Assembly: GCA_963737655.1 (NCBI GenBank)
Contig: CAVTTN010000002.1
Location: 1,984,001-2,048,000, forward strand
Origin: an uncultured Planctomycetota bacterium
Lineage (GTDB): Bacteria > Planctomycetota > Planctomycetia > Isosphaerales > Isosphaeraceae
DNA: 64,000 nt
Direction of reading: 5' to 3'
The number at the start of each line of letters is the position of its first letter. Positions within the stretch are counted from its first letter, which is position 1. Positions 1-64,000 of this stretch are shown in pieces. A program made the position numbers and the translations under genes. The notes beneath the pieces are model-generated. The model had not been told where the DNA came from, did no database searches, and was given only the letters and a program-made list of their open reading frames with translations.

Positions 1-180
1 GATTACGAGTTCGAGGATCTGTGGGGGATCGCCCAAGTCATCTACGAAGAGACGACGGGTAGCGAGATGCCAACGGTCGATTTTGCTTGGCCTGCCGAGC
101 CGAAGGGGGATCGCTGGGATTTCGACGACGACGAACAAGTCACACGCAAGCTCCCCAAACTGGCCGAGCTTTACGCCTGA
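1..180 (+). CDS. 3' end of a cassette gene, DUF4240-like protein (partial)
   Basis: Frame 1 is open from base 1: DYEFEDLWGIAQVIYEETTG...EPKGDRWDFDDDEQVTRKLPKLAELYA*. The 'P.G..WDFDD....LP.LA' tail resembles DUF4240 C-termini. The stop TGA lies inside the R'' box of attC1. Confidence 0.65.
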   Translation, partial: DYEFEDLWGIAQVIYEETTGSEMPTVDFAWPAEPKGDRWDFDDDEQVTRKLPKLAELYA

Positions 181-274
181 CCTCGCGCTGCAGCGGACCC
201 CGCACCGCCTCGGTGCTCCCCGTGCTATCATGGATTCCTGGGCGGTGCAGGTCCGCTGAGCTCTATCGTTAGGC
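175..274 (+). repeat. attC site 1 (100 bp)
   Basis: R'' GCCTGAC, 5 nt, L'' GCTGCAGC ... L' GCTGAGC, 6 nt, R' GTTAGGC. Extra G in L''; stem GGACCCCGCACCGCC / GGCGGTGCAGGTCC. Confidence 0.9.
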
Positions 275-289
275 GGCTTGGAGACACCG

Positions 290-853
290 ATGGAGGAATC
301 GGACCTCGCCGCGATTGCGCACCGGCTCGCTCGCCCGAGCGTCCTGCTCAAGCGCGACGCCGCCGTGGGTGCTCTCGCCGGCGTGTGGGGCGGCGCAGGC
401 GTTGTGCCCGCCCCGGCCGGGCCTTTCCGGCACTGGCTCAGCATCGACTGCCGCTTCCTCCCTGCCGGGCTCGGGCCGCCTGGCGGCGTCCTGAGCGTCT
501 ACACCAACGAACAGGACTGCGTGTCCGGTTACGTGGGCCACGACCCGGCGGCGAGCCTCGCGGTCGGCGAGGGGCATCCTCTTTATGCACAGCCCAGGTC
601 CTCGCTTCCACCGCCGGAGGCCCTGTCCGCAGAGGACGATGCGACGTACATTCACCTCTGGCAATCCAACTGTCCTCTGTATGCGAGTGAGGCGACGGCG
701 GTGCTCGGCGGCTGGCATTTCCCCTGGCCCGACGGCGATTGGGAGGAGTTGCGTGAGCATCGCCTTCTGGTCTGGACGATCGAGGACTCGGAGCCGTGGG
801 TCGAGGTGTGGGCCGAACCCTTCGGGTTCCGCGTTCTGCAGCGGATCACGTAA
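290..853 (+). CDS. Cassette 1: hypothetical protein (weak resemblance to YwqG/DUF1963-like proteins)
   Basis: ATG at 290 after GGAG; ORF fills the attC1-attC2 interval; Trp-rich C-terminus GGWHFPWPDGDWEEL...EPWVEVW. Confidence 0.75.
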   Translation: MEESDLAAIAHRLARPSVLLKRDAAVGALAGVWGGAGVVPAPAGPFRHWLSIDCRFLPAGLGPPGGVLSVYTNEQDCVSGYVGHDPAASLAVGEGHPLYAQPRSSLPPPEALSAEDDATYIHLWQSNCPLYASEATAVLGGWHFPWPDGDWEELREHRLLVWTIEDSEPWVEVWAEPFGFRVLQRIT

Positions 854-857
854 CGCC

Positions 858-915
858 GCCTAACCGGGCGCTGCAGCGGACCCCGCACCGCCGCATCTGA
901 TCTTTGGCGTTAGGC
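858..915 (+). repeat. attC site 2 (58 bp, internally deleted)
   Basis: Perfect R'' GCCTAAC, L'' GCTGCAGC and R' GTTAGGC. The loop and most of the right arm are missing (CCGCC-GCAT-CTGATC). Confidence 0.85.
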
Positions 916-929
916 GGCTTGGAGGCGAC

Positions 930-1286
930 GTGTCCGAAGGCGCACTCTTCAAGCCCGGTCAACTCGACTTCGTCCACTCGATCCGAGACCTGCTCGGCGA
1001 GGTCCGTGAGCGACCAGCCATGTGGCTCGGTGAGAAGTCGCTGACCGGGCTCAAGTGCCTCCTGTTCGGCGACGAGATCGCTTGTGGCAAGCATGGCATC
1101 ACCGAGCCGGATCAACTGCCGGATGACGTCCCCTGGCGGGGTTTCCGCGAGTGGCTTGCGGGGCGTTATGATAGAGTCGGCTGGAGCGTCGATTGGTACT
1201 GGTTGCTCATCGAACATTCGTCCTCGCAGGAGGAGGCGTTCGATCGCTTCTTCGAGCTGCTCGCGGAATACGAGGCCGCCGTCTAA
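930..1286 (+). CDS. Cassette 2: small helical hypothetical protein (RPAMWLG...FREWL...AFDRFFELL family)
   Basis: GTG start after GGAGG; stop TAA lies inside the R'' box of attC3. Confidence 0.8.
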   Translation: MSEGALFKPGQLDFVHSIRDLLGEVRERPAMWLGEKSLTGLKCLLFGDEIACGKHGITEPDQLPDDVPWRGFREWLAGRYDRVGWSVDWYWLLIEHSSSQEEAFDRFFELLAEYEAAV

Positions 1287-1380
1287 CCTCGTGCTGCAGA
1301 GGACCCCGCACCGCCGCGGCGGTTTACGCGTTATCCTCGTACTCTCGGCGGTGTGGGTCCGCTGAGCTTTGGCGTTCGGC
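1281..1380 (+). repeat. attC site 3 (100 bp)
   Basis: GTCTAAC, 5 nt, GCTGCAGA GGACCCCGCACCGCC ... GGCGGTGTGGGTCC GCTGAGC, 6 nt, GTTCGGC. Confidence 0.9.
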
Positions 1381-1395
1381 GGCGGAGAATCAACC

Positions 1396-1803
1396 ATGAT
1401 CCGACGGCCAGACCTCCGCCCCAGGGTCCGCCATCTCCTGATCGGCGTGGCCGTCGCAGCAGTCGGCCTCTTCGTATTCCGGGACACCTGGGATGGTGGC
1501 GAGGAGGTCATCGTTCGCCAAGATCCGGAGGATCGGCGACCGTGGAATCGCGGCGATGCGATCCGAGTCCGGCTGGATGGCGACCGTTTGCGCGCGTACG
1601 GCCTCTCCAAAGCAGACGTGGTGGAAGCGCTGACACCGAGCACCATTCTCGGTTCCCAGAAGCGAGTCGATCCGCCCGCGGGGGTCGTGTACTTCAGGCG
1701 CCTCCCACGAGCCGACCAGCTCGAAAACTGCGTCTTGAAGGCCGATGCCGAGGGGGAGATCGTCCGGCTCAAGGATGTTGCGAGGGTCGAAGTCGGTCGG
1801 TGA
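1396..1803 (+). CDS. Cassette 3: membrane-anchored stand-alone AcrB/RND docking (DN) subdomain protein
   Basis: N-terminal TM helix, then AIRVRLDGDRLRAYGLSKADVVEAL and LENCVLK...GEIVRLKDVARVEVG, matching RND permease DN-subdomain motifs. Confidence 0.7.
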   Translation: MIRRPDLRPRVRHLLIGVAVAAVGLFVFRDTWDGGEEVIVRQDPEDRRPWNRGDAIRVRLDGDRLRAYGLSKADVVEALTPSTILGSQKRVDPPAGVVYFRRLPRADQLENCVLKADAEGEIVRLKDVARVEVGR

Positions 1804-1924
1804 AGGCTCGGCATCGCCCATCGATTCTCGACGGGATGGGGAGGGGGTCGAGTGGCTCGGCTCGGGCGGGCCGTCCGTCAGAGAGGGTGGTCACCGCCGC
1901 CGGAAGCGTGCCGGCCGGTCTGCC

Positions 1925-2024
1925 GCGTAACCTCGCTCCGCCGCGGGTTCCGCGGCGCCGCGGCGCTTGTGGTAGCATCACCGATGTCTCGGCGGTGCGG
2001 ATCCGCTGAGCTTGATCGTTTGGC
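1925..2024 (+). repeat. attC site 4 (100 bp, degenerate left arm)
   Basis: GCGTAAC CTCGC ... GGCGGTGCGGATCCGCTGAGC, 6 nt, GTTTGGC. Confidence 0.8.
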
Positions 2025-2065
2025 GGCGGAGATCCGACCGGGCTTTACAGGAAGGAGTTCCAGGT

Positions 2066-2506
2066 ATGCGATCGCGTTCCGTCTGGCTATGCGGCTCGAT
2101 CGTCGTGGCCCTGGCTTGCGCGGGGTTGAGGGCTGACGTTCCGCCCCTCGGCGTCGATGAGTTGAAACAGCAGGCGACTCACGTCGTCGTCGGGAAGCTC
2201 ACGACGGTGTATCGCTCGGCAAAAACCGGCGACGACTTCGTGAGGACGAGCGGCATCGCCGAGATCGTTGTCGAGAAGGTCGAGAAAGGCGGCGGGCCAA
2301 AGGTTGGTGAGGTCACGTTCGTCCGGTTCTGGAACCAGCACTGGGTTGGTAAGGGAATGGTTCCCCCGCACAGCCCCGGCCATCACGTCCCGGCGGAGGG
2401 CGCGGTCGTCCGCGCCTACCTGAAGCGAGGCCAGGATGGCAGCTACGAGGCCCTGTTGCCGAATGGATTGGCGGTCGTGGCCGAGCCCGCGATCCGGCCT
2501 CGATGA
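2066..2506 (+). CDS. Cassette 4: secreted hypothetical protein
   Basis: ATG at 2066 after GAAGGAG; signal peptide ...ALACAGLRA-D; beta-rich ATHVVVGK motif. Confidence 0.75.
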   Translation: MRSRSVWLCGSIVVALACAGLRADVPPLGVDELKQQATHVVVGKLTTVYRSAKTGDDFVRTSGIAEIVVEKVEKGGGPKVGEVTFVRFWNQHWVGKGMVPPHSPGHHVPAEGAVVRAYLKRGQDGSYEALLPNGLAVVAEPAIRPR

Positions 2507-2527
2507 GCGTACGGCTCCGGAAGCTGC

Positions 2528-2626
2528 GCCCAACCTCGCTCTGCGGCGGACCCGGCCACGCGGGCGCGGTATGATCGTGCGGGGCGTACCGGAATGGGGC
2601 CGGTCCGCGGAGCTTGGTCGTGAGGC
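2528..2626 (+). repeat. attC site 5 (99 bp, degenerate; R' GTG instead of GTT)
   Basis: GCCCAAC CTCGC TCTGCGGCGGACCCGGCC ... GGCCGGTCCGCGGAGC, 6 nt, GTGAGGC. Confidence 0.75.
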
Positions 2627-2644
2627 GGCGGAGTCAAAGACGCT

Positions 2645-3088
2645 ATGTCTGTCGAGATCGAGCCGGTGCTGCTCTCGGGCGATGACGACGCCATCTTCGA
2701 GTTCGCGTCGGACCCCGACAATTGCCTCGTCACCGACCATCGGGAGGACGAGGGCGACCTGATCGGCTACGTCATCGACGCGATCCCCGAGGCCGGGTTG
2801 GCCTTCTCGGAGGACGACTCGGGCGATGACCTGATCCTCTCCTGCCGAGGCCGCTCCACGCCGGTCGGCCTGACGATGACCCCCCGGGACCGCTACATCA
2901 CCATCCGCGCCCTCAACCGCCTCCTGGCGGGCGACTATGAGATGCGGCTGTTCCGGGTCACGCGCCAGGCGGACACGCACTCCTTCTATCTCAAGCCCGC
3001 CCGATGGTGGAGCGAAGCGGAGAGGGACCATCCCGAGGAGGTGGACCGAGTCTTCCTGGTGGTCGACGAGGCGCTGGACTTCCCGTGA
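2645..3088 (+). CDS. Cassette 5: acidic hypothetical protein
   Basis: 147-aa ORF filling the attC5-attC6 interval; stop ends 1 nt before R''. Confidence 0.75.
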   Translation: MSVEIEPVLLSGDDDAIFEFASDPDNCLVTDHREDEGDLIGYVIDAIPEAGLAFSEDDSGDDLILSCRGRSTPVGLTMTPRDRYITIRALNRLLAGDYEMRLFRVTRQADTHSFYLKPARWWSEAERDHPEEVDRVFLVVDEALDFP

Positions 3089-3089
3089 C

Positions 3090-3191
3090 GCCGAACCTGG
3101 CGCCGCGGCGGACCCCGCGCCGCCGCGGAGCTTTCTCCTTCGAGTCGACGGATCCTCGGCGGTGCGGGTCCGCCGAGCTGATGCGTCAGGC
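3090..3191 (+). repeat. attC site 6 (102 bp, terminal; R' GTC instead of GTT)
   Basis: GCCGAAC CTGGC GCCGCGGCGGACCCCGCGCCGCC ... GGCGGTGCGGGTCCGCCGAGC, 6 nt, GTCAGGC. Confidence 0.8.
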
Positions 3192-3234
3192 GGCTACCCC
3201 CTTGCGTGAGGAAAAGGGGTCAGGAGTGCTCTGG

Positions 3235-3360
3235 AGAAAACCCCGGTGATAGCGTAGAAACGAGTAGGTCCGACTTCAGTCGGGCCTACAGAATAAGACG
3301 TTTTTGTAGGCCCGACTGAAGTCGGACCTACTCGTTTCCTCATTCTCAATGGGGTTTTCT
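3235..3360. repeat. REP doublet / MITE-like element (GTAG family)
   Basis: Perfect 34-bp inverted repeat at 3257-3290 / 3305-3338, each arm containing the palindrome GTAGGTCCGACTTCAGTCGGGCCTAC; outer inverted repeat AGAAAACCCC / GGGGTTTTCT. Confidence 0.85.
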
Positions 3361-3498
3361 ATGGAGCAGGGCCGGGGCCGATTTTGACCGGGGCGGGTGG
3401 CTGAACGACCGCCTCACCGTGAACGCGGGAAAGGGGCCAGGAGCCGATTTCGAGCAATACCCAGTGGTCGGGTCGAGAATCGGGCGATCCGGTTGGTT

Positions 3499-4413
3499 TC
3501 AGCCTGAGGGCGGGGTGGCGATCTCGTAGAGGTCGGACCCTTCGTTGCGGTCGGAGAGGAAGAGGAGTTTTCGGCCGTCGGGCGACCAGGTGGGGAAGGT
3601 GTCTCGGCCGGGATGCCTGGTGAGGTTCGTGGGGTTGGAGCCGTCGGCGGCCATCAGGTAGACCTCGAACTGGCCGTCTCGATTGGAGACGAAGGCGATT
3701 TGGCGGCCGTCGGGGGAGATCGCGGGGTAGTCGTCCAGTCCGGGGCTCCTGGTCAGGCGGGCGAGGTGGGTGCCGTCGGGGTGGATGGTGGCGATCTCCA
3801 GGCCGCCCCAGCGGTCGGTGGCGAAGGCGATGATCGTGCCGTCGGGCGACCAGCAGGGGTGGGCGTCGATCCCGGGGCTCTGCGAGAGCCGGACGAGGTC
3901 CGATCCGTCGGATTTGGCCGTGTAGATTTCTTGATTGCCGTCGTGGGTCGAGCTGAAGGCGAACCGCCGGCCGTCGGGCGACCAGCTCGGCCAATCCTGA
4001 TGCGAGAGGCCGCCCGAGCCGTCGCCCACGACCTTCTTGAGCCCCGAGCCGTCGAGGTTCACCATCGCCAGGTCGAGGTTCCCCTGGGTCCCCGAGAGCT
4101 CGACCACGGCCAGGAGCATGCGCTTGCCGTCGGGCGAGAACGCGCCGTTGAACTCCGGGGCCTTGCGGTCGGTCACTCGGCGGAGCGAATTCGGGTCGGT
4201 CCGGTCCATCGCGTACTGGAAGATCGCCATCCCGCCCGATTCGTGACGGGCGAACGTCACGAGCTTGCCGTCGGGCGAGAACGCGGGCCTCTGCTTGTCC
4301 TTGCCGTCGGTCGTGAGCCTTCGGGGGAGGGGAGGATCAACCGCCAAGACGCCAGGTTCGCCAAGAGTAAAAGAGAAAAGAACGAAGAATTTCACATATT
4401 TGAAGAATTTCAC
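3499..4413 (-). CDS. TolB-like PD40 beta-propeller protein
   Basis: Repeated P.(W/F)SPDG motifs; probable GTG start at 4413 or 4395 giving a signal peptide. Confidence 0.9.
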   Translation of the reverse strand: MKFFKYVKFFVLFSFTLGEPGVLAVDPPLPRRLTTDGKDKQRPAFSPDGKLVTFARHESGGMAIFQYAMDRTDPNSLRRVTDRKAPEFNGAFSPDGKRMLLAVVELSGTQGNLDLAMVNLDGSGLKKVVGDGSGGLSHQDWPSWSPDGRRFAFSSTHDGNQEIYTAKSDGSDLVRLSQSPGIDAHPCWSPDGTIIAFATDRWGGLEIATIHPDGTHLARLTRSPGLDDYPAISPDGRQIAFVSNRDGQFEVYLMAADGSNPTNLTRHPGRDTFPTWSPDGRKLLFLSDRNEGSDLYEIATPPSG

Positions 4414-4491
4414 AATTTCACCCTCACTGAATTTCTCTTCCTCTTCTTCTTTCTCTTCCTCTTCCTTGGCGGACCTGGCGTCTTGGCGGTT
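4339..4491. repeat. MITE-like element with 27-bp terminal inverted repeats and an AT-rich core
   Basis: AACCGCCAAGACGCCAGGTTCGCCAAG (4339-4365) / CTTGGCGGACCTGGCGTCTTGGCGGTT (4465-4491), one mismatch; internal direct repeat GAAGAATTTCACA. Confidence 0.8.
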
Positions 4492-4504
4492 GGTCCCCCC
4501 CGAT

Positions 4505-5872
4505 TCAGAAGAGTTCGGAGAGGACATGACCCGAAGGATTGACGCCGATGCCGGTCAATTCGGCGGCGCCGATGCCCATCCGGGCGAGGATCGTGGCGCC
4601 GAGGTCGGCGGGGGTGGCGGGTCGTTCGGCGGGGTGTTCGCCCTTGCGGTCGGAGGCGCCGACGACGTGGCCGCCCCGGACGCCCCCTCCGGCGAGGAGG
4701 GCCGAGTAGCAGTTGTTCCAGTGGTCGCGGCCCGCCTTGTTGTTGATCTTGGGGGTCCGGCCGAACTCGCCGACGGCGACGATCAGGGTGGAGTCCAGCA
4801 GGCGGCGGTCGTGGAGGTCGTCCAGGAGGGCGGACAGGGCGCGATCGAACATCCAGCCGTGGCGGTCCTGCATGATCTGGAAGTAGCGGTCGTGCATGTC
4901 CCAGCCGCCGTCGCCCGCGTCCTCGGGGGCCTCGACGTGGGTGCTCCAGTTCACCTGGACGAACGGGATTCCCGCCTCGACGAGCCTCCGGGCGATCAGG
5001 CAGCACTGGCCGAACCGATGCGGGCCGTAGGCGTCGCGGACCTCGGGCGATTCTCGCGAGACGTCGAGCGCGGCGAGGCTTTCCCTCGAGGCGATCAGCG
5101 AATGGGCGAGCTCGTAATGCCGGTCCATCGCGGCGAGCGTCCGGCCCGGGGCGAGCGGGTCGAGCCGTTTCAGGAGGTCCCAGCGGGCGCCGAGCCTCTG
5201 GGCGGTGATCGATTCGGGCAGATCGACCTCGGGTAGTTTCAGGCCGACCCCGGGCTCGTAATCGAGGCGGAACGGGTCGAACGGCGTTCCGAGGGTGCCT
5301 CCGCCCTCGCCCACCACGCGCTTCAGGCCCTGATGCAAGGGGTTGCCGAGGACGACATATGGCGGGAGGACGCCCGAGGCGTCTCCCCGGTCCTTCGCCA
5401 CCCGGCCGACGATCGCGCCGGTGCTCGGCCTCATGGCGCCGGACGCCGTCTTGCCGTCGAGGCCGACGGCCCCGGCGATCGAGCCGGTCAAGGCGATCGT
5501 CCCGGCCACGCCATGATCGTTCGATTCGTGATGCATCCCGCGGAGCAGGGCGAAGCGATCGGCCCGCTTCGCCAGCCCCGGGAGGAGCTCGCAGACCCTC
5601 AGGCCCGGGACGTTCGTGGCGATCGGCTCGAACGGCCCTCGGTACTCGACCGGGGCGTCGGGCTTCATGTCGAAGGTGTCGAGATGGCTCGGGCCTCCCC
5701 AGAGCCACAGCACGATCACGGCCTTCGCCGGAGGGGCTTCGACCGCGAGCGCCCGGCTCGCGAGGAGATCGGCCAGCGAGACGCCCAGGGCGCCCAGCCC
5801 GCCGACCTGGAGGAACGCCCGCCGGGAGACCCCGCCGCACGTCCGGCCCGAGAAGCGTCCGAGGCTGAGCAT
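4505..5872 (-). CDS. DUF1501 domain protein
   Basis: MLSLG...SRRAFLQVGGLG (Tat-like), GGPSHLDTFDMKP, WDMH, GEFGRTPKIN, GRDHW motifs. Confidence 0.93.
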   Translation of the reverse strand: MLSLGRFSGRTCGGVSRRAFLQVGGLGALGVSLADLLASRALAVEAPPAKAVIVLWLWGGPSHLDTFDMKPDAPVEYRGPFEPIATNVPGLRVCELLPGLAKRADRFALLRGMHHESNDHGVAGTIALTGSIAGAVGLDGKTASGAMRPSTGAIVGRVAKDRGDASGVLPPYVVLGNPLHQGLKRVVGEGGGTLGTPFDPFRLDYEPGVGLKLPEVDLPESITAQRLGARWDLLKRLDPLAPGRTLAAMDRHYELAHSLIASRESLAALDVSRESPEVRDAYGPHRFGQCCLIARRLVEAGIPFVQVNWSTHVEAPEDAGDGGWDMHDRYFQIMQDRHGWMFDRALSALLDDLHDRRLLDSTLIVAVGEFGRTPKINNKAGRDHWNNCYSALLAGGGVRGGHVVGASDRKGEHPAERPATPADLGATILARMGIGAAELTGIGVNPSGHVLSELF

Positions 5873-6013
5873 GGGCCGCGCCCCCTGTGGCCTGGTCCGG
5901 TCCGTCTCCGAGGGCCAGTCTATCGCGAGGATCGCTCCGGGGCCATCCTTCGCGGATCTTCGGTTTCTTGTGGTCGAGGCCCGGCGCGTCGGATAAAGTT
6001 CTTCGGGCGTGAC

Positions 6014-7327
6014 ATGAGGCCCCGGCTCGAGAGTCCCCCCGAAGTGAACGGACCCACCGAAGACGACGGCGCCGGGCGGCTGAAACGTCGGGCCTGGCTC
6101 GGCCTGGCGGCCTCGACCGTCCTGGCCGGGCGGGCCTGGGCCGAGGAGGGGCCGTCGGCCGAGGCGGACGAGATCCGGGAGGAGCGGGCCGTCCTGGAAA
6201 CGGCGACCAAGGCGGGGCTGGACCGTCTTTCGTGGTCGTCGTCCCCCCATTATGCCTGCCTCGGGAATGTCCGGGTCGAGGACCGCAAGAGGGCCCTGCG
6301 GTGGGCGGAGGCGCTGAGGGCCGGTTTCCTGTCGGAATGGCCCAGGCTGGGTTTCCCGGCCCGGCCCGATCCGAAAAGGCTCCTGATCCTCCTCACCAAG
6401 GATCGGCCGGGCTTCGTGGCCGCCGCTCGGGCCTTCGCCGACCACACCCCGTTCGAAGGGGTCAGCGGAATTTATTCTATCGAATTTCATCTTAATATTT
6501 GCAGTCACGTGATCGATTCGCATTCGGGGCGGACCGATGTCGAATTCATGTTCCGGACGGCTTGCCACGAAGGGATGCATCAACTTTGCTTCCATTGCGG
6601 AGTGTTCCGGCGGGGGGCCGACGTGCCTCGCTGGCTGGCCGAGGGGCTGGCGACCCTGGCCGAGTCGTGGGACGCCTGGGGGCGGCCTTCGCTCCTGGAA
6701 CGCAACGGTCCCGCAGTCGCCCCGGCCCTGGAACTGGCCCGGACCCGCAAGGGCTGGGTCGAACTCCCGGAGCTCCTGCTCGATGGGACCTGGAAGGAGG
6801 AAAATGACGAGGACTACCAAGCCAGATATGGCCAGAGCTGGCTCCTGGTCCATTACCTCGTGACCGAGCCGGCGATGGGGCGGAGGTTCCGCGCCTACCT
6901 CGCGACCATCGCCGGACGGGACGATTCCTCCCGGCAACTGCAGGACGCGCAGGCCCATTTCGGCGACCTCGGCCGCCTGGAACGGTCCCTGATCGAGCAC
7001 GCGAGCCTCGCTTCAGATCAATCCATCCAGGTATCCGCGATCGATCCGGCGAAAATGAGGTCGTCCTCGCTCTGGGCTGGGTGGCATGCTTACGTCTTCG
7101 TAAGCATGTCTTCGGACAGGTTCGCACCGAAGACATGCTTACGAAGACGTAAGCATGCCACCCAGCCGGGCCCGGACGAGTCCGGCCCTTCGGATCGGCT
7201 CGTGAGGGGGTTCGGGTCCGGTTTTCGACCTCGGAGGCGCGTCAGGGTCTTCCCGACCGTCGGAGTCGCCAGGTCCGCCCCGGCTTCTCGGACCGGGACA
7301 CCCTCGCGGTGGCCGATCGTGGTTTAG
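6014..7327 (+). CDS. DUF1570 domain (zincin-like) protein; 3' end uncertain
   Basis: RR signal, HEGMHQL, VPRWLAEGLATLAE, YGQSWLLVHYL. The ORF reads through a REP, so the true end may be near 7058. Confidence 0.8.
   Translation: MRPRLESPPEVNGPTEDDGAGRLKRRAWLGLAASTVLAGRAWAEEGPSAEADEIREERAVLETATKAGLDRLSWSSSPHYACLGNVRVEDRKRALRWAEALRAGFLSEWPRLGFPARPDPKRLLILLTKDRPGFVAAARAFADHTPFEGVSGIYSIEFHLNICSHVIDSHSGRTDVEFMFRTACHEGMHQLCFHCGVFRRGADVPRWLAEGLATLAESWDAWGRPSLLERNGPAVAPALELARTRKGWVELPELLLDGTWKEENDEDYQARYGQSWLLVHYLVTEPAMGRRFRAYLATIAGRDDSSRQLQDAQAHFGDLGRLERSLIEHASLASDQSIQVSAIDPAKMRSSSLWAGWHAYVFVSMSSDRFAPKTCLRRRKHATQPGPDESGPSDRLVRGFGSGFRPRRRVRVFPTVGVARSAPASRTGTPSRWPIVV
7075..7167. repeat. REP doublet (GTGG family), copy 1
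   Basis: Perfect 41-bp inverted repeat 7075-7115 / 7127-7167 with internal hairpin CATGCTTAC-GTCTTC-GTAAGCATG. Confidence 0.9.
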
Positions 7328-7405
7328 GGTTGAGGGTCGAGCCTGCGTCCGGACGCGACAGGGACGAGTCGTCGCGTCGATCGGCTCGGAAAGGACGTTC
7401 CCGCC

Positions 7406-7734
7406 ATGAGGCGCTTCCGCATGGGTCTGATGTTGGTGATGGGGGGCTTGGCCCTTTCGACGGCGGGCTGGCGCAGTCTCGCGCCGGCCGGGTCGCCTCG
7501 GTCGAGCCTCCTCTCCTGGGTCCGTCGGGCGGGACGACGATCGTCGAGGCCCCGAAGGCCCGGCAGGTGGGCTGGGCGGACCGTCACCCGCTGTTCACCC
7601 GGCCGAAGGAGTATTACGACAGCACCCAGGCGAGCAAGGTCGGCAAGACCGCCGCGGCGGTGGTGATCGGCGTCCCGGCCGGTTTCGTGGCCGAGGTCCG
7701 GCAGATCGCCGTGGGGCAGGACCCGTTGCGTTGA
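7406..7734 (+). CDS. Putative lipoprotein (1-nt frameshift near 7470)
   Basis: Signal MRRFRMGLMLVMGGLALSTAG; adding one C gives the lipobox Cys and joins the frame AQSRAGRV...DRHPLFTRPKEYYD...VGQDPLR*. Confidence 0.6.
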
Positions 7735-7837
7735 GCCGGCTCGGGATTTGCCTCAACCGGCCGCCCCGGCGGTCCGATGGTCCAGAGGGCGGCCGGGTTC
7801 GGGAACGATCGGCTCGAATCGGAGCAAGGGGACGGCC

Positions 7838-8690
7838 ATGAGTCGCAGAATGTGGGCCGGGTCGCTGGGAATGGCCATTTCCGGGGCGTCGCTCGCCTCC
7901 GGGCAGGACCTCCCACCGCTGAATGCCCCGGCCGAGGCCCCTCCGGCGGCCAGCCCGGCCCCGTCACCCTCGCCCTCGCCCTCGCCCTCGCCGAAGCCGC
8001 GGCCTTCGCCGGCGCCGGCCTCCGCGCTCTCGACGCGTCGGCCGTCGGGCTTCCCCAGCCCGCCCCGAACCGTCGTCCGAACGCCGGCGCCGGCCCCGGC
8101 GGTCCCTCGGTTCGAGCCGGCGGGCCCGTCGTCGCTCCCCGAGGGGCCTCCGCCCCTGGACGGGCCGTCGGAGATGCCGGCCGCCGATCGGCCGACGGCC
8201 CGATCGCCGTTCGCTCCGGGGGAATCGACGATCCCGGGCGGCCCCCCGGCGCTCACCCTGGAGCCGGGTTCTGCCGACGAGGTGGGGCCGCTCGATCTCG
8301 ACCCGCTCCCCGGCGAGAAGGCGATCAGGGAGGGTCGGATCGAGCCGTCGCCCCGGCCCGAGGCCGCGAAGAGGCCGAAACGGTTCGGGCTCTTTCCGTT
8401 CCTGAACCCGCCGACCGCCCGGAATCGCGCCGCGACGGCCCCCGAGTCGTCGATCTCGGTCGAGCCCCGGACCGACCCGGCCGCCGACGCCACCCTGAAG
8501 CGGAAGCTGGAAGACAAGGTCCGCCAGGCCGTGGCCGGCAAGGCCCGGGACATCGAGGTCCGCGTGGTCGATCGCAACGTGTACGTCCGGGCCCGGGTCG
8601 ATCGGATCTGGAACCGCCGGTCCGTCCGCCGGACGATCGAGGGGCTTCCGGCGCTGGCCGGATACCGCGCGGGTCGATCTCGACGATTGA
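7838..8690 (+). CDS. Secreted Pro-rich protein with C-terminal BON-like domain (1-nt frameshift near 8670)
   Basis: Signal peptide, Pro-rich linker, DPAADATLKRKLEDKVRQAV...DIEVRVVDRNVYVRAR; the corrected end is RVDLDD* (TGA 8688-8690). Confidence 0.7.
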
Positions 8691-8725
8691 CACGCGTCCC
8701 GTTCTCGTCCCCAGGAGGCCCGGCC

Positions 8726-9502
8726 TTGGCCTTTGCGACGATCCAGTATTACAGCCACTCGCTCCGCAAGGCGTCGGCCTTCAACGTGATCTTCCCGGAC
8801 TCGCCGGACGCCTCGCGCCCTTGGGCCGTGTACTACCTGCTCCACGGCCTCTCCGACGACCACACGACGTGGTCCCGGCGGTCGTGCGTCGAGCGGTACA
8901 CGCTGGGCTATCCCCTGATGGTCGTCATGCCCGACGGCGGCCGGGGCTGGTTCACCAACGCCCAGAACGGCGACGCCTACGAGGACGACTTCCTCAAGGA
9001 CGTGGTCGGCATGGTCGAGAAGAACTTCCCGGTCCGCGCCGAGAGGTCGGGCCGGGCGATCGGCGGCCTTTCGATGGGCGGATTCGGGGCGGTGAAGCTC
9101 GGTTTGAAGCATCCGGGCCTCTTCGCCAGCGTGGACAGCATGTCGGGCGTGGTCGGGTTCCTCCGCCGGCCGTTCGAGTCGAAGAAGCTGGCCCCGGAGT
9201 TCACCCGGATCTTCGGCAGGTCGCCCAAGGACGGCCCCGAGGACCCGTTCGCCCTGGCCTCGGCGGTCGAGCCGTCGAGGAGGCCGGCGCTCCGGCTGGT
9301 TTGCGGGGATGAAGACCCCTTCCTCCTCCAGAATCGCGGGTTTCGCGGGCACCTGAAGGGCCTGGACTTCCCCCACGAGTACGAGGAGCACGCCGGGTCG
9401 CACACCTGGGGTTTCTGGGACCGGCACGTCCGGGCGGCGATCGACTTCCACCGCCGGAACCTGGGGATCGCCGACTCCCCGGAGTATGCCCTCCTGCGAT
9501 GA
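8726..9502 (+). CDS. Putative esterase (alpha/beta hydrolase)
   Basis: TTG start after AGGAGG; YLLHGLSDD, GLSMGG nucleophile elbow, CGDED, GSHTWGFW. Confidence 0.92.
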   Translation: MAFATIQYYSHSLRKASAFNVIFPDSPDASRPWAVYYLLHGLSDDHTTWSRRSCVERYTLGYPLMVVMPDGGRGWFTNAQNGDAYEDDFLKDVVGMVEKNFPVRAERSGRAIGGLSMGGFGAVKLGLKHPGLFASVDSMSGVVGFLRRPFESKKLAPEFTRIFGRSPKDGPEDPFALASAVEPSRRPALRLVCGDEDPFLLQNRGFRGHLKGLDFPHEYEEHAGSHTWGFWDRHVRAAIDFHRRNLGIADSPEYALLR

Positions 9503-9511
9503 CCGGATCTC

Positions 9512-10573
9512 TCAGCAGAAGTCCGTCCGGTCCACGACGGGCCGGGCCGAGGGGACGGCCGTGAACCGGCCGGTCGGGTCCACCGGGAAGCGGATCTGGC
9601 GGAGGCCCTTCCGGCCGTCGCCGTCGATCGCCTCGACGTCCAGGGAATGCTCCCCCCTGGCCAGGAGGTCGCCCGGGAGTCGGGCGGTCCAGAGGCCCTC
9701 CCCGGCCGATTTCAGGGGGAACGGCTCGCCGCCGTCGATCCGCCCGAGGACCCGGCCCACCGGCGTCCTCGACCAGGTCCGGACCCGGATCTCGTCGGCC
9801 CCCCGGACGACGTGGGCCGGGCCGGTGGCCAGGAGGGCCTCCCGGGGATGGATCACCAGGGCCAGCGGGCCCTCTTCGTCCACGGCCCGGTAGGCGACGG
9901 CGAGGTCTTCGCCCGAGAGGCAGCCGACCGCGAAGCCGGGGGCGCCGCCCTCGGGGTCGCCGATCGACCGGGTGGCGATGGCGACGTTCCTGCCGTCGTT
10001 GGCGACCTGCCAGTAATGGGTGTGGCCGCAGATGATCGCCGCGATCGGCCGGGTCTGGACGACCTCCCGCCACTCGGCGATCCCCGGGCCGTCGAAGGTC
10101 TCCCAGATCTGGAATGGGTAATTGTGCTGGAACACGACCACCCGTTCTCCGCCGGAGAGGGCGGCGTCCACCTCGCCCCGGAACCACTCGACCTGCCGGG
10201 CGGAGATCCCCAGGGGGCGGGCCTCCTGGGTGTTCAGGCGGAGGAACCGGAAGCCGCCGAGGCTCATCGCGCCGAAGGTCTCGCCGACGTGGCGGCGGAA
10301 CCCCTCGGCCGACGGGTCCCCCTTGACGTCGTGGTCGCCGACCAGGGCGAAATGGGGGACGGTCAGCCTGCGGCGGAGGGCATCGAACAGGAGGAACTGG
10401 CCCTCCTCGGCGTCCTGGACATTGTCGCCGATGAACTGGACGAAATCCGGCCGGATGACCTCCTCGATCTCGTCGATCGCCCGGAGGGCGTCCCGGAAGC
10501 TCTCCCGGCCGGGCTCGGTCAGGTGGAGGTCTCCGGGGACGGCGAAGGTGATTTCGGGGGCCGGTGCCCTCAT
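9512..10573 (-). CDS. Calcineurin-like metallophosphoesterase with C-terminal Ig-like domain
   Basis: GDLH, GDNV, GDHD, QH, CGHTH motifs. Confidence 0.88.
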   Translation of the reverse strand: MRAPAPEITFAVPGDLHLTEPGRESFRDALRAIDEIEEVIRPDFVQFIGDNVQDAEEGQFLLFDALRRRLTVPHFALVGDHDVKGDPSAEGFRRHVGETFGAMSLGGFRFLRLNTQEARPLGISARQVEWFRGEVDAALSGGERVVVFQHNYPFQIWETFDGPGIAEWREVVQTRPIAAIICGHTHYWQVANDGRNVAIATRSIGDPEGGAPGFAVGCLSGEDLAVAYRAVDEEGPLALVIHPREALLATGPAHVVRGADEIRVRTWSRTPVGRVLGRIDGGEPFPLKSAGEGLWTARLPGDLLARGEHSLDVEAIDGDGRKGLRQIRFPVDPTGRFTAVPSARPVVDRTDFC

Positions 10574-10767
10574 GGGTTCGCCCCCCGGGACGGCTCGGGG
10601 GCGGGCGGATCGACCGGCGCGGCGGGCGGGGGCGTGGTCCTGGACGGGTTGGGGAGGCGGTGGTCGATGGCCTGGATCAGCCCGTGGGCCGCCATGCCCG
10701 AGGCGATCCCGGCGCACAGGTTCCAGAGGCACGGGACGGCCACCACGTCGAACGCGCAGAAATCCAT
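10570..10767 (-). CDS. Small hypothetical protein
   Basis: 65-aa ORF with ATGA overlap into the phosphoesterase start; hydrophobic N-terminal half. Confidence 0.4.
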   Translation of the reverse strand: MDFCAFDVVAVPCLWNLCAGIASGMAAHGLIQAIDHRLPNPSRTTPPPAAPVDPPAPEPSRGANP

Positions 10768-11000
10768 GAACGGGGCCTCCTCCGAAAGGCGAGGATCGGG
10801 CGGGACGATCCGGACTCGGGCCGGGACGTGGTCCCGAGGCGCCGCCTTTCTTCAGACCGAACGCACGGGTCGTACCGAAGCGCCGGAAGGGCCATTTCCC
10901 GGCGGATTCGGCCGAATTTCGGGCGTTTCGGGCGGGGGATTCCCGCCGAGGTGGGGGCATTCCGCCCGGTCCCTTCGGGCGGATCGCCCGACCCCGGGAT

Positions 11001-11900
11001 TCAGCCCGGCGAGGCGAGTCCCTCGTCGATCCGGGCCGGGAGGTCGCCGACCATCTCCAGGATGGCCCGTTCCTGGGCGTCGGAGAGGACCGACCGCCAC
11101 CGGCCGACCGAGGCGTCGTCGATCGGCCGGCTCGGGTCGGTCCCGCCGACGGTCCGGCCATCGGCGAAGACCTCCGAATGAGGGCGGCTCGGGTGGGCGA
11201 GCAGGCCGGAATCCCAGGGGAGGCCCAGGGCCTCGACGATCCTCGACAGCGAAGGCTCCGGGTCGGCGGCCAGGGCCTCGTACCGGACCGGGACGATCGG
11301 CCAGCCCCGGGCCCGGTAGTCGAGGACGCAGCGGTTCTTGTAGAGCCAGTAGAGGGCCCCGACGCTCGCCGGGTCGTCTCCCGAGGCGCGAAGCCGGGCG
11401 ATCTCGGGGGCGAAGCGGTCGGCAAACCCCGGGTCTCGGGCGATCTTGTCCTCCAGGATCGGCCGTCCCCAGGCGTCCAGCCACGAGCTCCGGCCCAGGT
11501 CCAGCGAGATCATCGAGGCCACCGTGTCGCGGACGTCCCGGATCAGGAAGACGATCGGCTCGCCTCGGTACAGGTGGCGGGCCTCGACCGGCAGGCCGAA
11601 ATCCCAGGCCACGTCCCGGCCGAGCTGCTCGGTCCATCGGGGGACCTTGAACCCTCGTCGGAGCTTCGCAGAAACCGGGGCCTCGATCGTGTCGGCCAGG
11701 ACGTCGTAGGAGGTCGTCTCGTCGAGGCAGGCGATGTCCGGGTGGGACTCCAGGACCAGCCTCATCAGGGTGGTGCCGCTCCTCTGGCACCCCACGATGA
11801 AGAACCAACCCTCGCGACGGACGGGATCTGGCATCACACCCTCGGGATCTGGGCAGTCTGGGCGGACCTTGGAGACCACGATCGAGACCTCGGCGCGCAT
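11001..11900 (-). CDS. Sulfotransferase family protein (start may be 11834)
   Basis: 5'-PSB motif FIVGCQRSGTTLMR, 3'-PB motif IRDVRDTVAS, RYEAL..DP, SVGRWR. Confidence 0.9.
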   Translation of the reverse strand: MRAEVSIVVSKVRPDCPDPEGVMPDPVRREGWFFIVGCQRSGTTLMRLVLESHPDIACLDETTSYDVLADTIEAPVSAKLRRGFKVPRWTEQLGRDVAWDFGLPVEARHLYRGEPIVFLIRDVRDTVASMISLDLGRSSWLDAWGRPILEDKIARDPGFADRFAPEIARLRASGDDPASVGALYWLYKNRCVLDYRARGWPIVPVRYEALAADPEPSLSRIVEALGLPWDSGLLAHPSRPHSEVFADGRTVGGTDPSRPIDDASVGRWRSVLSDAQERAILEMVGDLPARIDEGLASPG

Positions 11901-12171
11901 CGCGGCCGTTGCGTCTCCGTCTCGCGGATGCTTCCTCTCATGGGCGACATCATCACCCGGATGGTCCCCGGCGGTTCGGGGGGGCCTCGAAGTTCAACCC
12001 CGCGAGTGGCGCCGGGTTGCGGACCGATCTCGTATCGGTTGCGGACGATCCGGGACTTTTCGTGACGTTCCGCAATTCCCTCCCGGAAGGCACGAGCCGG
12101 TTTTTCGTCGGGCCGGCCTCGGCCTGCCCGACGAAAAATCGGAGTGCGCCCCGCCCGTGAACCGCCGAGGG

Positions 12172-12822
12172 CTAGCCGAGCATGCCCGGGGCGCCGTGAT
12201 GGCCTCCGCCGCCGAAGTCTCCGCCGCCCCAGGCGCCCCGGGCGGGCATGTTGGCCTGCATGGCGGTCTGGAGGGCGGTTTCGGCGGCGTCGATGCTGGT
12301 GACCTGGGCGTCGGAGGCGCCGATCGACTTGAGGAGGGCGTCGCGGTCGGCCTGGAGCTTGGCCTGGGCGTCGGTCTGGGAAAGGGTGCCGTCGTGGGCG
12401 GCCTGCATGTCGGCCTGGAACGTGGAGAGCTGGCTGGAGGTGGCCTTGGTGGTGAGGTCCAGGCCGCTGGCGGCCTGGGTCAGCGCCGTCTGGGCGGCCG
12501 TGACGGCGGCCGGAGGGGTGAAGTTCCCCCGAGGGCCTCCGTGGCCGCCGTCCATCCCGGGCGAGTCGATCCCGGCGAGCTGGCCGACGGTCGGGGTGAA
12601 GCTCGAGGCGAAGTCCGTCGGCGGGGTTCCCACGTCATGCTTGGCGTGGAGCCCGGCGACGTCCCGGGGGCCGGGGCTGCCGTGGTGGGCCGCGGGGAGG
12701 ACGGGCAGGTTGCTCAGGAGCCTGCGGGCATCCAGCGCCTCGCAGGCCAGGCCGGCCCGGGTCGAAGGCCTCCGCGATCCGGGCCTCCGGCCGCTCGTCG
12801 TCCGATCGTGATGTCCGATCAT
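12172..12822 (-). CDS. Secreted helical protein with planctomycete extracellular motif
   Basis: ATG after GAGGAG; CEALDARRLLS motif; Ala/Gln-rich helices. Confidence 0.7.
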   Translation of the reverse strand: MIGHHDRTTSGRRPGSRRPSTRAGLACEALDARRLLSNLPVLPAAHHGSPGPRDVAGLHAKHDVGTPPTDFASSFTPTVGQLAGIDSPGMDGGHGGPRGNFTPPAAVTAAQTALTQAASGLDLTTKATSSQLSTFQADMQAAHDGTLSQTDAQAKLQADRDALLKSIGASDAQVTSIDAAETALQTAMQANMPARGAWGGGDFGGGGHHGAPGMLG

Positions 12823-13209
12823 TGCGTTCTCCTCGATCCTTCGAGTGGGACGGTCGGACGCGGCTCGCGCCTCCGCCGCCAGGGAAGGCCCCGATCGGCC
12901 GGGCCTCGCGGGGAGGCGAGGCCCAGGATTCACCGTCGGGGACGCCTTCCAGAGCGACCCGTCCGGCACGGGGCGAACGTGCTTTCCGGGCCCGGTTCGC
13001 GGATTGTAGGCTCCGCCGAAACCCCGGCCGCGATTGAGGATTTTCCCTCAAGCCCGGTCGTCTCGGGGCCGGCCCGCCGTCGCCGGCTTCTCGAATGATG
13101 CGTTCCGGGGTCGTCGGTTCGGTCCCCGGTTGCCTCGGCGCCCATCGGGCCCCGATAATCGGCCCAGAAGGGCCGTGACCGGCCCGGGACCGCCGCGGGG
13201 TGATCGACG

Positions 13210-16200
13210 ATGCCGGCCAGCCAGGTCCAGTGCCCGAAATGCTCCCGTTCCTACAGCATCGACGACCGGTTGCTCGGCAACATCGGCCGGTGCCGGAAGT
13301 GCGGGGCGAAGTTCTCGCTCTCGGCCTCGGCCTCGGCCTCGACCCTGGAGGGGCCGTCCTCGAAGCCGGCGAAGCGGCCTTCGGGCTCGACGTTCTCCTC
13401 GTCCTCGACGGTCCCCGAGCGGATCGGCCGGTTCGTGGTCCGGGACCGCCTGGGCAGCGGGGCGTTCGGCTCGGTCTATCGGGCCCTGGACCCGGACCTC
13501 GACCGCGAGGTCGCGTTGAAGGTCCCCCATCCCGGATCGATGGACGAGCCCAGGGCCGTCGAGCGGTTCCTCCGGGAGGCGAAGGCGGCGGCCCGGCTCC
13601 GGCACCCGAACATCGTCCCGGTGTTCGAGACGGGCGTGGCCGGATCGACCTATTATCTCGCCTCGGCCTTCATCGAGGGCCGGACCCTCGCCGCCCTGAT
13701 CGACGAGGGGCCGATCGACCCCCTCCGGGCCGCCGAGATTGCCGCCGAGACGGCCGAGGCGCTCCACGCCGCCCACGACCGGGGGATCGTCCACCGCGAC
13801 GTGAAGCCTCATAACATCATGATCGATCGCGACGGCCGGGCCCTGCTCATGGATTTCGGCCTCGCCCGCTGGGAGGACGCCTCGGCCAAGCTCACCCAGG
13901 ACGGCGCGATCCTGGGGACGCCCGCCTACATGGCCCCCGAACAGGCCACCGGCCGGAGCGCCGAGGCCGACTCCGCCAGCGATCAGTATGCCGTGGGCGT
14001 GACCCTGTACGAGATGCTCTGCGGCCGTCCGCCGTTCTCCGGGCCCCCGGCGATCGTGATCTTCCACGCGGTCCATTCGCCCCCGCCGTCCCCCCGATCG
14101 ATCCGCCCGGGGGTCTCGCCGGAGCTGGAGGCGATCTGCCTGAAGGCGATGGCCAAGGAGCCGGCCGGGCGATTCGAGAGCTGTCGGGCGATGGCCGAGG
14201 TGCTCCGCCGGTGGCTCTCCGGGGCCTCGACGATCCGGCCCAATCCGCCGCCGAGGGTTCCGCCGCCCCTGCCGGATCGGGACGTGGTCTCGGAGGATTG
14301 GACGATCGAGGAGCCCGTGTCCCTAAGGGTCCGCCCCTCGCCTCGCCCGGAACGGTCACGCCGGACGGCGATGGTCCTCGGCGCGATGGCGCCGATCGCC
14401 GCGGTCCTCGCGCTGATCGTCGTCCTGTCCCGGGCGCCTCGCGGCCCGAGCCCCCGCCCGAGCCCGGGCCGGCCTCCCCGTCCGAGGAGAGGGCTGCGGC
14501 CCCGGCCCCGCGCCCCTCCGAAACGGCCCCGGCCCCGCGCCCCTCCGAGGTCGAGAAGACCAGGGGCACGGTCGTCGATCGCGGCACGGTCGTCGATCGC
14601 GGCACCGTCGTCTTCCCCGTCTCGGCCCTCGATCCCAATCGCACCTGGACCTCGGACGACCTGACCGGCTCGGGGTTCGTGGCGCCATTCAAGGCGAGGT
14701 CGCCCATCCTCGATGGCCAGATCGGCCCGGACGAGTACGGCTCCCCTCTGTATATCGAGTTCACCCGCGACGCCAACCCCGGCCGGCTGATCTCCGGGAC
14801 GGTCCAGAATCCCGAGGACCTCAGCTACCACGTCTTCGCGGCCCACGACAACCAGGCGCTTTACGTGGCGGTGAGGGTCCGCGACGACGTGCTGGTGGTC
14901 AACGACGCCGACGCCAGGAACCCCTGGCGCAACGACGCGGTCCAGATTTTCCTGGACGGCGACCTCGCCCCGGGCGACTTCCTCCAGAGGGCCCAGGACC
15001 CGCGATACAGCCGCGAGGGGTTCGAGGTGATCGCCGACATCGCCGGCCACCGCAAGACGTTCTGCGACGACTTCCCCGATGAGGCGTGGTCGGCCGTCAC
15101 CCGCAAGTTCGACGACGGCCGGGGCTACGTCACCGAGTTCCGCATCCCGATGGTCCTGATCGACACGAAGGACGGCCGCGCGTTCGAGAGGCCGGAGGTC
15201 GGCTCGACCGTGGGATGGTCGCTCCTGGTGACCGATCGCGACGCGCCCGAGGAGCTCGGGGCGGTCTCGGCGCTGTGGCACGACGGGGCCAGGGGGGCCT
15301 GGCACTGGGCCGGCGGCGATGCGTCGTGGAAGGCCCGGCTCCGCTTCGGAGGGGCCGAGTTCCACGCGCCCTATCGGCAGAAGGCCCCGAACCTCGACGC
15401 CCGGATCGACCCGGGCGAGTACGGCCCGCCGGCGATCCTCGATTTCGCCGACGCCTCGCCGCTGGGCGCCCTGCTCGAAGGCAAGCTCGTCGGCCCCGAC
15501 GACCTCTCGGCCGAGGTCTCGTTCTGCTACACCGAGACCGACCTGTTCGTCGCGGTGAAGGCCCGAGACGACGTGGTCGTGGGCGCCGCCGCCGCCCCGG
15601 CCGTGCGGGACCGCATCGACCTGGGGATCGACGGCGACCTCCGGCCGGGCGATTTCGGCCCGTCGAGCCCGGGGGGAAGCCGCGAGGGGTTCTTCCTCCG
15701 GGCGGAGGTCCGGGGCGAGCGGACCGGCTCGGGCCCGTGGACCAGCAACTGGGGCTGGACGTCGGCCTCGGCCCAGACGGCCGACGGCTACGTGGTCGAA
15801 TTCCGCGTCCCGCTGTCCATGATCGACACCCGGAACGGCCCCGGAGAGGCCCGGCCCGGCCCCGGATCGGCCGTGAGGATCGGCCTGGTGATCGGCGATC
15901 GCGACTCGGCCGACCCGTCCGAGCCGCTCACTCGCGGCTCGCTCTGGAAGGTCCCCGGGCTGGGCGAAACCCAGGACACCTCGGACACGGCCTGGGTCTG
16001 CGAGCTCCAGTTCGACCGCCCGTCGGACTTCGAGCTGGCCGGCGCCGCGGTCGGCTTGAGGATCGACCCGGATTCCGGGCTCCTTTCCTGGACCCCGGCG
16101 CCCGGGGAATCCGCCCGGACGATCACCATCCGGGCCCGCGACCGCAAGCGGTCCGAGGTCGTTGGCGACCGCGATTTCACCCTCTTCCCCGACGGCATGG

Positions 16201-16271
16201 TCATCCCCCGCCCGGTCGAGCCGTTCGAACGCCTGAAGCTCCCCTGGCCGCTGCCGCCGTCGTTGAGATAG
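13210..16271 (+). CDS. Receptor-type Ser/Thr kinase: Zn-ribbon, kinase, TM helix, two CBM9/DOMON-like domains and an Ig-like domain (frameshift near 14430)
   Basis: CPKC..CRKC; GSGAFG, HRDVKPHN, DFG, GTPAYMAPE; TM helix. The second frame holds two (L/I)DG.I.P.EY...LYVAV.V.DD...GYV.EFR.P units and GLRIDPDSGLLSWTP. Confidence 0.85.
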
Positions 16272-16294
16272 CCCGTGATGAGGGGAGGCCATCC

Positions 16295-16711
16295 ATGCTT
16301 CTGAATGCGATCTTCCACACCCTCGCCTGGTCGAAGCGGCGTGATGCCCTTCGAGAGCTCGTCCGCGGGACCATCGAGAGGGAAGGCGGCGAGGTCGATC
16401 GCATCTCGATCATCGGGTTCCTGCTTCGGTCCCCGTTCCCCCCGATGGGCGGCTCGCCCGGCTATCTGAGGGTGGATTGTCGATATCCCGGGGACTCGGG
16501 CACCTGGTTCATCGGCGAATCCCAAGGGGCGGAGACACATTGGGTCTGGCGGAGCGACACGGGCGCCGAGAGGCCACCGATCGAGAGGACGGAGCCGGTC
16601 CTCGTCGCGAATGATCTGGTCGTCCTCCCCGCCTGGCTCAATGTCGTCCTCTACCTCCTGGCCCTGGTGGCGTTGCTGGGAGGGGTCTGGTACGTCTGCG
16701 TCTTCGTCTGA
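16295..16711 (+). CDS. Hypothetical membrane protein
   Basis: ATG after GGGAGG; C-terminal TM helix. Confidence 0.65.
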   Translation: MLLNAIFHTLAWSKRRDALRELVRGTIEREGGEVDRISIIGFLLRSPFPPMGGSPGYLRVDCRYPGDSGTWFIGESQGAETHWVWRSDTGAERPPIERTEPVLVANDLVVLPAWLNVVLYLLALVALLGGVWYVCVFV

Positions 16712-16794
16712 ACCCGCACCGCGATCCCCGCGTCAAGTGCGATGCCACTCGACGGAGCCGGTCCTGCGAGAGGCGGACCCGTTCGATAACCGCC

Positions 16795-18026
16795 CTAACG
16801 TCCCGCCGGGGCGAACGGGGCGAGCTCGGCCCACATCGAGAGGGCGTCGGGGAAGCGGGCGTCGGGCTGGCGCTCCAGGGCCCGGTGGATGACCTCGGCC
16901 AGGACGTCGGGGATCTCCTCCCGGCGGTCCTGGATCGGGATCGGCGGGTCCTGGAGGATCATTAACAATTGTTTCTCGATGCTGGTGGGGAAGTCGTACA
17001 CCTTCCTGCCGGTCAGGAGGAAATACAGGGTGGCCCCGGCGGCGTAGATGTCGGCCGGCGGGCGGGCCTCGCGGAACTGGGTGATCTGCTCCGGCGGCAT
17101 GTAGCCATACGTCCCGGCGACCTGGCCGGTGAACGACAGGCCGCTCAGCGGCGAGTCGAGGTACAGCTTGGCCAAACCGAAGTCGGCGAGCTTCACCGAC
17201 TCCCTGCGCGTCCCGGGCTCGGAGACCAGCAGGTTCTTCGGCTTCACGTCGCGATGGACGAACCCCCGGGAGTGGGCGAAGGCCAGGGCATTCAGCATGG
17301 TCCGGGCCATCGCCACGGCGCGGGGGACGGGCAGGGGGCCGTGGCGGCGGACCAGGGCATCGGCGTCGTCGCCCGAGACCAGGTCCATCACGAAGAAGAT
17401 CAGGCCGTCGGCGTGGCCGATCTCCCGGAACCGGACGATCCCCGGATGATCCAGTTGGCGGAGGATGGCCGCCTCGCGGAGGAACCGGGCGACCACGCCT
17501 TCGGTCCCCACGGCGGCCGGCGCGATCGTCTTGACGGCCACGGCCTCGCCCGAGGGCGTGGAGGCCCGGTACACCACGCCCATCCCGCCCCGGCCGATCT
17601 CCGTCTCGAGCAGCAGGCGGGGCAGGGCGGGCAGGCCGTTGGTCGGCGTCACGCTGACCGTCGGCTCCACGAGAAGCGGCGAGAGCGGGTCGCCGGGCAG
17701 GCGGGTCTCGGTCGGGTCCGGGTCGTCCGAGCCGATCCAGAGCTTCAATTCGGTCCGACCGGCGCGGATCGTGTCGCCGTCGGCCAGGTCGATCGTCGTG
17801 ACCTGCTTGCCGTTGACCAGCGTGCCGTTGGTGCTGGCCATGTCCATCAAGCGGCACGACGGCGGATTGACTTCCACGAGGAAGTGGACCCGGGAGAGCG
17901 TCTTGTCCTTCAACGGCAGGCGGAACTGGGCGGCGGCCGACCGCCCGACGACGAAGGCGTCGTGCGCGACGAACTCGAAGGACGCGCCCGATGGGGCCCG
18001 CCGGTCACCGTGAGCGTCACCCTCAT
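16795..18026 (-). CDS. FHA-domain Ser/Thr kinase (frameshift near 17990)
   Basis: MRVTLTVTGGPH start; FHA motifs GR, SRVH, STNGT; kinase motifs GRGGMG, HRDVKPKN, DFG. Confidence 0.9.
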
Positions 18027-18076
18027 GGGCGATCACGATAGAGCAAACCGGCGGGCGGCGGAAGGCCCCGGGGCGA

Positions 18077-18322
18077 TCAGGCGCCGATGTCGTCGTGATG
18101 ATGCCCGGATCGGCCCGGATGGGCCCGTTCCTGGAGGCTCACGCAGCCGATCTGCTCGTTGGTGAGGTCCGAGATGGCATCGGAGCTCAGGCTGATCGGG
18201 CCGAGGTCGTTGGGAAGGTCGTCGAGCCATCGGTCGTCGTTGTCCGGCCGGTCGTCCTGGGCTCGGTCGGCGCCTTCTGCGCCTGGGGAGGAATGTGGGT
18301 CATCGCAGGTCCCCCGTCGCAT
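18077..18322 (-). CDS. Possible small hypothetical protein
   Basis: Protein-like acidic segment DDRWLDDLPNDLGPISLSSDAISDLTNEQIG; start uncertain. Confidence 0.3.
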   Translation of the reverse strand: MRRGTCDDPHSSPGAEGADRAQDDRPDNDDRWLDDLPNDLGPISLSSDAISDLTNEQIGCVSLQERAHPGRSGHHHDDIGA

Positions 18323-18673
18323 CGCGACGATTGCCGCCGGGCGAGTGGGGAGGGGTCCGAAAGGCCGTCCCCCACGCCTCGCCTACCCTCCTGTACGCTC
18401 ACCGAGCGTCGATCGGACCGGGCGATCCGCGATTTCCGCCGGATTGCGGCTTCGGCCCGCCGATCCGGTCGCAACGATCCCTCCGCCCGGGACGACCCGG
18501 CCCCTCGGCCTCGCCGGGCTGGTTCCGTCTCGGCCGAGGGGGTTCCGGGACGGAAACGGCCTGGAGACGGCCCGGTCCGGCCCTTCCCGCGGCTTGCATG
18601 GTAGGATAAACTGGAAGGGTGGGGCTGCCGCGACACGTGGCGATCACTCGGGGCGCTGGGGAGGCGGTGCGCG

Positions 18674-19197
18674 ATGGGGCGGATCGGCCAGGATCGGATT
18701 GTCCGCAAGCTGGACGAGGCCGAGGGCTATCTGATGCTCGGCCTGGCCGACCAGGCCCTGGAGATCCTCCGGTCCCGCGACGACTGGGCGACCATGCAGT
18801 TCGAGGCGAGCTTCATGACCGGCGACGCGCTGCGGCGCTGGGCCGGTTTCGCGAGGCGCTGAAGCCCCTGGAAGTCGCCGCCGCGCTGAAGCCCTCGGAC
18901 ATGGCCGTGGCCCTGGCCCAGGGCTGGTGCTACAAGAGGACCCACCGGCTGGCCCAGGCGATTGACGCCCTGGAACGGGTCGTCCCCGAGCACGCGGACG
19001 TCCCCTTGCTCCACTACAATCTCGCCTGTTACTGGAGTCTCGCCGGCCACCCGGGCAAGGCCGTTGCCGCCCTGGCCGAGGCGATCGAACTCGATCCCGA
19101 GTTCCGCGACCGAGTCGCCGCCGAGTCCGACTTCGACCCGATCCGGGGCGACGCCGAGTTCGGCCGACTCGTCGAAGGCAAGGCCCCTCTGGGGTGA
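18674..19197 (+). CDS. TPR protein (frameshift near 18835)
   Basis: EAEGYLMLG...; AQGWCYKR, HYNLACYWS, AESDFDPIR TPR-end motif. Confidence 0.85.
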
Positions 19198-19208
19198 GCC
19201 TCCCGGAC

Positions 19209-19844
19209 TTATTTGCTGGCCGTCTCGGCGCTCCGGCGATTTGCGGTGAGCGGCTTGGGGTGGAAGACCCGGCCCATCAGGCTCAGCCAGATGTTGCGTT
19301 GTTCGGCGGAGAGGCATCCCAGAGCGGTCGAGCCAAGCCTGGCCTCCGCCTCCGGGTCGAAGCCGCCGGACCGCTGCCGGGCCGCGTCGCGGGCCTTCAC
19401 GGCCCCTCGGATCGTCGCCTTCTGCTCCTCCGCCAGGCCCAGCGTGGACGCCACGATCGGGCGGCTGATCAGGGCCGACGGCCCTTCCCACTGAAGATCG
19501 ATCTGCACGAGCCGTTCCCTCTGCGATTCGGTCAGCTCGGTTTCGATCCAGCCGAACATCTTCCGGTCGATCGCCTCGCGACCGGGCCGGGCCTCGGCGT
19601 TGGGCTTGCCCTTGAGGGCCTCGGCCGCCAGCCAGCATTCGCGGACGGTGGCCTCGGCCGATCGGGCCTGGACCGGCGTGAGGCCCAGGTCCTCGCGGAC
19701 GTCCGAGCGCGTCAGGAGCAGGATCGGTACGACTCGGGTGCCCAGCCGGAAGTCGGGCAACGGCGGGTCTTCGGCCCGGACGGCCCCGATCAGGGCCGTC
19801 AGGACGAGGACCACGGCCGGGAGTCGTCGGGCAATCGTGGGCAT
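19209..19844 (-). CDS. Secreted helical protein (LTxxQ-type repeats)
   Basis: Signal peptide; VREDLGLTPVQ, LTESQRERLVQIDLQ, LSAEQ..W..LMG..F. Confidence 0.75.
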   Translation of the reverse strand: MPTIARRLPAVVLVLTALIGAVRAEDPPLPDFRLGTRVVPILLLTRSDVREDLGLTPVQARSAEATVRECWLAAEALKGKPNAEARPGREAIDRKMFGWIETELTESQRERLVQIDLQWEGPSALISRPIVASTLGLAEEQKATIRGAVKARDAARQRSGGFDPEAEARLGSTALGCLSAEQRNIWLSLMGRVFHPKPLTANRRSAETASK

Positions 19845-20016
19845 GGGTCGGCTCCTTCCGACGGGCACCGGCCCTGATCCGGGGCCGGGCGCTCGGGCGA
19901 CTCTTGTACGTCCCGGGCCGGGATCTGGGAAGGCCAACAAACAGGCCGGGGAGATCGACCGCGAATTGCGGCGGATCTCCCCGGCATGGCGAGAGTTCGA
20001 AAGGACGAGGCAAGAC

Positions 20017-21644
20017 TCAGTTGTCCGGATCTTCGCTCGGCATCGGCGCGCCCTTGGTCGTCTGGCCCCCTCGGTTCGCGCCATTGCCGGTGCCGCGAGT
20101 CGCCGCACCATTCGCAGCACCACCGCCAGGAGCACCCGGTCCGCCCGGACCACCACCGCCCGGACCACCGGGACCACCAGGGCCGCCGTTACCACGACCG
20201 TTCCGACCGCCGGGACCACCCCGGTTCCCCGCCACGTCCTTGGCCAGGGCGTAGAGGTCGATGTCCGGGCCGAGCAACTTGTTGAAGTTGGCCTTCTGGC
20301 CCTTGGTCAGGACCTTGGCGATCTTCGCCTCGGTCGCCTTTTCCATGGCCCGGGTCTCCTCGGTCATCTTGGTCATCCGTTCCCGCATCGCGGCCATGGC
20401 CGCCGGGTCCGGATTCCCCCGATTCCCGCGCCCACCCGGATTGTTGCCGTTGCCGGCGTTGCCATTCCCGTTGCCGTTGCCGTTGCCGTTCCCATTGGCG
20501 TTGGGCTGAGCATCATCGGCCGGATCTTCTGCGGGAGGATTCGCGCGGGCGTTGCCACGAGCCTGAGCCCCACCCTGAGCATTCGCGCCGCCCGGGCCAC
20601 CGGGTCCGCCCGGGCCACCGGGTCCGCCAGGCCCACCCGGGCCGCCGGGGCCACCCGGACCGCCATTGCCTCGCATCCCGGCCCACATTCCCTGCATGAG
20701 CTGGCGCTGGGCTTCCTGGGACTCGGTCAGGACGAGCTGGACCTGTTCCAATTTGTCCTCGTCCATGTTGATCTTCTGGGCGATTTCCGGCCGGGCCACG
20801 GCGGTCACGCCCTCGATCCTCAGGGCGATCTGGGCGAGGCGGGCCTTTTGACCCTTGTTCAGGATCTTGCCGTAGGCGGCTTCCGCTTCCTGGGTCAGTT
20901 GGGTCATCAGCGCCATGACCTGGGGATCGGGCCCGCCGCCTCGGTTGCCCCGCCCGCCCTGGGCGTTGTTCTGCGGTCCATTCTGGCCATTGGCCTGGCC
21001 ACCCCGGGCGTTCTGGCCGTTGGCCTGTCCGCCTCGACCGTTCTGGCCGTTGGCCTGTCCGCCGGCGCGTTACCCTGTCCGCCGGGTGCGTTGCCCGGGC
21101 CGCCGGGACCGTTATTCGCGCCCCCTTGTCGATTCCGCATCTGGCTGAAGAGTTCCTGGCGCTTCTTGTTGACCAGGTCGCTGAGTTCCTTCCACTCTTC
21201 CTTCTGATCGTCCGTCATCTTGAGCTCGTCCTGGAGGACGGTCGAGCGGGCGATGAGGTCCGTCAGCCGGCTGACGGGGGTCGCGGTATCCTGTCCGCCG
21301 GGCCCGCCCTGTCCGCCGGGGCCTCCTCGGCCTCCCGGTCCACCACGCCCCCCGAACCCTCCGCCGCCGCCGACGACCATCTGGCGGAGCATGCGGAGTT
21401 GGTTCTCGGGATCCTCCATCATCGCGGCCATCGGGTTGTTGGCGTTGCCCTTGGCCTGGTCCTTGGTGGCGGCGGGGTCCTCGCCGTCGGCCGCCTTGGT
21501 CCGGGCGGGGCGCGCGGCCTTGCTGGCGGCGGCCTTGGTGGTGCCGGCGGTCTTGCCCGTCTGGGCCAGGCTGAGCCCCGGGAATGCGGTCAGGGCCATG
21601 CCGGCCCCGACGGCGAGCGGGATCAGACGCTTCCTCATCATCAT
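20017..21644 (-). CDS. Secreted Gly/Pro/Asn-rich protein with LTxxQ-type helical domains (frameshift near 21060)
   Basis: Signal peptide, LQDELKMTDDQK, ILNKGQKARLAQIAL, VLTKGQKANFNKLLG, GGP and GN repeats. Confidence 0.75.
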
Positions 21645-21853
21645 GGCGGCATCCTCCGAGACGGCGAGGCGACGAGCAGGGGGGATTGGCCAACCGCTCC
21701 GGCGGTCCGGGGCGTGGCGGGATCGGACCGGCTGACAGCGACGGCCGACCCTCTCACAGGCATCAGCGCCAATCCCGGCCGGCGTGTCCCAACTCTTTTC
21801 CCCGTTTTCTCGAAGTCAAACGCCTCCGCGGATTTTCTCGCGCCCCACGACCA

Positions 21854-22599
21854 TCACGCATGGATTCGCCAGAGCCAGGCCGCCAGGACGACCCCGGCGC
21901 CCAGAGTGGCGATCCGGACGCCCGTCCGATAGAGGCGGAACCGACCCCGGCGGGGAGGTTCCGCTCCGGGAGCCTCGGTCGCGGACAGCCGTTCCAGGCC
22001 TCCCACGGCATTCATCCCGACCAGGTGGACCATCAGGAGCAACAAGAAGCCGAACCCCTGTTCCATCCACGACCGGAGGGGCAGGGCGGCGAGCCTCGCC
22101 CGCGAGGGCCAGACCGAGGCCAGGGTCGAATCGGGCCGGAAGACCACGAGTCGGGCCCCCGCGCGGCCCGGCCCGACTCGTCGCGGACGACCAGGGTGAG
22201 TTCCGCCGGTCCGGACGCCCCGGCCGAGGGCGTCCCTCGGATCATCCCGGAGCCCGCGTCCAGCTCCAGCCCGGCCGGCAGGTCGCCGACGACCGACCAG
22301 GTCTTGGGGCCGGAGCCGCCCTCGGAGGCCAGGGCGAGCGTGTAGGGCCGGCCGGCGATGGCCTCGGGAAGCGCCTCGGGCGTGGAGATCGCAAGCTCCT
22401 TCGTCTTTTCCTTTTCCGACCCCGGATCGCTCGGTTTGGGCGTGTCGGTCGCCTTCGGGATCAGGGCCATGATCACCATCGTCAGCAGGAGGATGAACAG
22501 CAAGGCCCCGGTCAGCTTCGTGACGACCACCGCCACGAACGAATCCTCGCCCGAGCCGCCGAATTCCATCCCCGAGCCGCCCCGTCGCGATCGCCTCAT
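21854..22599 (-). CDS. Membrane protein with a MotB/ExbD-like N-terminal TM helix and an Ig (He_PIG-like) domain (frameshift near 22165)
   Basis: EDSFVAVVVTKLTGALLFILLL; LPEAIAGRPY...GDLPAGLELD..SG.IRGTP; two C-terminal TM helices in the second frame. Confidence 0.7.
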
Positions 22600-22610
22600 G
22601 GCCTCCCCCG

Positions 22611-22660
22611 TTGGGTGCATGCAATGCACCGTCATGTCCGGTGCATCGAATGCACCAAGG
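22611..22660. repeat. Degenerate REP-like doublet
   Basis: Two 17-bp palindromes, GGTGCAT-GCA-ATGCACC (22614-22630) and GGTGCAT-CGA-ATGCACC (22640-22656). Confidence 0.55.
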
Positions 22661-22701
22661 GCCCCGGTGATTCAAAATGGTTGCCGCTCATGCACCCGAC
22701 G

Positions 22702-23931
22702 TCACGACGCCTCTTCGCGATAGACCGAGAACTTCGACTTGACGATGCTCCGGTACAGGGCGTTGCCCTGTTCCATGCTGACGTTGAGCATGTCCAGGGC
22801 GTCCTTGAGGCTGCCGAGGGTCCGGGCGAGCTGCTCCTGGGTGGTCTTGCTCGACTTCTCGAAGGCCGCGGCCCACTGGGCGGCGAGGTTCTCGACGGCC
22901 ACGCACTGGCGGTCGATCCCCCGGCGGATGGCGTCGAGCTGCTCGTCGGTCCCGCTCTCGGCGGTCAGGACGGTTTCGATCCGGGCGAGGGTGGCCACGC
23001 CCTTGCGGATCGAGTCGCCGGCCCCGGCGACGGCCGAGAGCTCGCCGCCGAGCCGTCCGATCGCCTCGGCCCCCCGGTTCAGGCCGTCCATCGCCGGAGG
23101 GAGGCGGTCGATGGCCGTCGAGAACCTGGCCACGTTGGCGCCCAGGCCCTCGCCCAGACGCTCGGCCAGGGCGGCGAAGTCCTCGTGGAGCCGGTCCAGC
23201 CTCGCGGCCAGGGCGGATTCGGACGCTTCCTCGGTCGTCACCGCCAGGACGTGATCGACGATCCAGCGATCGACCCGGGCCAGGAAGTCTTCGGACCGGC
23301 GATGGACCAGGGTCTGGACCAGCATCAACGCCGCGCTCAGGAACAGGGCCAGCAACGTGCTGTCGAAGGCGACCTGCAAGGCCGACGTGACGCTCGTGAG
23401 GTTCTGCATGAACCCGTCGAGGTCCTTGACCATCGGCAAGACCCGGCTGATGTTCATCAGGGCCTTGGAAATGCCCTCGACGGTCCCGATAAACCCAATC
23501 ACCGGCAGGAGATACAGGATATACTTGGTGATCGTGAACCGGCCGGCCGCCTGCTCCTGGTCCAGCCCCGACGCCTCGCGGTTCAGCTCCATCTTCTGCG
23601 ACGAGGACGACGAGGACGAGGCCATCTGCCGGACCCGGGCCGGGAGGACCCGGCGCTCGTCCTTGGCGATCGAGTCCGGCGAGGCGAGGAGGGCCGGGGC
23701 CTCGGCGAACGCCTTCTCATTGGACCAGAGCCGGAACAATTCCGAACCCAGGGCCACCACGGCATAGGCGTAGAGGCCCGTCCCGACGAACTGCTCCCAG
23801 CCTCGCTCGAACATGAGCGTGGGGTTGAAGATCATCAGCGAGACGGGGAACGCCAGGGCCAGGCCCAGCATGGCGAGCGTGCCGGGATAGGCCAGGCGAG
23901 AGGTCTGGTGGGCGGCGGGTCGGGACGACAT
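22702..23931 (-). CDS. MotA/TolQ/ExbB proton-channel family protein with a long helical C-terminal tail
   Basis: ATG after GAGGAG; LPVIGFIGTVEGI and LQVAFDSTLLAL motifs. Confidence 0.88.
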   Translation of the reverse strand: MSSRPAAHQTSRLAYPGTLAMLGLALAFPVSLMIFNPTLMFERGWEQFVGTGLYAYAVVALGSELFRLWSNEKAFAEAPALLASPDSIAKDERRVLPARVRQMASSSSSSSQKMELNREASGLDQEQAAGRFTITKYILYLLPVIGFIGTVEGISKALMNISRVLPMVKDLDGFMQNLTSVTSALQVAFDSTLLALFLSAALMLVQTLVHRRSEDFLARVDRWIVDHVLAVTTEEASESALAARLDRLHEDFAALAERLGEGLGANVARFSTAIDRLPPAMDGLNRGAEAIGRLGGELSAVAGAGDSIRKGVATLARIETVLTAESGTDEQLDAIRRGIDRQCVAVENLAAQWAAAFEKSSKTTQEQLARTLGSLKDALDMLNVSMEQGNALYRSIVKSKFSVYREEAS

Positions 23932-24092
23932 CGGGGCCTCCTCCTGGGCCGACGCGCGGCGACCCGGCGATTCCGGCATCGCCGATCCGCGCGACACAAT
24001 CCGTATCATCGGCGCAACCCCGGCCGATCTTGACTCGCCTGTCTACCCCGAAGCCGCCGGGAGGTCCAGAGCAGTCGGCCCGAGGCGCGAGG

Positions 24093-24560
24093 TCACGCCT
24101 CCGAGAGCTTCCGGTAGCGATGCTCCGCGAAGCGCTTCCAGCCCGCCTTGTTCCTCGATTCCACGGCCCAGGAGAATCCCTCGTCGTCGCCCGGCCAGTA
24201 GATCATCCTGGCGAGGCCGGCGGGCATCTGGGCCTCGAAACCGATGGCCTCGGGGTGGACGTCGGTCACGTCGGCCAGCTTCCCCTCCGAACGCTTGCCG
24301 TCGGACGTGAACGACCAGAAGACGAGCGATCCCCCCTCGCCGGGCCCGAAGACGGCGTGCTCGATGTACGCTTTCTCCGCGAATTCCCACCGGGCATCCA
24401 GCAGGACGTAAGAACGGTTCAGGGCCCGGGCGAAGGTCCGGAAGCAGACCAGGGGCCCCATCGGCGAATCGGTTTCCGCCCTCCAGGCCCCGATCAGAGG
24501 GTCCAGGACCCCCAGCTTCCCCCGTCCCTTCTTCCACCGACGCCCCTTCGCATCGCTCAT
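24093..24560 (-). CDS. Hypothetical beta-barrel-like protein
   Basis: LDPLIGAW, FWSFTSDG; coding-like composition downstream of hpnD. Confidence 0.7.
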   Translation of the reverse strand: MSDAKGRRWKKGRGKLGVLDPLIGAWRAETDSPMGPLVCFRTFARALNRSYVLLDARWEFAEKAYIEHAVFGPGEGGSLVFWSFTSDGKRSEGKLADVTDVHPEAIGFEAQMPAGLARMIYWPGDDEGFSWAVESRNKAGWKRFAEHRYRKLSEA

Positions 24561-24585
24561 CGGAGGGCTCCCGAAAGGTCTCGCG

Positions 24586-25449
24586 TCATCGCGACAGCCC
24601 GGCCAGGGCGCCGAGGGTGATCGCCGCCTTCTTCCACGAGGGCAAGGAGATCCGACCGGCCAGGACGTTCCAGTCCCTCCGGGCGATCTCGTCGAGCAAG
24701 GCCCGGTAGATCCCCACGATCGCCCGGAGGACCGGCCGGCCGACCGGCGCCACGAGTCGGATCAACGGCGCGGCCTCGGCGTAGAAGTCATACGCGCGAC
24801 GGCCCTCGAACTCGAACAGGGCGCGGACGCGGTCGCTGGGCACGTCGGCGCGGAGGTCCTCGGGCGTCACTCCGAATCGTTCCAGGTCGTCCTGCGGCAG
24901 GTAGATCCGCCCCTGGCGGGCGTCCTCGCGGACGTCTCGCAGGATGTTCGTGAGCTGGAGGGCCACGCCGCACTTCTCGGCCAGCGCCTCGGCCCGACCC
25001 CCCTCGGAGCGATAGCCCCAGATGTGAATGCACGACAGCCCCACGGCCGACGCCACCCGGTAGCAATAGGCGTACAGGTCGTCGAACGAGGCGAACGGCC
25101 GGGGCTCGACGTCCATCGCCACGCCGTCGATGACCTCGTGGAGATATCGGGCCGGGATCGCGTGGCGAGCGACCGAATCGGCCAGGGCGGGCAGGCCCGG
25201 CCAGGCGTCCGGATGACCGTCCAGGGCGCGGTCGAGGTCGGTCCGCCAGCGGTCCAGGGCCTCGCGCTTCCCCCCGCTGGGGCCGGGCTCGTCGGCGAGG
25301 TCGTCGGTGTGGCGGAGGAAGGCGTAGAGGGCGCACATGGCCCGCCTTCGCCCGGGAGGGAGCAGGAGGAAGCTGTAATAGAAGTTCTTCGCCTCGCGTC
25401 GCGAGACCTCGGCGCAGAACCGATAGCTCGCCTTGAGGGCCGCGTCCAT
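24586..25449 (-). CDS. hpnD: Presqualene diphosphate synthase (phytoene/squalene synthase family)
   Basis: NFYYSF, YAFLRHTDDLAD, YCYRVASAVG, LQLTNILRDVRED, GRIYLP. Confidence 0.88.
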   Translation of the reverse strand: MDAALKASYRFCAEVSRREAKNFYYSFLLLPPGRRRAMCALYAFLRHTDDLADEPGPSGGKREALDRWRTDLDRALDGHPDAWPGLPALADSVARHAIPARYLHEVIDGVAMDVEPRPFASFDDLYAYCYRVASAVGLSCIHIWGYRSEGGRAEALAEKCGVALQLTNILRDVREDARQGRIYLPQDDLERFGVTPEDLRADVPSDRVRALFEFEGRRAYDFYAEAAPLIRLVAPVGRPVLRAIVGIYRALLDEIARRDWNVLAGRISLPSWKKAAITLGALAGLSR

Positions 25450-25452
25450 CGT

Positions 25453-26403
25453 TCAGGCCCCCCCGTCGGCGGCCGGCCGGACCCGGGCGCGAGTCGCGAC
25501 CGGGGCCTTGCTCATCCAGAGGGCCCGGAGCAGCAGGCCGGCCTTGGCGAGCTTCCCGAGCTTCGGGCGCCCGGTCAGCACGTCGAATTTCCTCGCCGCG
25601 ATCCGGTCGAGGATCGCCAGGCCGCCCCGGGTGAAGAGGTCCACGTCCACGGCGAGATCGCGGGGCATCCGGGCCACCAGCGGCCAGCCTCGGTGGAGGA
25701 GCGTCCGGGCCCGATCCACCTCGAATTCCAGGAGGGCCGCGAACTCGGGCGTGAACCGCCTGGCCCGGAGGTCCGGCTCGGTCACGCCGAACCGCTCGCG
25801 GTCGTCCCGGGGCAGGTAGATCCGGCCGATGTCCAGGTCTCGCGAAACGTCCTGCCAGAAATTCGCGAGCTGGAGGGCCGAGCAGGTGCAATCCGACAGC
25901 GCCGCGTTCTCCGGGGACATGCATCGGCCGAGGTAGAGGACCAGATGCCCGACCGGGTTGGCCGATCGCGTGCAATAATCGAGCAATTGCTCATAGGAAT
26001 CGTATTCGAGGACGTCCTGGTCCTGCTCGAAGGCCGAGATCAGGGCCTCGAACGGGTCGATCGGGATGGCGAACTCGGCGACGGTCGCGGCCAGGGCGAT
26101 CATCACGGGATGGCGGGGGGCCTCCCCGGCGAACATCGAGCGGAGCTCGCCCCGCCACCAGGCCAGGAGCTCGCGCGAGCGTTGGCGGTCGCCGAGTTCG
26201 TCGCCCAGGTCGTCGGACCACCGGCAGAAGGCGTAGATGCTGGCGAAGTGGGGCCTCAGCGGGCGAGGCGTCAGCCAGGTCACGACGCTGAAGTTCTCGT
26301 AGTGCGAGGCCGTGAGGCCGGCGCAGTAGGCGAGGGCCTGATCCGGGGAGGGGACCGTCGGGCCATCGGGCCCGAACCGGGCGAGGTCGTCGGCGAACGG
26401 CAT
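25453..26403 (-). CDS. hpnC: Squalene synthase HpnC
   Basis: HYENFSV, YAFCRWSDDLGDE, SAFEQDQ, YCTRSANPVG, LQLANFWQD. Confidence 0.92.
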   Translation of the reverse strand: MPFADDLARFGPDGPTVPSPDQALAYCAGLTASHYENFSVVTWLTPRPLRPHFASIYAFCRWSDDLGDELGDRQRSRELLAWWRGELRSMFAGEAPRHPVMIALAATVAEFAIPIDPFEALISAFEQDQDVLEYDSYEQLLDYCTRSANPVGHLVLYLGRCMSPENAALSDCTCSALQLANFWQDVSRDLDIGRIYLPRDDRERFGVTEPDLRARRFTPEFAALLEFEVDRARTLLHRGWPLVARMPRDLAVDVDLFTRGGLAILDRIAARKFDVLTGRPKLGKLAKAGLLLRALWMSKAPVATRARVRPAADGGA

Positions 26404-26626
26404 GGGCGGGCTCGCGAGGGGGGCAGGTCCGGGAGGGGATTCTAACGCCTCGCCCCCGGGCTTGCCCAGGGGGGCCGCACGCTCGACAGCCTCGGAGACG
26501 GTGTGCTAGATTCGGGCCCGACCGCCGGGACCGGGCCGGCGGAGCGCTCCCCACCAACCCGGCCCGACGGCGCGACGTGCGCCCGGGGGCCGCCCGAGAC
26601 GACCCGAGCCGAGGTGTCGCCCAGCC

Positions 26627-27289
26627 ATGAGACAGGGACTTTTGATGACCGCCATCCGCCGGGGCTGCCTGGCCCTGCTCGGGACCATCGCCGTGGCGTC
26701 GTCCACCGCCTCGGCCGCCGACAAGCCGGTCGTGGTCGTGGAGACCAGCCTGGGCAACATCACGATCGAGCTGGAGCCCGAGAAGGCCCCGAAGACCGTC
26801 GAGAATTTCCTGAAGTATGTCGATGAGGGCTACTACAACGGGACGATCTTCCATCGGGTGATCGGCCCGAACCCGCCGGGCAACCCCGACGGCTTCATGA
26901 TCCAGGGCGGCGGGTTCGACCAGAAGGGCGTCGAGAAGAAGACCCGCCCGCCGATCCCCAACGAGTCCCTGGCCTTCAACAAGAAGGGGATGAGCAACCA
27001 GCGAGGGACCATCGCCATGGCCCGGACGCCCGACCCGAACTCGGCGACCTCGCAGTTCTTCATCAACCTGAGCAACAAGAACGAGCAGCTCGACGAGTAC
27101 CAGAGGGCCGGCTACGCGGCCTTCGGCAAGGTCATCGGCGGGATGGACGTCGTGGACAAGATCGCCAAGGTCGAGACCGGGGTGGGCAAGCTCACCAGCC
27201 TCGTCGACGGCGAGCCCCTGGCCGGGACGCATCAGGACGTGCCGTTGCAGCCGGTCGTCATCAAGACGATCAAGCGCAAGGCCAAGTGA
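26627..27289 (+). CDS. Cyclophilin-type peptidyl-prolyl isomerase, exported
   Basis: [50 protein letters not shown]. Confidence 0.95.
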
Positions 27290-27497
27290 AGCCGAAAGAA
27301 AGGCGGAGGCCATCGGGCCGCCGGGGCCTCCCCGCCGCCTTGACCCCCCTCCGCCCGCCTCTTATCATGGTCGGGCGTCGGGGGGCCTCGACGGGAGACG
27401 CCAACGCCCGTCCCGTCCCGTCCCCCTCGCCCGGCCGCCGCGGACCGATCGCTTCGAATCGATCCGAACACCGTCTACGAAGGAAGGAGCTTCTGGA

Positions 27498-27797
27498 ATG
27501 GCCCACGTGGTCGCGGAGCCGTGCTTCGACTGCAAGTACACGGACTGCGTCGTCGTCTGCCCGGTCGATTGCTTCTACGAAGGGGACCAGATCCTCTACA
27601 TCCACCCGGAGGAGTGCATCGACTGCGAGGCCTGCGTGCCGGAGTGCCCCGTCGAGGCGATCTTCCACGAGGACAACCTCCCCGACGACTGGAAGGAGTT
27701 CACCGAGCTCAACGCCGAGATGGCGCCCAAGTGCCCGGTGATCACCGAGAAGAAGTCGGCCCTGGAAGGCGAGTCCTGCAACAAGGCCCAGCACTGA
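27498..27797 (+). CDS. fdxA: 7Fe ferredoxin (FdxA type)
   Basis: [18 protein letters not shown] and [20 protein letters not shown]. Confidence 0.93.
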
Positions 27798-27956
27798 GCG
27801 CCCGCCCCGAGGCCGAGATCGGCCGTGACGCCAATCACGGCCCGATCGTGACCATACCATCCGACAGGGGCCGCGATGGCGATCCCTCCCTCGATTCTCG
27901 GAGGGATGGATCGCCATCGCGGCCCTACGGCGTTCCCATCGTATCCGGGCCGGCGA

Positions 27957-28871
27957 TCAGCGGATCTCGGACCCGGAGATCGACTCGCCCCCGGCCCGGG
28001 TCATCAGCTTGACCAGGACGTCCCGCTTGATCGTCGAGGTCAGCGACTTGACCGAGCCGTCGGCGAAGGCGTAGTTGACCAGGCCGTCGTGGTTGCTCGC
28101 CCAGTAGTTGTAGTAGTTCGTGCCCGGGATCGGCTTGTTGATCTGCCGGTCCAGGGTCGTCCGGACGCAGCAGCTCGTGGCGTCGGGCCAGGTGCCGTAG
28201 GACTTGAGGTACGAGACCTCGCCGTAGAGGATCGTCGTCGAGGTCCCGTCGCGGATGTCGGCGATGGTGACCTCGGAGTCGCAGTAGTTCGTCCCGCTGT
28301 CGAAGGACAGGCAGGTCGGGTCGGTGATCGAGCTGGAGACGCACCCGGGGATGGTCCCGGCGGCCATGTTCGCCCGGTAGTCGATGGTCCCGTACTTCAC
28401 CACCTTGCCGTTGGTGGTCGTGGTCCCGACGTTGGTGCCCGACGCCTTGCCCTTGGACGGGCACTGGAGCATGTCGATCTGCCGGGTCACCGAGGTCATG
28501 TTGTCGGGCCAGTTCACCGGCAGGTAGAAATTGATCTCGTTGAACAGGTTGTCCTGCTCCATCTTCTGGAACAGGCCGACCATGCCGTTCCACATGTAGC
28601 TCTGGGCGCCCGTCATCGAATAGTTCGGGTCGTTCTGGTCGGCGTACCAACCGGCGGGGAACGAGCCGAACGAGTCGTGATAGTTCTGGGACGCGATGGC
28701 GAGCTGGTGGAGCTGGCTGAGGCACTTGGCGCGGTTGGACGCCTCTCGGGCCTTCTGGACGGCCGGCAAGATCAGGGCGATCAAGACGCCGATGATCGCG
28801 ATCACCACCAACAATTCGATCAGAGTGAAGCCGCCCCTGGACGGCCGTCGTCCCGTCTCAATCCGTCGCAT
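27957..28871 (-). CDS. DUF1559 prepilin-type protein
   Basis: [32 protein letters not shown]-terminal H-x9-DG motif ([12 protein letters not shown]). Confidence 0.95.
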
Positions 28872-29096
28872 GGGAACACCTGTCGCGAAAGGGGCCCGGG
28901 CACGAGAGAGGAACCGCCATCTCCCAGGCTAACCGAGAGGGCGATTCAATGCAATCATAGGATGATCGGCTTCCCGGGTATGGAAATCCCGAATTCCGCG
29001 TCGAGAGGTTCCGACCGCGAACACCCCTTGTCTCCATCTCGGGGCCTATGAGACCCTGGAATGCGCGGGTGCCTCGACGACCATTCGGAGGTCATC

Positions 29097-29342
29097 ATGT
29101 CACTTCTTGATCTCTTGCCCGAGATCGGCTCCCTCTCGCGGCACGACAAGCGAACGCTTTTTGAATGGCTCGCCGCCGATCTCGCCCGGGGCGAGGAACC
29201 TCCCGTTATTGAGGCCGATCGAACCTTTCCGATCTGGTCGCCCGATCGAGCCTTCGGCGCGGCGGCCGAGATGCTCCGGGCGCTTGAGGAGGACGCGAAG
29301 GGGCCGATGGTAAGCGCCCGGGAGCGGATCGCGCGCCCGTAG
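29097..29342 (+). CDS. Small conserved hypothetical protein
   Basis: ATG after GGAGG; LS..DK..L...LA..E...PIWSP..AF.AA..L pattern; stop TAG lies within the following REP. Confidence 0.65.
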   Translation: MSLLDLLPEIGSLSRHDKRTLFEWLAADLARGEEPPVIEADRTFPIWSPDRAFGAAAEMLRALEEDAKGPMVSARERIARP

Positions 29343-29397
29343 GGCAGGCCTTGGCCTGCCGAGATTGGCGAAGACGGCAGGCCAAGGCCTGCCCTAC
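29339..29397. repeat. REP doublet (GTAG family)
   Basis: GTAGGGCAGGCCTTGGCCTGCCG / CGGCAGGCCAAGGCCTGCCCTAC, perfect 23-bp inverted repeat between convergent genes. Confidence 0.88.
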
Positions 29398-29421
29398 CCA
29401 ACCCGTCACGCGCAATCCGGT

Positions 29422-30054
29422 CTAGCTCAGCTCCACCGACCAGTAGGCGTGGTCCAGAAACGTCTTCCAGCTCTGGTACTTGCGGTGGGTGAGCTTGAGG
29501 CTGAGGATCGGCGAGGTCTTGGGCTGGACGGGCTCCTTGATGAGCTTCATCCCGGCCTCCCACGGCGTGCGGCCCCCCTTGCGGACGTTGCACTTCAGGC
29601 AGGCGCAGACGATGTTGTCCCACGTGGCCTGACCGCCGCGGCTCCGGGGCATCACGTGGTCCAGGCTCAACTCGCTGGTGGCGAATCGTCTCCCGCAGTA
29701 CTGGCAGCGGTTGCCGTCTCGGGCAAAAATATTTCGGCGGTTAAATTTGACTTTTTGACGGGGCAGTCGGTCGTAACCGAAGAGGCGGATGACCCGGGGC
29801 ACCTGGACCTCGAAATGGACGGTCCGAACGAACTCGTCGTCCGGCTCCTTGAAGCGGCTCCGGGCCTCGGAGACCTCTCGCCAGGAGGCGAAGTCGTAGG
29901 AGAGATAATGGCCGTCGTCCAGGACGATGACCTCGGCCAGTTCCTTGACGAGGAGGCCGAACGCCCGGCGGACCGGGATCACGTGGACGGCCATGTACAG
30001 CTTGTTCAGGACGAGGACGCTGGCGTCCAGGGCCGGGGTGGCTCCGAGGCTCAT
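29422..30054 (-). CDS. HNH endonuclease (McrA-like)
   Basis: VLVLN, RRNIFARD..RCQYCG, DHVMPRSRGG..W.N.V.AC..CN.RKG.RTP.EAGM. Confidence 0.93.
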   Translation of the reverse strand: MSLGATPALDASVLVLNKLYMAVHVIPVRRAFGLLVKELAEVIVLDDGHYLSYDFASWREVSEARSRFKEPDDEFVRTVHFEVQVPRVIRLFGYDRLPRQKVKFNRRNIFARDGNRCQYCGRRFATSELSLDHVMPRSRGGQATWDNIVCACLKCNVRKGGRTPWEAGMKLIKEPVQPKTSPILSLKLTHRKYQSWKTFLDHAYWSVELS

Positions 30055-30087
30055 GGGCTGGCTCGCTCCGGTCGGGAAGAGAGGGTC

Positions 30088-30189
30088 AACCGCCAGGACA
30101 CCGAGGGTCGCGATCTCCGGGAGAAGAGTCGGGGCAAAAGCCTAGGGGACGTCTTCTCGGCGGGTCAGCCTCGGCGGTCTCCGGCGGTC
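30088..30189. repeat. Degenerate relative of the 4339-4491 MITE-like family
   Basis: AACCGCCAGGACACCGAGG ... CCTCGGCGGTCTCCGGCGGT imperfect inverted ends. Confidence 0.35.
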
Positions 30190-30199
30190 ATCCTCCTCC

Positions 30200-31309
30200 T
30201 CAACCGCCGAGGGCCGCCAGGATGGCCCGGCCGACGTCCCTGGTCCCGGCCGAGCCGCCGAGGTCCGGCGTCCTGGGACCGCCGGGGGCGAGCGTCCTCG
30301 CCACGGCCCGGCGTAAGTCCTCGGCCGCCGAGGGACATTGCAGGTGATCGAGCATCATCGCCGCCGAGAGCACGGCCGCCACCGGGTTGGCCACCCCCCG
30401 GCCCGCGATGTCGGGCGCCGAGCCGTGGACCGGCTCGAACATGCTGGGGAACTCCCGGGTCGGGTTCAAATTGGCCGACGCCGCCAGGCCCATCCCCCCC
30501 TGGAGCACCGCCCCGAGGTCCGTCAGGATGTCGCCGAACATGTTCGTGGTGGCGATCACGTCGTACCGCTCGGGGTTGGTCACGAGTCTCATGCAGCAGG
30601 CATCGACGTGATTATAATCCGGCTTGATCTCGGGATAGTCACGAGAAACTTCGGTGAAGGCCCGCATCCAGAGGTCATGGGCGAACGTCAGGACGTTCGT
30701 CTTGGCCACCATCGTGACCTGCCCGCGCCTCCCCGAGTCCAGGTCGCTCGGCGAGAGCCCGGAGAAAGTCCGGGACCCGGCGCGCTTCCGGGCCAGATCG
30801 AAGGCGAACCGGAGGCACCGCTCGACCCCGGCCCGGGTGTTGATGGAGGTCTGGATCGCGACCTCCTCGGGCGTCCCCTTGCGAGTGAACCCGCCGGCGC
30901 CGACGTACAGGTCCTCGTTGTTCTCGCGGACGACCGTCAGGTCGATCTGCTCGGGCCCCTTGCCCTTGATGGGCGTCTCGACCCCGGGGTAGAGCTTCAC
31001 GGGCCGCAGGTTGATGTATTGATGGAACTCGAAGCGGATCTTCAGCAGGAGGCCCTTTTCCAGGACGCCCGGCGGGACGCGGGGATCGCCCACGGCGCCG
31101 AGATAGAGGGCGTCGCACCGCTTGAGATCGTCGAGGACCGGGTCGGGCAGGACCTCCCCCGTCTTGAGGAACCGTTCGGCCCCCAGGTCGAACGGGACGA
31201 GCTCGATCGGCAGGCCGTGGCGGCGGGCGACGACCTCCAGGGCGGCAAGCCCCTCGCGGACGACCTCCGGCCCGACCCCATCCCCGGCGATGACCCCAAC
31301 TTTCGGCAC
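30200..31309 (-). CDS. leuB: 3-isopropylmalate dehydrogenase
   Basis: GTG start; GDGVGPEV, GAVGDP, INLRP, VRENNE, NMFGDILTDL, FEPVHGSAPDIAG. Confidence 0.85.
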   Translation of the reverse strand: MPKVGVIAGDGVGPEVVREGLAALEVVARRHGLPIELVPFDLGAERFLKTGEVLPDPVLDDLKRCDALYLGAVGDPRVPPGVLEKGLLLKIRFEFHQYINLRPVKLYPGVETPIKGKGPEQIDLTVVRENNEDLYVGAGGFTRKGTPEEVAIQTSINTRAGVERCLRFAFDLARKRAGSRTFSGLSPSDLDSGRRGQVTMVAKTNVLTFAHDLWMRAFTEVSRDYPEIKPDYNHVDACCMRLVTNPERYDVIATTNMFGDILTDLGAVLQGGMGLAASANLNPTREFPSMFEPVHGSAPDIAGRGVANPVAAVLSAAMMLDHLQCPSAAEDLRRAVARTLAPGGPRTPDLGGSAGTRDVGRAILAALGG

Positions 31310-31614
31310 GTCCGCATCCCCCTCGATTTCTCGGGGCCGCGGCGACCCGGTTTGGGAGTCACCGCCGGCCCACCGCCGCGTAGAGCCGATTGTAAAGGGA
31401 CAACCGGCGGTCGGCAAGCGTCGCGGAGGGCGGTTCGGGCGTGGACCGGGGCCGCTTCCTTTTCGGGAGATCCCTCGGCCGGGAGCGTTTTGGTCGGCGA
31501 GGGTCCCGTCTTCGGGACCCTCGGGGCGTCCGTCTCGGGTCTTGAAGACGGAACCCTTGCCGCCCGAAACGCTTCCGAAGAATCGTCTACCGAGGAGGAA
31601 AGGGGCCTGGGGCG

Positions 31615-31642
31615 TTGACAAACGCGATCCAAACTCAATACT
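31615..31642 (+). promoter_or_regulatory. Candidate sigma70 promoter for the kinase gene
   Basis: Perfect TTGACA (31615-31620), 16 nt spacer, AATACT in an AT-rich patch. Confidence 0.4.
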
Positions 31643-31766
31643 AAGATGGGGAGACCCCGCGCGGCCCGTCACACGTCTTTGCGGGCCGCGCCTCCCCGCG
31701 ACCATCCCGGCCGCGACCGTTCCTCGCCCGACCGCTCGGATCGCCCGTCACCCGGGAGACGGCTTC

Positions 31767-33203
31767 ATGGCCACCTCCGTCGAGAGCACCCCCCCCGCGA
31801 AGGACGCCCCCGCGTCGTCGCCGACGCCCGCCGACCCGGCCCCGAAGGCCGCCGCCAGGCCCCCCGCGCCCGCTCCCGCCAAGGGCGATCCCAAGGCCAG
31901 GAGCGACGTGAAGGCCAAGAGCGACGTCAAGGGCCTCTCCGCGCTCGACGAGGCCAACCTCGAACGCACCGTGATCCGTCGCGGACTGGTCACCCTCGCC
32001 GAGGTCGAGCACTGCAAGGCCCAGCGCGCCAAGCTCGCGGCCTCCAACAAGGAGCAGTCCCCCAGCCTCTTGGAGGTCATGGTCGCCGCCAAGGCCCTGA
32101 CCGCCAGCCAGGCCCGCCGCGTCTTGCAGGAAGTCGGCGGCGACGGCGAGCGCAAGCTGGAGATCCCCGGATATCAGATCCTGGAGAAGATCGGCAAGGG
32201 CTCGATGGGCCTGGTGTACAAAGCCAAGCAGACGAGCGTCGATCGCGTGGTGGCGGTGAAGGTTTTGTTGAACGCCCTGGCGTCGAACAAGGAGTTCATC
32301 AAGAGGTTCGACCGCGAGGCCAAGATCGCCGCCAAGCTCTCGCACAACAACATCGTCAACGCCATCGACGCCGGAGAGGTCTCCGGCCACTTCTTCTTCG
32401 TGATGGAGTACATCGAGGGCGAGACGATCAAGGACCTCCTGGAAAGGGGCAAGATCTTCGACGAGAAGATCGCGCTGAAGATCGTCCTGGCCATCGCCGA
32501 GGCCCTGAAGCACGCCCACCAACGCGGGTTGATCCACCGCGACGTGAAGCCCGAGAACGTGATCCTCACCAAGGACGGCAACGTCAAGCTCGCCGACCTC
32601 GGGCTCGCCCGCCCCACGGCCGACGAGAAATGGGCCATGAGCGAGGCCGGGATGGCCATCGGCACCCCGTATTACATCAGCCCCGAGCAGGTCCGAGGCC
32701 AGGTGGACGTGGACATCCGGGCCGACATCTACGGCCTCGGCGCCACCCTGTACCACATGGTCACCGGCCAGGTCCCGTACACCGGCGACACGCCGAACGA
32801 GGTCATGAAGAAGCACGTGGACAAGAACTGCGTGCTCACGCCGCCGGACCACCTCAACACCCGGCTTTCCAGCGGGCTGGGCGAGGTGGTCGAGACGATG
32901 ATGGCCAAGAACCGCGAGAACCGCTACCGGAACCCGGACGACCTGATCCTCGACCTCAAATGCCTCCTCCAGGGCGAGAGGCCGATGATCGCCGACCAGA
33001 AGGCCGACGCCCTCTCCAACCTCGCCGAAGGGGACTTCGACGAGCCCGCCGAGCCCAGCCGAGGGGGAGGCGGCCACGTCTCCGAGGTCGAAAAGATGGA
33101 GATGGCCGCGCTCGTCAACTCCCGATCGAACCTGATCGCCGCCCTGGCGATCCTGCTCGGCCTCTCGGTGGTGACGAATGTGCTGTTCCTGGTCATCAAG
33201 TAG
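31767..33203 (+). CDS. Ser/Thr protein kinase with C-terminal TM helix
   Basis: GKGSMG, VAVK, HRDVKPEN, DLGLA, GTPYYISPEQ. Confidence 0.95.
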   Translation: MATSVESTPPAKDAPASSPTPADPAPKAAARPPAPAPAKGDPKARSDVKAKSDVKGLSALDEANLERTVIRRGLVTLAEVEHCKAQRAKLAASNKEQSPSLLEVMVAAKALTASQARRVLQEVGGDGERKLEIPGYQILEKIGKGSMGLVYKAKQTSVDRVVAVKVLLNALASNKEFIKRFDREAKIAAKLSHNNIVNAIDAGEVSGHFFFVMEYIEGETIKDLLERGKIFDEKIALKIVLAIAEALKHAHQRGLIHRDVKPENVILTKDGNVKLADLGLARPTADEKWAMSEAGMAIGTPYYISPEQVRGQVDVDIRADIYGLGATLYHMVTGQVPYTGDTPNEVMKKHVDKNCVLTPPDHLNTRLSSGLGEVVETMMAKNRENRYRNPDDLILDLKCLLQGERPMIADQKADALSNLAEGDFDEPAEPSRGGGGHVSEVEKMEMAALVNSRSNLIAALAILLGLSVVTNVLFLVIK

Positions 33204-33768
33204 GAGGAAGCCGCCCCGACGCTTCAAGGGAGCACGACCCGGACTCGGATAGAGTCGCGGGAGCGAGGCCGGAAGGTCGAATCCCCGGGCTCAATCCTTC
33301 CATTCAAATTTCCCGTTGTTGATCTGGGCCATCGTGATCATGTCCGCGGTAAACCCGAAGGCCACATCCGTGATCTGGGTCTTGAACGCCGCGAGGGGCG
33401 GATCGCTCTGGACGTGGCCGATGATCTGGAGCAGGCAGTAGGGCCGGGTGTCCTTCTTGCTCTCCAGCGGCCAGTTTTTCTTGATGAGGCCGTCAAGCGC
33501 GCGGGCGGCCTCCACCTTAGGGTTGTCCCCGATGATCTCGAGCTTCGTCGGAACGGTCTTCAGGTGGGATACGGTCGTGGTAACATTGACGCCGCACATG
33601 GTCAGGAGCGTCTGCCTGATGCCGAGAGGCCCTCGCGTCACGATGTTCTGATAGACATACATCACCGAGGTTGGAAGGCGCCTCTCGTCGCTGATGGGCA
33701 GGGCGCTGCGCTTCGCCTCGTCGGTTACGTGAGCGAGGCCGAGGAAGATCATCTGGACCTCGCCCTTA

Positions 33769-34711
33769 GAAACTATCTCAGAACCCAAGGCCATTCGGCT
33801 TCGTAACTTGAGGTGTAGAGGTCACCTCAGGAGAAGCAGCCGTGGGACGGACGAAGCGTCAGATCAAGCCTCTGGAGACCATCTGGGAGGTCCCCGACCG
33901 CCTCTGGCGGAGGATCGAGCCGATCCTCCTGGAGGACGCCCCTCCGCCGCCCAAGGAGCACGGCGGCCGGCCCCGCATCGACTTCCGGGCCGCCTTCAAC
34001 GGGATCATCTTCCGCCTCCGCAGCGGATGCCAGTGGAACCGGTTGCCCAAAGAGTTCGGCGACGACAGCTCGGTGCACCGATGGTTCCAGCGGTGGTGCA
34101 GGAACGGCGTCTTCGAGAAGGTGTGGGCCGTGCTGGTCGGGGAGTGTGAGGAGCTCGGGGCGGTCCAGTGGAAGTGGCAGGCGGCCGACGGGATGCTGGG
34201 CAAGGCCCGGTTCGGGGGGGAAAAGACGGGCAAGAACCCCACCGATCGGGGCAAGAAGGGGACCAAGAAGAGCGTGCTGGTCGATCAGGACGGCGGCCCG
34301 CTGGGGGCGACGATCGCCGGGGCCAACGTCCCCGATTGCAAGCTGCTGGATGAGACGATCGAGGCCGTGGTGGTCGATCGGCCCGATCCCGAAAAGGTCG
34401 AGCAGAACCTCTGCCTGGACGCCGGGTACGACAACCCGAGTGGGCGTGCGGCGGTCGAGAAGCATGGCTACGTCGGCCACATCCGCCCGGTGTACGAGGA
34501 CCGGCGGCCGAAGAGGAGGCGGGGTCGTCGCAAGGCCCGCCGCTGGGTCGTCGAGCGGACGCTGTCCTGGCTGTCGAGGTGCCGGGCGTTGTTGGTCCGC
34601 TACGACAAGCATGCGGAGAACTACCTGGGCCTGCTCCAGTTGGCCTGTGGCCTGCTCTGGTATCGCAGGCTTCACAGACTCAAGGCTGCATGACGGTTCT
34701 GAGATAATTTC
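33769..34711 (+). mobile_element. IS5-family insertion sequence (943 bp)
   Basis: 17-bp terminal inverted repeats GAAACTATCTCAGAACC / GGTTCTGAGATAATTTC (one mismatch); TTA target duplication at 33766-33768 and 34712-34714. Confidence 0.95.
33842..34693 (+). CDS. IS5-family DDE transposase
   Basis: W..IEP.L, GGRPR, LRSGCQW..LP, D(G), K..VLVD..G.PL, LDAGYD, RWVVERTLSWL..R.L..RYD. Confidence 0.95.
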   Translation: MGRTKRQIKPLETIWEVPDRLWRRIEPILLEDAPPPPKEHGGRPRIDFRAAFNGIIFRLRSGCQWNRLPKEFGDDSSVHRWFQRWCRNGVFEKVWAVLVGECEELGAVQWKWQAADGMLGKARFGGEKTGKNPTDRGKKGTKKSVLVDQDGGPLGATIAGANVPDCKLLDETIEAVVVDRPDPEKVEQNLCLDAGYDNPSGRAAVEKHGYVGHIRPVYEDRRPKRRRGRRKARRWVVERTLSWLSRCRALLVRYDKHAENYLGLLQLACGLLWYRRLHRLKAA

Positions 34712-35563
34712 TTATTGTCCCCGACGAGTTTGACGCATCGCTGCATGTTCGCGGTCAGATCCTCCTTGCCCATGGAGATCGCCAGGTCATAGAAATCGGT
34801 CATCGTCTCGGCCTCGATCTGGGCGGTCATCCTGCCGTGCGCGACGATGTCGTGCAGTTCCTTGGACCCCTTGGCGGCATCGAACCGGTCTTTTCTCACG
34901 GCGTTGTAGGATTCAAATAAGAAACCATCCACAAGGTCATCGACGTCTTTCGCCTCCCCAGTATGGGGCAACGTGATCGTGTTGGCCTCGGATTCGAAGT
35001 GAGCCGTGTCGCCAAGGGTCAGCGTCGCGGCGCGGGTTTCGAGCACGTTGACGACGTGCTTGGCCAGCTCGGGGTAGTTGGTCGTCAGTTTGTCCATCCC
35101 AAGGACGGCGCCTGTGCACTGCAAACAGGCTTTGATCGTGCCCTTGTGCGCGGCCGCCAACGCTTGCTCGAATGCGCTGGACATGTTGATTTCTGCCAGA
35201 GTGTAGAATTGATCGATCCTTGGAATGCGGCCGAGGTTATCACCGCCCGGCGTCTCCGTCAAGGATGCGTCCGCCACGCGAAGGGGAGCCCCGCCACGAG
35301 CTTCATCCTCTCGGCTCGAGCGGCTTTTCCACAGCGTCAAGAAGGGGACGGGAAGCGATCCCGCAGTGATCGAGGGCGAAGGCTTCAGGCGATGCCCGCG
35401 ACGATCGCCGATCAGGCCGCCGGACGGACGAATCTTATCGCTGCACTCCACGGAGCGGCCGGGCCCATCGCCGACTCGATCCCAAAGCGAGAGCCTCAGC
35501 CCGCGTTCCCCAGACTATGGCGTGGGTCGTCTTCGAGGATCTCAAATCGTCGCGAAGATTCGA

Positions 35564-36247
35564 TCAGGGGCGAAGTCGAGGGAGGAGCTCGGCCCGGACC
35601 CAGGCCCGAACGCGGCGGGCCCGGGCGTTGTCGTCGATCTCTCGATCCTCCAGCCAGGGGACGACGTCCTCCGGGCGGACCGGCAGGAATCGGCTTTCGC
35701 TCACAACTTCATATCGGCCGTCGCCCCTCAGCCCTTCGAACACGAGCCGCTTGCCGTTGTACCTCCAGACCTCCGCGACACCCAGGGCGGCGTAGATCGA
35801 GGGGCGATCCAGGGCGCTGGGGCTGAGGTCAATCTCGATGGAGAGGTCCGGCGGCGGATAGTCCTCGGCATCGTTGACCTTTCGATCCATCAGGTCGCGG
35901 GCGGTCTCCATCTTGGCCACCGTCAGATAATAGCACTCATCGGATTCGATCCCTCGTCCCGCCTCCTCTCGGTCCCAGGTGGTCGAACCCAGGCCGAGGA
36001 GCGGGAGGCCGAGCTCCTCCGTGAGAATCTCGACCAACCGATCCAATCGCCCCTTCCCGTCTTCGTGGATCGGTCCGGGTGACATCAGTTCCAGGTCCCC
36101 TCGATCGTAAGCCATCAGGACCCGGCGCCGCGGATCGGCCCTGGAGAGCTGCTGGTACAGGTCCCAGGAAATCCCCCGGAGGAGGATGCGCGTCTCGCCC
36201 GTTGGGGCGGTCTTCGAGATCCGGGGCGACTCGGTGACGGTGGCCAA
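35564..36247 (-). CDS. Uma2 (DUF820) family endonuclease
   Basis: LELMSPGPIHE, GIESDECYY, PPPDLSIEID, IYAALGVAEVWRY. Confidence 0.92.
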   Translation of the reverse strand: MATVTESPRISKTAPTGETRILLRGISWDLYQQLSRADPRRRVLMAYDRGDLELMSPGPIHEDGKGRLDRLVEILTEELGLPLLGLGSTTWDREEAGRGIESDECYYLTVAKMETARDLMDRKVNDAEDYPPPDLSIEIDLSPSALDRPSIYAALGVAEVWRYNGKRLVFEGLRGDGRYEVVSESRFLPVRPEDVVPWLEDREIDDNARARRVRAWVRAELLPRLRP

Positions 36248-36272
36248 CGGCGGATTCTCCTCGAAGCAAGGA

Positions 36273-36947
36273 TCAGCGGGGCCGGGGGCCCAGCTCGTCC
36301 CGGACCCATTCGCGGAGCCGGAGCGTCCAGGCCTTGAAGTCCATCGTGCCGACCTTCCCGAGCCAGAGGGCCACGTCCTCGGGGCGGACGGGCAGGAATC
36401 GGCTCCTGTCCGACGGGCGATGGGTGCCGTCGGGGCCGAGGCTCAGGAACTCGACGCCCTCCTCGTCGGCCTTCCAGACCTCCGGCACGCGGAGCGCCGC
36501 ATAGATCGCCAACTTGTTCAGCAGGGCATGCGTGATCTCGACCTCCACGGCGAGGTCGGGCAACGGGTCGTCGTCGCGGTCGGGGCCCCGGCCCGCGAAG
36601 CTCGCTAGCTTCTCGGGGTCGAAGTAGTAGCATTGATCGGCTTCGAGGCCACGAGCGAGAGCCTCGCGCCTCCATCGCGTCTCGCCGAACGCCTCGAACG
36701 CCGCGATGTCGTCGAGGCCGATGCTCACTTCCTCAATGAACTGGCCGGCGTAGATCTTTACCCATTCGTGGAGCGGACCGGGGCTCATGATTTCCAGCAT
36801 CCCCCGGTCGTAGCTCAGGCGGGCGTGTCCATCGCCGAGGTCGGAGCAGAGGGCCTCGTAGGTCGCCCAGGAGATCCCTTCCAGGAGGACGCGGCGCTCG
36901 GCGATCCCGGGGTCTCGGGCGACTCGGGGCGGCTCGATCGCGGCCAT
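36273..36947 (-). CDS. Uma2 (DUF820) family endonuclease
   Basis: LEIMSPGPLHE, GLEADQCYY, PDLAVEVEI, IYAALRVPEVW. Confidence 0.92.
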   Translation of the reverse strand: MAAIEPPRVARDPGIAERRVLLEGISWATYEALCSDLGDGHARLSYDRGMLEIMSPGPLHEWVKIYAGQFIEEVSIGLDDIAAFEAFGETRWRREALARGLEADQCYYFDPEKLASFAGRGPDRDDDPLPDLAVEVEITHALLNKLAIYAALRVPEVWKADEEGVEFLSLGPDGTHRPSDRSRFLPVRPEDVALWLGKVGTMDFKAWTLRLREWVRDELGPRPR

Positions 36948-37071
36948 CGCTCCTCCGAGGGGTCGGGAAATGCGAGGGGCCGAGGCCGCCGCCGGGCCTC
37001 CGCGTGGGGGCGGGTCGGCGAGGGCTTCGGCCCCGGGGAGTTCGTTGTGCCTCGTCTCGTCTCGTCTCGGC

Positions 37072-37383
37072 TCAATTCTCGCTGAAATTCATGAGCTTGT
37101 GGAGGCCGCGGTTCAGGGGGTCCTTGATGAACCGGCCGTGGCATTCGGGGCAGAGATCGAAACGGAACCCTTTGAAGGCGGGTGCGTCTAAGTCGGGGGA
37201 GGCGCCTTCGGCTTCCTCGCGGCGGAGGAGCTCGGAGATGGCCTCCATGTGGTCGTCGTCGAGGTCTTCTTCGGCGATCTGGTTGGGGTCGAAGCCGGCA
37301 TAGGCCGCGATCTTGACCACGTACCGGGGGTCGCCGGCGGCGGTCAGGTCCTTGCCGCACAGATCACACGTGAAGTGGACCAT
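37072..37383 (-). CDS. Small putative Zn-binding protein
   Basis: CDLCGK ... FDLCPEC flanking an acidic middle. Confidence 0.8.
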   Translation of the reverse strand: MVHFTCDLCGKDLTAAGDPRYVVKIAAYAGFDPNQIAEEDLDDDHMEAISELLRREEAEGASPDLDAPAFKGFRFDLCPECHGRFIKDPLNRGLHKLMNFSEN

Positions 37384-39754
37384 CAGCGTCGCGTCCTTCA
37401 GCGGAGGGGAGGGCCGGTGGAGAGCGGGGGTCTCGAAGGTCGATTCTAACCCGTCGCGTCGGGGCGATCCAAGACGGCGGGGCCGGTTTTCGCCGCCTGG
37501 ACAGGAGCATCCCCGCGACCGCCGCCAGCGCCGTCAGGGACACGACCGAGGCGATTCTGACCTCGATCGGGTCGTAGAGGAACACCAGCCGCCGGGACCC
37601 GGGCGGGGCCTCGACGGAGACGAACGTCCCGAGATACGGGCGGACTTCGGCCGGTCGGCCGTCGATCGTCGCTCGCCATCCGGGGTCGTAGGTCTCGGCG
37701 ACCCATCTAACTTCGCCGCGATCGTCCCCGAGGTCAACCCGGATCTCACCCGGTTCGCGCGATGTCCACCGCGGGGCGAGCGAGCCGAGGCGGGCGATCC
37801 ACACCGCGCCGACCCGATCGACCCGATCGAAAACCCCTTCGGGCGGCGGGCTCGCGCCCACGATCGCCACCACGCCCGCGAGCCTCAAACGCTCGCGGGC
37901 CCGGACGATCCCACTCCAGGTGATCGTCCGCCGGCTGGTGTGCGACGGCCGATCCGGCTCGGGCTCATACATCGATTCGAACCAGGCGAGACTCCGGCCC
38001 GATTCCACCGAATCATAGTTCCGGCAATCGGCCAGGCCGTACCTCATCAGGAGGTTCGGCGGCATCTCGGCGCCCACGGAGACGATCCTCGCCGGGGGCG
38101 CGGCCTCTCGTTTCAGGTACGCGATCGCGGCGGAATCGGGCCGGTCGTCCTCGCGGGGGATCGACGGGTTCAGCTCGAACCCGAAGGCGAAGAGGTCGAT
38201 CAAGGTCAGGGCGAGTAGCGCGGCCCTCGCCCGATCGGGGGCGAGTCGGCCTCGTCGCAACGCCTCGGCCAATCCGGCCAGCCCGATCAGGTGGGCCGCC
38301 GCGATCGCGTAATACGCCGGCAGGATCGTCGAGGCGGCGCGGGCCTGGCGGAGGGCGCGGCCCCGGAATTCGCCGGGATCGGCCCCGGGCGTCCGGGACG
38401 CGGCGGCCTCGTAGTGGCCGATCGCCTCGGCTCTCAGGCGAGGGCCCAGCGCGACGAGCCCTCCCGCCGCGACGACCAGCCCCGCCGCCGCGACGACCCA
38501 CGAGCGTGTCCACCACCGCCAGGCCCGCGACCCGGATCGGTCCTCGATCGCGTCGAGCCCCATCCCGCCCAGGAGGACCAGGCCGAAGGCGACCCACAGG
38601 GTCAACCGGCGGTTGTCCGCCACGTCCAGGACCGGCACGATCCTCAGGAGGTTCGACACCGGCGGGACCCCAAACGCCCCGAGTGCACCGAAGACCGTCA
38701 GGAACGCCAGGAATCGCGCCCGGCGATCGGCCCGGTTTTTTCGCCAGCCCAGGGGGGCGAGCCAGACGAGCGAGGCCAGCCCGGCGAACCCTCCGGCCGA
38801 TTCGTTCAGGTTGTTCACGCCGACGGCCTTGGCCACGTTCGGATGCCCTCGCCTCTGGCTCCCGAAGGCGTAGGGCAGGGCGGTGCAAACCGCATCCAGG
38901 AGCCGAGGCCGACCGACGGCCAAAACCGGCGGGGTCTCGGCCCGGCGGTCCGACCAGACGGGACTCCTCGACAGGTAGAATCCCAGGGGAATGACCTCGA
39001 TCGACGCCAGGGCGATCCCGAGGACGATGCCCAGCGACCATCGCGCCGAGGGCTTGATCCCGCTCCATCGCCACAACGCATAGAGGCCGCCGGAGAGGAG
39101 GACGTGGGCGCTGGTCTGGACGTGTCCGCCCAGCAAGACGCCGCCGACGACGATCGCCAGGCCGCCCACCCGTCGCCAGCCTGGGCGATCGAGGACGCCG
39201 TCGGTGGCCAGCAAGAGCCAGGGCATCCACGCGGCGGCGCTGGCCACCGGGTAGAGCAGCCAGGCCACGAGGAATCCGCTCACAGGGAAGGCCAGCCCGG
39301 CGAAGGTCCGGCCCCATCGGCCGAGCTTCCAGGATCGCGCGAGGAGGTACATGCCCATCCCCGCGACCCAGAGCCTCGAAAAGGCGACCCAGGCCCAGGC
39401 GTCCGGCAATCGGCCGAGGGAGGCGACGATCAGGAACGGGTCGAAGACCGCGCTCTGGCCGTTGGCCAGGTGGGGCGCCCCGCAACCGCTCTTCGGGTTC
39501 CACAAGGGGAGCCGGCCTCGCCGGAGTTCGGCTCGATTGAACTCGACCCACGGCGCGAACTGGAGGACCGGGTCCATCAGGAGCCGATTGGACGGCTCGA
39601 ACGACCCGCCTCGCCCGTCCGCGAAGCTCGCCGAGGCGAACACCACGTCTCCCGGCGACAGGACCATCCCCCCCACGAGCGATCGGCCCAGGAAGAGGGC
39701 GAGGATCGCCGTGAGCAGCGCCGAGAAGACGGCGAGTTCGCGCCGAGGGGTCAT
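37364..39754 (-). CDS. YfhO-like GT-C membrane glycosyltransferase
   Basis: G.LPLWNP..GCGAP.LAN.QS, many TM helices, GGHVQT, C-terminal YDPGWRATIDG. Confidence 0.85.
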   Translation of the reverse strand: MTPRRELAVFSALLTAILALFLGRSLVGGMVLSPGDVVFASASFADGRGGSFEPSNRLLMDPVLQFAPWVEFNRAELRRGRLPLWNPKSGCGAPHLANGQSAVFDPFLIVASLGRLPDAWAWVAFSRLWVAGMGMYLLARSWKLGRWGRTFAGLAFPVSGFLVAWLLYPVASAAAWMPWLLLATDGVLDRPGWRRVGGLAIVVGGVLLGGHVQTSAHVLLSGGLYALWRWSGIKPSARWSLGIVLGIALASIEVIPLGFYLSRSPVWSDRRAETPPVLAVGRPRLLDAVCTALPYAFGSQRRGHPNVAKAVGVNNLNESAGGFAGLASLVWLAPLGWRKNRADRRARFLAFLTVFGALGAFGVPPVSNLLRIVPVLDVADNRRLTLWVAFGLVLLGGMGLDAIEDRSGSRAWRWWTRSWVVAAAGLVVAAGGLVALGPRLRAEAIGHYEAAASRTPGADPGEFRGRALRQARAASTILPAYYAIAAAHLIGLAGLAEALRRGRLAPDRARAALLALTLIDLFAFGFELNPSIPREDDRPDSAAIAYLKREAAPPARIVSVGAEMPPNLLMRYGLADCRNYDSVESGRSLAWFESMYEPEPDRPSHTSRRTITWSGIVRARERLRLAGVVAIVGASPPPEGVFDRVDRVGAVWIARLGSLAPRWTSREPGEIRVDLGDDRGEVRWVAETYDPGWRATIDGRPAEVRPYLGTFVSVEAPPGSRRLVFLYDPIEVRIASVVSLTALAAVAGMLLSRRRKPAPPSWIAPTRRVRIDLRDPRSPPALPSAEGRDADGPLHV

Positions 39755-39936
39755 TTCGGGGTCCTTCCCGAAGGAGATGGGCCGGAATCCGACCGGCCCG
39801 GGCGCAGGGTAGGGCCGGGCCCGGGGCTTGTCAAGCGTCGTCGATCGCTCGCCGGGATTGACGAGCGGACGGCTCGGGCCCCATCATCTCTTCAGGAGCG
39901 ACGACCGCCCTTCCCCGACCGATCGGAGCGTGCTTC

Positions 39937-40251
39937 GTGGTGACCGTGGGCATGTACTACGACGTGATCCCCGACAAGGCCGAGCTGTTCACGACCAAGT
40001 TCCGCGAGGTCATCGCCCTCCTGGACACGATGGCGGGGCACAAGGCGACCTACCTGTATCAGAGGGTGGACGACCCGTTCTCGTTCGCCGTCCTGAGCGA
40101 GTGGGACGACCGGCAGGCGTTCGTGGACTTCGTCAGCTCGGAGACGTTCCGCCAGGTGACCTCCTGGGGCCGGGAGCAGGTCCTGCGCAACCCCCCGAAG
40201 CACAAGATCTACCCCCGGAGCGAGGACATGGGCCGACCCTCGACGTCGTGA
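39937..40251 (+). CDS. Antibiotic biosynthesis monooxygenase (ABM) family protein
   Basis: Ferredoxin-like ABM pattern: F...F...GH..T.L...F.VLSEW...AF..FV.S..F. Confidence 0.8.
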   Translation: MVTVGMYYDVIPDKAELFTTKFREVIALLDTMAGHKATYLYQRVDDPFSFAVLSEWDDRQAFVDFVSSETFRQVTSWGREQVLRNPPKHKIYPRSEDMGRPSTS

Positions 40252-40462
40252 GGGTGGGGTCGATCGGCCCGAAAAGACTCGCGTTGTCAAATTCGACCGT
40301 GACGACTAGAGTCAATGGACCGATCGCCGGCACGGATGACGGCTCGGGCCTCGCGCCGATGCCCCGCCCTTTCTCCGGCCGGTCGTCTCGACCCGCACCC
40401 GGCCGAGCCGTCGTCCCCGACGGCCCCTCCCCACCTGACCCCAGCCTCGGAGCGTCGCGCCC

Positions 40463-41663
40463 ATGGCCCGCGTGTGCCTGATTTTGCCCGTGGTCCCCGG
40501 CGACCCGCGGCCCGAAGGGGCGATCTCCGGTTGGCTCGATGCCCTGGAGCACTCCGGCCATTCCGCGACGGCCATCGTCTCGACCGGCCCGGGGGTCGCG
40601 CCGGCCGCCGAGGATCGGGGGCCGTCGTGGCGGACCGTGACCTCTCCCGACCCGGGCCTCGCCGCCGCCGCCCTGGCCGGGATGAACGCGGCCGACGGCG
40701 ACATCTTCGTGGTCCTGGACCCGAGGATGGGCTATTCCCCGAGCGACCTGCCCCGGATCGTCCAACCCCTGGCCCGGGGCGAGGCGGAGGTCGTCGTCGG
40801 CAGCCGGTTCGGACCGGAGGCGAAGGGCCTCGGGGCCCTCCTCGGCCGGGCTGTCCGGCCGTTCACGGGATCGACCGACCCGCTCTCGGGCCTGATCGGC
40901 CTGACTCGCTCGGCCCGGGACGCGACGCTCGGCCCGTTCGTGGCCGCCGGGGCGAAGTTCGGCGTGGAGGCTCCTGGCCAAGATCCCGGGGCGTCGGGTC
41001 GATGTCCGGGTCGTCCCCAAGGGCCGCACGGCCCGGCCGTGGCCCGGGATGGACGAGGTCCGGCACCTCAAGCGATTGGCCGACCATCGGTTCGGCAACG
41101 CCTCCCGGCTCCTCCAGTTCTGCCTGGTCGGGGCCTCGGGGATGGTCGTGGACCTGTCGTTCTACGCCGCGTTCCAGTGGCTTTTCGGCCGGACGGCCCT
41201 GGCCGGCTACAACGTCCCGCCCACGAAGGTCAGCTTCGCGCTGGCCCTGGCCAGGGCCTCGGCCATCGGCGTGGCCCTGGCCTGGAACTTCTCGCTGAAC
41301 CGCCGCCTGACGTTCAGCTACGCCCGAGGCGGGTCGCTCGCCCGCCAGTTCGCGGTGTACGTGGCGAGCAACCTTCTGGGCGTGATGGTGAGCCTGGCCG
41401 TGAGCCTGGGGCTGCCGAGGAAGGTCGCATTCTTCGCCGCCCACAAGCTCGCGGCGGCCGTCGTCGGGATCGTGATGGCCACCGGGATCAGCTTCTCGAT
41501 GTCTCGCTGGGTCGTCTTCCGCAATCAGGCGACGGACCTCCCGGAGCCTCCTCCGGTCGGCGACCCGCGAGCGGCGGGGTCCGCGATCGCCAAGAAGGCC
41601 CCGGAGGCCGGGCCCCACGGGCGGCCCGACGCCTCCGCTCGGCTGATGACCGCGGATCGCTGA
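40463..41663 (+). CDS. GT2 (DPM1-like) glycosyltransferase fused to a GtrA flippase domain (extra G near 40967)
   Basis: GLAAAALAG, VVVGSRF, TDPLSG. Removing one G gives VELLAKI... in frame with RLLQFCLVGASGMVVDL...WNFSLNRRLTF. Confidence 0.8.
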
Positions 41664-41678
41664 CCGGCGACCGCCGGT

Positions 41679-43022
41679 TCAGAACGGCCCGACGACCGGG
41701 GCGTATCCGGGCAGGCCCAGCGCCTGGTGGATCTGCCCGCAGGTCGCGCCGATCTTGCTCACTTGCTGGATGTTCGGCCCGGTCCGCCCCCGGGCGATCC
41801 GGTTGATCCGCCGGGCCATGCGGCCCCAGGTGGCGTCCACGTCGCGGAACTGGAAGGCCAGGGTGTTGGCGTCGAGCCCCTGGGCGACCTGCTGGCGGAA
41901 GTTCACCGCGTCGGCCTGGAGCCTCCGGGCGTCGGCCAGGAAGAACGCCCCCTGGGGGACGGCCCCGGCCGTCGGGCCGAACACGTTCACGAACGCCGTG
42001 GTCTGCTCGACGAGCTGATCGGCCAGGGCGGCGATGGTGACCGTCGGGGCCGGGGCCGGGGCCGCGACGACCGCCGGGGTCGGATCGCCGACGACGAGAT
42101 TCGCCCCCGGGACGTTCACGCTCACGCCCGTCGGCGTGACGTTGACCCCGGGCGGGATCACCGCCACGGCCGGTTGCGGCGAGCTCAGGCCGAGATTCTG
42201 GTGGAGCAGGACCTCGACCGAGGCGAACGCATCCCAGGCCGCCCGGACCGGGGCCGGGACCGCCTTGGAGGTCACGACCGCCTCGATCCGGTCGGCGATC
42301 GCATCGACCGGGCCGAAGGAGCGGGCCGCCGCGGGGATCGTGGTGTTCGCGGCCAGGGCATCGTTCCAGCCGTCGGCCTCCCGAGCCAGCGCGGCCGAGT
42401 CGGCGACGAGCTCGGCGTTGGCCGCCATCGTCGAGGCGATCGCGCCGGAAAGCGCCTCGGCGCGATCCACCAGGGAGCGGGCGAGCCGTCGCGTCTGGTC
42501 GATCCCGGAGGGCGGGGCGTTGGCCGTGTAGTAGTCCGTCGGCAGGGCATTCAGGCCCATGGCCTGGTGAATCTGACGGTCGATCTGGTCTCCGCGGGAG
42601 GCGTCCCGGTTCAGGGCCGAGGCCGCGTCGCCGGTCTGGGCGATCTGGGCCCGGAGGTTGTGCCACGAGGCGTCGATCCCCGAATAACTCTGGCGGATCT
42701 GAGGGCCCGAGGGGCCCGCCTTCAGGCTCGCGCGGAACTCGTCCAGGGCCTGGCTGAGCTCCTCGGTGACCTGGATCAAATGCTGACCGTTGGGCGTCTG
42801 GCCGAGGTCGGCGGCGATGTCTTCGCCGAGGTCATGGATCCGGGAGGACAGGCGGTGGGTCAGGTCGTCCAGGTCGGCCGCGGCGACCGGCGCGTTCGAC
42901 TGGACGGCCCCGGGCGGGAGCGGGGCCGGCTCGGTTGGAGGAGGCGGGGCGACGGCCTGGCCCCGACCGATCGCCGGGACGATCAGGAGCAGGCCCAGGG
43001 CCAGGTGGAATCGAGCAAGCAT
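41679..43022 (-). CDS. Secreted helical-repeat hypothetical protein
   Basis: ATG after GGAGG; signal peptide; three similar helical bundles (..F..(I/V)DA.W). Confidence 0.75.
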   Translation of the reverse strand: MLARFHLALGLLLIVPAIGRGQAVAPPPPTEPAPLPPGAVQSNAPVAAADLDDLTHRLSSRIHDLGEDIAADLGQTPNGQHLIQVTEELSQALDEFRASLKAGPSGPQIRQSYSGIDASWHNLRAQIAQTGDAASALNRDASRGDQIDRQIHQAMGLNALPTDYYTANAPPSGIDQTRRLARSLVDRAEALSGAIASTMAANAELVADSAALAREADGWNDALAANTTIPAAARSFGPVDAIADRIEAVVTSKAVPAPVRAAWDAFASVEVLLHQNLGLSSPQPAVAVIPPGVNVTPTGVSVNVPGANLVVGDPTPAVVAAPAPAPTVTIAALADQLVEQTTAFVNVFGPTAGAVPQGAFFLADARRLQADAVNFRQQVAQGLDANTLAFQFRDVDATWGRMARRINRIARGRTGPNIQQVSKIGATCGQIHQALGLPGYAPVVGPF

Positions 43023-43258
43023 CGGCGCATCCTCCGGGGGTTCGGTGCGTACCTGGACTGGAACCCCTGCAATCCGGGTGCCTCCTCCGTAGGATGCAGG
43101 AAATGCACCCAGCACGCGAGGGCTGGGCCCCGGATTTCTGGAGCTGTGGATTGGGGCCACCCGAAGCGACTCGATTCTCCGATCGTCTCGATCTCCGGAA
43201 TCTCGAGTCACAGCGCCGAAACGACCGTTCCTTTCCTGCACCCGACGGGGTCCTTCGG

Positions 43259-43621
43259 ATGAGTCAACCTCGCCAGTGGAGCCGGGAGCCGATCACCGGC
43301 TGGGTCTTGCTGGGGATCGCGGCCGTGGTGGGAGTCCCCCTGGCGTGGGAGCTTCATCGGACGATCGGCCTGGGCGCTCCGAGGTTCTGGGAACTCCTCC
43401 GCGATGATCGCTTCTTCGACCTCGCCATGCTCGACTTCTTCCTGACCGCCGGCTGGGCGGCCCTGGTCCTGGTCGAGCGGACGACCCGTCGAGACTGGCG
43501 GTTCTGGCTCTCCCTGGGCGTCTTCTGCGCGATCCCGACGGTGGGGATCGCCCTGTTCCTGATCCTCAAACGACGAGGCCGGGAAGGCGCCGAAGTGCCT
43601 CCCCGGCCGGTCGAGGAATGA
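43259..43621 (+). CDS. Small membrane protein
   Basis: Three hydrophobic helices. Confidence 0.65.
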   Translation: MSQPRQWSREPITGWVLLGIAAVVGVPLAWELHRTIGLGAPRFWELLRDDRFFDLAMLDFFLTAGWAALVLVERTTRRDWRFWLSLGVFCAIPTVGIALFLILKRRGREGAEVPPRPVEE

Positions 43622-43652
43622 GGAGTCGAAGCCGAGCCGAGCCGGGCCGCCA

Positions 43653-45094
43653 TCACGACTGGACGGTGCCGATCACCTTGTTGTTCACCAGGATCGTCCC
43701 CGGGGCGATCGTGGTCCCGGCGGCGACCGTCGAATTGAAGATGTAGGACCGCGCGCCGATGGTCACGTCGGACCCGAGGATCGAGCGATCGACCACCGCG
43801 CCATCGCCGATGTTCACGCGATCGCCGAGCGATCCGTTGATGCCCGCGCCTCCGAGGATCACCACGTCCGATCCGGTCGTCAGGTCGTCGCCGATGGTGA
43901 GCTTGCCTGCGGAGTTGACGGTGGTCGTGGTCGTGGTCGTCCCGGTGGTGGTGGTGGTCGTCCCGGTGCCGGTCGAGCCTCCGGTGGCCACTCCCGGGGC
44001 CGAGTGGATGACGAGGTTCGGCCCGGTGGAGACGATCGAACCGATGGAAATCGGCTGGCCCTGGTCCCCTCGGATCGACGCATGCGAGCCGAGCCGGGCC
44101 CGGACCCCGAACGCCTTCTGGTTGATGATCACGCCGCCGATGATCCGGTCCGGGAACCGGAAGTCATCGACCTCGACGAAATGGCCCCGGTGGTAGATGG
44201 CGAACTGGGGGCCTCGCCGCGAGGGCTCGAACGCGGCGACGGTTGATCCGGCTCCTGGCTCGCGCCCAGGACCGTGTTGAGGGCGCCATTGTACAGGTTC
44301 GGCAGCGTCGTGGGCGACTCGGCCGAGCCGGAGACCCCGGTGGCCGACTGGCCGTGATACACCGAGGCATAGCCCGGACCGAGCAGGGCGGCCTGGGCGA
44401 GGTCGGCCGTGATCAGGCTGGTGTCGTTGGCCGTGACGGGGCGGACCTTGCCGAGAGAGGGGGTCGTGGCCTCGGCCTGGGTCGTCACGTTCGCGCCGGG
44501 CAAGACGTACATGCCGGAGGGGACCGTCACGCCGGGCCCGACCCGGGCCAGGGCCCCGACGATCGCCCCGGGGTCGATCGTGGCGCCGTCGATCACGGCG
44601 TTGGCGCCGATGCCCGTGGCCTTCGCCCCGGTGCCAATCGTGCCGATCACCGCCGGGCCGAGGATCGTCGCCCCGGGGCCGATGTCCGCCAGGTCGCCGA
44701 CGACCAGGCCGGGGATCGTCGGGTCGCCGTTGGGGTTCGCCACCAGGGTGGCGTGGTCCTGGATGTAGGCGTTCGACCCGATCTTCAGGAACGCGGCGGT
44801 GGCGTCGAGCTTGGCATAGGGGGCGATGTAGGTCTTCGTCGCGATGCTGATCCTCTCGCCGTGGAGGACGAAGACCGTGGGGTCGAGGAACGACGCGATG
44901 TTCGTCGTGCTGCCGAACGGCACGACCGGCGTATTGGGCCGCAGAGGGTGATTTTGCGGTCCGGGCTGGGCCAGGACTCCGCTATGGTGGACGGCCAGGG
45001 CGTGGACGGTCGGCGAGGCCGAGAGCACCAGGCGGGCCTCGAATCGATCGACCTCGGGCCGATAGCGCCGGTTCCGACGAGTGAGCGATGGCAT
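43653..45094 (-). CDS. Exported left-handed beta-helix (gamma-carbonic-anhydrase-like fold) protein (frameshift near 44245)
   Basis: DRFEARLVLS export motif; two blocks of hexapeptide repeats (IGSNAYIQD, IGPGATI, IGDGAVV, IGARSYI). Confidence 0.75.
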
Positions 45095-45397
45095 CGGGTC
45101 ATCCCGCAACGGGCGAAGGGTTGGGAAGCGGGCCCCGCCCCGGCTGGGACCCGCGGGACGTCGCGACGTTCGGGGGGAGCCAGGTTCGATTACCAACCTA
45201 ATCCATGATGCTGGGGAAATCCAGGAACCTTGAGCGGGATGGGGGGTCCGGGTCGGAGAGTTGAGCCGGGCGTCCCGATCGTGGCGCACCGGCGGGAAGC
45301 TCGGCCCGGATGGTGTCCAGAATGGGAAGTGAGACGACCGAAGTGGAAGTGATGTGACGTGCTTCGCGTGCCCTCTTCTTGAGCTGGAACCCCTCCC

Positions 45398-45643
45398 ATG
45401 AGCCGTCCTGCGTCGGCCTCTCGCTGGCTGGTCCTCGTCGCGGCGGTCGCGGCCCCGATATTGTCCTCCGGCTGCCAGAGCGCGGGAAATCCCCGGCCTC
45501 CGGGGACGATCCGCCGCGCCCTCCGGCCCAATTTCGCCGAGCCGACCCCGCTGCCGCCCCGCAATTTGACGGTCGGCAGCTACGCGGGGTTCCAGTATCC
45601 GTCGCGCCTGGGAAATGCACCCTCTTCGATCGGTTTGCCGTGA
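45398..45643 (+). CDS. Small lipoprotein
   Basis: Signal peptide with lipobox LSSGC. Confidence 0.55.
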   Translation: MSRPASASRWLVLVAAVAAPILSSGCQSAGNPRPPGTIRRALRPNFAEPTPLPPRNLTVGSYAGFQYPSRLGNAPSSIGLP

Positions 45644-45677
45644 CGGGAATGATCGAAGAGGGTGCATTTCATGGACC

Positions 45678-48600
45678 CTACTTGGATGTCCGAATCTGTT
45701 CGAGCTTGCGTTCGAGCTCGTCGATCCGGGAATCCCGGTCGTTGGCCGGGACGAGATCGGCGTACACTCGGTCGGAATCGGCGGGTGCGACGTTCCGCTT
45801 GTTCCCGGCGTCATCCTGCTCGACCAGGCCCAGGCTCTCGTCCGTCAAGAAATTCTTCATGTGCTCGACGACCTTGACCTTGATCTCGCGGGGGGTCAGG
45901 CCGGCGACGGGGATTTCGCCATAGAACCCGAGGCTGAGCGTTCCGTCGTCGCGGACGACCCGCTCTCCGCTCACGGGCCGACCGGGCAGGGCCTCCAGGA
46001 CCTCGACGACCACGCGGTCTCCGGGCTGGACCGCCCCGGGCTTGCCGGGCCTCTTGCGGGCCTGGGTTTCCGCGTCGGCCACCTTGGCGATCGCGCGTTC
46101 CCCGTCCTCCAGTTCGCCTTTGAGGGAGCGAAGCTTGCGAATGGACTCGCGCAGGGCCTGCTTGGAGCGCTCCAGCCTGTCGATCGCCGCTTTTTTCCGG
46201 GCTTCGAAGAATTCGGACGTGGCGCGACCAGACGCCTCGGGTTGGGCCGGCGGAGTGGCCTCGTCGATCGAAATCAGCTTGTCCGTCAGCTTCAGGACCT
46301 CGGCCTTCCGGGCCTCGACCTCGACCTCCAGCATCTCGACGTCCGCGGCCCTCGATGTCAGGGCGTCGCTCAGCTCCCTCCGCTCCAGGGCGAGCGATTC
46401 GGCCCGTTGCAAGCCGGTCCGCTGGGGCTTCTCCTCGGCCCTGGCGGCGTCCTCCTTTGGGATGCGGCGACGGTAGGCGATCACGACGCTATGGTCGCCC
46501 GGACGGCTGGAGAAATCGCCCGGCGCATTCTGGATGTCGCCGATGGTCCGGGCGATCGTCAGCGAATCCCCTTCGAGCTTGTAGGCCATCCGGTAGTGGA
46601 CCCTGACGCCGCCCTCCAGTTCTCGCTCCAGGTCCAGAACCCGGGGCGACTTCGAGACATCGAGGACGACCTTCCCGGCGTCCAAGGGGCCCCCTCGGCC
46701 CGCCGGATGAACCGATCCCCCCGGATCAAGATCCCTTCCTTCGTCACGCCGGATTCCTGGGACGGAACTTCCGTGATGTCCCGGCCTTCCTTCAGGATCG
46801 AGGTCGGCAGCCAATCCCCCTGGAGGAGCTTCAGTTCGTCGAGGCCGACGGCCGGCGGCGGGGTCGGCGGGGAGGCCCGGCGGCAGACGATCAGGACCCG
46901 GTTCGAGTTCGGGAGGCTGGAGAATTCGGAGGGCGCCCGCGACGGGTCGGAGGTATCCATGCAGAGGGTCAGCGTGTCCCCGTCGATCTTGTAAATCGCC
47001 CGACTGACGCCTGGGCGGAACTCTCCGTCGGTCGTCTCCATGACCTTCGGCGACTTGGAGGCATCGAGGCGAATCCGGCCGAGGTCCGCGATCGTGCCGT
47101 TGGCCGATCGGCTGAACAGCCGGGCGCCCATCACGGTGAGGGACGTCTTGAGAGGCTCCGGGCGGGCCGGGCCGTCGGACGCCTCCTCGCCGTCCTTGAT
47201 GAGCGAGGTCGGCAGCCAGGTCCCCTGGAGCCGTTCCAGGTCGTCGCGGGCCGGGCCGTCGGGCGTGATCGGTGGCTCGGCGGCCGGCTTCGTCGCAGAT
47301 GTCTCGGCGGCTTTTGGGTTGAACGTGGGTGGAATCTGCTTTTGGAAGACTCCGAGGACCGTCGGCGGGTTGGATCTCAAGGTGAAGTCGGTTGGGACCG
47401 TGGTTGGGTCATCGATCCTCAGGGCGATCGTCAGGGTATTTCCCTCAATCTTGTAGATCATCCGAGGCCAGCGTGCGTCGGTTTTTTTCACCCTGTCGCG
47501 CCCTCGTAATTCCAGGACAGAAGGGTTCCTCCCGGGATCGACAAAGGCCTGGTAGTGGTCGGGGAGTCGTCCTCCTGTGTTGTGACCCATCAGGATCCCC
47601 CCCTGGATTGCGAACGCGGCCTTCTGGCGGAATCCTCCCTTCGCCCGCTCCGCCGCGTCAGGTTCCGGGGCCTCGATGAACACTCCCGTCCAGGAGCCTT
47701 CGAGGCGCTCCAGGTCATCTTTTTCCTCCTCCTTCGGCTTCGTCGCGGCCTGGCCGGCGATGGCCTTGATTTCATCCGCCGGGCCGGTGCCTGGCTTTGG
47801 CGCGTCCTGAGGGCCGGTCCGGGCCTTCACGACGGCCGTTCCACCGGCCAAAACTCCCAGGGCGAGCAGGCCGGCGAGGCCCCACTTGGTCAGTTTCTGT
47901 GCGATCATGGCGCGAGAGACCTCCTCCGCCAGGATGGCCGCGCTTGCCGAGCCTGAGCCGGCGGCGACCGTCCCCCCCGCCGCGATGTGGGTCGCGGCCT
48001 TGATGGTTTTGTCACGCAAGGGGGTCGGGACGGCGGCGGACGCCTCGTCGATCAGGCAGGCGGCGATGGTTGCGGAGGTCATGGCGAGCCCCTCGGCGGG
48101 CGAGCCGGTCCCTCAACAGGTCGCGGGCCCGGGCCAATCGGCCCTTCACGGAGCCGATCGGCCACTTCAGGGCCTTGGCCGCCTCGTCGTGGGTCTGGCC
48201 CTGGAGGTAGCACAGGACCACCGGGGCCCGATACTTCTCCGGGAGGCCCGCGACTTCCTCGTGGAGCAGCCGTCGGCCTTCCTGGGCGAGCCGGTCGTCG
48301 GCCGATTTCGAGGGGGCGAACTCGACGACCTCGGGCGAGCTCGTTTCCTTCGCCTTCCTCTTCGTCTCGGCCTTCGCCGATCGGACCGCCACCCGGAACG
48401 CCACCCGATGGAGCCAGGGCCCCAACGTGTCGCGGCCGCGGACGGTCCTCGCCTTCTTCGCCAGCAGGAGGAACGTGGCCTGGAAGGCGTCCTCGGCCAA
48501 ATGGTCATCCCGCAACGTCTTGCGACACACGGAGAGGACCATCGGCCCGTGACGCGCCACCAGGCCCTCGAACGCCGCCTCGTCCCGAGAGACGAGGAAG

Positions 48601-48701
48601 CGGTCGAGCATCTGGGCCTCGGACAGCCCCGAGACCGTCCCCGCCTCATACAGGCGGACCACGTCCCGGGCCGCCGCGCCGAACGTCCCGCTGCTGGCCA
48701 T
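45678..48701 (-). CDS. ECF sigma factor with TM helix, three TIGR03067-like domains, coiled coil and polysaccharide-export-like domain (frameshifts near 48090 and 46690)
   Basis: AFEGLVARHGPMV, AEDAFQATFL, LPEKYR..VVLCYL.G; three copies of (D/E)L..L(E/Q)G.W with YK(I/L)(E/D)G..LT; VQPGD...VRDDGTLSLGFYGEIPVAGLT. Confidence 0.85.
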
Positions 48702-48982
48702 CGGTCGCCGACCTCCCGAAGCGTTGCGTCCCACCGTCATCCCGATCCCGCCAAGAGAGAGGCCGGCTCGGGGTCGGGCGGATACGGGTTTCCGCGATTT
48801 TTTCCCGGGGATCGAGGAGACGACCCATTTTGACCCGTCGGGACGAGGCGCCACAAGGGCCGTTTCACCCTCGGGACGAGGATCGCCGAAAGCCCTCGAC
48901 CAACCCCCTTGACGCCCCCGGCTCATTCTGGTTTCCTGGGTATTCGACAAATGTCCCAGGCACGTCTCGGAACGATTTTGCG

Positions 48983-50050
48983 ATGGCGTCCATCCCGGCT
49001 GGCGGCGGTTCGGTGTCGCTGGAGCACCTGATCGCCCTGAATGATGAGATCGCGGCCCTTTCGCGGGCCGGGATGCCCCTGGAACGGGGCCTCCTGGGCG
49101 TCGGCGGGGACATTCCGGGCCGCCTGGGTGCGATCGTCACGAGCGTCGGCCAGCGGATGGCCGGCGGGGCGAGCTTGCCGCAGGCGGTTTCCGCCGAGGG
49201 CTCGGGCCTTCCGCCCATGTATCGGGCGGTGGTTGAGGCCGGGCTCCGCTCGGGGAGATTGCCGGAGGCCCTGGAGGGCCTGGCCGGGTTCGTCCGAGAT
49301 TACGTCGAGCTTCGCCGGGCCGTCGGGCTGGCCCTGCTCTATCCGCTGATCGTGCTCCTGATCGGCTATGGCCTGTTCGTGGCGGCCGTCGTCGAGTTCA
49401 TCCCCCGATTGGAGGAGGCGTTCGATGGGTTGGGCGTCCGCTTGCCGGGGATGATCCGGGCGATCGGCCATCTCGGGGATTCGGTGGTCTTCTGGGGCCC
49501 GATCGTGCCGGGCCTGGTCGTGATCGGCGGGCTGGGCTGGGTCGCCTCGGGGCGGGCGTCGGCATTGAGGCCGGGTCGGATGGGGCGGGGTCTGGGCTGG
49601 GTCCCCGGAATCCACGGGATTCTTTCCGGGGCGGTCGCCGCGCAGTTCGCCGACTGGCTGGCCCTGCTGATCGAACACGGGGTCCCCCTGCCCGAAGCCC
49701 TGGAACTCGCCGGGGACGCCACGGGCGATCCGAGGCTCTCGGCGGAGGCGCGGTCGCTGGCCGACGGGGCCCGGCGGGGAGAGCCCCTGGAGAGGACGGT
49801 TCGCGAGGCCGGCGGCCTGCCTCCGTTGCTGGCCTGGCTGATCGTCGCGGGCCACGCCCAGGGATCGCTCGCGGTTTCGCTCCGTCATGCGGCCGGGACG
49901 TATCGCCGGAGGGCCCTGCGGCGGGCCTCGGCGATGAAAATCGTCCTGCCCTCGATCTTGCTGGTCGTCCTGGGCGCGTCGGTCACCCTGCTCTACGTGG
50001 TGACGTTGTTCGGGCCCTGGACGAGCTTGCTGTACCGGCTGACGAAATAG
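48983..50050 (+). CDS. Type II secretion system F (GspF/PilC) family protein
   Basis: AGMPLERGL, AGLRSGRLPEAL, ALLYP, second repeat HGVPLPEAL. Confidence 0.88.
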   Translation: MASIPAGGGSVSLEHLIALNDEIAALSRAGMPLERGLLGVGGDIPGRLGAIVTSVGQRMAGGASLPQAVSAEGSGLPPMYRAVVEAGLRSGRLPEALEGLAGFVRDYVELRRAVGLALLYPLIVLLIGYGLFVAAVVEFIPRLEEAFDGLGVRLPGMIRAIGHLGDSVVFWGPIVPGLVVIGGLGWVASGRASALRPGRMGRGLGWVPGIHGILSGAVAAQFADWLALLIEHGVPLPEALELAGDATGDPRLSAEARSLADGARRGEPLERTVREAGGLPPLLAWLIVAGHAQGSLAVSLRHAAGTYRRRALRRASAMKIVLPSILLVVLGASVTLLYVVTLFGPWTSLLYRLTK

Positions 50051-50100
50051 AGAGATCGGCGATCCTCGGCCCGTCTCGGGCCGAACCTGGGGACCATCGG

Positions 50101-52836
50101 ATGAGCGGGACGGTCAAGACGGACTCCTCGGACTCGGAGGCGGGCGGGCCTCGCGGTCGGCTCTCGGGCGCCGAGGCGTTGGAGATGACCCGGCAGGTCG
50201 CCGGGCTCGTCCGCTCCGGCCTGCCCTTGCCGGCGGGCCTCCGCGCCGTGGCCCAGGAGCTGCCCCGAGGCCGGCTCACGACGGCCCTCCTCACCCTGGC
50301 CGAGGACGTGGAGAGCGGCGAGACCCTGGAATCGGCCCTCGCCAGCCAGGAGCGGAGCATCCCGGCCCCGGTGCGGGGCTTGATCACGGCCGGGGCGAGG
50401 TCGGGCCGGATGGCCGAGGCGTTCGCCCGCCTGCTCGACGCCCAGGAGTTCGAGCACTCGCTCGGCCGGCAATTGTGGTTCTCCCTGATCTACCCGACGA
50501 TGCTGGTGGTCGTCAGCCTGGGCGTCTTCCTGTTCGTGGCGCTGGTCACGGCGGCGGGGTTCTCGAACATCTTCAAGGATTTCGGCCTGGACGTGCCGAT
50601 GGTCACGCTGTTCCTGATGAGGGCGGCGGACTCGGCGAAACAGGTCGGGATCTGGCTGATCCTCGGCCCGCTGTTTGGCGTGCTGCTCTCGGCGCTGGCG
50701 GTGAGGTTCTTCCTCGCGCCGGCGGAACGGTCGCGGATGATCCACCGGATGCCCGTGCTCGGCCCTCTGGCGCGCTCGACGGCCCTGGCCCAGTTCTGCC
50801 CGGTTTTGGCGACCCTGGTGGAGAACGACGTCCCGCTGGATGAGGCGATCGCGATGGCGGGTGAGGCGTCGCGCGACTCGGCGATGGCCGGCGCGGCGAA
50901 GGAGGCGGCGGCGAGGGTGGCGGCCGGCCGATCGCTGGCCGAGGCCGTCCGCGACTGCCCGCCGTTCCCCCCCGGCTTCGACGCCCTCCTCCGCTGGGCC
51001 GAGACCAGCCGCGGCCTCGTGGAGGCCTTGAGGATGTCGGCCGAGACGTTCGAGGGCCGGGCCCGCGCCCAGGCCGCCGCGCTGGCCCGGCTCTGCAACG
51101 TCATGGCGATGGTCATCGTCCTCTGGTGGATCGCCTTGACGGTCGTGGCGATCTTCATCCCGATGCTCGGCCTGCTCAACGCCCTGTCCGGCGGGGGGCC
51201 GCCCGGGTTCATCATCAAGGTCGTCCTCCCGGTGATCTCCTGGGTCGGCGTGGTGATCGCCGCGGCGTCGGTCCTGATCCTGTTCCGGCCCGCGCTCGAA
51301 CGGGTCGTGGCGATGGCCTTCGAGCCGATCCTCCACCGCAAGTCCCCCCTGGGACGCCCCCGGTTCTGGTACTTCGCCCTGGGCGGGTGGCTGGCCCTCC
51401 TCGGCTCGGCCGTGGGGCTGGGGCTCGTCTCGGCGCTGGTCCTGTTCGCCGATCGCGACTGGCTGGGTGATTCTTGGCTCGAATGGTTCGACTTCCTGGC
51501 CCCGATGCTCTTCACCACGCTCGGGATCACGGCCGGGGTGGCGGTCCTGGTGATCCTCGGCGGGACGATCGCCGGGCGACTGGCGAGGCGCCGGGCCTCG
51601 GCGGCGCAGCGAGGAGGCAAGGGCGAGCCGGCCGGTCGGATGGTCGTCCGGCCCCGGGGGTTCCGCTTCGGCCTGCGGCACCTGATGGTGGCGATGGTCC
51701 CGATCGCGTTCCTGATCCTGATGGTGAAGGACTTCGGGCCGTCCCTGCTGGCCGTGGCGGCGCTGGCGTGGCCCCCGGTGCTGATGGTCTCGGGGTTCGT
51801 GGCGGCGGCCAACCGCCGGGACCTGGAGAGGAACTCGCTCCTCCGGGTGATGGCGATCTCGGCCCGGGCCCGGCAGCCTCTGGGGCCGGGGATCGAGGCG
51901 TTCGCGGCGACCTGTCGCGGCGGATATCGCGTCGGGGTCGAGTCGCTGGGCATGCTGTTGGACCGGGGGATCCCGCTGCCCCGGGCGCTGGACCTCGTCC
52001 CCCAGGCGTTGCCGGCCGACGCCGCCCTGGCCGCCCGGGTGGGCTGGAATTCCGGGACGCTCGCCCAGAGCCTGGGCGACGCCGTCGAGAGCGGGGCCGA
52101 GCGACGGCTGGCCCGGGTCGGCTCGGCCGGGTCGATCACCTATCTGTTCGTGGTCCTGGCCGGGGTGGTTGCTGCCTCGATCTTCCTCCTCGGCTACATC
52201 ACCCCGGCGTTCGAGGGGATCTTCAAGGATTACGGGGTGGAATTGCCCGAGCCGGCGCGATCGCTCTCCGAGTTCACCCGGAACGCCGGATCGGGCATGG
52301 TCCCCGCGTGGCTCCGCTCGTCGATCCGGCTGGTCGTGGCCGGGATCGTCCTGGCCTGGCTCCTGACCGTGGACGGCCCCCGGACGGTCCGCGGCTGGCT
52401 CGTGCGATCGAGGCATTCGGCCGTGATCCTCCGCGCCCTGGCCGCCGGGATCGAGCAGGGCCAGCCCTTGCCGGACCTCCTGGACCGGGTGGCCGAGGAC
52501 TATCCCAAGCGGTGGGTCCGGGCCCGGCTCAAGCGAGCCGTGGGGCGGGTCCGCCAGGGCGAGGACTGGGCCGACTCCCTCCGCCGGACCTCCCTGATCC
52601 GCCGAGGGGACGCCGCGTTGCTCCAGGCCGCCGCCCGCGCCGGGAACCTGGCGTGGGCGCTCCGCCAGGTCGCCTCCTCGGCCGAGAGGCGGACGACCTA
52701 CCGCCTCCAGGCCTTCGCCCAGGTCGTCCAGCCCCTGATGATCGCCGCGTTGGGGGCGATCGTCCTGTTCTTCGGCCTGGCCTATTTCCGACCCCTGGTC
52801 ACGGTCCTCGAATCCCTCGCGGGGCCTCAGCTATGA
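50101..52836 (+). CDS. Double-length GspF/PilC family protein
   Basis: Four GspF-like repeats (SGLPL, NDVPLDEAI, QPLGPGI/GIPLPRAL, QGQPLPDLL) with a multi-TM linker. Confidence 0.85.
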   Translation: MSGTVKTDSSDSEAGGPRGRLSGAEALEMTRQVAGLVRSGLPLPAGLRAVAQELPRGRLTTALLTLAEDVESGETLESALASQERSIPAPVRGLITAGARSGRMAEAFARLLDAQEFEHSLGRQLWFSLIYPTMLVVVSLGVFLFVALVTAAGFSNIFKDFGLDVPMVTLFLMRAADSAKQVGIWLILGPLFGVLLSALAVRFFLAPAERSRMIHRMPVLGPLARSTALAQFCPVLATLVENDVPLDEAIAMAGEASRDSAMAGAAKEAAARVAAGRSLAEAVRDCPPFPPGFDALLRWAETSRGLVEALRMSAETFEGRARAQAAALARLCNVMAMVIVLWWIALTVVAIFIPMLGLLNALSGGGPPGFIIKVVLPVISWVGVVIAAASVLILFRPALERVVAMAFEPILHRKSPLGRPRFWYFALGGWLALLGSAVGLGLVSALVLFADRDWLGDSWLEWFDFLAPMLFTTLGITAGVAVLVILGGTIAGRLARRRASAAQRGGKGEPAGRMVVRPRGFRFGLRHLMVAMVPIAFLILMVKDFGPSLLAVAALAWPPVLMVSGFVAAANRRDLERNSLLRVMAISARARQPLGPGIEAFAATCRGGYRVGVESLGMLLDRGIPLPRALDLVPQALPADAALAARVGWNSGTLAQSLGDAVESGAERRLARVGSAGSITYLFVVLAGVVAASIFLLGYITPAFEGIFKDYGVELPEPARSLSEFTRNAGSGMVPAWLRSSIRLVVAGIVLAWLLTVDGPRTVRGWLVRSRHSAVILRALAAGIEQGQPLPDLLDRVAEDYPKRWVRARLKRAVGRVRQGEDWADSLRRTSLIRRGDAALLQAAARAGNLAWALRQVASSAERRTTYRLQAFAQVVQPLMIAALGAIVLFFGLAYFRPLVTVLESLAGPQL

Positions 52837-53258
52837 CGACCCGGAAGCCCCGCCGACGGGGCGTCTTCCTGACCGAGACGATCGCCGCCGGGGTGGCCGT
52901 CGCCGCCGCGATGGCGATCACCCTCCAGTTGCTCTCGTTGACCCTGGCCGTCCGCCGGGACCTCGAACGCCGGGGCTGGGCCCGCGAGGAGGCCGCCAAC
53001 CTGATGGAACGGCTCTCGGCCGTCCCGTTCGACACGCTCTCGACCGACTCGGCCCGAGCCCTGGCCTCGCTCTCGCCGCCGGCCGCGTCGGTCCTTCCCG
53101 GAGGGCGGGTCGAGGTCAAGGTTTCCGAGGCGAAGATCGCCGAGGGGGCCGTCTTGAAACGAATCAACCTGGCGATCGTCTACCGGGGCCCCTCGGGCCG
53201 CGAGGAATCGCCCGTGAGGCTGGCCGCCTGGGTCGCCCGGCGGGGGGAGGGCCGATGA
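52833..53258 (+). CDS. Pseudopilin-like protein
   Basis: RRRG-VFLTE prepilin-like cleavage site and hydrophobic helix; ATGA coupling. Confidence 0.8.
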   Translation: MTTRKPRRRGVFLTETIAAGVAVAAAMAITLQLLSLTLAVRRDLERRGWAREEAANLMERLSAVPFDTLSTDSARALASLSPPAASVLPGGRVEVKVSEAKIAEGAVLKRINLAIVYRGPSGREESPVRLAAWVARRGEGR

Positions 53259-53785
53259 TCGCCCGACATTCCAACCGCCGCCGAGGCGCCACGCTCGTCG
53301 AGGTCATGGCGATGATGGCCGTCCTCCTGATCGTCATGGCGATGGTGGCCCTGTTGATCGAGACCTTGCTGAAGGTCGAGACTTCGGGCCGGCAGGCGAT
53401 CGGCGCCGAGGGGGTGATCTCGAGGGTCTCCGGGGCGTTCCGCAAGGACGTCCGCGCGTTCCCCCGGGCCGAGCTCGCCGGGACGACGTTTTCCTTGCTG
53501 GGCGACCCCGCGAATCGCTCGGTGGAATACACGATCGAGACCGATGCGGTCCTCCGCCAGGAATTCGCCGGCAAGACCCTCGTCCGCCGGGAGAAATTCG
53601 CGCTGTCGAAGCGGTCGGCCCCTCGATTCGAACGGTTCGAATCCTCGGGGAAGCCCCTCTGGTCGCTGGTGTTCGACCGGAGGGCGAGGAAAGGGGAGCG
53701 AGAGTCGATCGCCCGGCCGTTGCGGGTCGAGGCGGCCCTCGGGGCCGACCTCCGGTTCGCCCCGGGCGGGGAGGGGTCGCGATGA
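53255..53785 (+). CDS. Pseudopilin-like protein (GspJ-like)
   Basis: RRRG-ATLVE motif; ATGA coupling. Confidence 0.82.
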   Translation: MIARHSNRRRGATLVEVMAMMAVLLIVMAMVALLIETLLKVETSGRQAIGAEGVISRVSGAFRKDVRAFPRAELAGTTFSLLGDPANRSVEYTIETDAVLRQEFAGKTLVRREKFALSKRSAPRFERFESSGKPLWSLVFDRRARKGERESIARPLRVEAALGADLRFAPGGEGSR

Positions 53786-54201
53786 GGCCCGACCGACGCC
53801 GAAGAGGCGTGGCGATGGTCGCCGTCCTGGCGTGCCTGACCCTCCTCGCCATGGTCTTTTTCACGCTGATGAGGCAGGGGTCGGCCGGCAAGAGGCAAGC
53901 CAGGGCCGAGGAAGACCGCCTGATGGCCGGATGGCTCGCCGAGTCCGCCCTGGACCGGGCCTGGGCCCGCTTGAGGCTCGCGGCCGACTACCCCGGCGAG
54001 ACCTGGGACGTCCCGGCCGAGGAGATCGGCGGTCGGGACGCCGGCCGGGTGGTCATCGCCGTTCAAGCCGTCCCCGGCCAGCCCTCGAACCGCCTCGTGA
54101 CCGCCCGAGCCGATTTTCCCCTCGACGCCACCCGCCGGGCCCGGCAAAGCCGGTCCGCGACGTTTCATGTGGATTCTTCACCTCCCGGAGGCCCGCGATG
54201 A
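53782..54201 (+). CDS. Pseudopilin-like protein (GspK/PilX-like)
   Basis: RRRG-VAMVAVL lacking Glu5; A.WLAES motif. Confidence 0.75.
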   Translation: MRPDRRRRGVAMVAVLACLTLLAMVFFTLMRQGSAGKRQARAEEDRLMAGWLAESALDRAWARLRLAADYPGETWDVPAEEIGGRDAGRVVIAVQAVPGQPSNRLVTARADFPLDATRRARQSRSATFHVDSSPPGGPR

Positions 54202-55046
54202 CCGCCCGACCGACTCCTCGCCCGTCCCGGGCATTCACCTTGATCGAGCTCCTGGTGGTGATCGCCATCATCGGCGTCCTGATCGCCCTGTTGCTGCCGG
54301 CGGTCCAGGCGTGCCGGTCGGCGGCCCGGAGGATGAACTGCGTGAGCAACATGATGCAGGCGGCCATCGCCCTGGAGAACTACGAGAGCAGCTTCGAGAG
54401 CCTGCCGCCCGGAGTCGTCAACGCCTCGAGCCCGATCTCCAACACCAAGTCCGGCTATCACATGGGTTGGATGGTCCAGGTCCTGCCCTTCCTGGACCAG
54501 AAGCCGGCGTTCAACCACACGAACTTCGCGATGGGCGTTTATGCGCCGGAGAACACCAGCGTCCGCTCGGTCCTGATCGCCTCGTATCTCTGCCCGGCCG
54601 ACCCCGAGGCCCGGACGCCCTCGGCCGAAGGGCTGGCCCGATCCAGCTTCGTCGGCTGCCACCACTCCGTCGAGGCCCCGATCGCCGACACGAACGATGG
54701 CGTCCTGTACCTCAACAGCCGGGTTCGCACCGAGGACATCGAGGACGGCGCCTCCCAGACGCTGCTCTTCGGCGAAGCCAAGACCGAGTCGGGAACGCTG
54801 GGCTGGGCCTCGGGCACGAGGGCCACGCTCCGCAACACCGGAACGGGGGTCAACGGCCTGCCTCCGCTGGTCTCCAAGGCCAACACGGACCCCGTCGGCG
54901 GCTTCTCCAGCTACCACGCCGGAGGGTCCAACTTCGCGTTCTGCGATGGCTCCGTGCGCTTCCTCAAGAATACGACGAATTCGAACATCCTCGGCAAGCT
55001 GGCGAACCGCAAGGACGGCCAGCTCCTCAGCGACGGTTCTTTCTGA
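54198..55046 (+). CDS. DUF1559 prepilin-type protein
   Basis: [47 protein letters not shown]. Confidence 0.95.
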   Translation: MTARPTPRPSRAFTLIELLVVIAIIGVLIALLLPAVQACRSAARRMNCVSNMMQAAIALENYESSFESLPPGVVNASSPISNTKSGYHMGWMVQVLPFLDQKPAFNHTNFAMGVYAPENTSVRSVLIASYLCPADPEARTPSAEGLARSSFVGCHHSVEAPIADTNDGVLYLNSRVRTEDIEDGASQTLLFGEAKTESGTLGWASGTRATLRNTGTGVNGLPPLVSKANTDPVGGFSSYHAGGSNFAFCDGSVRFLKNTTNSNILGKLANRKDGQLLSDGSF

Positions 55047-55063
55047 GGGCTCGGACCCACGCC

Positions 55064-55148
55064 GGGTGGCATGCCCACGTCTTCGTGGGCATGTCTTCGG
55101 TCAGGTTTGAACCGAAGACATGCCCACGAAGACGTGGGCATGCCACCC
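55064..55148. repeat. REP doublet (GTGG family), copy 2
   Basis: 38-bp inverted repeat GGGTGGCATGCCCACGTCTTCGTGGGCATGTCTTCGGT, homologous to 7075-7167, between convergent genes. Confidence 0.9.
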
Positions 55149-55171
55149 AGAAGGGAACCCTCGGGGGGCGT

Positions 55172-58100
55172 TCAATCACCGCCCGAGGGTTCGGCGAGCT
55201 TCTTTCGGGCCTCGTCAAGCCTTCGGAGGACCTCGGCGGCGTGCTCGTCCTTGGGGAACTCCTTCGCGGACTTCTCGAAGACGTCCACGGCGTCGGTCCA
55301 CCGGCCGAGGAGTCCGTAGACCTTGCCCGCTTCCAGGAGGGCCAGGGCCCGCCACTCGGGGGAGCGATAGGAGAGGTCCGTCTTGTGGAACTCGCGGAGG
55401 GCCTCGTTGTAGTTCTTTTGATGCAAGTACGTCTCGCCCCTCATCCACTGGGAGCGGGCGGCGAGGTCCGAGCGGGGGGCGGCGGCGATCGCGGCGTTGA
55501 AGGCGAGCCGGGCCTCGTCGAACCGGGCCCTCATCTGGAGGCACCGGCCCCGGGCATAGTCGAGCTCGGCCATCTGGGCGAGCCGGGGCTGGTCTTTCTT
55601 GAGCGCGTCGGCCTCCGAGAGCGCATCGTCCCAGCGTTCGGCGGCGATCAGGCATTCGACCCGTCTCAGGCGGGCCAGGGGGGCCCATTTCGCCGATTCG
55701 GGGCCGGTCTCGGCGGCGATGGCCGCGAATTTGGCCTCGGCCGTCGCGGGGTCTCCGGCCTTCAGGGCGGCCTCGGCCTGGCCGAACCGGGCCTCGGCGG
55801 CGTGGGGGCCTTGGGGGAAGTCCTTCGCGAGCCGATCGAACCGCCGGGCCGCCGCCGGGGCGTCCCCCCGGGCCAGCTCGATCCGGGCGAGGCGGAGCAG
55901 GGCGGCCTGGACGAGCTCGAGATCGGCCTTCGACCCCTCGGCGACCACCGGTTCGAGCAGGGCCGCGGCCTCCTCGGGCTTGCCCGAAGCCGCGAGCGAC
56001 TCGCCCAGGAACACGCGGGCGTCGGCGCCTCGGGGGCCGTCGCCGAACTCGTCGAGGACGCGACGGAACGCCGAGTCGGCCTCCGCCGGCTTGCCCGAGT
56101 CGTGCAGGGCCCAGCCGTATTCGACGAGGATCTCGTCGAGGGCCGTCGTTCCGGGCTCGGCCTTCGGGTGGGCCTCCAGATACCGGGCGAACGCGGAGGC
56201 CGCCTCGGCGGGCTTGTTGAGTTTCGCCAGGAGACGGGCCCCGGCCAGCCCGGCGGGATCGGCCTGCGGCGATTTGGGATACTTCTCGCGGACGATCCCC
56301 AGGGCGGCGAGCGCCTCGTCGGCCTTGCCGGACGCCTCCAACGCCCGGGCCCGGGCCAATGCGGCGTCGGGGGCGAGCGGGTCGTCGGGCGCGGCCTCCA
56401 GCAGGGCGGCGAACGTCCCGGCGGCGGCATCGGGATGGCCGCCTCGCAACTGGCTCCAGCCGAGGCCGGACAGGGCCCGGGCCGACCATTTCGCCTCCTT
56501 CGCCTCGACGACCGGGCCGAACAGGGCGGCGGCATCGTCGAACTTCTCGGCGTCCAGCGCCTTTTCGGCGAGGATCAGGCGGGTCCGGGCCAGCGATTCA
56601 CTCTTCGGCCAGCCTTCGGCGAGCCGATCGAGGGCGGCCCTTGAGGCGTCGTCCTGGCCGAGCTCATGACGAGCCAGGGCGAGATACGCCAGCGCCTGGG
56701 CGGCTTCGTCCCCCTTGGGCCGGGAGGCGAGGAAGCCGTCGAAACTCTCGGCCGCCTCGGCGTACTTCTTCGCCTCGAACCGATTCAGGGCCAGGGCGAA
56801 CCGGGCGTCGGCCGCCGAGGAAGAGCCCGGATCTTTGGCCAGCGACGCCATGACCTCCGCCGCTTTCTCCGCCTGGCCGTCGGCCTTGTAGGCCAGGCCG
56901 AGCGCGAAATTCGCCGAGTACGCCACCTCCGGCCCCGGCCGGTCTTCGGCCAGGAGGGCCCGGAAAATCGCGATCGCCTCGCGAGGATGACCCGAGGTCC
57001 TGGCCGCCTGGCCCAGGATCAGATGAGCGTCGGCCCGCAGGGGGCTGCCGGGGAACCGCCGGCCGAACTCCTCGTCGAGGGCGGGCACGGCGGCGAAATC
57101 GCGGAGTTCCAGCGCGGCCCTCATGGCCCGGACCATCGCCGAGGCCGCCCAGGAATCCTCGCCCCGGGCGACCTGGAGGAACCGCGTCCGGGCGTCGTCG
57201 AGCTTGCCGAGGGCCTGGAGCGCCTCGGCCGATCGGTACTGGAGGCGGGGGGCCCAGGGGGAATCGGGATGGCGGCGGATCGCCTGGTCGCAGACCGCCA
57301 GGGACTCGGCCGGCTTCTTCGCGTCCCGGAGCGACCCGGCCAGGGCCAGGGCCGAGGGCGGCGCGATCCCCCGATTGCCCGTCTCGGCCAGCGGGGCGAG
57401 GATCGCCTGGGCCTCGTCGCGACGGCCCAGGCGGATCAGGGCCTCGGCCTTCCTCAACCGGGCCTCGGCGACGACCGAGGGCGGGGCGTTGGGCGCGTCC
57501 ACGGCGTCATACGCGGCGATCGCCTCGACCATCTTTCCCTGAGCGGCGAGGCCCTGGCCCATCTGGAATCGGGCCCGGGCCGAGTATTCCGGGTCGCCGC
57601 CGCGGGCGAGTTCCGCCAGGGTCTGGCTCGCCGAGGCGCCGTCCCCCAGGTCGGCCAGGGCCTGGGCCAGGTGGAGCCGGGACCAGTTGGCCAGCCGTCC
57701 GTTGGGGTCTTTGGCCAGGGCCGTCTCGTAGGCGGCCTTCGCCGAGGCCGGGTCATTCAGGCCGAGGCAGGAGTCCCCCAGCTCGGGCCAGGCGGTGTCT
57801 CGATGGGCCCCGTCGGGGTATTTCTCGGTGTAGGCCGAGAGGGCCTTCCGCGCGGCGGGGTAGTCCTTCATCAGATACGCGGACTCGCCCAGCCGGAACA
57901 GGGCGGTCGGGCGCCGGGATGGTCCGGGGCGAGGCGGAGGAACTCCTCGAACTCGGTCCTCGCCCCGGCAAACTTCTGCTGGAACAGGAACGCCCGTCCG
58001 AGGCCGAAGTGGGCCTCGGCCGCCTCTCGAGGCGGGAGCGCCGCCTTCAGGAGCCGGGCGAATTCCTCGGCCGCCAGGTCATACCGACGGTCCCTCAGCA

Positions 58101-58239
58101 GCCGGTTGGCGAATTCCAGGGACTCGGGGGCCGCCGGGTCATCCGCCCGGAGGGTCCCCGCGATCCCCGGACCGAGCAGGAGGAAGGCGCCGAACCCGAG
58201 GACAACGTCCCGGACTCGCAAGGGCTGGCCGATCGGCAT
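55172..58239 (-). CDS. Large exported TPR-repeat protein (frameshift near 57910)
   Basis: Signal peptide and many TPR units with (Y/F/H)P.S/G..A motifs. Confidence 0.85.
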
Positions 58240-58677
58240 GGGTCCGTCTCCCGGGACTGCGGCGAGGTGGGGCGATCCGACCGCGACGGGTCGATCCGAC
58301 CCCTCCGTCGCCATCCTATATACCTACCGAGGGGGTCGGCCCGCCCTCAATTCCGATCCTCGGGCCTCCGGAATTTGGCCCCTCATCGGAATCTATCGGC
58401 TAAACTCGCTTGATCCCCCGGCCCACCGGCGATTCTTGACCGGGATTCCTTTCCCACGGCGCGGAGATTGCCCAAATTTCGGAAAATCCCTTGCGAGGGG
58501 GCGGATCGTGCGGTAATCTCCGGTCAGGTCATCCAGTTTCCAGAGATTCTGCAAAATTCCCAAAGCCCCCAAGCGGCGATGCCGTATCTTTGAGGGAACC
58601 CCGGTCGGCGTCGGTTACATGGGTCCGATGCGGGTCCGTTGGGCAGAGTTTGTCCGCAATCACCAGGAGTGACCCCG

Positions 58678-59097
58678 ATGATCAGCCGTCGCGTTTTGGG
58701 CGCCGTGGCCGCCACGTTCGCCCTCGGCCTGGGCTCGGCTCAGGCGCAGACCGCCCAGACCCCGGGCAAGACGATGCCCGAGGCCCAGGCCCCGACCAAG
58801 ACCATGCCGGCCGCCGTCGCCCCGACCAAGGCGATGCCGGTCGCCCAGGCCCCGACCAAGACCATGCCGGCCGCCGTCGCCCCCACGAAGGCGATGCCGG
58901 TCGCCCAGGCCCCGACCAAGACGATGCCGGCCGCCGTCGCCCCGACCAAGACGATGCCGGCGGCCCAGGCCCCGACCAAGACCATGCCGGCCGCCATCGC
59001 CCCCGCCAAGACGATGCCGGCGGCCCAGGCCCCGACCAAGACCATGCCGATGACCCCGGCCAAGACCCTGCCGGAGTCCCAGGTCCAAGTTAAGTAA
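58678..59097 (+). CDS. Secreted decapeptide-repeat protein
   Basis: ATG after AGGAG; signal ...GSAQA; nine K(T/A)MPxAxAP(T/A) repeats. Confidence 0.85.
   Translation: MISRRVLGAVAATFALGLGSAQAQTAQTPGKTMPEAQAPTKTMPAAVAPTKAMPVAQAPTKTMPAAVAPTKAMPVAQAPTKTMPAAVAPTKTMPAAQAPTKTMPAAIAPAKTMPAAQAPTKTMPMTPAKTLPESQVQVK
58768..59070 (+). repeat. 30-bp coding tandem repeat with a 60-bp higher-order period
   Basis: AAGACSATGCCGG...GCCCCGACC units alternating between Gln and Val/Ile variants. Confidence 0.9.
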
Positions 59098-59141
59098 TCG
59101 GACTCGCCCAGCGGATGGCGGCGGAAGAACGATCCATGACC

Positions 59142-59174
59142 AAGCCCCGCCCGGATTTCGGGCGGGGCTTTTTT
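59142..59174 (+). terminator. Rho-independent terminator
   Basis: AAGCCCCGCCCG-GATTT-CGGGCGGGGCTT followed by a T tract. Confidence 0.88.
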
Positions 59175-59526
59175 CGTCGCCCGCGCCGATCGCCCGCCGG
59201 GTCGGCCGGTATGCTCTGGCCATCTCGCTCGAGACGGGTTAGATTGGGCGGGAAGAGGCCGTCGGGCCCGCGATTCGCGGGGCATCGAACCGAGGGCGAA
59301 CCCCCCGACGGACCCCCAGGGTGGACGATCGCCCTCGGCCCCCCCGTCCCTCCCGAACCGCCCCGGTCCCGACGAGGACCGGCCCGTGCCGGCCCGAGGC
59401 TCTCGGGCGGACGGCCCGAGGCCCGTCTCTCCCGGTGGGGCGGCATCGTCCGATTCGATCGATCGAGTGACGTCCCGCCTTTGTCCCGTCTTGTCGCGAG
59501 CCACGCGGAAGGAGCGATCGCCCGCC

Positions 59527-59817
59527 ATGAGGATCTACGTCGGTAACCTTGATTATTCGATGACTTCGGACGACCTGCGGGCCCTGTTCGAGCCGTTCGG
59601 CGAGGTCGCCTCGGCCGAGGTCCAGGTCAAGAGCCGGACCGGCCAGTCCCGGGGCTTCGGCCTGGTGGAGATGCCCAACGACGTCCAGGCCGACGCCGCC
59701 ATCGCCGCCTTGAACAACGCCGATCACCGAGGGCGACCGCTGACGGTCAACGAATCCCGACCCCGCCGGACCGTCCGCGACCAGTACGCCGGCGGCTGGT
59801 TCGGCTCGGGCCGCTGA
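59527..59817 (+). CDS. RRM RNA-binding protein
   Basis: RNP2 IYVGNL, RNP1 RGFGLVEM, GRPLTVNESRP. Confidence 0.95.
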   Translation: MRIYVGNLDYSMTSDDLRALFEPFGEVASAEVQVKSRTGQSRGFGLVEMPNDVQADAAIAALNNADHRGRPLTVNESRPRRTVRDQYAGGWFGSGR

Positions 59818-60045
59818 TCTCGGCGCCTCGCGGCCGGTTTCCGCCCGAGCCGGGCCCGGAGCCGGGCCCGCTGCTCGCGCGGCCGAAGTCCCGGCGTCGC
59901 CCGGCCTTCGGGCCCCTTCGAGGCGACGATCTCCGACCCTCTCCCTCGATCGACTCGGGGGAGGGGGCTTCTCCCGACCTCGCTCCCCCCATCACTTCTC
60001 GGGCCCTGGGCCTTCCTCTAGCCCCCTCGCGAGGCCGCGCGGATC

Positions 60046-60915
60046 ATGGCCACTTCCGATCGGGATCGTGAACGCGAACGCAACCTGGCCGTCTTCGTGG
60101 ATCTGGAGAACCTCGCCATGGGGTTCCAGAACCAGCGCAAGGCGAAATTCGAGATCCAGAAGGTCCTGGAGCGGCTCGTCGAGAAGGGCAAGCTCATCGT
60201 CAAGAAAGCCTACGCCGATTGGAGCCGCTACCAGGCCTATACCGCCCCGTTCCACGAGGCGGCCATCGAGCTGATCGAGATCCCCAAGCGCAGCCTGACC
60301 GGCAAGAACTCCGCCGACATCCGGCTCGTCGTCGATGCCATGGACCTGGCCTGGAGCAAGTCCCACGTCGATACCTTCGTGATCGTCTCCGGCGACAGCG
60401 ACTTCTCCCCGCTGGTCTCCAAGCTCAAGGAGAACGGCAAGCACGTGATCGGCCTGGGGATGAAGGGATCCACCTCCGAGCTGCTCCGCGACAACTGCGA
60501 CGAGTTCATCTATTACGAGGACCTCGAACGCCAGGAGCAGGACGACCAGGAGATCGTCACCCAGATCGATTCGTCCTTGCCCGAGAGGAAGCGCGAGGTC
60601 TATACCCTGCTGGTCGAGGCGTGCAACGCGCTGCGTCGCGAGAATCATGAAGTGCTGTACGCCTCGATGATCAAGGACACGATGAAGCGCAAAAAGCCGT
60701 CGTTCGACGAGAGCTATTACGGCTATCGCAGCTTCACGCACCTCCTGGAAGACGCGGACAACGCGGGCCTGGTCGATATCGAGCGGAACCCCAAGAGCGG
60801 GACGTACATGGTCACGCGGTTCGGCGAACGGGAGTCGCCCCGGACGTCGCCCGAGCGCCCGGGTCGCCGCCCGAACCGGATGGGTCACCGCGACCGCCCC
60901 GAGGACGTCCGCTGA
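60046..60915 (+). CDS. NYN (LabA/DUF88) domain protein with OST-HTH/LOTUS domain
   Basis: VFVDLEN, KNSADIRLVVDAM, SGDSDF, FDESYYGYRSF. Confidence 0.93.
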   Translation: MATSDRDRERERNLAVFVDLENLAMGFQNQRKAKFEIQKVLERLVEKGKLIVKKAYADWSRYQAYTAPFHEAAIELIEIPKRSLTGKNSADIRLVVDAMDLAWSKSHVDTFVIVSGDSDFSPLVSKLKENGKHVIGLGMKGSTSELLRDNCDEFIYYEDLERQEQDDQEIVTQIDSSLPERKREVYTLLVEACNALRRENHEVLYASMIKDTMKRKKPSFDESYYGYRSFTHLLEDADNAGLVDIERNPKSGTYMVTRFGERESPRTSPERPGRRPNRMGHRDRPEDVR

Positions 60916-61162
60916 ACCCTCGCCCCGCGGCCGGGCCCGGATGACCTCGGCTCGGGTGGCCGGGGCCCGGCCGCGATGGGGCCGGGCCCCGGCGGACCCG
61001 AGGCCCAGGCCGAGCCGCTGCCCTGTGGCCCCGGGGCGACCGACCGGGTAGTCTGGGCTTTTCCCCTCGCGGCGCCTCGGTCGCGACGCTGGGCCCGCGC
61101 CGCCGCCCGAGCCTCTCCCCGTCGCGACTTCCCCTCGCGTTCCCGTCCGTGGAGACCGCCCC

Positions 61163-62104
61163 ATGTCCGAAGGATTCGACGATCCGCTCCCCATCGACCC
61201 TCCCCACGACCCCCCTCCGGCCGTCCCGCCCCGCCCGCCGGCTCCGGCCGTGACCGCGGTCCGGGCCCCCGTCGCGCCGCCCGTCGAGGAAGCGGCGGGC
61301 CGATCGATCTTCCCGGCCGTCCTCGGCGTCCTGTTCCTCGGGGCGATCGTCGGCTCGGTGGTCATGGAACGCATGCCCGCCCCGCCGGCCCAGGCGGCTC
61401 AGACGACGACGGCCTCCGAGGCCTCGACCTCGACGCCCCCGAAGACCGAGTCGGCGACGCCCCCGGGGGGAGACGACGTCAAGGCCCTCCAGGCCCGGGT
61501 CGAGGAGCTGACCAAGAAGCTCGACGCCATGCCCAAGCCCGAGCCCGCCCCGGACCTCAAGCCGATCCAGGACAAGCTCGACACGCTCAGCAAGGCCGTC
61601 GAGTCCTCGGGCGACGCCCCGAAGAAGGTCGAGGAGATCGTCGGCATGCTCCCGACGATGGAGAAGGAGCTCGCCGCGGTCAAGGCCGAGAACGAGGCGC
61701 TCAAGGCCCAGGTCGCCGCCCTCGACGACAAGATGAAGGCCATGCCGGCCCCGACGACCTCCCCCGCCGCGAATCCGGCCGAGGCCGCCAAGCCCGCTCC
61801 TCCGGCCATGTCCGAATCGCTGACCGAGGGCGTCGCCCTGTTCAAGCAGAACAAGTTCGCCGACGCCCTGACCGCCCTGAAGAAGGACCCGAAGGACGCC
61901 CGGGCCCTCGATTTCGCCGCGCTGGCCAGCGGCTTCGCCACCAACAACTGGAAGGGAGAGGCCGTCGAGCTCGCCACCCAGGGCGTCCAGGCCGAGAAGG
62001 CCGGCAGCCCGCCCAAGCCCGAGATCGACGCCGCCTTCGCCGGCCTGACCGACGCCCAGGGCAAGGCGTGGCTCGACTTTTACCGCAAGGTCGCCGCCAA
62101 GTGA
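61163..62104 (+). CDS. Membrane-anchored coiled-coil protein
   Basis: Pro-rich N-terminus, single TM helix, heptad repeats. Confidence 0.8.
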   Translation: MSEGFDDPLPIDPPHDPPPAVPPRPPAPAVTAVRAPVAPPVEEAAGRSIFPAVLGVLFLGAIVGSVVMERMPAPPAQAAQTTTASEASTSTPPKTESATPPGGDDVKALQARVEELTKKLDAMPKPEPAPDLKPIQDKLDTLSKAVESSGDAPKKVEEIVGMLPTMEKELAAVKAENEALKAQVAALDDKMKAMPAPTTSPAANPAEAAKPAPPAMSESLTEGVALFKQNKFADALTALKKDPKDARALDFAALASGFATNNWKGEAVELATQGVQAEKAGSPPKPEIDAAFAGLTDAQGKAWLDFYRKVAAK

Positions 62105-62134
62105 CCGCAGCCGATCCTCGGCGGAGGGTATGGG

Positions 62135-63349
62135 CTACTCGTGCCGGAGGGCGTCGATCGGGTTGAGCAGGGCGGCCTTGACCGCCGGCAGCAGCCCGAA
62201 CGCGACGCCCGTCCCGGCCGAGATCCCGAAGCCGAGGATCACGGCCCACGTCGGGACGATGATGTCCACCATCCTCGGGTGGAGGCTCGCCAGGGTGCTC
62301 ACGCCATAGCCCAGGCCGATCCCGACCCCTCCGCCCAGGAGGCTCAGCACGACCGCCTCGGTCAAGAACTGCAAGAGGATGTCCCGCCGCCTCGCCCCCA
62401 CGGCCTTCCTCAGGCCGATTTCCCGGGTGCGCTCGGTCACGCTGACCAGCATCACGTTCATGATCCCGATCCCGCCGACGAGCAAGGAAATCCCCACGAT
62501 CCCCGCCAGGACGACCGTGGCGATCAGGCTCATGCTGTTGAACGCCGCGAGGATCTCATCCTGGGTGCGGATCTGGAAGTCATTGGGCTGATAGGCCGAC
62601 AATCCGTGGCGACGGCGCAACAGGTTGATGATCTGCGCCCTCGCCTCGGGCACTTCGGGCTCGGAGGTCGCCTGGGCCGTGAACGCCAGCTTCCTCCGGG
62701 AGGTCGGGTACATCTTCAGGGCGATCGTATAGGGGATTAAAACGATGTTGTCCTGGCTGTCGCCGACGAGCGACCCTTTCTCGGCCAGGATGCCCACCAC
62801 GCGGAACCTCTGGCCCTGGATCAGGAGGGTCTGGCCCAGGACGTCGTCCTCGGCCTCCAGCTTTCGGAGCACCTCCCGGCCGAGGAGGCAGACGTGGTGG
62901 GCGCGTTCCACGTCCACCACCGAGAACGGCCGCCCCTCCTGGACCGGGAAGTTGCGGATCGCGTGGTACGACGCCGCCACGCCTTCCAGCGGCACGTCGA
63001 TCTCCTGCCGTCCCAGGCTCAGCCGGACCGCCGGGCGGCGGATCAACGGCGAAATCTCCTTCAGGGCCGAGCACTGCCGGGTCACGGCCTCGATGTCGTC
63101 CACGGTCAGCTCGACCCGGCCCAGCGTCTTGCCCGCGTCCCCCGGAGGCCGATACGGCCAGACCCACATGGCGTTGGTGCCGAGACCCTGGAGGAAGTCG
63201 GCCACATACGTCGTGAACCCCCGGACGACGCTCACCACCGTGATCGTCGAGGCCACGGCGATCACGATCCCCAGGACCGTCAGCGCCGAGCGCATCTTGT
63301 TCGAGACCAGTTGTTCCAGCGCCGTCCGGACGTTCGCGAGGATCAGCAT
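62135..63349 (-). CDS. ABC transporter permease (MacB/FtsX family)
   Basis: RSALTVLGIVIAV, ISLLVGGIGIMNVMLVSVTERTREIGLRKAVGA, PIDALRHE. Confidence 0.95.
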   Translation of the reverse strand: MLILANVRTALEQLVSNKMRSALTVLGIVIAVASTITVVSVVRGFTTYVADFLQGLGTNAMWVWPYRPPGDAGKTLGRVELTVDDIEAVTRQCSALKEISPLIRRPAVRLSLGRQEIDVPLEGVAASYHAIRNFPVQEGRPFSVVDVERAHHVCLLGREVLRKLEAEDDVLGQTLLIQGQRFRVVGILAEKGSLVGDSQDNIVLIPYTIALKMYPTSRRKLAFTAQATSEPEVPEARAQIINLLRRRHGLSAYQPNDFQIRTQDEILAAFNSMSLIATVVLAGIVGISLLVGGIGIMNVMLVSVTERTREIGLRKAVGARRRDILLQFLTEAVVLSLLGGGVGIGLGYGVSTLASLHPRMVDIIVPTWAVILGFGISAGTGVAFGLLPAVKAALLNPIDALRHE

Positions 63350-63358
63350 GGAGGCGCC

Positions 63359-63927
63359 TCAGCCAAAGATCAAAGGATAGGCGATCAAGAGCGCGATATT
63401 CGCCAGCCAGAGCCCGCCGAGGACCAGGCCGAAGGCGTCCGGCCGGCGGATTCGGAACCGCCCGATCAGGGCGAGGAGCACCCAGGCGCCCAGGACGCGC
63501 CGGGCACGCGGAATTCCAGGGCGTTGCGGAGGTCATAAGACAGGGCAGGAGGGCCCGCGAAGGTCGGCCTCCCGCTCAGGCACTGGAGGAGGGCCGAGAT
63601 CCCTCCCACGATCACCGCGACCGTCACGGCGAGCGCCCCGGGACGCCTCAGAGACCGCCCCCGGCTGGCGATCGCGGCTCGGAGGGTCGGGGCCGCCGCG
63701 CCCAGGGTGATCGGGCCGAGGACGAAGGCCGAATCGTGCCAGAACCGCCGGAACGGCCACTCCCCGGCCGAGGCCCAGCCCGCCGCCGGGACCGGCCCCG
63801 CCGGCTTCGGCTCCATCCGAAGGAACTGGGCGTCCGCCCAGGCGGCCGCGAACCCGCCCGCGACCAGGGCCGCGATCACGCAAGACAGGTCCAGGAGCAC
63901 GGCGATCCGGCGGAGACGGTCGGCCAC
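63359..63927 (-). CDS. Hypothetical membrane protein (frameshift near 63497)
   Basis: Hydrophobic helices continue in the shifted frame VLGAWVLLAL...AYPLIFG*. Confidence 0.6.
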
Positions 63928-63937
63928 GGGCGATCCC

Positions 63938-64000
63938 TCAAGACATCCACGACACGAGCTTCTGGAGCCACGGCAGGAGGAACGGACCGATCAGGACCAC
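63938..64000 (-). CDS. 3' end of a membrane protein gene (partial)
   Basis: VVLIGPFLLPWLQKLVSWMS* open to the window edge. Confidence 0.45.
   Translation of the reverse strand: MVLIGPFLLPWLQKLVSWMS

What the first reader, a model, noticed from the sequence alone, without database searches (positions are those of the whole stretch)
1..3191. Integron-type cassette array in a planctomycete with its own ~100-bp attC family
Seen: six homologous palindromes at 175, 858, 1281, 1925, 2528 and 3090, each separating one short co-oriented gene. Consensus is R'' GCCTAAC, 5 nt, L'' GCTGCAGC, GGACCCCGCACCGCC, loop, GGCGGTGCGGGTCC, L' GCTGAGC, 6 nt, R' GTTAGGC. The left arm has two unpaired bases (G in L'' and an extra C). 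Cassette 1 begins GTTAGGCGGC and ends GCCGCCTAAC, which are perfect complements. Established: this spacing and these extrahelical bases define attC substrates of IntI integrases, and near-identical attCs are typical of sedentary chromosomal integrons. Inference: this is the tail of a lineage-specific chromosomal integron or CALIN carrying mostly uncharacterised cargo.
Basis: partly seen in the sequence, partly recalled or inferred. Interest (0 to 1): 0.85.

Follow-up and report, generated by a model that had tools for sequence, protein, structure and literature searches.

The report
Integrase-less cassette array, still being loaded
The six repeats are the worn far end of a 17.5-kb row of captured gene cassettes that keeps its own docking site but no integrase gene, and it is likely still fed by the genome's single integrase millions of bases away, one of seven such docking sites.

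Summary
Confirmed as an integron cassette array, with corrections. Five of the six repeats are ~100-bp attC sites; the one at 858 is a 58-bp deletion remnant, and the six are the most decayed of 23 attC. The array starts 14.3 kb left of the window at an attI copy with no intI. The genome has one IntI, 4.8 Mb away, but seven full attI modules. Cassettes 99-100% identical to those of the intI array sit at exact G^TT junctions, and attC decay rises with distance from attI (rho 0.75). So the distant integrase likely loads this array in trans. Five related genomes also carry several attI copies, 11 of 19 with intI remnants. Eight junctions of the array hold an IS110 or its ORF-less guide-RNA derivative, inserted in the R'' box. 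Planctomycete attC families, CALINs, attC-targeting IS and IS110 MITEs are published; my searches found no paper on several attI-bearing arrays fed by one integrase. The scan reported both features before on other DNA of this genome. No activity was measured.

The parts
1..180 (+). 3' end of cassette gene 18 (DUF4240); the gene and the rest of the array continue left of the window to an attI at about -14,340 (G000:C2:1969662)
175..274 (+). attC 18 of 23, 100 bp; R'' has GAC for AAC
290..853 (+). cassette gene, 187 aa, no Pfam/NCBIfam hit; the cassette ends (268-277, 855-864) are perfect complements
858..915 (+). attC 19, 58-bp remnant lacking the right arm of the stem
   Evidence: 36 bits
930..1286 (+). 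cassette gene, 118 aa, no family hit
1281..1380 (+). attC 20, 100 bp, AAC and GTT intact
1396..1803 (+). cassette gene, 135 aa: hydrophobic N-terminus plus an 80-aa AcrB/RND subdomain fragment
1925..2024 (+). attC 21, 100 bp, degraded L'' box
2066..2506 (+). cassette gene, 146 aa, signal-peptide-like start (by eye), no family hit
2528..2626 (+). attC 22, 99 bp, R' GTG instead of GTT
2645..3088 (+). cassette gene, 147 aa, no family hit
3090..3191 (+). attC 23, last site of the array, 102 bp, R' GTC instead of GTT
3227..3368 (.). inverted repeat (67-nt arms) that bounds the array; a minus-strand PD40 beta-propeller gene follows. Not part of the array

Best explanation
The six repeats are the decayed far end of a 23-attC cassette array that begins at its own attI site but has no integrase gene, and the genome's single IntI, 4.8 Mb away, likely loads cassettes into it in trans. 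Shown: attC anatomy, the attI copy, the lack of a local intI, shared cassettes and the decay gradient. Inferred from integron biochemistry: IntI binds the folded bottom strand of attC, excises cassettes as circles and inserts them at G^TT of any cognate attI, so new cassettes pile up at the attI end and old ones, like those in the window, are pushed away and erode. Inferred origin: the platform descends from an integron copy that lost intI but kept the promoter-attI module. A second layer: a predicted bridge-RNA-guided IS110 and its ORF-less 380-bp derivative insert in the R'' box and would travel with the cassette.
For: One IntI in the genome: TIGR02249 475 bits, cut-off 265; full-length match to IntI4, PDB 2a3v, E 1e-93, with R-K-H-R-H-Y residues intact by eye; the other tblastn hits are two partial tyrosine-recombinase matches. 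Seven full attI modules, 84-97% identical to the intI-linked one, plus partial copies; each ends in GTT directly followed by cassette-type sequence. This array's module is 93% identical to the intI-linked one over 163 nt, and its 0.86-kb upstream leader is only 73-81% identical to two sister leaders. In contrast its cassettes match others at 99-100%. A 332-bp ORF-less cassette occurs 10 times in 4 arrays and is first in both this and the intI array. Cassette 3 equals cassette 11 of the intI array (99.8%) behind a different attC. The first cassette at attI 1672907 equals cassette 9 of the intI array (100%), which follows an attC there. Core-box deviations are 0 in sites 1-8 and 1-4 in sites 16-23, rho 0.75, n=23. 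Extra attI copies occur in G003, G012, G013, G015 and G023. Of 19 fetched non-primary copies, 11 carry broken intI or intI remnants. In this genome the same leader precedes an intI 5' stub at C2:6863298-6863424 (E 8e-11). attI is recognised only by its cognate integrase (PMC2095811, abstract).
Against: No expression, circle or recombination was observed. Identical minis, attC sites and the attI core could also move cassettes by homologous recombination: two pairs of identical attC with unrelated cargo both involve a mini. Three of the first six attC are copies of one cassette, so the gradient's p-value (4e-5) is overstated. The genome is 87.7% complete, so a second intI could be unassembled. 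None of the five complete in-window cassettes has a copy among the 77 mapped. No sigma-70 promoter was found over the attI region, so Pc is assumed from position. This genome's attI type was not found in 40 relatives. Cassette sharing between arrays was not shown in relatives.
Confidence: 0.75

Rival explanations
1. The array is a dead CALIN. Its likeness to other arrays comes from RecA-type gene conversion between identical repeats (380-bp minis, 332-bp cassettes, attC, attI core) or from composite transposition by the IS110 recombinase, not from IntI.
For: The block mini-attC-cassette-mini is shared between C2:1678862-1680140 and 1976598-1977876, with different cargo upstream and a different attC downstream; IntI would carry the downstream attC. 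attI modules are more alike (93%) than their leaders (73-81%).
Against: Two shared cassettes start exactly at G^TT behind non-homologous neighbours, attI versus attC, or two different attC. The polar decay over mostly unique cassettes points to serial loading at attI. The mechanism probably acts alongside IntI, not instead of it.
Confidence: 0.14
2. The array was a complete integron until recently; its own intI was deleted after the last cassettes came in, or a second intI lies in unassembled DNA.
For: Relatives show all stages of intI loss. Completeness is 87.7%. Integrase loss is a proposed origin of CALINs (PMC4889954, passage).
Against: No intI trace lies next to this attI by tblastn or by a DNA profile of the intI 5' end. 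Three intI-less copies share a leader diverged by 19-27% while cassettes differ by 1% or less, so the loss looks older than the loading.
Confidence: 0.08
3. The repeats are REP/BIME-type intergenic palindromes unrelated to integrons.
For: The genome is rich in other palindromic repeats, and a few attC-like hits stand alone.
Against: Most of the 91 hits lie in co-oriented clusters; the 19-site cluster abuts intI and attI; bottom-strand asymmetry, fixed spacers and complementary cassette ends are present.
Confidence: 0.01

Closest known systems
CALIN (Cury et al. 2016, PMC4889954; passages read)
   Same: At least two attC, no intI nearby, mostly unknown cargo. Half of CALINs lie in genomes with IntI, and the paper notes that their cassettes may be excised and re-inserted at the integron's attI.
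   Different: This array keeps its own cognate attI and appears to receive cassettes. IntegronFinder cannot look for attI outside classes 1-3, so such sites are not counted.
Sedentary chromosomal integrons with taxon-specific attC (Ghaly et al. 2021, PMC8352920; Xanthomonas, PMC12444791; passages read)
   Same: Homogeneous lineage-restricted attC; a Planctomycetes model is among the 11 built; intI decay and extra CALINs are described in Xanthomonas.
   Different: One IntI with seven attI modules and arrays sharing 99-100% identical cassettes. The extrahelical bases on the bottom strand are G (stem) and C (L'' box); most attC have G at the second position (PMC3053210, passage). Whether these sites match the published Planctomycetes model was not tested.
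IS1111-attC group: ISKpn4, ISPst6, ISPa25 (PMC11187229, passages; Tetu and Holmes 2008 not held, seen only as a reference)
   Same: DEDD recombinase, one fixed insertion point at one end of attC, guide segment matching the target.
   Different: 450-aa recombinase with the long non-coding region upstream (IS110 type), against 330-350 aa and downstream in IS1111; likely an independent retargeting to attC.
MITEPpu9/ssr9 of ISPpu9 (PMC12288879; abstract and first part of Discussion read)
   Same: ORF-less, RNA-encoding hitch-hiker of an IS110 recombinase.
   Different: Targets attC rather than REP; 28 copies outnumber 6 intact IS; its predicted donor guide matches its own end, not that of the IS.

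Membership tests
attC site | R''-L''-L'-R' boxes with AAC/GTT triplets and 5/6-nt spacers | tested here: met
   Spacers 5 and 6 in all six; both triplets intact in 858, 1281 and 1925, one altered in 175, 2528 and 3090; all boxes perfect in sites 1-8 of the array
attC site | Bottom-strand hairpin with two extrahelical bases and covariation | tested here: met
   the bases are G and C rather than the usual T and G; site 858 lacks the stem
attC site | Hit by the IntegronFinder or Planctomycetes covariance model | not testable with these tools
   Models not available; own model R1 used, which also hits untrained sites in relatives at up to 114 bits
attC site | Recombined by IntI | not testable with these tools
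   Needs a recombination assay
complete integron | intI adjacent to attI and the array | tested here: not met
   The only IntI is 4.81 Mb away, 2.80 Mb if the contig is circular; upstream of the leader lies an RND permease gene
complete integron | attI at the head of the array | tested here: met
   93% over 163 nt to the intI-linked attI, first cassette at G^TT
complete integron | Pc promoter upstream of attI | tested here: inconclusive
   No sigma-70 consensus match; region conserved among copies
CALIN | At least 2 attC and no nearby intI or intI pseudogene | tested here: met
   23 attC; no intI trace near it
IS110 family (inserted element) | DEDD recombinase with upstream non-coding region | tested here: met
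   NF033542 253 bits, cut-off 140; PF01548 and PF02371; about 270 nt upstream
IS110 family (inserted element) | Guide segments that co-vary with target and donor | tested here: met
   Target guide matches the left flank 6/6 in 11 of 20 distinct guides, null mean 0.11, maximum 2; donor guide matches the element end in 29 of 29 parsed loci, partly circular because both patterns required purine runs; right-hand guides not located
IS1111-attC group | 330-350 aa transposase with downstream non-coding region | tested here: not met
   450 aa, upstream region
IS110 MITE | Mobilised in trans through a circular form | not testable with these tools
   No reads available; fixed length, 28 copies and an empty/filled allele pair are indirect

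The most novel reading that the evidence does not exclude
One integrase runs a chromosome-wide network of at least seven attI docking stations. These spread as intI-less platforms, so many 'CALINs' are live acceptors rather than fossils. Guide-RNA mini-elements in the attC sites add a second, IntI-independent route that swaps cassettes and attC sites between arrays.
Probability: 0.35. Interest if true: 0.75.

Novelty: new variant of a known kind. Interest (0 to 1): 0.55.

Why it matters
CALINs outnumber complete integrons (PMC9668308, passage) and are usually seen as remnants or as donors. A CALIN that keeps a cognate attI and gains cassettes in trans would give several promoter-proximal slots per genome. 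Standard tools miss this because they cannot search for unknown attI. Seven natural attI variants and one IntI make it directly testable and map the bases attI needs. The occupancy pattern of the IS110 elements is a natural read-out of bridge-RNA target rules. The six repeats on their own are an ordinary example of a known kind.

Tried and rejected
IntegronFinder could not be run. Rfam: no hit in the two arrays. Sequencing runs: none was listed, so no reads were laid. attC or attI motifs in viral contigs, metagenome contigs and plasmids: no match, so no vehicle for platform spread was found. GC skew was too flat to orient the arrays to replication. The first decay test (cassette-end complementarity) mis-parsed 5 of 23 ends and was discarded; one search replaces it. 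The left edge of the 0.86-kb leader shows no sharp end, inverted repeat or GTT, so 'platform moves as a cassette or transposon' is unsupported. An ORF found beside G023's attI copies has no homolog here. The 332-bp cassette has only short weak matches in 9 of 40 relatives. The ESM Atlas gave no result for the AcrB-fragment gene. Single-sequence folds of the bridge region did not resolve the guide loops. Literature searches: 2 papers, MITEPpu9 the only precedent; none listed on several attI sites served by one integrase; listings, plus passages of three papers. Subscription journals are largely missing and no supplements were read.
Full report
Observation. The six repeats start at 175, 858, 1281, 1925, 2528 and 3090, each after one short + strand ORF. 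Five are 99-102 bp; the one at 858 is 58 bp and has lost its right arm. Spacers are 5 and 6 nt throughout. Three sites have an altered AAC or GTT triplet. On 19 aligned sites from this and the intI-linked array, the bottom-strand structure pairs in 86% of cells, against 34-45% for slid partners, with 26 two-sided changes against 10.1 in shuffles. A covariance model built on them scores the six at 36-108 bits and nothing else in the window above 17.5 (five of the six were in training). It also finds untrained sites in relatives. The unpaired bases on the bottom strand are G and C; most attC have G at the second position (PMC3053210, passage).

Context. The window is G000:C2:1984001-2048000. A profile search gives 91 attC-like hits at E<1e-4, a lower bound, since more divergent sites were seen by eye. 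The six close a run of 23 attC, plus one truncated stub, from C2:1969895 to 1987202. The genome has one integron integrase, at C2:6777126-6778082: TIGR02249 475 bits, the only match over the cut-off in G000, aligned full length to IntI4. It faces a 19-attC array across an attI. The 165-195 bp between intI and G^TT recur in seven full copies, at C2:283815, 1121477, 1672907, 1969662, 5876326 (65-bp deletion), 5884902 and 6778276, plus partial ones. The copy at 1969662 heads our array, 14.3 kb left of the window. Upstream of it lie a 0.86-kb non-coding leader and an RND permease gene, with no intI trace.

Is the satellite alive? Of 77 mapped cassettes, a 332-bp ORF-less one occurs 10 times in 4 arrays at 99% or more and is first in both this and the intI array. 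Cassette 3 here is 99.8% identical to cassette 11 of the intI array, with a different upstream neighbour. In the sister array at 1672907 the first cassette after attI is identical to cassette 9 of the intI array. These joins fall on G^TT. The attI module has diverged 7% and the leaders 19-27%, so loading looks younger than the platform. Core-box deviations are zero in sites 1-8 and 1-4 in sites 16-23 (rho 0.75, n=23; not independent, three early sites are one cassette). The window thus holds the oldest end. Five of the 23 cassettes have a 99-100% twin elsewhere and one a 90% twin; none of the five complete in-window cassettes does. That IntI did this in trans is an inference from established integron biochemistry; nothing was measured.

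Origin and spread. IntI over the cut-off occurs in 15 of 41 genomes, G000 included. The strict attC pattern occurs in 12 of 24 same-family and 0 of 16 other genomes. Searching with intI-adjacent DNA of four relatives gave several copies in G003 (5), G013 (8), G012 (8 and 5), G015 (2) and G023 (5); other genomes in those calls gave none or one. I fetched 25 distinct loci, not all matches. Six were primary intI loci. Of the other 19, 11 carry a broken intI or an intI remnant and 8 none, one of these at a contig edge. attC hits followed 11 of the 19 within the DNA fetched. In G023 three stub-bearing copies share 1.3-2.2 kb at 93-98%, so truncated platforms have themselves been duplicated. In G000 the same leader precedes an intI 5' stub and a different attI at 6.86 Mb. 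How platforms are copied is unknown.

Parasites of the attC sites. Twenty-eight identical-length ORF-less elements (about 380 bp) and 8 IS110 copies (6 intact, 450-aa recombinase) are inserted at one base in R'', opposite to the cassette direction. Seven minis and one IS are in this array, none in the window. An empty/filled pair defines the site. The non-coding region carries a segment identical to the attC bottom strand next to the insertion point. Among IS relatives (79 loci fetched, 20 distinct guides parsed with enough flank) the same position matches the left flank 6/6 in 11, against a shuffled mean of 0.11. A second segment matches each element's own end, and differs between mini and IS by two compensatory bases. 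Of 87 parsable attC, 35 of 55 with the guide-matching hexamer are filled and 0 of 32 without; the first four bases were part of my search pattern, so only the last two are tested freely. Four window sites lack the hexamer and two have an altered flank, which likely explains their immunity. The mini also occurs at attC in one same-genus genome at 83%. Insertion leaves AAC and the L boxes intact, so filled sites are predicted to stay recombinable. Two pairs of identical attC with unrelated cargo both involve minis, which suggests swaps by homologous recombination or composite transposition.

Comparison. The array meets the CALIN definition (PMC4889954, passages) and fails that of a complete integron. 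That paper foresees cassettes leaving CALINs for the integron's attI and says attI cannot be searched for in most integrons. Trans mobilisation from CALINs is also stated in PMC12444791 and PMC9668308 (passages). A Planctomycetes attC model exists (PMC8352920, passage). Extra attI pieces inside mobile arrays are known (PMC12901181, abstract). attC-targeting IS1111 elements and an IS110 MITE are known (PMC11187229, passages; PMC12288879, abstract and part of Discussion). PMC11208160 was seen only as a listing. Searches listed nothing on several dispersed attI-headed arrays fed by one integrase.

Verdict. As six attC sites it is ordinary. As one of seven attI-headed arrays likely served by one integrase, and colonised by a guide-RNA parasite, it is a new variant of a known kind. 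The scan had noted both features on other DNA of this genome; I had reached both readings before looking and tested them here. Interest 0.55.

Noticed in passing
G000:C2:1121469(-), 4298504(-), 689551(-), 4847053(+, partial); L114, L117, L119: A ~90-bp hairpin element sits right after the R' box of attI or attC sites, 4 copies here and 3 loci in G003 (tandem in L119); possibly a third parasite, aimed at R'.
   Followed up: partly
window 1396-1803: Cassette gene made of a hydrophobic N-terminus and an AcrB subdomain fragment, 41% identical to the RND permease just upstream of the array; could be a cassette born from a gene piece.
   Followed up: partly
L002:5162-5493 and 9 other copies: 332-bp ORF-less, low-complexity GC-rich cassette amplified to 10 copies, often tandem and near attI; several other short ORF-less cassettes of similar make-up occupy early positions.
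   Followed up: partly
L140, L141, L142 (G023); L143 (G012): attI with an intI stub lies in a 1.3-2.2 kb unit duplicated three times, with a divergent ORF of unknown function; a homolog lies beside a G012 attI copy. G023 uses a short 55-58 bp attC type.
   Followed up: partly
G000:C2:1968763-1969431 and 6 more strong copies: The non-coding C-rich leader upstream of attI has 7 strong and over 30 weak copies genome-wide; two strong copies (1950125, 4893716) head no array.
   Followed up: partly
L023, downstream of the recombinase: A close IS110 relative (84%) is directly followed by a second left-end-like sequence, as in ISPpu9 with its MITE.
   Followed up: no
window 3227-3368, 4329-4501, 7075-7167: Long inverted repeats of REP/MITE type; similar sequence to the last precedes the attI module of this array.
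   Followed up: no
G000:C2:4536600(-) to 4534959: A further small array with a different attI-like head and a divergent attC subtype that my profile missed in part.
   Followed up: no

Follow-up and report, generated by a model that had tools for sequence, protein, structure and literature searches.

The window, a stretch of 64,000 nucleotides, contains the tail of a cluster of 23 attC sites (C2:1969900-1987193) with no adjacent integrase gene, which is thus a CALIN, an attC cluster without a nearby intI. The genome has about 90 attC sites of the same family and one intact intI. This gene (TIGR02249, 474.6 bits), the only one over the cut-off in an assembly that is 88% complete, lies at C2:6777135-6778073, and the array adjoining it carries the same attC family. 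Identical cassettes are found again in different clusters and in different orders.

Within the window the attC sites bound co-oriented cassettes of a single ORF each, as integron attC sites do (Table 1). Their lengths of 58-102 bp can be set beside the range of 57-141 bp given for attC sites (PMC5027507), and on folding they form an imperfect hairpin with an unpaired spacer and a variable terminal structure. The family consensus has the inverted core sites of an attC, R'' (RYYYAAC) and R' (GTTRRRY), with inner L boxes. The AAC..GTT cores are kept in sites 2-4, and several other cores have decayed; R'' ends in TGAC in attC1, and GTG and GTC replace GTT in attC5 and attC6 respectively. An Rfam search of positions 1-4000 gave no match to an RNA family at the gathering level.

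Table 1. Positions of attC sites, cassette ORFs and promoter-like boxes in the window.
Feature	Positions	Strand	Remarks
attC1	175..274	+	R'' GCCTGAC 175-181, R' GTTAGGC 268-274; folded as bottom-strand hairpin
Extended -10-like box TGn-TATCAT, attC1 loop	223..231	+	TG 223-224, hexamer 226-231; predicted start ~237-240 from sigma70 geometry
Cassette ORF, 187 aa	290..853	+	No Pfam match; GGAG at 280-283; predicted target of attC1 box
attC2	858..915	+	58 bp, short or internally deleted; no loop or box
Cassette ORF, 118 aa	930..1286	+	No Pfam match; would require read-through from attC1
attC3	1281..1380	+	R'' GTCTAAC, R' GTTCGGC
G-14-n-TATCCT box, attC3 loop	1330..1337	+	Hexamer 1332-1337, preceded by CGT; lacks T-15
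Cassette ORF, 135 aa	1396..1803	+	Short AcrB/AcrD/AcrF-like stretch (PF00873, 30.6 bits, residues 54-134)
attC4	1925..2024	+	R'' GCGTAAC, R' GTTTGGC; arms mismatched at 7 conserved positions
Extended -10-like box TGn-TAGCAT, attC4 loop	1970..1978	+	TG 1970-1971, hexamer 1973-1978
Cassette ORF, 146 aa	2066..2506	+	No Pfam match; N-terminus hydrophobic by eye
attC5	2528..2626	+	Stem of another subtype; R'' GCCCAAC, R' GTGAGGC without GTT triplet
G-14-n-TATGAT box, attC5	2568..2575	+	Hexamer 2570-2575, preceded by CGG
Cassette ORF, 147 aa	2645..3088	+	Last cassette; no Pfam match
attC6	3090..3191	+	Terminal, decayed; R'' GCCGAAC, R' GTCAGGC; TAnnnT absent

The initial annotation proposed that the attC loops carry -10-like elements, and that each site may drive the next cassette. 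The TAnnnT hexamers that it placed in four of the five full-length sites are all present. It gave two sites an extended -10 TGn, and we find the complete TG in attC1 and attC4 only. The hexamers of attC1 and attC3 do share an offset, both lying +51 from the start of R''. That of attC5 adds a third register: it precedes the R' core by 44 nt, compared with 36 or 39, and lies 6-9 nt further 5'. The short attC2 has no box because its loop is missing. In agreement with the remark that no clear -35 was visible, a consensus scan of positions 1-3600 returned 0 sites. The loops had been called GC-rich, and this is incorrect. They are T-rich (35.5% T, 14% A and 50% GC, against 69% GC in the genome), so that about 31% of loops contain a plain TAnnnT after shuffling, and four occurrences in five sites (p = 0.037) would on their own be weak evidence.

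The promoter-like box across the attC family

The larger set of sites is far more informative. Among the 67 unique loops of this genome, the top strand reads TAnnnT in 43 and the bottom strand in 2, with 35 and 0 for TGnTAnnnT and 32 and 0 for TGnTAnnAT; the corresponding expectations from shuffles that preserve composition but ignore the common descent of the loops are 18-21 (maximum 34), 1.3-1.5 and 0.2 (maximum 2). In 159 loops from 25 related genomes TAnnnT is found 87 times on the top and 9 times on the bottom strand, and TGnTAnnnT 56 times against none, with 2.9 in the shuffles. The enrichment and strand bias predicted from the window are thus strongly borne out, here and in relatives. 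The spacing is specific too, with TG-n1-TA in 37 loops and no other gap in more than 13.

When the loops are pooled, TAnnnT is present in 124 of 220, as 30 different hexamers. G-14 accompanies it in 93% of those 124 loops and T-15 in 76%, and of the 140 loops with G.TA, 119 have a T at -7. T-12, A-11, T-7 and G-14 are fixed, while -13, -10 and -9 vary. The same contrast is seen between 50 disjoint pairs of nearest-neighbour loops, in which 56/250 cells have changed at -15/-14/-12/-11/-7 and 65/150 at -13/-10/-9 (p = 1.7e-5). This leans toward purifying selection on the promoter positions beyond common descent, but the comparison is biased by requiring the motif in one member of the pair. Three spacings between the box and the 3' arm predominate (~19, 22 and 27 nt), and the box is present in a shorter attC type as well. 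The three registers may derive from a single ancestor by small indels.

Not every site carries the box, and in this respect the original proposal was too broad. It is present in only 55-65% of sites and follows the stem subtype of the attC, with 0/10 in one subfamily; in individual genomes its frequency runs from 0/5 up to 8/8. The ~40% of sites that are box-less include those adjoining attI, and their arms are intact. In the leaders of 33 cassettes behind motif-less sites a compensating TAnnnT was found in 0/33. Within arrays, the motif is present in 14/33 proximal-half and 23/33 distal-half sites (p = 0.046), a count that includes a motif-less 10-copy cassette that is mostly proximal, and we place no reliance on this difference. 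Decayed sites keep it in 15/24 cases compared with 18/25 (p = 0.09 against neutral loss). It had been noted that the terminal attC6 lacks the hexamer, and this is true of attC6 itself. As a rule it fails, since 4/9 terminal attC sites of multi-site clusters carry GnTAnnnT, and we have rejected the idea that a terminal site has no box because nothing follows it.

Motif-bearing and motif-less attC sites adjoin each other in the same arrays of the cultured genera Tautonia and Aquisphaera, and so constitute natural controls. In 20 intI-flanking regions of other Planctomycetota, a generic attC finder returned at most one site per locus.

Host promoter signals and possible expression from the attC

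The host promoters have the form TTG-17-TAnnnT; among 1696 elements, a TTG beginning at -36/-35/-34 is seen in 144/258/70, compared with 6-29 at other positions. TG is commoner where the element lacks TTG (67/493 versus 8/186, p = 3e-4). In 1707 tandem spacers, -35-less TGnTAnnnT elements occur 64 times in the sense and 23 times in the antisense orientation, and none of 375 convergent spacers contains TGnTAnnAT. The attC boxes resemble this -35-less class. None of the 46 occurrences of the motif in the attC sites of the genome has TTG at -37..-34, and a search of the attC arms for a -35 was likewise negative. As in sigma70 TGn/-10 promoters, the T-12/A-11/T-7 hexamer lies on the non-template strand, oriented toward the gene, and T-15 G-14 could offset the absent -35. 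G-14 is read by sigma residues H455 and E458 (PMC2613000), and the equivalents of both, in sigma region 3.0, are conserved in the host RpoD. Together with the gene-oriented -35-less elements, this indicates that the primary sigma factor of the host can read the element. An extended -10 promoter fits the pattern of variation, the replacement of the -35 by TG/G-14 and the likeness to host elements.

Most TGn promoters still gain from -35 or UP contacts (PMC2613000), and the sequence 5' of the box is GC-rich with no AT-rich tract. We considered assistance by CarD and rejected it; the single CarD-domain match in the 88% complete genome lies in a 914-codon frame consistent with Mfd. Predicted ribosome access does not differ between attC-initiated and read-through RNA (unpaired 0.39 versus 0.37, n = 25, p = 0.26).

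On balance we favor the view that the attC loops of this Isosphaeraceae integron family contain lineage-specific, -35-less extended -10 promoters used by the main sigma factor, a reading that we hold to be probable from the sequence comparisons. The motif-bearing sites, more than half of the total, are then likely to switch on the next gene. RNA polymerase would bind the double-stranded attC and initiate 6-8 nt after the hexamer, within the 3' arm, transcribing the next cassette with a predicted 5' leader of median ~63 nt up to a start codon preceded by a Shine-Dalgarno sequence. The loop moves as part of its own cassette, the upstream one, so that any insertion or shuffling would place the promoter before whichever cassette follows. 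Clusters without an integrase and Pc, like that in the window, could stay expressible. The loop is the sole part of the attC free of the constraints of integrase binding, and an ancestral TTTCTGG loop probably supplied the TG, the gain of TA..T then completing the promoter in this lineage.

We give about even chances to the wider proposal that in Isosphaeraceae the attC is a portable promoter. Every cassette would bring a hairpin that transcribes its follower, with motif-bearing and motif-less subtypes acting as on and off spacers, expression would be set by the neighbor and not by the distance from Pc, and clusters lacking an integrase would be expressed. In the standard model of integrons, distal cassettes and integrase-less clusters are a silent memory, expressed only once reshuffled to a place beside Pc. 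If correct, the attC-loop promoter would be a simple, shuffle-proof way of expressing large arrays and CALINs across a bacterial family, and the variable terminal loop would have a second function besides folding.

Inheritance of the loop and alternative roles

The motif might instead be an inherited piece of loop. The attC sites of the family would then be copies of a few templates whose T-rich loop happens to contain TGnTAnnAT, maintained by homogenizing descent and by the purine skew and hairpin-tip geometry known to promote folding of the bottom strand or extrusion of a cruciform, and any promoter activity would be weak and incidental. Within a taxon the attC sites of chromosomal integrons are conserved (PMC8618304), and the composition of the loop influences both strand selectivity and extrusion (PMC5027507). 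Whole loops recur almost unchanged across genera, whether they carry the motif or, like TCAGTC, lack it, and the dependence of the motif on stem subtype points the same way. So does the position of the hexamer at the apex of the predicted hairpin, its least paired part, with -15/-14 often pairable with -5/-6 and TG..CA/CG..CG flanks in many sites; structure may thus contribute. However, G-14 is retained in 35/40 sites where pairing with -6 is impossible, and T-15 in 54/78 without a pairing partner. Nor is the motif produced by composition-preserving shuffles, and neither skew nor AT-richness predicts that the 30 hexamers should vary at their middle bases while T-12, A-11, T-7 and G-14 hold. 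The sister family is instructive on both sides. Its homologous loops lack the motif (TAnnnT in 11/39, compared with 8.6 in shuffles) but keep TG and the downstream TC (TTTCTGG..TC), which marks that frame as ancestral; because the frame persists there without the hexamer, attC structure does not generally depend on the hexamer. We consider simple inheritance unlikely as the explanation, while giving it some weight as the main rival.

It is also conceivable, though quite improbable in our judgment, that RNA polymerase or another host protein binds the box for a purpose other than expression. Local melting there might aid or hinder hairpin extrusion and in this way tune recombination, or the box might prime synthesis on single-stranded cassette intermediates, an idea modeled on hairpin origins primed by RNA polymerase. 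The hexamer occupies the center of the palindrome, where both strands are least paired and extrusion is believed to begin (PMC5027507), and the lack of a predicted benefit in ribosome access would be in keeping with such a role. Against this, ordinary initiation fits both the strict confinement of the box to the top strand, where it faces the next ribosome-binding site, and its TG/G-14 element, which is recognized in double-stranded DNA; and the box-less sites retain intact arms.

Comparison with known systems

If the extended -10 reading is right, the closest promoters in form are TGn/-10 promoters such as galP1 and lambda Pre*, which share T-15 G-14 n T-12 A-11 n n n T-7 and have no recognizable -35 (PMC2613000). 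The box predicted here from sequence differs in lying inside a GC-rich recombination palindrome. In organization the clusters correspond to sedentary chromosomal integrons and CALINs, with single-gene cassettes in one orientation, homogeneous attC sites of ~100 bp and one intact intI elsewhere with a divergent array. The classical model has promoterless cassettes that depend on Pc (PMC8876359; 10.1101/2022.09.11.507474), whereas here a promoter-like box recurs as part of the attC itself.

Expression independent of Pc within arrays is known for cassettes with their own promoters, including cmlA, qac, ereA, qnrVC, toxin-antitoxin and gene-less Vibrionaceae cassettes, but in the cases described these promoters sit in the leaders or bodies of particular cassettes and not in the attC loop (PMC8876359; PMC11014356). 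The gene-less cassette F2 has start sites within its own attC; they are scattered and possibly spurious, and are described there without a conserved attC motif (PMC8876359; PMC11014356). The consulted parts of the main text of Krin 2018 (PMC5963079) do not mention starts in attC sites. Our literature search for promoters located in attC sites found only a hybrid that bridges the attC, in DAT722. In that array, as proposed here, the attC supplies a promoter element for the next cassette, and ~40-fold more transcript was measured downstream by qPCR (PMC2945992). The DAT722 attC provides the -35 only, the -10 lying in cassette 21 and being unique in the array (PMC2945992). In the Isosphaeraceae family, by contrast, the attC loop holds the whole (T)G-n-TAnnnT element, whatever cassette comes next, and does so in more than half of the sites.

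The box in attC loops of the host and its relatives

An iterated HMM search of the whole host genome (7.63 Mb, 68.7% GC) gave 94 attC matches at E ≤ 1. Of these, 81 are full length; without duplicates they amount to 68 sites and 67 loops. The array in the window is the end part of a 23-site cluster (C2:1969900-1987193, C2 being the contig of the window). The genome has a single integrase above the TIGR02249 cut-off, lying 4.8 Mb away and accompanied by an array of the same attC family. The window array is therefore a CALIN, an attC cluster without an integrase, with no Pc (the classical integron promoter near attI) to depend on. Among named records the same attC pattern is found mostly in Isosphaeraceae or other Planctomycetota, and on that ground the host family is taken to be Isosphaeraceae.

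As the initial annotation reported, TAnnnT hexamers lie in four window loops (226-231, 1332-1337, 1973-1978 and 2570-2575), and the terminal site attC6 has none. It had described the loops as GC-rich; they are instead T-rich (T 35.5%, A 14%, GC 50%), consistent with the skew toward purines that PMC5027507 describes for the attC bottom strand. Nor is attC6 informative about terminal sites, because 4 of 9 such sites have the box. Plain TAnnnT occurs in ~31% of shuffled loops, so that 4/5 window sites gives only p = 0.037.

Comparison of all 67 loops with shuffled (1000 shuffles, mononucleotide and dinucleotide) and opposite-strand loops, which the initial annotation had proposed, bears out both enrichment and strand bias. 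TAnnnT is present in 43 loops on the top strand and 2 on the bottom (shuffle means 21.1 mononucleotide and 18.4 dinucleotide, maximum 34), TGnTAnnnT in 35 and 0 (mean 1.3-1.5, maximum 6), and TGnTAnnAT in 32 and 0 (mean 0.2, maximum 2). The single-nucleotide gap between TG and TA is specific, occurring in 37 loops vs at most 13 at other gaps. The hexamer mostly ends 36 or 39 nt 5' of the R' core box, with a third register at 44 nt that includes the hexamer of window site 5. The box, top-strand (T)G-n-TAnnnT with the hexamer at -12 to -7 and TG at -15/-14, is a real, family-wide feature of these loops.

The exact arm pattern is present in 52/121 genomes of the Isosphaeraceae. From 25 genomes, at loci picked by arm pattern or position beside intI, we collected 159 inner segments, all unique. 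In this sample, which is skewed toward sites resembling this attC family, TAnnnT occurs in 87 segments on the top strand and 9 on the bottom (shuffles 36.4 ± 5.3), GnTAnnnT in 79 and 4 (11.3) and TGnTAnnnT in 56 and 0 (2.9); the box fraction ranges from 0/5 to 8/8 by genome. When 63 host segments were added and two wrong-strand duplicates removed (n = 220), TAnnnT was found in 124 segments, as 30 distinct hexamers. These carriers have G-14 in 93%, T-15 in 76% and A-8 in 81%, with three or four bases at -13, -10 and -9. Between the members of 50 disjoint nearest pairs, changes affect 56/250 cells at key positions and 65/150 at free positions (p = 1.7e-5), a contrast inflated by requiring the motif in one member of each pair.

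Homologous loops of a sister family in the same class (TTTCTGG..TCA frame, n = 39) show no enrichment, with TAnnnT in 11 (8.6 ± 2.4 shuffled) and GnTAnnnT in 3 (2.4 shuffled). They keep the frame without the hexamer, which on sequence comparison marks the hexamer as lineage-specific; the TG is probably ancestral. Isosphaeraceae-type attCs with a full box are also present at loci L107, L145 and L043, whose records carry the labels Armatimonadota, Gammaproteobacteria and Gemmataceae; there they would reflect either cassette transfer or mis-binning.

Elements and repeats around the attC sites

Features of the window, with positions in window coordinates
Position	Feature	Description
175-3191	attC array	six attC sites between which lie five co-oriented ORFs
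1396-1803	cassette protein	AcrB/AcrD/AcrF family match, residues 54-134, 30.6 bits
3227-3368	palindrome	67-nt arms, 84% complementary; directly 3' of attC6
4329-4501	inverted repeat	60-nt pair
7075-7167	inverted repeat	perfect 41-nt pair

The AcrB-like cassette product appears to be a stand-alone, fragment-like domain rather than a whole transporter. The palindrome belongs to a dispersed, REP/MITE-like intergenic family with dozens of genome copies, and the two inverted repeats are probably more intergenic repeats.

IS110/IS1111-family elements targeting attC occur on C2, for example at loci L254 (C2:1675400-1677500) and L251, and none lies within the window. The pattern marking one such element type occurs 8 times; in at least one copy the bottom strand encodes an IS110 transposase (PF01548, PF02371), and six have a frame of equal length. 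A non-coding element of 383 bp is present 28 times. Both sit in the R'' core box between RYYY and AAC, in more than a third of attCs, and an Rfam search of the inserted elements gave no match. The 383-bp element may be a non-autonomous derivative and, more speculatively, could retain a guide or bridge RNA.

A GC-rich cassette of 331-333 bp, whose motif-less attC is identical between copies, occurs 10 times, for example at C2:6778276-6778615 (locus L253); its placements include the one next to attI, as first cassette, and runs of three in tandem. Neither strand of the cassette contains TAnnnT, and a start codon for a protein is not obvious. The intI-attI interval of this locus (~C2:6778170-6778235) contains two identical 15-bp boxes ending TATAAT, opposed as an inverted repeat, at which no TTG -35 was seen by eye. 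The arrangement suggests symmetric divergent PintI/Pc promoters or a common operator.

The promoter reading and its rivals

The best reading, which we hold to be somewhat probable, is that the box functions as a promoter. RNA polymerase with RpoD would bind it on double-stranded DNA and start transcription in the attC 3' arm, 6-8 nt 3' of the hexamer. The leader (median ~63 nt, n = 25) would run through R' up to the ribosome-binding site of the next cassette. Because the loop is part of the upstream cassette, the promoter would travel with that cassette and serve any placed behind it. R'' insertions lie 5' of the box, and the next cassette would keep its link to it. A cassette preceded by a short or motif-less site, for example 930-1286 after the loopless attC2, would depend on read-through or be silent; compensating TAnnnT was found in 0/33 of the leaders behind motif-less sites. 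Predicted ribosome access shows no gain in attC-initiated RNA.

The initial annotation saw no clear -35, and TTG at -36/-35/-34 is indeed found in 0/46 attC boxes. We surveyed host promoters upstream of 5513 genes from rough codon-model calls, with integron regions masked. Upstream of these genes lie 1696 TAnnnT elements, for which TTG is most frequent at -36/-35/-34 (144/258/70 vs 6-29 elsewhere), and the host consensus is TTG-17-TAnnnT. A second class is -35-less: TG precedes TAnnAT in 67/493 elements without TTG vs 8/186 with it (p = 3e-4). In 1707 tandem spacers, -35-less TGnTAnnnT occurs 64 times sense vs 23 antisense and G-14 TAnnAT 98 vs 28, while elements without G-14 are hardly biased (129 vs 99); TGnTAnnAT is absent from all 375 convergent spacers. 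Pyrimidines 5' of TG and C or G 3' of the hexamer are common to attC loops and many host elements. Aligned with its E. coli counterpart, host RpoD conserves H455 and E458, through which G-14 is recognised; a TGn can stand in for an absent -35, with upstream contacts still helping most such promoters (recognition and replacement both from PMC2613000). The sole CarD domain match in the host lies within a long frame consistent with Mfd.

Hairpin structure is a rival source of the box. On both strands of the predicted hairpin, pairing is lowest at the hexamer, and -15/-14 often have possible partners at -5/-6. However, G-14 is retained in 35/40 sites where -6 is other than C, and T-15 in 54/78 where -5 is other than A. 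Inherited loop sequence is a less probable though credible explanation: none of the 10 sites of one stem subtype has the box, the same motif-less loops, for instance TCAGTC, are found in different genera, and small indels could connect the registers. The box is present in 15/24 sites with decayed arms vs 18/25 intact, not a significant departure from neutral loss (p = 0.09). We think it quite improbable that the box serves another binding role.

A second conserved word, GG-TCAGTC, TCATGC or TCATTC, often occupies the same place in motif-less loops across genera (loci L211-L218 and L221-L224, in genomes G110, G111, G113, G114 and G027). This could be the -10 of an alternative sigma factor or another inherited subtype.

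Comparison with known integron expression systems

Documented Pc-independent expression, in the available text of PMC8876359, involves cassette-leader promoters, gene-less cassettes, IS elements and group IIC-attC introns. In the openly available literature on attC, integrons and Planctomycete promoters, covered mostly at the level of titles and abstracts, we found no paper on a complete promoter conserved within attC loops and no Planctomycete start-site data. The nearest known cases, each from the text available, are two. In the hybrid promoter of Vibrio DAT722 the attC gives the -35, and the -10 is unique to cassette 21 (PMC2945992). In the gene-less cassette F2, starts are scattered inside its attC and were termed possibly spurious (PMC11014356). 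Read as a promoter, the attC-loop box would be a variant on the known cassette-borne promoters.
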